A stretch of 20,971 nucleotides of DNA, taken from assembly GCA_026014495.1 (NCBI GenBank), contig JAOZIF010000133.1, positions 1-20,971 on the forward strand. The letters run 5' to 3'. This stretch comes from Candidatus Bathyarchaeum sp. (GTDB lineage: Archaea > Thermoproteota > Bathyarchaeia > Bathyarchaeales > Bathyarchaeaceae). The stretch's first letter is position 1; each line of letters opens with the position of its first letter. This document shows, in pieces, positions 1 to 20,971 of the stretch. The notes beneath the pieces are model-generated. The model saw only the letters and a program-made list of their open reading frames with translations. It did not search any database and was not told where the DNA came from. The translations under genes and the position numbers were made by a program.

Positions 1-1
1 T

Positions 2-808
2 GAACAAGTAAATACAATCAGAAGCATCACACGCGAGTTGATGGGCATGGGCATAATGGAGGAAACCCCAAATTCGCTCCTGATTCAATGTTCTATTGAC
101 ACAACAAAATTTCCCATAAACACTCTACTTAGAAGACTGTTCATAATCAGCTCCACAATGCACAGAGAAATGATAGACTCAATTTCAACTTTTGATATGG
201 AACTTGCAGGCGAATCAATACGCAGAGACAAAGAAGCATACACGATGTTTTGGGTAATAGTTCGTTTGTTAAACAGCCACCAAAGAGTTAGAAGCGGCGC
301 TAGTCAGTTGGACATAGACGGTCAATCCCTAATCACATGGTATCGCTTGATAGCTCAATATTTGCGACTTATCGCTGATTGGTCCCATCAAACCGCAGAG
401 AAAGTCATTGCCCTAAACCAATCCAAGGAAAGGGTTGGAGAAGAATTAATAAAAAAAATAATTGAAATTAATGAACGTGCCTACGGAATGTGCCACGAAG
501 CAATAAACAGCTTCTTCTCAATGGACATCCAACTAGCAAACAAAGCAATAGAAACATACCATGAAATTCAACGAACAGAAGAAATGCTACAAGAAAGAGT
601 GTGTAGTTCTGCATACTTGCATGGAAAAAATTTCTCGGTAAGCAAATACTTCAAGGGCAAAAAACCGATAGAAGCATGCGCCGTCGCTCAAATTAGCTTT
701 CTTATTTGGGGTGCACGAAGAATTGCAGAAATAGGAGCAGAAATTGCTGAAACAGCAATACATAGAGTTCTTTGTAAAGATACGAAAATGTGTAAAGCCG
801 TAAAATAA
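2..808 (+). CDS. PhoU-domain phosphate-uptake regulator (archaeal AbrB-PhoU type), 5'-truncated by the window edge
   Basis: The frame is open from base 2 (EQVNTIRSITRELMGMGIMEETPNSLLIQC...). Two helical PhoU-like repeats (LRRL..ISSTMHREM...D.ELA; YLRLIADWSHQTAE; RRIAEIGAEIAE) were recognised by eye. Confidence 0.7.
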   Translation, partial: EQVNTIRSITRELMGMGIMEETPNSLLIQCSIDTTKFPINTLLRRLFIISSTMHREMIDSISTFDMELAGESIRRDKEAYTMFWVIVRLLNSHQRVRSGASQLDIDGQSLITWYRLIAQYLRLIADWSHQTAEKVIALNQSKERVGEELIKKIIEINERAYGMCHEAINSFFSMDIQLANKAIETYHEIQRTEEMLQERVCSSAYLHGKNFSVSKYFKGKKPIEACAVAQISFLIWGARRIAEIGAEIAETAIHRVLCKDTKMCKAVK

Positions 809-827
809 TTGGCGTAAAACCTGTTCA

Positions 828-1406
828 TCATTTAAGGGGTCCGCGATAATAGCTCAAAGTTGGACATCCAACACATTTGTTGTTCTGAAAGGAAGGACAA
901 CAGTTACATTGGACACCACAGGGAGTAATGTCCTCGTTCTCCCGTAAGGCGCTCGCCTTTAAAGGTAAGAAGGGAGTGTGATGGACTTTGCCTATGAGAT
1001 AAAACTCGGATCTCCTGATGCCTTCACCGCTTCGTAACGCGCATCTTTCCATAGATTCACTCTCAAGAGTAGTTTGATTCTCCGCCATCACCAAAGCGAT
1101 TAGGTTGTAGCCACCCATTGTTGTAAAGACGTTAATGACTCTGGGACATTTGCTGTAGCGTTCAATAATTTTTCTCATTGCTTCTGCGTTTTCAATTTCA
1201 AGAAGAATCAACGCTAAGCATAGTTCTAATGCATCAGTGTTCACAAGTGCTGAAATGTTGATGATTCCTTTGTCAAGCAGTTTATCAACTCTTTTTTTTG
1301 CACCCAGACTTGTGAAACCAATCTTTTCGCCTAATTCCTTGAAGGTTTTTCTCCCATCTGATTGGAGCTGCATGATTAGTTTCCAGTCAATGTCATCTAG
1401 CGTCAA
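828..1406 (-). CDS. Lrp/AsnC-family transcriptional regulator with a C-terminal Cys-rich extension
   Basis: N-terminal LDDIDWKLIMQLQSDGRKTFKELGEKIG...KRVDKLLDKGII HTH. RAM-like domain (VFTTMGGYNLIALV). Tail CGVQCNCC...CVGCP. TTG start. Confidence 0.9.
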   Translation of the reverse strand: MTLDDIDWKLIMQLQSDGRKTFKELGEKIGFTSLGAKKRVDKLLDKGIINISALVNTDALELCLALILLEIENAEAMRKIIERYSKCPRVINVFTTMGGYNLIALVMAENQTTLESESMERCALRSGEGIRRSEFYLIGKVHHTPFLPLKASALRENEDITPCGVQCNCCPSFQNNKCVGCPTLSYYRGPLK

Positions 1407-1425
1407 TTTTAATCAGCTGTTATTT

Positions 1426-1446
1426 TAATAAACGAAATGTTTATTA
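1426..1446. promoter_or_regulatory. 8-bp inverted repeat forming back-to-back TATA-like boxes of the divergent lrp / mrp promoters (possibly also an operator)
   Basis: TAATAAAC-gaaat-GTTTATTA, so GTTTATTA reads outward on each strand. The minus-strand box lies ~26 nt upstream of the lrp start. Confidence 0.5.
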
Positions 1447-1501
1447 TATGTTGTGTTTTGTAAACAAGACAAGGTTCAAGAATTTAGTATGAGTGATTAA
1501 G

Positions 1502-2386
1502 ATGGAAAAACAAGCTGCTACTGAAAAAAGAATTGCAGAGTTCACTGAAAAAGACCAAAAACTCAAGAACAACATGAGTCGCATCAAACATAAAATTGCT
1601 GTAATCAGCGGAAAAGGCGGCGTAGGAAAAAGTATAGTGGCAGCGAATCTTGCAATGGCTTTTTCGTTGCACGGTTACAAGGACCGTGTTGGAATATTAG
1701 ATGTTGACATCCATGGTCCATGCATACCCAAATTGCTTGGTGCAAAAGGAAAAAAGTGTCAAATTACACCTTTAGGCGCTTTACCAGTAACCAGCCCTGA
1801 AGGAATAAAAGTGGTATCCATGGACTTTCTAGTACAAAGCCAAGAAACGCCCATAGTATGGCGTGGTCCACTAAAGATGCAAGTAATTAGGCAGTTCCTA
1901 TCAGACTTCATGTGGGGTGAACTTGATTTTCTCTTTATCGATGCCCCTCCAGGCACTGGCGATGAACCCCTAAGCGTCATGCAACTAATGCCAGAAATGG
2001 ACGGCACTATCATAGTTACAATACCCTCAGAAGTTTCTGAAGATGTCGTAAAGAAGGCGGTGACGTTCTCCAGACAAATGGGAATCCCAGTTATAGGCAT
2101 AGTAGAGAACATGAGTGGGTTTGTTTGCCCAAAATGTGGCGAAGCTATAAACATCCTAGGGGCTGGCGGTGGAAAACGAATATCTGAAGAATTAGGTGTT
2201 CCATTTCTGGGACAAATCCCGATGGATCAAAAAATCTGTGAAGAAGCAGACAAAGGCATATCATTCATAAAGGGACACGTTGACTCGCCTGCAGCTAAAG
2301 CGTTCACAGAGATTGTTAATAAAGTAGAAGCTTTTTTGGAGACAAAAAAAGCGGATCACAATTCAAACAAAAAAGAATCAAAATAA
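1502..2386 (+). CDS. mrp: Mrp/ApbC/NBP35-family Fe-S cluster carrier ATPase
   Basis: Walker A ISGKGGVGKS; DVDIHGP; WRGP; WGELDFLFIDAPPGTGD; ENMSGFVCPKC motif. ATG 1502 preferred; the ORF track starts at GTG 1493. Confidence 0.95.
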   Translation: MEKQAATEKRIAEFTEKDQKLKNNMSRIKHKIAVISGKGGVGKSIVAANLAMAFSLHGYKDRVGILDVDIHGPCIPKLLGAKGKKCQITPLGALPVTSPEGIKVVSMDFLVQSQETPIVWRGPLKMQVIRQFLSDFMWGELDFLFIDAPPGTGDEPLSVMQLMPEMDGTIIVTIPSEVSEDVVKKAVTFSRQMGIPVIGIVENMSGFVCPKCGEAINILGAGGGKRISEELGVPFLGQIPMDQKICEEADKGISFIKGHVDSPAAKAFTEIVNKVEAFLETKKADHNSNKKESK

Positions 2387-2408
2387 AACAGGAGGAAAAA
2401 TATCAAAA

Positions 2409-2795
2409 ATGAAAATATGTGTATCAGCCTCTTCAGGCAGTCTTGATGCAAATGTGGATTCAAGGTTCGGTAGATGTCCATACTTTGTCATAGTCGATTC
2501 AGAAACAATGGAGTTCAACGCCATTTCAAATGATTCTACGAATGCAGCACACGGAGCTGGAATTCAAGCCGCACAGACAGTAGTAAATATGGGCGCTAAT
2601 GTAGTTATAACAGGCAATGTTGGACCCAACGCATTTAATGTATTATCAGCATCAGGAATAAAGATCGTTATAGGCGCTTCGGGCAGTATTAACGAGGCGA
2701 TTGAGAAATTCAAGAGTGGCCAACTCAAAGAGGTAACCAATCCAACTGTTGGCGGTCATTTTGGCATGGGAAAAGGAATGGGTAGAGGACGATAA
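2409..2795 (+). CDS. NifB/NifX-family (FeMo-cofactor-binding fold) protein 1
   Basis: RFGRCPYFVIVD, HGAGIQAAQ and VITGNVGPNAF motifs. AGGAGG SD at ~2390-2395. Gly/Arg-rich tail. Confidence 0.9.
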   Translation: MKICVSASSGSLDANVDSRFGRCPYFVIVDSETMEFNAISNDSTNAAHGAGIQAAQTVVNMGANVVITGNVGPNAFNVLSASGIKIVIGASGSINEAIEKFKSGQLKEVTNPTVGGHFGMGKGMGRGR

Positions 2796-2820
2796 ATAGG
2801 TAAAAGGAGGTGTGCATGAA

Positions 2821-3195
2821 ATGAACGTAAGACTAGTTATTCCAGTTTCGGAAGAAAAAGGTGTTGACTCTCAGCTTTCACAGCATTTTGGAAGGGCTCC
2901 TTTCTATGCTATCATCGATTTAGATGATAAAGGGCAGGTTATCGGTCAAGGGACGATAGCTAACACAAGTGAACATTTCGGCGGTGTAGGTCTTCCACCT
3001 GACAGAATACTGCAATTAAGACCAAAAGCACTAGTTACATACGGGTTAGGCTCAAAAGCGTTAAAGATGTTCCAAGATGCGAGTGTTGCGGTATTGAGGA
3101 CTGAAGCAAACACTGTAAAAGAAGTCGTTAACGCATACAATAACAACGAACTGCAAGAACTAACACAAGGCTGCCATCATGCCCATCACCAATAA
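2821..3195 (+). CDS. NifB/NifX-family protein 2 with a His-rich C-terminus
   Basis: HFGRAPFYAIID motif; ends GCHHAHHQ. GGAGGTG SD lies 8 nt before ATG 2821 (track start 2812). Confidence 0.9.
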   Translation: MNVRLVIPVSEEKGVDSQLSQHFGRAPFYAIIDLDDKGQVIGQGTIANTSEHFGGVGLPPDRILQLRPKALVTYGLGSKALKMFQDASVAVLRTEANTVKEVVNAYNNNELQELTQGCHHAHHQ

Positions 3196-3243
3196 AAAAG
3201 TGGTTTAGCAAAATTGTGATTACTCAAAAGAAGAGGATAACAA

Positions 3244-4068
3244 TTGATTATAACGGTTGCCAGTGGAAAAGGCGGCACAGGAAAAACAACAGTTGCCGTC
3301 AACATGGCACTGTCCCTAGACAATGTGCAGTTGCTCGATTGTGATGTCGAGGAACCTAATTCCCATATTCTATTACAGCCTAAAATTGATGAAACAGAAC
3401 CAGTATATACCAAGTTTCCAGTGATTTCTGAGGAACTATGTGTTTACTGCGGAAAATGCTCCAAGTTCTGTGCGTACAATGCTCTGTTTGTGGCGCCAAA
3501 AACGGTTATGGTCTTTCCAGAACTATGTCACAGTTGCGGTGGCTGTACACTGGTCTGTCCCAAGAATGCAATAACTGAAAAAGAAAGACAAATAGGCGTT
3601 ATCAAAAAAGGAGAAGCGAATGGTGTTGAGATAATTTATGGCGAACTTAACGTCGGAGAAGCAATGGCTGTTCCTCTAATAAAGGCAGTTAAAAATCAAA
3701 TGAAAAGCGACAAAAATGTTGTGATAGATGCTCCACCCGGAACTGCTTGTTCTTTGGTTGCTTCAGTGCACAAAACTGACTACTGTATCCTTGTAACAGA
3801 GCCAACACCCTTTGGCTTGCACGATCTAAAGATAACGGTTCAGGTCTTAAGGAACCTTGGAGTTCCGATGGGTGTAGTGATAAACCGTGCAGGATTAGGC
3901 GACAACAAAGTCTACGAATACTGCGAAAAAGAAAACATACCACTTTTGTTGGAAATTCCTTTTGACAAGAAAATTGCAGAACTATATTCCCGTGGAGTTC
4001 CATTCGTGGCAGAGATGACTGAGTGGAAAAAGAAGTTTCTGAAAATGCGGGATAAAATAAAGAGTTGA
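3244..4068 (+). CDS. MinD-superfamily P-loop ATPase with inserted 2x[4Fe-4S] ferredoxin domain (COG1149-like), paralog A
   Basis: ASGKGGTGKTT; DCDVEEPN; CxxCxxCxxxC twice (CVYCGKCSKFC, CHSCGGCTLVCP); DAPPGTAC; TEPTPFGLHDL. Confidence 0.92.
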   Translation: MIITVASGKGGTGKTTVAVNMALSLDNVQLLDCDVEEPNSHILLQPKIDETEPVYTKFPVISEELCVYCGKCSKFCAYNALFVAPKTVMVFPELCHSCGGCTLVCPKNAITEKERQIGVIKKGEANGVEIIYGELNVGEAMAVPLIKAVKNQMKSDKNVVIDAPPGTACSLVASVHKTDYCILVTEPTPFGLHDLKITVQVLRNLGVPMGVVINRAGLGDNKVYEYCEKENIPLLLEIPFDKKIAELYSRGVPFVAEMTEWKKKFLKMRDKIKS

Positions 4069-4073
4069 GTATT

Positions 4074-4958
4074 ATGGTGAAAGAAATTACAGTGTTGAGT
4101 GGAAAAGGAGGAACAGGGAAAACAACTGTGACTGCTGCGCTTGCAGTATTAACCAAAAAAACTGTATTGACTGACTGTGACGTGGATGCACCCGACCTTC
4201 ATATGCTGCTAAAACCTGAAATTTTGGAGACACAGGAATTTAAAGCATCTAGAGTTGCTGTGATTAATCAAGATGCGTGCGTTCAATGTGGAAAATGTGA
4301 AGAACATTGCCGATTTGGTGCCATAACAAAACAGGTAGTTGATTCAATCCTGTGCGAGGGCTGCGGAGTATGTGTTTACATTTGTCCAGTAGCTGCAATA
4401 GAGCTTGAAAAACGAGTCTCGGGGTACGCGTTCATCTCAAAGACAAAATATGGTCCAATGTCTCATGCCCTATTGAATCCTGGAGAAGAAAACTCGGGTA
4501 AACTTGTGAGCTTAGTAAGGAAGAATGCTAAAATGGTTGCTGAAAAAGAAAACTGTGAGCTAATCATTAACGATGGACCGCCTGGAATTGGTTGCCCAGT
4601 GATAGCTTCTGTTGGCGGAGCCGATATAGGTCTAATAGTTGTGGAGCCAACATTGTCAGGCATCCATGACATGGAAAGAGCCTTAGGTTTGCTCAATCAC
4701 TTTAAGATACCTGCGCTTGTTTGTGTGAACAAATATGACATAAACGAAGAAAACACACAACGAATCGTCAACTTTTGTGCGTCCAATGGCGTGGAAGTTG
4801 TTGGAAAGATACCTTTTGATTCTATAGTTACAGAATCGATGGTTGCAGGAAAGCCCATTGTGGAATATGCATCAAAAAGCAAGGTCTCACAAGCCATTAA
4901 AGAACTGTGGGAACTTGCATTGGAAAAGATTCAGTTAACGGGGTTAGCTAAGGTCTAG
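4074..4958 (+). CDS. MinD-superfamily P-loop ATPase with inserted 2x[4Fe-4S] ferredoxin domain (COG1149-like), paralog B
   Basis: LSGKGGTGKTT; DCDVDAPD; CVQCGKCEEHC and CEGCGVCVYICP; DGPPGIGC; EPTLSGIHDM. ATG 4074 preferred (track start TTG 4065). Confidence 0.92.
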   Translation: MVKEITVLSGKGGTGKTTVTAALAVLTKKTVLTDCDVDAPDLHMLLKPEILETQEFKASRVAVINQDACVQCGKCEEHCRFGAITKQVVDSILCEGCGVCVYICPVAAIELEKRVSGYAFISKTKYGPMSHALLNPGEENSGKLVSLVRKNAKMVAEKENCELIINDGPPGIGCPVIASVGGADIGLIVVEPTLSGIHDMERALGLLNHFKIPALVCVNKYDINEENTQRIVNFCASNGVEVVGKIPFDSIVTESMVAGKPIVEYASKSKVSQAIKELWELALEKIQLTGLAKV

Positions 4959-5010
4959 ACTATAATCTAACTAACGACAAACTCCAGTATGGCTGCCACA
5001 GAATCTAACT

Positions 5011-5202
5011 TTAGTTTTGGGTTATTGTTGGAGAAAGAACTAGCTGTTCATTGGCTATGTTGACTTCTGCAATTGCATAATTGCTGAACTCTTTTAATTC
5101 ACCCATTATTCCTTTGACAACTACTTTGTTTCCAACTGTTTTTGCGTAAACTGCGTTTTCAAAAACTAATTTTTGGTCGATTACTACTTTGAGTTCACAC
5201 AT
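5011..5202 (-). CDS. CooT-family small nickel-binding protein
   Basis: 63 aa starting MCE (Cys2). The pattern ..G.VVV..IMGE.KE...AIAEV...E.LVL resembles the CooT family as I recall it. Confidence 0.7.
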   Translation of the reverse strand: MCELKVVIDQKLVFENAVYAKTVGNKVVVKGIMGELKEFSNYAIAEVNIANEQLVLSPTITQN

Positions 5203-5230
5203 TTTGTGTCTATATTAAAGTGTTAGTGTA

Positions 5231-5542
5231 TCAGCTTATATTGTTGGCGACGGTTAGGGGTCTTCCTTCGGTTAGGGCTTGGGCTACTTTTCTTCTTGCA
5301 CTTTTGACTAGTCTCCAGATGGTTCCTCTTGATACGCCCATTTTTGTGCCTGCTTGTTCTTGAGATAAGCCTTCAAGGTCGACTAGTCTTATTGCTTCCA
5401 GTTCTGCGTGTTCAATTGTGATAGTGTTTGCGGTTGTTGTTGGTTGTGGGATAAATTTTTGTGTTTTCACGGGGTTGGGTATGGTTACTTGTTTGGGGAG
5501 TCTTCCTCGTCTTCCTCTTCTGTGTCTTCGTCCGCATGACAT
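5231..5542 (-). CDS. DUF134-family HTH DNA-binding protein
   Basis: GR.PKQV...F.P and ELEAIRLVDLEGLSQEQAGTKMGVSRGTIWRLVKSARRKVAQAL.EGR.L are typical DUF134 motifs. Confidence 0.9.
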   Translation of the reverse strand: MSCGRRHRRGRRGRLPKQVTIPNPVKTQKFIPQPTTTANTITIEHAELEAIRLVDLEGLSQEQAGTKMGVSRGTIWRLVKSARRKVAQALTEGRPLTVANNIS

Positions 5543-5575
5543 TGTGATCAGTTATTGTGTATTTGTGGCGTAATA

Positions 5576-5627
5576 CTTATATATTTTTGTGCATTATCTA
5601 ATAATTGTAAATTGTGCATAAACACAA
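5576..5627. promoter_or_regulatory. Divergent DUF134 / DUF5320 promoter region with a shared TATA-like box and a candidate operator
   Basis: CTTATATATTT at ~5577-5587 reads TATA-like on both strands. Inverted repeat TTGTG-cataaa-CACAA at 5612-5627. TTGTGCAT is repeated at 5587 and 5612. Confidence 0.35.
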
Positions 5628-5645
5628 AATAGAGGTGAAAAATAC

Positions 5646-6023
5646 ATGCCAAAAGGAGATAAAACAGGACCAACGGGCGCAGGACCCATGACCGGAAGAG
5701 GGGCAGGATACTGTGCAGGTTACTCAGTTCCAGGATACATGAACCCCGTAGGCGGATATGGACGAATGTGGGGCAGAGGACGAGGAAGAGGTTTCGGACG
5801 AGGATGGCGTAGAGGACGATTCGCTTACCCAGCACCTGCAGTAGTTCAACAAGTTTACCAACCAGCATATCAACCAGTAGCACAACCGCAAGCTCCAGAA
5901 CAGGAGATTGCAGCATTAGAAAACTATCAAAAAAGTTTGGAATTAGAAAAATCAGACCTTGAACAAGAAATGGGCGGCGTCAAATCCAGAATCGAAGAAC
6001 TAAAAGCAAAACTCGAAAAATAA
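5646..6023 (+). CDS. DUF5320-family protein (RG-rich, C-terminal coiled coil)
   Basis: MP.GD.TGP.G.GPMTGRGAGYCAGY..PGY.NP signature; GRGRGRGFGRG; heptad-like C-terminus; GAGGTGA SD. Confidence 0.88.
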   Translation: MPKGDKTGPTGAGPMTGRGAGYCAGYSVPGYMNPVGGYGRMWGRGRGRGFGRGWRRGRFAYPAPAVVQQVYQPAYQPVAQPQAPEQEIAALENYQKSLELEKSDLEQEMGGVKSRIEELKAKLEK

Positions 6024-6086
6024 ACACCCAACAAAGAGGAACATGAACAATGTCCATTAGACAACCTTCAGGGGGAGGTGAATTCT

Positions 6087-6431
6087 TTGGTAAATCTAAG
6101 AATAGCAGTTGCAACAAATGGAAAAGATGGCGTAGAGGACATTGTATCAAACGTTTTTGGTAGAGCCAAAACGTTTACCATAATAGATGCTCAAAACGAA
6201 AAAGTAGCGAATGTAAGAATTTTAGAGAACACTGCAATAACATACCACCATGGAGCTGGACCAATAGCAGTTAAAACATTAGTTGATGAAGGCGTTAATG
6301 TTGTGCTTGCTAACGAATTGGGATATGGCGCAGCTGAATTGCTAAAGCAGCATAATGTAAAATTCATATCAGTTAAACCAGGCACGAATGTTAAGGACGC
6401 AACTAAAAAGGTCTTACATACACACAAGTAA
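6087..6431 (+). CDS. NifB/NifX-family protein 3
   Basis: RIAVAT.GKDG..D.VS.VFGRAKTFTIID; HHGAGPIAV; ELGYGA. TTG 6087 lies 5 nt after GGAGGTGA (the track starts at the GTG inside the SD, 6078). Confidence 0.88.
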   Translation: MVNLRIAVATNGKDGVEDIVSNVFGRAKTFTIIDAQNEKVANVRILENTAITYHHGAGPIAVKTLVDEGVNVVLANELGYGAAELLKQHNVKFISVKPGTNVKDATKKVLHTHK

Positions 6432-6471
6432 CGCCATGGTTCAAATCAGAAACAAAAAAGGGCATCATTGT

Positions 6472-7134
6472 TTACTGCAGTTTTTTCTGCCGCGAATCTG
6501 ATTCTCTCTTAACTCTTTTTGATGTCTTCCACGATTTTCTTACAAAATCAGGGTAGGAGCCAAACTTTCTGATCCAATCACCTAGAAACTTTATTGTTTT
6601 TGAATCGCTTGGGTAACCACAGCCAATATCACCGTGTTTTTTTTGCAGACTTGAAATAACCATATCACGTTCCACTTTTGCTATTATGGAAGCAGCAGAT
6701 ACAATAGGATATGTTAAGTCTGCCTTGTGTTCAGAAACAATTTTGAGCGAAAAATCGAGGTTCTCTGCGATGTGCTCTCCAAATCGTTCTGCACTAACAT
6801 CTGATGCATCAACATAGACCACATCGGGTTTAAGAATAGTTATCACTTTAGCCATTGCCTGAGCTTCGAAACGATTCAATCGATGAAGTCTCTTTCCAGT
6901 CTCAACAACATGATCAATCTCAGCAGGTGACAAAAACACGACATGACAATTTAGAGCCAACTCTTTTATCTGCTTGGCAAGTGTTTCGCGTTTCTGTGCA
7001 GATAGAAGCTTAGAGTCTTTCACGCCAAGGTCCACTAGCTTTGGCAAATCTTTCTCATCAAGTGAAACGCCGGCTACGACTAATGGACCAATAACGGGTC
7101 CTCGACCGGCTTCGTCAACTCCAGACATAATCAT
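6472..7134 (-). CDS. rnhB: Ribonuclease HII
   Basis: GVDEAGRGPVIGPLVV; GVKDSK.L; VDASDV; EHKAD..YPIVSAASIIAKVERD; GYPSD. Confidence 0.97.
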   Translation of the reverse strand: MIMSGVDEAGRGPVIGPLVVAGVSLDEKDLPKLVDLGVKDSKLLSAQKRETLAKQIKELALNCHVVFLSPAEIDHVVETGKRLHRLNRFEAQAMAKVITILKPDVVYVDASDVSAERFGEHIAENLDFSLKIVSEHKADLTYPIVSAASIIAKVERDMVISSLQKKHGDIGCGYPSDSKTIKFLGDWIRKFGSYPDFVRKSWKTSKRVKRESDSRQKKLQ

Positions 7135-7243
7135 GTTAAAAACCTTTGTTAAACGCTACATTGGCGTCAAATATTTCTTTATTGGCTTTGAGCTTTGATT
7201 TACTTAAAAATAGCACTTATCTATAGTCTTTTTGGGAGAACTT

Positions 7244-7567
7244 ATGTCATACAATATTGTGATTATGACAGCATCAAACAAAGAAGAAACCGTGAATATC
7301 GTTCGCACTCTGCTGGAAGAACGGTTAATTGCCTGTGCTAACATCGTGGAACATGTTTCTTCTTTTTTTTGGTGGCAAGGAAAAATAGAGCAAGAAACAG
7401 AGACAGTAGCAATCATGAAGTCCCATGAAAACCTCTTTGAAAAGCTCTCGAAAAGAGTGACGGAACTTCACAGCTACGATACTCCGGAGATTTTGGCGCT
7501 TCCTATAGTAAATGGCTCACCGGGTTACTTGGACTGGATGAAAGATTTACTTGAACCGGTGAAGTGA
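7244..7567 (+). CDS. cutA: Divalent-cation tolerance protein CutA
   Basis: LLEERLIACAN; WWQGKIE..E; HSYDTPEI.ALP. ATG 7244 preferred (track start TTG 7232). Confidence 0.95.
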   Translation: MSYNIVIMTASNKEETVNIVRTLLEERLIACANIVEHVSSFFWWQGKIEQETETVAIMKSHENLFEKLSKRVTELHSYDTPEILALPIVNGSPGYLDWMKDLLEPVK

Positions 7568-7568
7568 A

Positions 7569-8279
7569 ATGGCTAAGCCGATGAAACGTGCAGAACAAGT
7601 AGAAATTATCTATGATAAGAAACGTTGGGAACTTTTGAAACAATTAAGGTTACAAACTATTCAGATAATGGAGGCTTTGAATAAATGTCATCTACGACCT
7701 ATTGTTAATGGAAGCATTGCTAGGGGTGATGTTTCGGAAACAAGTGACATAGATGTGTTCTTGCCAGAACCTCCTTCTTCATTTATTGTAGAAACGGTGC
7801 TTGAGCGGTCTGGTTTTCAGGGTTATCAAAGAAAAATTATACAGGCCACACCATTATACGCCTTGAAAGGATACATTGAATTGAACCATCAAACTAGTCT
7901 CTCGTTTCCTTTGGTGAAGCTGCGTCCAGTCGAAAAGGAGTTTTATAGGTTTGGGGGCGAAGCCACACTTTCCACCCTAAAAGAGGAAAAAAGGGTTTTA
8001 GGAGTAGACAAGCGACTCATGCTTATAGAACCCACAACACATGGGCATACAGAGAGCACAGTCGTAGGTCGCGAAAAAGAGTCTGCTAACCGTTTGGGAG
8101 TCTCTTTGAACACAGTATTGGACCGTACACGTGCACTTCTACGCCGTGATGAGGTGGGAAGAACAGGAGTTTTTATTGAAAGAGAATTAGATTTCGACGA
8201 AACGTTTGAGCAGGCAATGAAGAAACTTGCGGACCATAATCCTGCTGTTCGCAGGCGCATAAGATTTTACAGAAAATAA
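7569..8279 (+). CDS. Predicted archaeal nucleotidyltransferase (COG2413-like, Pol-beta fold)
   Basis: GSIARGDV..TSDID motif; FGG...L...RV.GVDKRL..IEPT..GH; R...L.RRD..GRTGVF. Confidence 0.8.
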   Translation: MAKPMKRAEQVEIIYDKKRWELLKQLRLQTIQIMEALNKCHLRPIVNGSIARGDVSETSDIDVFLPEPPSSFIVETVLERSGFQGYQRKIIQATPLYALKGYIELNHQTSLSFPLVKLRPVEKEFYRFGGEATLSTLKEEKRVLGVDKRLMLIEPTTHGHTESTVVGREKESANRLGVSLNTVLDRTRALLRRDEVGRTGVFIERELDFDETFEQAMKKLADHNPAVRRRIRFYRK

Positions 8280-8290
8280 TTGACTAGCGG

Positions 8291-9370
8291 CTAGGGCAAC
8301 GGAAACCGCAGAAGGGCTGCAATACCACCAAGTGAAAGTAGTTTGGTTCCTGCTTCGTGTTCGGTACTTAGGACCATGACGTCTCCACGAGCTTCTTCAA
8401 CATTTTTCATTACATTTTCTAGGGCTATTCTCTTTTCGTCTGTGGTTTCTCTTAGGGTTGAATCGGCAACTAGAAGTTTTTCAACTGCGCCATAATTTGT
8501 TGCTTTTTTAACATCATCAAGTCCGTAAGTTATTGTGTTCTTGCCTTTTCCAAGTCGTGCTAAGAACTCTTCCATAGCATTCATTTCGTCAGTTACTCTC
8601 AGGTGTTGTAGCATGTTAGCAAGAATGCCTGAGCGAAGTGATTCTTGTATTCCAGATAAACCTGCACTGTTTACTCCTTTTATGCCAATAATGGATGCTG
8701 CAAGGTCTTTAGATTCACTCTTAACATAATCACCAAAATCATCCTTGATGAATCCGGGTCCAATAATAACTATCGGACTCTTAATTGGAGCCCATGCTTC
8801 CCGCAAAGACTTAAGTGCACCCTTAAAAAACAGCTGTTTTGCTTTTACTCTTTTTTCTGCCTCAAACTTTCCTGGAAGTTTAGTTCGCTCTCCAGTTTTC
8901 ACGTCGATACCATATTGACGCAAGATAGCGACACAATATTCTTCGTCGTCTATCGAGATTATGGTGAGGGGTGCAGCTGTGAGTTTGCTTGCTCGCTTTA
9001 AGCGGTCCAGATGGTGTTTTAGCCAGCGCTTTTTAACAATAGTTAGAGGCGTATTAACAGAAATACTAATTGTGTGCCGAGAACCATTTATGCTCAATTT
9101 TTCAGGTGCATCAACTACGATTCCTGTTATTCTCAATCTATTGAGAACTCTGTCCCAGTACATTTTTTCAACTTGCACGCCCAGATTGACGGGGACTCTT
9201 TTTGCTTTGGTTGGTCTTGCATACTGATCATCCGGCTTCACTTGTCTAGTTGTACGGGCGTGAACCTCATCCTTTGTGAGAATTATGTTGTACAAGTGCC
9301 ACAGGTCGTCTAGACTCTCTGGCATGAGCTTAACGAATCTTTTCTTGAGGTCTATTCGAAAAATTTTCAA
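8291..9370 (-). CDS. pelA: Pelota / Dom34 ribosome-rescue factor
   Basis: PESLDDLWHLYNII; GSRHTI; GPGF.K; YGLDDV.KA.NYGAVEKLLV; STEHEAG.KL..LGGIAALLRF. TTG 9370 preferred (track start 9400). Confidence 0.95.
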   Translation of the reverse strand: MKIFRIDLKKRFVKLMPESLDDLWHLYNIILTKDEVHARTTRQVKPDDQYARPTKAKRVPVNLGVQVEKMYWDRVLNRLRITGIVVDAPEKLSINGSRHTISISVNTPLTIVKKRWLKHHLDRLKRASKLTAAPLTIISIDDEEYCVAILRQYGIDVKTGERTKLPGKFEAEKRVKAKQLFFKGALKSLREAWAPIKSPIVIIGPGFIKDDFGDYVKSESKDLAASIIGIKGVNSAGLSGIQESLRSGILANMLQHLRVTDEMNAMEEFLARLGKGKNTITYGLDDVKKATNYGAVEKLLVADSTLRETTDEKRIALENVMKNVEEARGDVMVLSTEHEAGTKLLSLGGIAALLRFPLP

Positions 9371-9641
9371 AAAAACTCTATCCTTTCCAAACGAGAACAA
9401 TGTACTAGTGATTGCTAAAACCGTTAAAAGCGTATTGGAGTATTGTTTCCTCAGTTTGCTGTTAAGATTCTGTTTAGTTTGTGAGAAATAAAAAATGCAT
9501 AAAATAACATCATTTGTAAGAAAAAGGCAAGAGATTAGGTTCCAAAAATAGATTTTATCTAGTCTGGAAGACTAATCAAACCAAATGTAAGGAGACTCTG
9601 TTTGCCTCCATAACACATTTACTTTTCTCGATTTTTGCGGT

Positions 9642-10784
9642 CTAAGCTAAGATTTCCTCGAACGTCATTAGTTTTAGTTTTAATGGCTGTTTCATTGCAG
9701 CTGAAACACGGGCAGCTACAAGATAGTTAACGTTTCGTTCTGCAGCGATATCCACGAGCCTCTGAGTTATTACACCATCAAAGACTACGGTATCGATATC
9801 TTTCATTTGCTGAAGTTTCTCTGCAAGTTCTCTTACGGGCATACGACCCACCTGCTTCATTTGTGCGTCAAGGAGAACAGCTTCCAAAGTTCCACCTAAC
9901 TCTTTTGCGGTTTCAGCGATTTGCTTTGGAACTATTTTCTTTCGGCGTTCCTTCTTTTTGACCACTTTGACTTTTTCGACTGCAACTTTGGATTTTAGGG
10001 CTTTTTCAATCTCTTTGAAGGTTAGGTCTTCTACTTCTTTGCCTCTAGGTGCTCTAGCAACATACTTTAGAGTGGTTACTTGTTGAAGTTCCTTGAGAAT
10101 AAGGTCTCCGCCTCGGTCACCATCTAGAAACGCAGTGGCTTCTCGTTCATTGCATAGTTTGATTATACTTTGTGGGATTTTAGCGCCTTCTACTGCTATT
10201 GTGTTTTGTATTCCAGCTCTTAGAAGATTAATTACGTCTGCTCGTCCTTCCACGACAATTATCTGTTTTGCACGATTAAGTTCTGGTCCCGCAGTTAATC
10301 CTTCAGGTCCATATTTTTCAACCCGTGCGAGCCTCAACATTTCTGAGACTTCCCTGAAAATTTCGTCCGTGCCGGGCATTGTTTCGACGGTCCATTTCTG
10401 AAGAACGTCTTTGGCGCGGTCTATAATGATTCTTCGTCTAGCGTCACGTATATCCTCTATTTTGTTTAGAATAACAGACGCTTTGCAGGGTCCTACCCGG
10501 TCTATGCTTTCAATGCTAGCTGCGATAATTGCAGTTGAGACACGGTCTAGGCTTGTTGGGATGTTTATTTTTCCTGTTGTTTTATCTTGTTTTGAGTCTA
10601 AACTAATTTCTATTCTGCCGATTCTACCTGATTTTTGGAGTTCACGGAGGTCGAGTTCTGGTCCAAACAATCCTTCAGTTTGTCCAAAAAGTGCCCCGAT
10701 CACATCCGGCTTTTCAACTACTCCCTCCACTTCGAATCGGGCGCGAATAACATACTTTATCGTAACAGTTTGTGCTGATTTCGT
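9642..10784 (-). CDS. dnaG: Archaeal DnaG (TOPRIM; exosome-associated primase-like protein); start codon uncertain
   Basis: GVVEKPDVIGALFGQTEGL.G.ELDLRELQK.GRIGRI; IIVVEGRADV; AFLDGDRGG. The conserved N-terminal ...TIKYVIRARFEV lies in frame upstream of the first GTG (10730), and the frame is open to 10790. Confidence 0.93.
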   Translation of the reverse strand, partial: TKSAQTVTIKYVIRARFEVEGVVEKPDVIGALFGQTEGLFGPELDLRELQKSGRIGRIEISLDSKQDKTTGKINIPTSLDRVSTAIIAASIESIDRVGPCKASVILNKIEDIRDARRRIIIDRAKDVLQKWTVETMPGTDEIFREVSEMLRLARVEKYGPEGLTAGPELNRAKQIIVVEGRADVINLLRAGIQNTIAVEGAKIPQSIIKLCNEREATAFLDGDRGGDLILKELQQVTTLKYVARAPRGKEVEDLTFKEIEKALKSKVAVEKVKVVKKKERRKKIVPKQIAETAKELGGTLEAVLLDAQMKQVGRMPVRELAEKLQQMKDIDTVVFDGVITQRLVDIAAERNVNYLVAARVSAAMKQPLKLKLMTFEEILA

Positions 10785-10863
10785 TTCTAGTCACCTCAAT
10801 CATAATATTGTCCCCGTGAAAACTGAGACAAATCTGTTTTAGGTCTTCAGTGTCTATTATACT

Positions 10864-11280
10864 TTACGACATTAAGCGTTTATTTTTCAAAGTTTCAATA
10901 TAACTTGCTAAACCTTCGATGTCTTTAACATCATGACCTACCAAACCTAAAATCAGCCTCCAAAAAATGAGGTTTGGAGTTATTTTCAGCCTTTCCAAGC
11001 TGCTAGACAAGCGCTGAGTCCATTCTTTGCCACGTCGGTCAAAATCAAAAAGGAGAATAACTTCGCGGCTTTCTTTTTGCTCGATTTCACAAAGAACATC
11101 AAGAAAAGATTTTCCCGAACTTTTTGCCAAGATTATGTCGCCAGATATCCCCAATTTGTGAAGAGAGTGAACGTCGTTTTTTCCTTCTACAACAATTGGA
11201 GTGCCTTTAGCAGATTGTTTTTCTAGTCGTTCTAAGATTTCGTAGATTCGTTCTAGTCGTTTCTCTGTTTTTGTTGACAA
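10864..11280 (-). CDS. Small TOPRIM-domain protein (COG1658-like)
   Basis: PIVVEGKND...L..LGI; VILLFDFDRRG; KDIEGL. Confidence 0.88.
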   Translation of the reverse strand: MSTKTEKRLERIYEILERLEKQSAKGTPIVVEGKNDVHSLHKLGISGDIILAKSSGKSFLDVLCEIEQKESREVILLFDFDRRGKEWTQRLSSSLERLKITPNLIFWRLILGLVGHDVKDIEGLASYIETLKNKRLMS

Positions 11281-11285
11281 CTCTT

Positions 11286-12371
11286 TTACCTAGTTATCTC
11301 TATCTTCAACATTTTTTCTAGCGTCTCTGGATTTTTTTTGAAGTGTTCGCGGACTGGTCTGAGTATTTCAGTTAAAGATTCAGTGACGCCGTTCTTCAGG
11401 TCTAGGGGATGTATTTTTCCTGCACTGTAAACGTTTGCAAGACTTTCGAAGCTTTCAAAGGTTTCAGGACCACCATATTTGGCTGGGCGTGGAATGGTCA
11501 ATTTGTCTGTTTCTGGATAAATTATTAGTTTAGCTAACTCAAGTATGGGATTGTTTTTCACAACTTTGGGAGGACAATATGCATTCTTTATTTTTGAGGC
11601 GATATCCTCTACGGAGTCGTGAACTAGTATGCTGCTTTGTGGAATGCTTTTGGACATTTTTGAGCTGATTTCAACATTTAATTCCGCATTTTCGTCAAAC
11701 ATTTTTTCTGCTGTTTGGGGACCTTGAAGTCCAATAAGTAAGGGAGTGTGAATGCAAACGGGCTTGTTCCATTTGAGCTTCTCTGCGGCGTCTCTTGCTA
11801 GCATGTGGGCTTTTCTTTGGTCTATGCCTGAGCAGGCTACGTCCATGTCCATCTCAAAGATGTCTGCAGCTTGCATACAGGGATAAAATACCCAAGCTGT
11901 TTCGATGTCGGTCATGCTTGTTTCGCGCCCCATAACAGGCAGGGCACGCCATGTTCGCTTAACTGAAACGCTTTTGGCTATGCGGACGACTTTTTCCCAA
12001 AATTCAACGTTTTCGGTTATCTCTGATGCCCAACGGAAATCTACTTTGTCTGGTGTTAATCCTAAGGCAATAAAGATTTGCTTGAGGTACTCTCCACAGG
12101 TGCGGATGTTTTCCATGTCTCCGCCTAATTTGTTGTTTATCCACGAGTGCCAGTCAGCTAGAAAGATTGTGAACTTGAATCCAGCGTTTACTAAATGTTT
12201 TATTTTTGCTGAGCACACCAACCCTATGCCTATGTGCAATAGTCCAGAGCATTCAAAACCCCAGTAAGCGTTGGGGCTGTTGTTTGTTTCTAGTAATGTG
12301 CGGACTTCTTGGGGGGTTACAACTTCCGCAGTGTTTCTCATGACAAGATCGATTCTTTTTTGCAGGTCCAA
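11286..12371 (-). CDS. tyrS: Tyrosine--tRNA ligase (archaeal type)
   Basis: AYWGFE.SG.LHIG (HIGH); YP.MQAADIF..D.D....G.DQRK.HMLARD; KMSKS; HPLDLK. TTG 12371 (MDLQKRIDLV) preferred (track start 12392). Confidence 0.97.
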   Translation of the reverse strand: MDLQKRIDLVMRNTAEVVTPQEVRTLLETNNSPNAYWGFECSGLLHIGIGLVCSAKIKHLVNAGFKFTIFLADWHSWINNKLGGDMENIRTCGEYLKQIFIALGLTPDKVDFRWASEITENVEFWEKVVRIAKSVSVKRTWRALPVMGRETSMTDIETAWVFYPCMQAADIFEMDMDVACSGIDQRKAHMLARDAAEKLKWNKPVCIHTPLLIGLQGPQTAEKMFDENAELNVEISSKMSKSIPQSSILVHDSVEDIASKIKNAYCPPKVVKNNPILELAKLIIYPETDKLTIPRPAKYGGPETFESFESLANVYSAGKIHPLDLKNGVTESLTEILRPVREHFKKNPETLEKMLKIEITR

Positions 12372-12475
12372 GTGAGATGCCCTCTTCCTCACTCATTTTA
12401 GTTTATCAACTTAAAAGTTCTTGTCACAAGCATATATCTTTACGAGAAAAGACGGGTTAGCTGCGTATTTTGATG

Positions 12476-12670
12476 TTAGTCATCAAACAAAAACAGGTCA
12501 TCTATTGTTGTTTTTAGAACTTTAGCAACATCATGTGCAAGATTTAGAGATGGATTGTATTTTCCTTTTTCCATGTAAAGTATTGTTTCTCTTCTTACTC
12601 CAACCTTTTTTGCAAGGTCTTCTTGGGTCAGGTTGTGTCTTGCTCGCAGCTCTTTGATTTTTGTTCTCAT
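12476..12670 (-). CDS. XRE/Cro-C1 HTH transcriptional regulator (~64 aa)
   Basis: [54 protein letters not shown]. The start overlaps the upstream stop (ATGATG). Confidence 0.93.
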
Positions 12671-13005
12671 CATAGGTCGCCTTTTCTGCTGTAATACCAA
12701 CTTAACAGGGCATTTGAGATACCAGAAACGAGCATTATTGCAATTATAGCCCATCCAGCGTCAAGTTCTGGCAAATCTAGAAACTCGGTTCCGAATATTA
12801 TGAACAACGCTAGTGATACCATGAAAGCTAAACTGATGTAGTAAGTTCCAATAGCTGCTCTTCCAGTGATCTTTATGGTGCGTTCATCTTTAGTAGGATA
12901 ACCTGCTTTTTTGTCTTTATGAATTTTCCATAAAACAAGCACTCCAACAAGGAGCACAAGTACTGCGTTCACGAGTAAGATTGTTGGCCACACAAAATCG
13001 GTCAT
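12670..13005 (-). CDS. DUF2178-family membrane protein
   Basis: Three hydrophobic segments; [19 protein letters not shown] motif; typical pairing with a downstream XRE gene. Confidence 0.75.
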
Positions 13006-13008
13006 TTT

Positions 13009-13206
13009 TTATGGTTCCTCCTTTTTCTTTCCTGCAAACGATACTGTGTTGCCAGTGCTTATCAGGCCTATTCCGGTTATGCCCACAACTGTTGCGATGC
13101 CTGTGTGGTCTGCGCCTATGATTGGTTCTCCAAAAGCCATCAAGTATGCGCCGACTAGACAGGTTGCTATTCCCAAGATGCGAATTATGTTGCTCCATTT
13201 TTTCAC
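13009..13206 (-). CDS. Small two-TM membrane protein of unknown function
   Basis: 65 aa with two hydrophobic helices. GGAGG SD before GTG. Lies 3 nt from the next gene. Confidence 0.7.
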   Translation of the reverse strand: MKKWSNIIRILGIATCLVGAYLMAFGEPIIGADHTGIATVVGITGIGLISTGNTVSFAGKKKEEP

Positions 13207-13249
13207 AGTTTTTCCTCCATTATTTATTTCTCACATTTTATGAGTTATT

Positions 13250-13290
13250 TCTAACTTCATGTTAGATATAGATAACATTTAGGTATTTAA
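13250..13290 (-). promoter_or_regulatory. Promoter with an overlapping palindromic operator for the XRE cassette
   Basis: TATA-like TTAAATA at 13290-13284 (minus strand). Inverted repeat TCTAAC-ttcat-GTTAGA at 13250-13266 covers the expected start site (~13261). Confidence 0.55.
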
Positions 13291-13462
13291 GGTTAACGGA
13301 AAACAACGCATCAAATGCATGTGTAAACTTTTTTTGAAAACAGGTGCAGTGCAGAAAAATTCAGAAAAAAGCTAGTTTTCAACAATCTACTGCTATTAGA
13401 CTCCTAATAGACTACAAATAGACAGCATGAAAGTGTGAAATTTTACACGTACCAAAGAAGTG

Positions 13463-13700
13463 AATGTCGCGGGCGTGTGTCCCACGCAACTAACTCTGCA
13501 TCCTCACAGCCGGAGCTAAAACGCTCTTCTCAGATGAGCTCTCTCAAACGTGGGTTAAGTTTTGCCCGCGCCCACCGTGTCCCATGCCTGGGTAAACCCT
13601 CCGTCAACGGTTAGGTGTAAAACACCATCCTCTGTCGAGTCCGTCGGCATGAGCCCGCATAAGGTTCCGGCAGGATTATGCTCCAGCCAACTATCATCGC
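13463..13700 (-). ncRNA. Structured GC-rich ncRNA, candidate two-hairpin box H/ACA guide RNA with a 5' extension
   Basis: About 56% GC by my count over 13461-13700, against AT-rich flanks. Stems: 13468-13474/13564-13570, 13481-13486/13549-13554, 13581-13588/13646-13653. ACA sits directly 3' of both lower stems (13467-13465, 13580-13578). Pockets match rRNA sequences recalled from memory. Upstream promoter-like motif and downstream pyrimidine run. Confidence 0.6.
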
Positions 13701-13725
13701 AACTAAAAAGACGTCTTAGGGGGAC

Positions 13726-13737
13726 ATTAAACGTTTC
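13726..13737 (-). promoter_or_regulatory. BRE+TATA-like element for the ncRNA
   Basis: GAAACGTTTAAT resembles the AAAACCTTTAAA elements upstream of trpS (~18184-18173) and pheS (~16989-16978). Confidence 0.45.
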
Positions 13738-13747
13738 TATTCAAGCA

Positions 13748-15415
13748 CTACTTGTTTTTGTCTATAATTTTTTGGAGGTCTATCTCGAATGCGCCTGTTG
13801 GATTTTCCAACTCGAAGTTGTTAAGTAATTCTGGGTGAATTTCGCCAACAACACCAAGCGTCATATCATTTAATGAAATGGTGGCGGCTCTTCCCTGTAG
13901 AAAACTTGGATTATTTGTCTCGGTTACGGTCCAGTTTTCAAAGCCTAAATTAGTCAGCAATGATTCGAGAACAGATTTTATTTCCGTGAAGTTGGCTGTT
14001 GGATGGGATGAAACTGCTGCAAGGTGTATTCTTCGTTCAGTATATGTTTCAGAGTTGTCATCGAGCTTGATTACGTCGGAGACTTCGAACATTCTTTGTG
14101 GAAAGACATGGTGTTTACTGACTGCCAAGTTTTTCATTAGGCTAGGCAACAAATCGTTTCTTATTATGGAGTAATCTGTAGAAACAGGGTTCGCCAAAGT
14201 CACAAGCCCTTCAGGTTTTTGTAGCATCTTGTAGTAGTTGTCATCCTCGTTGGTGAGAACAAAGTTTAGGGCTTCTGTAAATCCTAAACCAATCATTATC
14301 TGACGCACAGCAGTGGTTATCTCGGTAACTATGTGCTTTTTGCCTGTCGTTACTGTTGCTGGTTTTGTGGGTTCCAACCTGAAAATTCCGTAGCCAACAG
14401 CAACTTCTTCAACAAGGTCAATCTCGTGCAGTATATCTGTGCGGTAGGCGGGAATTGTGACATCTAAAACTCCTTTTTCAACAATTTTTGCGTCTAGCCT
14501 AGACTTTTGCAATGCATCTATGGTTTGTTTTTCTGAAAAATCTAGCCCTAAGCGCATGTTAGAGAAATCTACATTCAAAGTCATTTTTTGAGGCGTAAGG
14601 TCTGGAGTAACCAAAACATGGTCAGAGTATGTTACATTAACAGTTTCTATGGTGCCGCCCATGTCTGCAAGCGCTGTAACTAGAACGTTTAAACTTCGTT
14701 GCACAGCATTTAGGTCTGTTCCTGTAACTTCAATGAAAAGGTCGTGTGTATTTTCGTCTACTTTTGTTAATTCACCATTAATTATTGGGGGAAACGAAAG
14801 AATTTGACCTTTACAATCAACAACCAATGGATATCTTGGTGCCCAATCAACTTGACTTTTGTAAGCTATACCTTTTTCGTGCTTTTCCAAAACGTCCTGT
14901 GGGGTCATTTCTTCTGTTTTGTCTAAGGGCACAAACTTAACACCATCTGGAGCGCACGTAACGTACGAGAATGGGGGCGTGACTGCGTCAAGTTTGTGAA
15001 CTCCAATTGAGGCTTTTTTTCGGTCTCTGCCAATCATCCAATGCAGAGCCTCTTGTAGCTCCATAAGCTCGCGGATAGTATCAGAGTCAATTTTTAGTCC
15101 ACGAACAGTAGCACAAACAATGTAGGGGCGCACTTGTGCTACGCTTTTGTCCACTGTTAATGTGATATTTCCTTGTTTGACATCATATTTGGGTAATCCA
15201 GTTTCCCAGCCCATAAGCCCACAGAACGCTCTGGCAACTCCAGCAATGCTAGAAAAATCTACACGATTTGGGTTATACTCAATTTTCACGGAATCTTGTG
15301 CAACATCTTCTATGTCTGTTCCCAGCCACGGAAGCTGTTTTGCCATATCTTCCACTGATATGTTACGTCCAACATAGGACGAGAAACGTTCTTTGTCTAA
15401 GGTTATTGTTGGCAC
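13748..15415 (-). CDS. pheT: Phenylalanine--tRNA ligase beta subunit (archaeal type)
   Basis: EYNPNR.D; LQEALH..IGRDRKKASIGVH; FPPIING; IPAYRTDILHEIDLVEEVAVGYG; GEIHP. GTG 15415 preferred (track start 15436). Confidence 0.97.
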   Translation of the reverse strand: MPTITLDKERFSSYVGRNISVEDMAKQLPWLGTDIEDVAQDSVKIEYNPNRVDFSSIAGVARAFCGLMGWETGLPKYDVKQGNITLTVDKSVAQVRPYIVCATVRGLKIDSDTIRELMELQEALHWMIGRDRKKASIGVHKLDAVTPPFSYVTCAPDGVKFVPLDKTEEMTPQDVLEKHEKGIAYKSQVDWAPRYPLVVDCKGQILSFPPIINGELTKVDENTHDLFIEVTGTDLNAVQRSLNVLVTALADMGGTIETVNVTYSDHVLVTPDLTPQKMTLNVDFSNMRLGLDFSEKQTIDALQKSRLDAKIVEKGVLDVTIPAYRTDILHEIDLVEEVAVGYGIFRLEPTKPATVTTGKKHIVTEITTAVRQIMIGLGFTEALNFVLTNEDDNYYKMLQKPEGLVTLANPVSTDYSIIRNDLLPSLMKNLAVSKHHVFPQRMFEVSDVIKLDDNSETYTERRIHLAAVSSHPTANFTEIKSVLESLLTNLGFENWTVTETNNPSFLQGRAATISLNDMTLGVVGEIHPELLNNFELENPTGAFEIDLQKIIDKNK

Positions 15416-16908
15416 ACTGGATTCCTCCTTATCCAACCTAAATCGTTCTTGTACAACAATCTAATGTCTTCAATTCCAAGCTTTAGAAGAATCAAACGCT
15501 CCAAGCCTCCACCCCACGCCAAAACAGGATGCTTCACGCCAAGAGGCGCCAAAACTTCTGGACGAAATATTCCCATACCACAAAGCTCAACCCAATTTTT
15601 CAGTTCTGGAACATAAACAGTAGACTGCAACGAGGGCTCGGTATACGGGAAGTAGCTAGGCCAGAACTGAACCTTTTCTAACCCAAGTTTTTTGTAAAAC
15701 TCTTTAAGGGTTCCCATAAGGTCACGCAGGGTCACCTTACAGTCCATAATTATTCCTTCAATTTGATGGAACTCTGCAAGATGCTTGTAATCCAATTTTT
15801 CGTTGCGGTAAACGCGGTCAACAGAGAATACTTTAACGGGAGGCTCCTTGTGTTCTGTCAAGTAACGAATTGTTGTAGCTGTTGTGTGAGTTCTGAGCAC
15901 AAGTTTCTTGGCTTCCTGTGGACTCCATTTATATTCCCATCCTCTAGAACCAGTAGTCCAGCCATTTTCATGAGTCGCTGCAACCGCATCAACAACACCT
16001 TTTTTGGGTAACTTACCCTGTTTTGGGTTAGCCAAATAAAAAGTGTCCACCATGTCCCGTGCTGGGTGGTCCTGAGGCTGAAACAGTGCATCAAAATTCC
16101 AGAATGCAGTTTCAACCATATCACCTCGAATCTCAGTGAAGCCCATCTCTAGGAATATTTCTTTGACCTGCTGAATTATCTGCTGAACAGGATGAATCTT
16201 CCCAGGAAAACTTACTGGACCGGGCGCAGTCACGTCGAAGCGTCTTAGTTTTACGTTTCGCCAGTTTCCTGTTCGGATAAGCTCTGGGGTTAGCTGGCTA
16301 ACTTCTTGCTGAACAATGATTCCTTGTTTAACAAGAGCCCAGCCATCGTCAGTTAATTCTAGTTCACGAAGGGTTTTCTCTTCGATTTCGACTAGTTTTC
16401 GGCCTTTCAAGTTTGGTATGCTTTTTTGTAGTTCTAAACTTAAGTCCTCGACGATTAGAGGAGTTTTTTTGGTTAAAAGTTGAATGAGTTTTTCATCATC
16501 TCCAAACGGGGGAGTCTTTAGAGGGTTTAGGTTTCCCTGTTTTATGGTTGCCCAGCCTTTGCGGTTAAGCCAACCTAAAGCAACGGAAACAAACTTTTTT
16601 TCTAAACCTGCGTCTTCGATAACACTATTAACGGCAGCGTCTCCACCAAGCTTTGCCAAAGAGTCTATCAGGCGTCTTTCTGGAAGACCGTGCTGTGCAT
16701 GGTAGCTGCCTTCTTCACTTAATGAAACTAGGGTCTGTTTTTGTTCATGAGTTACGATTAACTTATCTTCTGTTAGAGAAAGCACACCTCTCATAACAGC
16801 AGCGTGAGCCAACCCGCTAACGTCAACTATCTGCTCAACAGATGCTTTTCCTTTCAACTGTTCTAGGGCAAGTAATGTTTTTTGTTCATTTTCCCGAAGT
16901 TCAGGCAC
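15403..16908 (-). CDS. pheS: Phenylalanine--tRNA ligase alpha subunit (archaeal long form)
   Basis: FWNFDALFQPQDHPARD..DTFY; LRTHTT; RVYRNE..D..HLAEFHQIEG; YFPYTEPS; GMGIFRPE; WGGGLERL. Confidence 0.98.
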   Translation of the reverse strand: MPELRENEQKTLLALEQLKGKASVEQIVDVSGLAHAAVMRGVLSLTEDKLIVTHEQKQTLVSLSEEGSYHAQHGLPERRLIDSLAKLGGDAAVNSVIEDAGLEKKFVSVALGWLNRKGWATIKQGNLNPLKTPPFGDDEKLIQLLTKKTPLIVEDLSLELQKSIPNLKGRKLVEIEEKTLRELELTDDGWALVKQGIIVQQEVSQLTPELIRTGNWRNVKLRRFDVTAPGPVSFPGKIHPVQQIIQQVKEIFLEMGFTEIRGDMVETAFWNFDALFQPQDHPARDMVDTFYLANPKQGKLPKKGVVDAVAATHENGWTTGSRGWEYKWSPQEAKKLVLRTHTTATTIRYLTEHKEPPVKVFSVDRVYRNEKLDYKHLAEFHQIEGIIMDCKVTLRDLMGTLKEFYKKLGLEKVQFWPSYFPYTEPSLQSTVYVPELKNWVELCGMGIFRPEVLAPLGVKHPVLAWGGGLERLILLKLGIEDIRLLYKNDLGWIRRNPVCQQ

Positions 16909-17021
16909 CTACTTCTCCTCCGCATCTCCAGATTGTAACATGAAACAGAGTTGGTTTAGATTTATGACAAATAGGGCTTTAAAGGTTTTAACGAGTAAAT
17001 GCAAACACAGCCGTTTTTGAC

Positions 17022-18146
17022 TTAGTTGACGCCTAAGATTTCTCTTGCTTGGTCTACAAGTTTCTCCCGTTTTCTTTGATGCTCCTCAACAAACTTCATA
17101 ACAATCTGTTTTGTTCGAGCTTTATGTTCTCCACACAGTAGACTTCCACATTTGCAGCACTTGTATGTCTCGACTACATCGTTGTCGTCTTCGACAAAAT
17201 GGCACATCTCAATCTCGTAGATGGGACAAATTTCTGGAACGCCCCCTAGCTTCTTTTGCTCATCCACCGTAGCTCTTCCACCAGTAAAGGCACATGCAAT
17301 CTTTTTGCCAATAGCTTTCGGGGTCTCGTTTAGAGTGAAGTAGCTCATGGGATTCCGTTTAGACATTTTTGGAGAACCATCAAGCCCCTTCAAAATCTTA
17401 TGATACGTAGATGAAGGCGCAATAAATTTGAATTTACGACGAAACTTGTTGGCTAAATCTCTAGTCAACCGCAAATGCGCATCTTGGTCTACACCCACAG
17501 GAACAACAGTTGGTTTGGGACCTCCAAAATCTTTGAGCTGAGGCAAAAGTATGTCTCCAGCCTGAATAAGTGCTGAAAGATAAAGACCAATGTGGCGTTC
17601 ACCATAAATTGCTTTCATGGTTGCTAATGTTACGCCAGCACCAAAATGAACAGCCAAATCGCGGACACGTAACTCTTTGTATTGCCTGTAAATGTGACCC
17701 CGTTTAGGGTCAAATCCTAGTGCCAACAGGTCTGCAACGTTTCCGACCGCAATTTTTTCAGTTTCATCAAAGGACAGCCTGTTATCTTCGTAGGCTTCTA
17801 TATCTGCTATTGAATAGAATGCTTGGGCGCCCTGCTGCTGAAAATAAATAATTTCTTTGGCGGTCATGAGGGTTCCCAAATGGAATTCTCCAGTTGGTTT
17901 AATTCCGCTCATCACTGCAAAGTCGTCGCCCTGTTTCATTGTTTCTAGAACACGGTCAAAGTCGCGGTGACCAAAAATTACGCCACGTCGCATGTACATG
18001 TTTGGGTTTGGTACTTTAGAACACAGGTCATCAAATTTTTGTATACCAAATTCTTCATACAGGTGATTGTAGTCGTCAACCACCGTTGCTCCCCAAGGGT
18101 CAAGAACAGACTTTTTGTCAGCTGCAGCAGCCAAGTTTTGCTCCAC
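17022..18146 (-). CDS. trpS: Tryptophan--tRNA ligase
   Basis: RRGVIFGHRD; SGIKPTGEFHLG; Q.GDIL.PQ; VPVGVDQD.HLRLTRD; KMSK; AFTGGR. Confidence 0.97.
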   Translation of the reverse strand: MEQNLAAAADKKSVLDPWGATVVDDYNHLYEEFGIQKFDDLCSKVPNPNMYMRRGVIFGHRDFDRVLETMKQGDDFAVMSGIKPTGEFHLGTLMTAKEIIYFQQQGAQAFYSIADIEAYEDNRLSFDETEKIAVGNVADLLALGFDPKRGHIYRQYKELRVRDLAVHFGAGVTLATMKAIYGERHIGLYLSALIQAGDILLPQLKDFGGPKPTVVPVGVDQDAHLRLTRDLANKFRRKFKFIAPSSTYHKILKGLDGSPKMSKRNPMSYFTLNETPKAIGKKIACAFTGGRATVDEQKKLGGVPEICPIYEIEMCHFVEDDNDVVETYKCCKCGSLLCGEHKARTKQIVMKFVEEHQRKREKLVDQAREILGVN

Positions 18147-18172
18147 CTTTGCTAAACCGTAGAGTTTACATG

Positions 18173-18186
18173 TTTAAAGGTTTTCG
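18173..18186 (-). promoter_or_regulatory. BRE+TATA of trpS (predicts a near-leaderless mRNA)
   Basis: CGAAAACCTTTAAA on the minus strand, with the TATA ~30 nt upstream of GTG 18146. Confidence 0.45.
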
Positions 18187-18265
18187 AAAGAAAACATCCA
18201 TCCAAAACATAAACACAATATCCTTAACTCTTTTAACTTGCAAATAGGTTTAATGAAGCACGTGT

Positions 18266-19174
18266 ATGGTCATGTCAGTTCCTGAAGAAGATTTACAAAA
18301 ATATCAGCGTGCAGGCAAAATTGCCAGGGAAGTTCGGACAGAAATCAAAAGAACCGTCACAGAAGGAATGCCAATAATCGACATTTGTGAAAAGGTAGAG
18401 GGCTTAACAAGAGAAAAAGGAGGCAAACCAGCTTTTCCATGTAATGTCTCTGTTAACGAGATTGCTGCCCATTACACGTCACCTCCAAACGACAAACAAA
18501 CCATACCAGAAAAAGCCGTAGTTAAAGTGGACATCGGCGTTCACGTTGACGGATACATAGCAGACACAGCAACAACAATCTGCTTCAACCCAGAATACGA
18601 TGACATGGTTAACACAGCAGAAGAAGCTTTAGCACATGCTGTAGAAATACTTCGACCCGGACTTTCTATTACCCGTTTTGGCTCAGAAATTCAAAAAACC
18701 ATCAAAACACGGGGATACAAACCCGTTTCAAACCTCACAGGACACCTTATCAGAAGGTACATAATACACGCAGGAAAATCCTTGCCTAACGTCTTTAATC
18801 TCTCCACATCCAGACTAAAAGAGGGGGAAATATACGGAGTTGAACCGTTCGTAACAGTCGCAAACGCCGCGGGCAGAGTTGACAACCTAAAAGAAGAATA
18901 CATTTTCCGTTTCCAAAAAAACAAGTCCCTGAAAAACCCTTACGCCAAACAAATTCTAAGTTACATCAAAAAGAATTTTCTGACCCTACCATTCACAGAA
19001 AGGTGGCTGACTAAATTTGCTTCCTCTAACAACTACAAAAGCGCATTCTCTGAGCTTCTTTCATCTAAAGCTGTAATAGGATACCCAGTTTTTGTTGAAG
19101 AGCAAAGAAAAACAGTGGCTCAAGCAGAATACACGATTCTGATTGAGAAAGACGGCTGCGCTGTCTTAACATGA
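18266..19174 (+). CDS. map: Methionine aminopeptidase type II
   Basis: AFPCNVSVNEIAAHYT; KVDIGVHVDGYIADTA; NLTGH; EPF. The final AQAEYT has Y where most homologs have H. Confidence 0.96.
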   Translation: MVMSVPEEDLQKYQRAGKIAREVRTEIKRTVTEGMPIIDICEKVEGLTREKGGKPAFPCNVSVNEIAAHYTSPPNDKQTIPEKAVVKVDIGVHVDGYIADTATTICFNPEYDDMVNTAEEALAHAVEILRPGLSITRFGSEIQKTIKTRGYKPVSNLTGHLIRRYIIHAGKSLPNVFNLSTSRLKEGEIYGVEPFVTVANAAGRVDNLKEEYIFRFQKNKSLKNPYAKQILSYIKKNFLTLPFTERWLTKFASSNNYKSAFSELLSSKAVIGYPVFVEEQRKTVAQAEYTILIEKDGCAVLT

Positions 19175-19186
19175 CTTGACTAAATT

Positions 19187-19582
19187 TTAGTTCTTTTTCT
19201 TCTCAGGTTCCCGATACACTGCAGTTATAGTCATTGTTTCATTGCATTTTTGGCAAGACCCAACCTTTTTGAAGATATAATCTTCTCGTTGGAAGTCGCG
19301 GATGCTCTTGAAATCACATTTTGGACACTCTAACGTTGTTATCACACGGGGCAACTCAAGGGATGCACGCACAGGTGTTCTTCGGGTCTGCAACAGCCAA
19401 TACACAGAAAGAGCTAATCCACCAAAACCAATAACCAAGAAAGAGTAGCCATCAAGGGCTTCACTTTGATTAACTAACGAATCAGCTGCAACGTAAAGCG
19501 CACTCAACGACAAAATAAAGGCTATCACAATCATCATTAGAATAAATGGAGAAACTTTTTTAACAGAACTATTACTAGCCAT
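19187..19582 (-). CDS. Membrane protein with a C-terminal Zn-ribbon (conserved archaeal hypothetical)
   Basis: Two TM segments, then CPKC...REDYIFK..G.CQKC..TMTITAVY. ATG 19582 lies 5 nt after GGTGA (track start GTG 19591). Confidence 0.8.
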   Translation of the reverse strand: MASNSSVKKVSPFILMMIVIAFILSLSALYVAADSLVNQSEALDGYSFLVIGFGGLALSVYWLLQTRRTPVRASLELPRVITTLECPKCDFKSIRDFQREDYIFKKVGSCQKCNETMTITAVYREPEKKKN

Positions 19583-19591
19583 CTTTTTCAC

Positions 19592-20713
19592 CTATTGCCC
19601 AATACCTATTGTATTTCCAATTCCCGCGATTATCACAGTATCGCCCTTCTTAGTTCGCTCCAGAATCAAACGCTTAATTCGTTCAATCACAGGGTCAGCT
19701 GCGTCAAAAATTTCTTTACGCATTGGAGAAACCGCATCTCCAAGGTCCTGCTTGACAATGATTGCATTTAATGGAATCTTGTTTTTCATTATTGCCTCTT
19801 CTATCTTGAACTGTTCGACTCCAGGTCCGCCGATTGCAGCACCAACACCCTCAGCTACTTCTCCAGGTTTTTCTCCTTCCAGTTTCAGCGCTGCATCTAT
19901 CATGATGATTGAGGCAATTTTTCCTTTTTTCTCTTTTATAATCTGGCTTATACCTTCTCCAGGTTTGCCTACATTTCCTCCTGGACCTTTAGCCTTCAAA
20001 ACATAAGCTGTTCGACCTTCGATGGGCACTTTAGCTACAACCACATCACGAGCTATGTCTTTTGTTTCATACCCCTGCATTAGTTTGGCTGCAACAAGCG
20101 GTCCAGCGCCGTCACCTATTGGTTGTCCAACAGAGAAAGCATGTAACGCCTGAGCATAAGCGTCTGCCTGTTGCATTATTAGCGGTAGTACCATCTGGAT
20201 TTGCATGATTACATAGAGGCTTAGAGTTTTTTTGCCAAGCAAATAGAAGTGTCGAATAATCTTGTAGATCATGTGTAGTGCCATTGCAGCTTCCAGTGTG
20301 TTCTCTAGGTTGTTTAGTTGGGTTTCATCTGCTTCGGGTGCCATGAGTTTTACTTCGTCTTTGAAGCGGGCATCTCTAACATCAAGAACATGTTCTAGTT
20401 TCCAGACAATTCCTGAAGGATCCATGTTTTGTGGGCTTATTGATATGTATTCCATGAATTGATCGATTCGATCAGATGGGTCTCCAACAGGTTTCCCGAT
20501 CTCTTTTATTGTCTCTAGAGCTACCTTTCGGCCATCGTCTCTCATGGACTTGAGACGACGTAGATGTGTTTCAACATCTCTGATCATAACCATCATTTGA
20601 ATTCGTTGACTGTAAAACATGAAAACAACAAAAACGATGATGTATCCAAATTGGAAAACCCAAGAAATAATATTGTCTCCGCCACCTAGTAAACTTGCGA
20701 GTTGTATGTTCAT
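19592..20713 (-). CDS. DUF1512-family membrane-anchored protein
   Basis: N-terminal TM; P...DP.GIV.KLEH; PIGDGAGPLVA; IDAALKLEGE..G.VAEGVGAAIGG.G.E; GIGNTIGIGQ terminus; GAGGTG SD. Confidence 0.88.
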   Translation of the reverse strand: MNIQLASLLGGGDNIISWVFQFGYIIVFVVFMFYSQRIQMMVMIRDVETHLRRLKSMRDDGRKVALETIKEIGKPVGDPSDRIDQFMEYISISPQNMDPSGIVWKLEHVLDVRDARFKDEVKLMAPEADETQLNNLENTLEAAMALHMIYKIIRHFYLLGKKTLSLYVIMQIQMVLPLIMQQADAYAQALHAFSVGQPIGDGAGPLVAAKLMQGYETKDIARDVVVAKVPIEGRTAYVLKAKGPGGNVGKPGEGISQIIKEKKGKIASIIMIDAALKLEGEKPGEVAEGVGAAIGGPGVEQFKIEEAIMKNKIPLNAIIVKQDLGDAVSPMRKEIFDAADPVIERIKRLILERTKKGDTVIIAGIGNTIGIGQ

Positions 20714-20921
20714 TAACAGTCACACACCTCAAAGGTCACATAGTTGGTAATAAATTTTGAGTATTTCCAAGAAATGTTCGCTGAGCATGTTAGGTAGAAT
20801 TAAAAGAAATGTTTGAAAATAGCAGAGAGGTGCTGTTTTTAAATAAAAAATTGGCACTGTAAGGCTATTTTGTTATGAAAGAAGTGTACAAAGAATTGGA
20901 TGCTAATTAGGTTTAAGTGAT

Positions 20922-20971
20922 TGCCAGCTTTCCCGGCTTCACATGGCCGAAGACCACACTAGCACCGGAAA
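20922..20971 (-). rRNA. rrf: 5S rRNA, 3' part (continues beyond the window)
   Basis: The minus strand reads ..CCGGUGCUAGUGUGGUCUUCGGCCAUGUGAAGCCGGGAAAGCUGGC. This gives a helix IV hairpin GUGGUC-UUC-GGCCAU, CCGGU/GCCGG helix V and a GCUGGC helix I strand, matching the archaeal 5S 3' architecture. Confidence 0.7.

What the first reader, a model, noticed from the sequence alone, without database searches (positions are those of the whole stretch)
13578..13653. 5' hairpin pocket matches the 23S peptidyl-transferase centre (CUGGGU-UU-AGACCGUCG)
Seen (target sense): CTGGGT (13588-13593) and AGTCCGTCG (13638-13646) sit on opposite sides of the pocket above an 8-bp stem ending in ACA. From memory, archaeal 23S has GAGCUGGGUUUAGACCGUCGUG, giving 6/6 plus 8/9 pairs with two unpaired U (E. 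coli U2585/U2586). Known: U2585 is a core PTC base, and pseudouridine at the 2586 equivalent is reported in haloarchaea. A guide for this site in this lineage would be notable. Caveats: the spacing to ACA is 13-14 nt, and the upper stem competes with the guide.
Basis: partly seen in the sequence, partly recalled or inferred. Interest (0 to 1): 0.7.

Follow-up and report, generated by a model that had tools for sequence, protein, structure and literature searches.

The report
H/ACA guide RNA for ribosome's catalytic centre
The flagged hairpin is the first half of an unannotated, widely conserved archaeal guide RNA whose conserved loop strands match the peptidyl-transferase centre of 23S rRNA, so it most likely directs a pseudouridine there, as a known haloarchaeal guide does.

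Summary
[quoted passage not shown] It is the 5' hairpin of a ~240-nt RNA (about 13703-13463) with its own promoter. The lineage is Bathyarchaeia.

The RNA occurs in 133 of 151 sampled Bathyarchaeia genomes and in other Thermoproteota, including AmoA-positive genomes. Rfam has no match.

The best-conserved unpaired bases are GACGG (13645-13641) and ACCCA (13593-13589). They pair with CCGUC and UGGGU on either side of UUAGA in 23S (E. coli 2580-2594).

The target therefore has 4-5 unpaired bases, not two. Spacing to ACA favours U2586 over U2585.

The 3' hairpin matches helix 69 (U1915/U1917). The two hairpins thus hit the same pair of sites as Haloferax sR-h45. Cbf5, Nop10, Gar1 and L7Ae are all encoded. 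No modification or expression data could be obtained.

The scan had flagged this RNA in other genomes as unclassified or RNase P-like. It is not RNase P RNA.

Verdict: a new member of a known kind, with atypical features.

The parts
13726..13732 (-). TATA-like box GUUUAAU, about 26 nt upstream of the conserved RNA 5' end
   Evidence: Read directly. A similar (A)AC/GNUUUAAU box lies 25-30 nt upstream of the conserved GGCGAUGA start in many families. Inferred promoter; no transcript data.
13680..13700 (-). 5' K-turn hairpin: GC, bulge GAU, GA, loop, GA, GC
   Evidence: The motif GGC-RAU-GA...(U/C)GA-GCC recurs at the RNA 5' end across families. Assigned as a K-turn from sequence only.
13668..13674 (-). 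P0 5' strand CCUGCCG. It pairs with 13577-13571 and encloses hairpin 1 together with its ACA.
   Evidence: 7 pairs, 100% paired in 30 sequences, with G-U, G-C and A-U exchanges (helix 1). RNAalifold predicts the same helix.
13647..13653 (-). Hairpin 1 lower stem P1, 5' strand CUCAUGC
   Evidence: Five of these seven pairs show compensatory changes on both sides; the sixth such pair of helix 2 is the extra 13646:13588 pair (helix 2).
13641..13646 (-). Pocket 5' strand (PS1) C-GACGG. GACGG pairs with 23S CCGUC (E. coli 2590-2594). C13646 adds G2595 in this genome.
   Evidence: GACGG is 90/100/100/100/95% conserved in 41 class-wide sequences; 13646 is C in only 27%. Target match.
13633..13640 (-). 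Upper stem P2, 5' strand.
   Evidence: Pairs 13638:13598 and 13637:13599 covary. Pair 13640:13596 shows A-U, C-G and G-U class-wide. The distal G:A pair to the P2 base is 10 positions.
13604..13632 (-). K-turn module: GA 13632-13631, C-stem GG/CC (13630-29 with 13610-09) plus apical hairpin, bulge GUU 13608-06, GA 13605-04
   Evidence: A13631 100%, G13632 88%, U13606 98%, G13605 98%, A13604 95%. C-stem pairs covary (helices 4-5).
13596..13603 (-). Upper stem P2, 3' strand
   Evidence: helix 3.
13588..13595 (-). Pocket 3' strand (PS2) UU-ACCCA-G. ACCCA(G) pairs with 23S (C)UGGGU (E. coli 2579-2584). U13594 lies opposite U2585 and U13595 opposite U2586.
   Evidence: ACCCA is 100/98/100/100/100% conserved; 13588 is G in 49%; 13594 is U in 85% and A in 10%. 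Outside Bathyarchaeia many sequences read UAACCCA.
13581..13587 (-). Lower stem P1, 3' strand GCAUGGG
   Evidence: helix 2.
13578..13580 (-). ACA box of hairpin 1
   Evidence: A, C and A are each present in 41 of 41 sequences.
13571..13577 (-). P0 3' strand CGGUGGG, running straight into the outer helix of hairpin 2
   Evidence: helix 1.
13465..13570 (-). Hairpin 2 domain: outer helix CGCGGGC/GCCCGCG (13570-64 with 13474-68); lower stem CCCACG/CGUGGG (13554-49 with 13486-81); pocket UUUGAGAGAG (13548-39) and AGUUAGUUG (13495-87); upper stem CUCAUCU/GGAUG(C)AG; K-turn (GA 13531-30, bulge UGU 13508-06, GA 13505-04); ACA 13480-78; terminal ACA 13467-65
   Evidence: Helices 6-9 covary. The pocket matches 23S helix 69, UAACU-CUGA-CUCUCUUAAG, 5+10 bp; 10 of 300 shuffles reach that score.

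Best explanation
Bases 13653-13578 (minus strand) are the 5' hairpin of a ~240-nt double-hairpin box H/ACA guide RNA of a Bathyarchaeia archaeon.

Proposed mechanism (inferred, by analogy with solved and tested archaeal H/ACA RNPs):
- L7Ae binds the K-turn.
- The two loop strands pair with nascent 23S rRNA. ACCCA(G) pairs with (C)UGGGU, E. coli 2579-2584. (C)GACGG pairs with CCGUC(G), E. coli 2590-2595.
- This presents the unpaired UUAGA (2585-2589) to the Cbf5 active site.
- The uridine converted to pseudouridine is most likely U2586, the site modified in haloarchaea. U2585 is the alternative.

The 3' hairpin of the same RNA is predicted to guide helix 69 U1915/U1917. The RNA is therefore the functional counterpart of Haloferax volcanii sR-h45.

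Shown here: the structure, its conservation, the complementarity, and the presence of the protein genes. Inferred: RNP assembly, catalysis, and which U is modified.
For: 1. Structure. In 30 order-level homologs, 51 pairs are 95.2% paired, against 37-46% when the partners are slid. 24 pairs have compensatory changes, and 0 of 500 shuffles reach this. RNAalifold finds the same helices on its own.

2. H/ACA hallmarks in hairpin 1:
- ACA is present in 41 of 41 sequences, directly 3' of a 7-bp covarying stem.
- The K-turn GA, UGA and L3 U are 88-100% conserved.
- The distal G:A pair to the P2 base is 10 positions, against the published 9-10 (PMC7075261).

3. Guide cores. GACGG and ACCCA are the most conserved unpaired bases, while the flanking stems vary and covary. 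Both are complementary to a 23S stretch that was identical from UGGGU onward in all seven 23S sequences read: one same-genus, one other Bathyarchaeia, and five from other Thermoproteota (one search adds a second same-genus 23S).

4. Best rRNA hit. The PTC site ranks first, and 6 of 400 shuffled guides match its score.

5. Spacing. P1b (7 nt) plus paired PS2 gives 14 nt if U2586 is the target. Published functional ranges are 14-15 nt (PMC2377435) and 15+/-1 nt. In many non-Bathyarchaeia homologs and some Bathyarchaeia, position 13594 is A. This pairs with U2585 and leaves U2586 as the first unpaired U.

6. Hairpin 2 matches helix 69 U1915/U1917. That is the same two targets, in the same 5'-to-3' order, as sR-h45: SL1 gives psi2605 and SL2 gives psi1940/1942.

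7. Proteins. Cbf5 (442.8 bits), Nop10, Gar1 and L7Ae are all encoded in this MAG.

8. Distribution. The RNA is in 133 of 151 sampled Bathyarchaeia genomes and 73 of 79 genera. It is in 47 of 131 other Thermoproteota sampled.
Against: - No pseudouridine map, RNA-seq or Cbf5-binding data exist for this lineage.
- With the covariation-supported upper stem, 4-5 target bases stay unpaired. The canonical number is 2. Three (UNN) and four (UNUN) are the published extremes.
- The target is invariant, so guide-target covariation cannot be seen. The one variable target base, E. coli 2579 (C, A or U), does not covary with 13588.
- Sulfolobus islandicus, the only Thermoproteota with a full map, has no pseudouridine at this site.
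- The shuffle test is only moderately strong (p about 0.015 under a permissive search).
- In family f17, PS2 can pair across all three Us, which blurs which base is the target.
Confidence: 0.66

Rival explanations
1. Hairpin 1 is a real H/ACA guide, but its functional target is elsewhere. The best canonical alternative is 23S helix 71, GGGUAAG-UU-CCG (E. coli U1955/U1956). It has only UN unpaired, paired by UUUACCC (13596-13590) and CGG (13643-13641). The target could also be an RNA that I did not scan.
For: The scan found this site with 7+3 bp and a canonical 2-nt gap. U13594 and U13595, which are unpaired in the PTC model, are still 85% and 73% conserved. Archaeal guides can serve several sites (sR435 serves eight).
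Against: - Only 3 bp form on the 5' strand, so this pairing does not explain why A13644 (100%), G13645 (90%) and A13589 (100%) are conserved.
- 13594, 13595 and 13596 change in several lineages (UCAACCC, UUCACCC, CUUACCC), which breaks this pairing.
- Spacing to ACA would be 16 nt.
- I know of no pseudouridine reported at this position (from memory).
- No tRNA target was found.
Confidence: 0.1
2. The RNP binds the PTC strand but does not modify it. It would act as an assembly chaperone that holds E. coli 2579-2595 open during 50S maturation, like non-modifying H/ACA snoRNAs in eukaryotes.
For: The wide unpaired stretch of 4-5 nt departs from the geometry known to support catalysis. The extra helix P0 closes directly behind the ACA. 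The sequence is conserved very strongly, and the target is a strand that must fold late.
Against: - The ACA, the K-turn and the 9-10 position upper stem are all kept as in catalytic guides.
- Spacing for U2586 is in the functional range.
- The haloarchaeal counterpart does modify this very base.
- Hairpin 2 has the same wide pocket on helix 69, where an unpaired UNUN is known to be modified.
Confidence: 0.12
3. It is not an H/ACA RNA at all but another structured RNA, for example a reduced RNase P-like RNA as an earlier scan note suggested for a relative. The match to 23S would then be chance.
For: Rfam has no H/ACA hit. No RNase P RNA was found in this MAG. The RNA is larger and more closed than classic archaeal H/ACA RNAs.
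Against: - Same-genus genomes carry a canonical archaeal RNase P RNA (219-220 bits) at another locus next to 23S, as well as this RNA.
- Both hairpins independently show stem, pocket, stem, K-turn and ANA at the right distances.
- Both pockets match known pseudouridylation sites of one known guide.
Confidence: 0.03

Closest known systems
Haloferax volcanii sR-h45, 5' stem-loop SL1 (guide for 23S psi2605 = E. coli U2586; PMC7075261)
   Same: Both are double-hairpin H/ACA RNAs. The 5' hairpin targets the UUU of the PTC strand through a 3' pocket strand that reads (A)ACCC. The 3' hairpin targets helix 69 U1915/U1917 with several unpaired bases. Both have K-turns and an ANA after hairpin 1. Both leave one or two unpaired guide bases at the top of the 3' pocket strand.
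   Different: - sR-h45 SL1 pairs U2585, leaves only UA unpaired, and uses a 3-bp 5' strand directly after UA. Here the 5' strand is GACGG, pairing 2590-2594 and skipping (A)GA. In most Bathyarchaeia a U faces U2585.
- sR-h45 has a 56-nt spacer with an H box AUAGCUA. Here there is no spacer. Helix P0 encloses hairpin 1 plus its ACA and abuts an outer helix around hairpin 2. A third K-turn hairpin sits at the 5' end.
Pyrococcus abyssi Pab35, Pab160 and Pab91 (PMC2377435)
   Same: These are classic archaeal H/ACA guides acting on the same 23S strand. They supply the rules used here: upper helix 5-6 bp, ANA-to-U distance 14-15 nt, 3' guide strand dominant, UNN tolerated.
   Different: They target psi2672 and psi2685 in P. 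abyssi numbering. By my offset inference of +92 these are E. coli 2580 and 2593, both of which are paired to the guide here. No pseudouridine at the 2585/2586 equivalents was reported in P. abyssi.
Sulfolobus islandicus classic H/ACA RNAs sR435 and sR115 (PMC11077068)
   Same: Same phylum. They have the same stem, pocket, K-turn stem and ACA design and the same protein set. The cbf5 gene is also split by an intron.
   Different: They are single hairpins, and none targets E. coli 2585/2586. Helix 69 there is served by an atypical guide that lacks the lower stem and ACA.

Membership tests
Archaeal box H/ACA guide sRNA | Hairpin made of lower stem, large internal loop (pocket) and upper stem | tested here: met
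   Helices 2-5 covary, and RNAalifold agrees.
Archaeal box H/ACA guide sRNA | ACA/ANA trinucleotide directly 3' of the lower stem | tested here: met
   ACA at 13580-13578 is present in 41 of 41 class-wide homologs.
Archaeal box H/ACA guide sRNA | K-turn or K-loop (tandem sheared G:A, 3-nt bulge) in the upper stem, with the distal G:A 9-10 positions from the pocket | tested here: met
   GA 13632-31 and U-GA 13606-04 are 88-100% conserved, and the C-stem covaries. The count to the P2 base (13640:13596) is 10. This is a sequence-level test only; L7Ae binding was not tested.
Archaeal box H/ACA guide sRNA | Target U 14-16 nt from ACA | tested here: inconclusive
   The distance is 13 nt for U2585 and 14 nt for U2586 (direct count), against published ranges. 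The feature is met only if U2586 is the target.
Archaeal box H/ACA guide sRNA | Two pocket strands complementary to the target on either side of an unpaired U-N | tested here: inconclusive
   Complementarity of 5+5 bp (conserved) to 6+6 bp (this genome) to the 23S PTC was found. However, 4-5 target bases stay unpaired. UNN and UNUN are the published extremes.
Archaeal box H/ACA guide sRNA | Partner proteins Cbf5, Nop10, Gar1 and L7Ae are present | tested here: met
   The cbf5 frame needs removal of a 21-nt insert that carries a TAA.
Archaeal box H/ACA guide sRNA | Binds Cbf5 and directs pseudouridine formation | not testable with these tools
sR-h45-type dual guide (Halobacteria) | 5' hairpin targets E. 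coli 2586 and 3' hairpin targets E. coli 1915/1917 | tested here: met
   Met by predicted pairing only, compared.
sR-h45-type dual guide (Halobacteria) | Long spacer with H box AUAGCUA between the hairpins; sequence homology | tested here: not met
   There is no spacer: the P0 3' strand abuts the outer helix of hairpin 2. Homology to the sR-h45 sequence was not tested.
Archaeal RNase P RNA | Match to the RNase P covariance model and conserved CR regions | tested here: not met
   The window has no Rfam hit. Canonical RNase P RNA lies elsewhere in same-genus genomes that also carry this RNA.

The most novel reading that the evidence does not exclude
This could be an ancient dual guide RNA, shared by Thermoproteota (Bathyarchaeia, ammonia oxidisers and other classes) and Halobacteria, that couples pseudouridylation of helix 69 and of the PTC strand. 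In most Bathyarchaeia a U, not an A, faces U2585. There the first unpaired U would be U2585 itself, a core catalytic-centre base not known to be modified in any organism. Both pockets hold 4-5 unpaired target bases, and each ACA is boxed in by an extra helix. Together these would define a new working geometry for H/ACA RNPs.
Probability: 0.25. Interest if true: 0.7.

Novelty: new member of a known kind. Interest (0 to 1): 0.5.

Why it matters
- It gives a name and a testable function to a conserved ~240-nt RNA. The RNA is present in most Bathyarchaeia and in other Thermoproteota, is absent from Rfam, and was flagged elsewhere in this scan as unclassified.
- It predicts pseudouridines at the peptidyl-transferase centre (E. 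coli 2586 or 2585) and in helix 69 for lineages with no modification data.
- It suggests that the haloarchaeal pairing of these two targets in one RNA is old rather than a haloarchaeal peculiarity.
- Because AmoA-positive relatives carry the hairpin, the prediction can be tested in cultured ammonia oxidisers.
- The wide pockets and the closed architecture would extend the rules used to predict H/ACA targets.

Tried and rejected
- Rfam, at gathering thresholds and at E<=10 over 13200-13900, gave nothing relevant.
- A single-sequence MFE fold is not informative (z = -0.56). Only comparative analysis resolves the structure.
- Helix 71 as the main target is rejected on the conservation pattern.
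- tRNA targets: none found.
- RNase P identity is rejected.
- The other first-reader note, that the outer loop of hairpin 2 guides 16S GUGUCC-UG-UUAAGU, is probably chance. The match exists in a same-genus 16S. But the ACUUAA strand is kept in only 1 of 23 same-genus sequences, and the pairing needs two bases of a covarying stem.
- Guide-target covariation at E. coli 2579 versus 13588: none seen.
- The 23S of the GACGAA-variant lineages (G116, G124) is not assembled, so that test failed.
- Literature searches found no paper on H/ACA RNAs in Bathyarchaeota or Thaumarchaeota in the held library.

Full report
**What is in the sequence**

The finding's coordinates are exact. On the minus strand the RNA reads as follows:
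- CUCAUGC(C) at 13653-13646.
- A loop strand GACGG.
- An upper stem.
- GA, then a short C-stem with an apical hairpin.
- A GUU bulge, then GA.
- The returning upper stem.
- The loop strand UUACCCA(G).
- (G)GCAUGGG at 13588-13581, then ACA at 13580-13578.

The region is a GC-rich island (50-55% GC against about 40%) with no credible ORF. It lies just downstream of pheT on the same strand.

**Lineage and target**

Record titles of matching contigs show the lineage is Bathyarchaeia. The MAG has no rRNA.

**The RNA as a whole**

BLAST found homologs in 22 of 24 same-genus genomes and in most families of the order.

An alignment of 30 sequences supports a 51-pair structure:
- 95.2% of cells are paired, against 37-46% with slid partners.
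- 24 pairs show compensatory changes.
- 0 of 500 shuffles reach the observed values.

RNAalifold recovers the same helices on its own.

The architecture, from 5' to 3', is:
- A K-turn hairpin (13700-13680).
- Helix P0 (13674-68 with 13577-71), which encloses a mini-hairpin and hairpin 1 with its ACA.
- Immediately after, an outer helix (13570-64 with 13474-68), which encloses hairpin 2 with its own ACA (13480-78).
- A terminal ANA.

A TATA-like box lies about 26 nt upstream of the conserved 5' end here and in many families.

A covariance model of the RNA hits 133 of 151 sampled Bathyarchaeia genomes (73 of 79 genera). It also hits 47 of 131 sampled genomes of other Thermoproteota classes. These include a family whose members encode AmoA.

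**Hairpin 1 as an H/ACA unit**

In 41 class-wide sequences found with the whole-RNA model:
- ACA is invariant.
- The K-turn bases are 88-100% conserved.
- The lower stem varies and covaries.
- The most conserved unpaired bases are GACGG (13645-41: 90/100/100/100/95%) and ACCCA (13593-89: 100/98/100/100/100%).

[quoted passage not shown] The published range is 9-10 (PMC7075261).

Cbf5, Nop10, Gar1 and L7Ae are all encoded in the MAG.

**The target**

I scanned a same-genus 16S and 23S with the pocket strands. The top hit was CUGGGU-UUAGA-CCGUCG, 6+6 bp. Six of 400 shuffled guide pairs reach that score.

The 23S stretch from UGGGU onward is identical in all seven 23S sequences read: one same-genus, one other Bathyarchaeia, and five from other Thermoproteota. 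One search adds a second same-genus 23S.

- Pair 13638:13598 is C-G, U-G or U-A in the order-level alignment.
- Class-wide, 13638 is U in 19 and C in 22 sequences, although A2587 of the target never changes.
- Pair 13640:13596 shows A-U, C-G and G-U.
- These bases are therefore upper stem.

The end pairs at 13646 and 13588 are specific to some lineages. The conserved interaction is 5+5 bp around UUAGA.

**Which U is the target**

The lower-stem 3' strand (7 nt) plus the paired part of the 3' pocket strand (6 nt) gives 13 nt for U2585 and 14 nt for U2586. Functional archaeal guides have 14-15 nt (PMC2377435) or 15+/-1 nt.

In three same-genus species, some other Bathyarchaeia and many non-Bathyarchaeia homologs, 13594 is A. 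This pairs with U2585 and leaves U2586 as the first unpaired U.

Both points favour U2586, which is the base modified in Haloferax and Haloarcula. In the majority, where a U faces U2585, the rule that 'the most 5' unpaired U is modified' would point to U2585. This remains open.

**Context that strengthens the reading**

The inner pocket of hairpin 2 (UUUGAGAGAG and AGUUAGUUG) matches 23S helix 69, UAACU-CUGA-CUCUCUUAAG, 5+10 bp. This places U1915 and U1917 in the unpaired part.

Haloferax sR-h45 does exactly this pair of jobs in the same order. Its SL1 gives psi2605 (E. coli 2586) and its SL2 gives psi1940/1942 in an unpaired UNUN.

Hairpin 2 also leaves 4-5 target bases unpaired. The wide pocket is therefore a trait of the family, not a defect of hairpin 1.

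**Rivals**

- A canonical-looking site in helix 71 (GGGUAAG-UU-CCG) fails to explain the conservation of A13644, G13645 and A13589. It is also broken by natural variation at 13594-96.
- A non-catalytic chaperone role cannot be excluded.
- RNase P identity, suggested by an earlier scan note for a relative, is excluded. Same-genus genomes have a canonical RNase P RNA next to 23S as well as this RNA.

**Limits**

- No expression or modification data could be obtained.
- Guide-target covariation is impossible for an invariant target.
- Sulfolobus islandicus lacks this pseudouridine.
- The call that the RNA guides pseudouridylation of the PTC strand therefore rests on structure, conservation, complementarity and the parallel with sR-h45.

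**Earlier scan notes**

The same RNA was noted downstream of pheT in other genomes as unclassified (e1-4673325) and as RNase P-like (e1-4765882).

Noticed in passing
window 13478-13554 (minus strand): The inner pocket of hairpin 2 (UUUGAGAGAG and AGUUAGUUG) is complementary to 23S helix 69, UAACU-CUGA-CUCUCUUAAG. This predicts a guide for E. coli U1915/U1917. GAGAGAG and GUU.G are invariant in 30 homologs.
   Followed up: partly
However, the ACUUAA strand is kept in only 1 of 23 same-genus sequences, so the match is probably chance.
   Followed up: yes
window 13680-13700 (minus strand): A third K-turn-like hairpin sits at the RNA 5' end (GC-GAU-GA-loop-GA-GC). It is conserved as GGCGAUGA...UGAGCC in many families. 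It resembles a box C/D kink-turn but has no guide region. Its role is unknown, perhaps an L7Ae-bound end cap.
   Followed up: partly
window 13571-13577 with 13668-13674; 13564-13570 with 13468-13474: Each H/ACA hairpin, together with its ACA, is enclosed by an extra covarying helix. The two helices abut without a spacer. This is unusual for H/ACA RNAs, where the ACA is normally followed by a free tail or a hinge.
   Followed up: partly
L220:841-861 (G000 contig C93, minus strand): The cbf5 frame is interrupted by a 21-nt insert that carries an in-frame TAA, exactly at the catalytic GGTL-D-PKVTG motif. Removing it restores GAU (Asp). It looks like the short archaeal intron known in crenarchaeal cbf5.
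   Followed up: partly
L254 (G005:C1:898601-898893) and L253: In same-genus genomes the RNase P RNA gene lies about 300 nt upstream of 23S on the opposite strand. In this MAG both are missing, probably lost with the unassembled rRNA locus.
   Followed up: no
L234, L235, L240 (AmoA-positive genomes G198, G233, G240): Ammonia-oxidiser genomes carry a hairpin-1 homolog with the same GACGG and ACCCAG pocket strands, K-turn and ACA. The second hairpin there has different pocket strands although its helix 69 sequence is identical, so it may have another target.
   Followed up: partly
window 11286-15436: The RNA sits between pheT (13748-15436) and a class I Trp/Tyr-type tRNA synthetase gene (11286-12392). 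A small XRE-type HTH gene and a DUF2178 membrane protein lie in between. Earlier notes report the same pheT-RNA-tyrS neighbourhood in other genomes.
   Followed up: no
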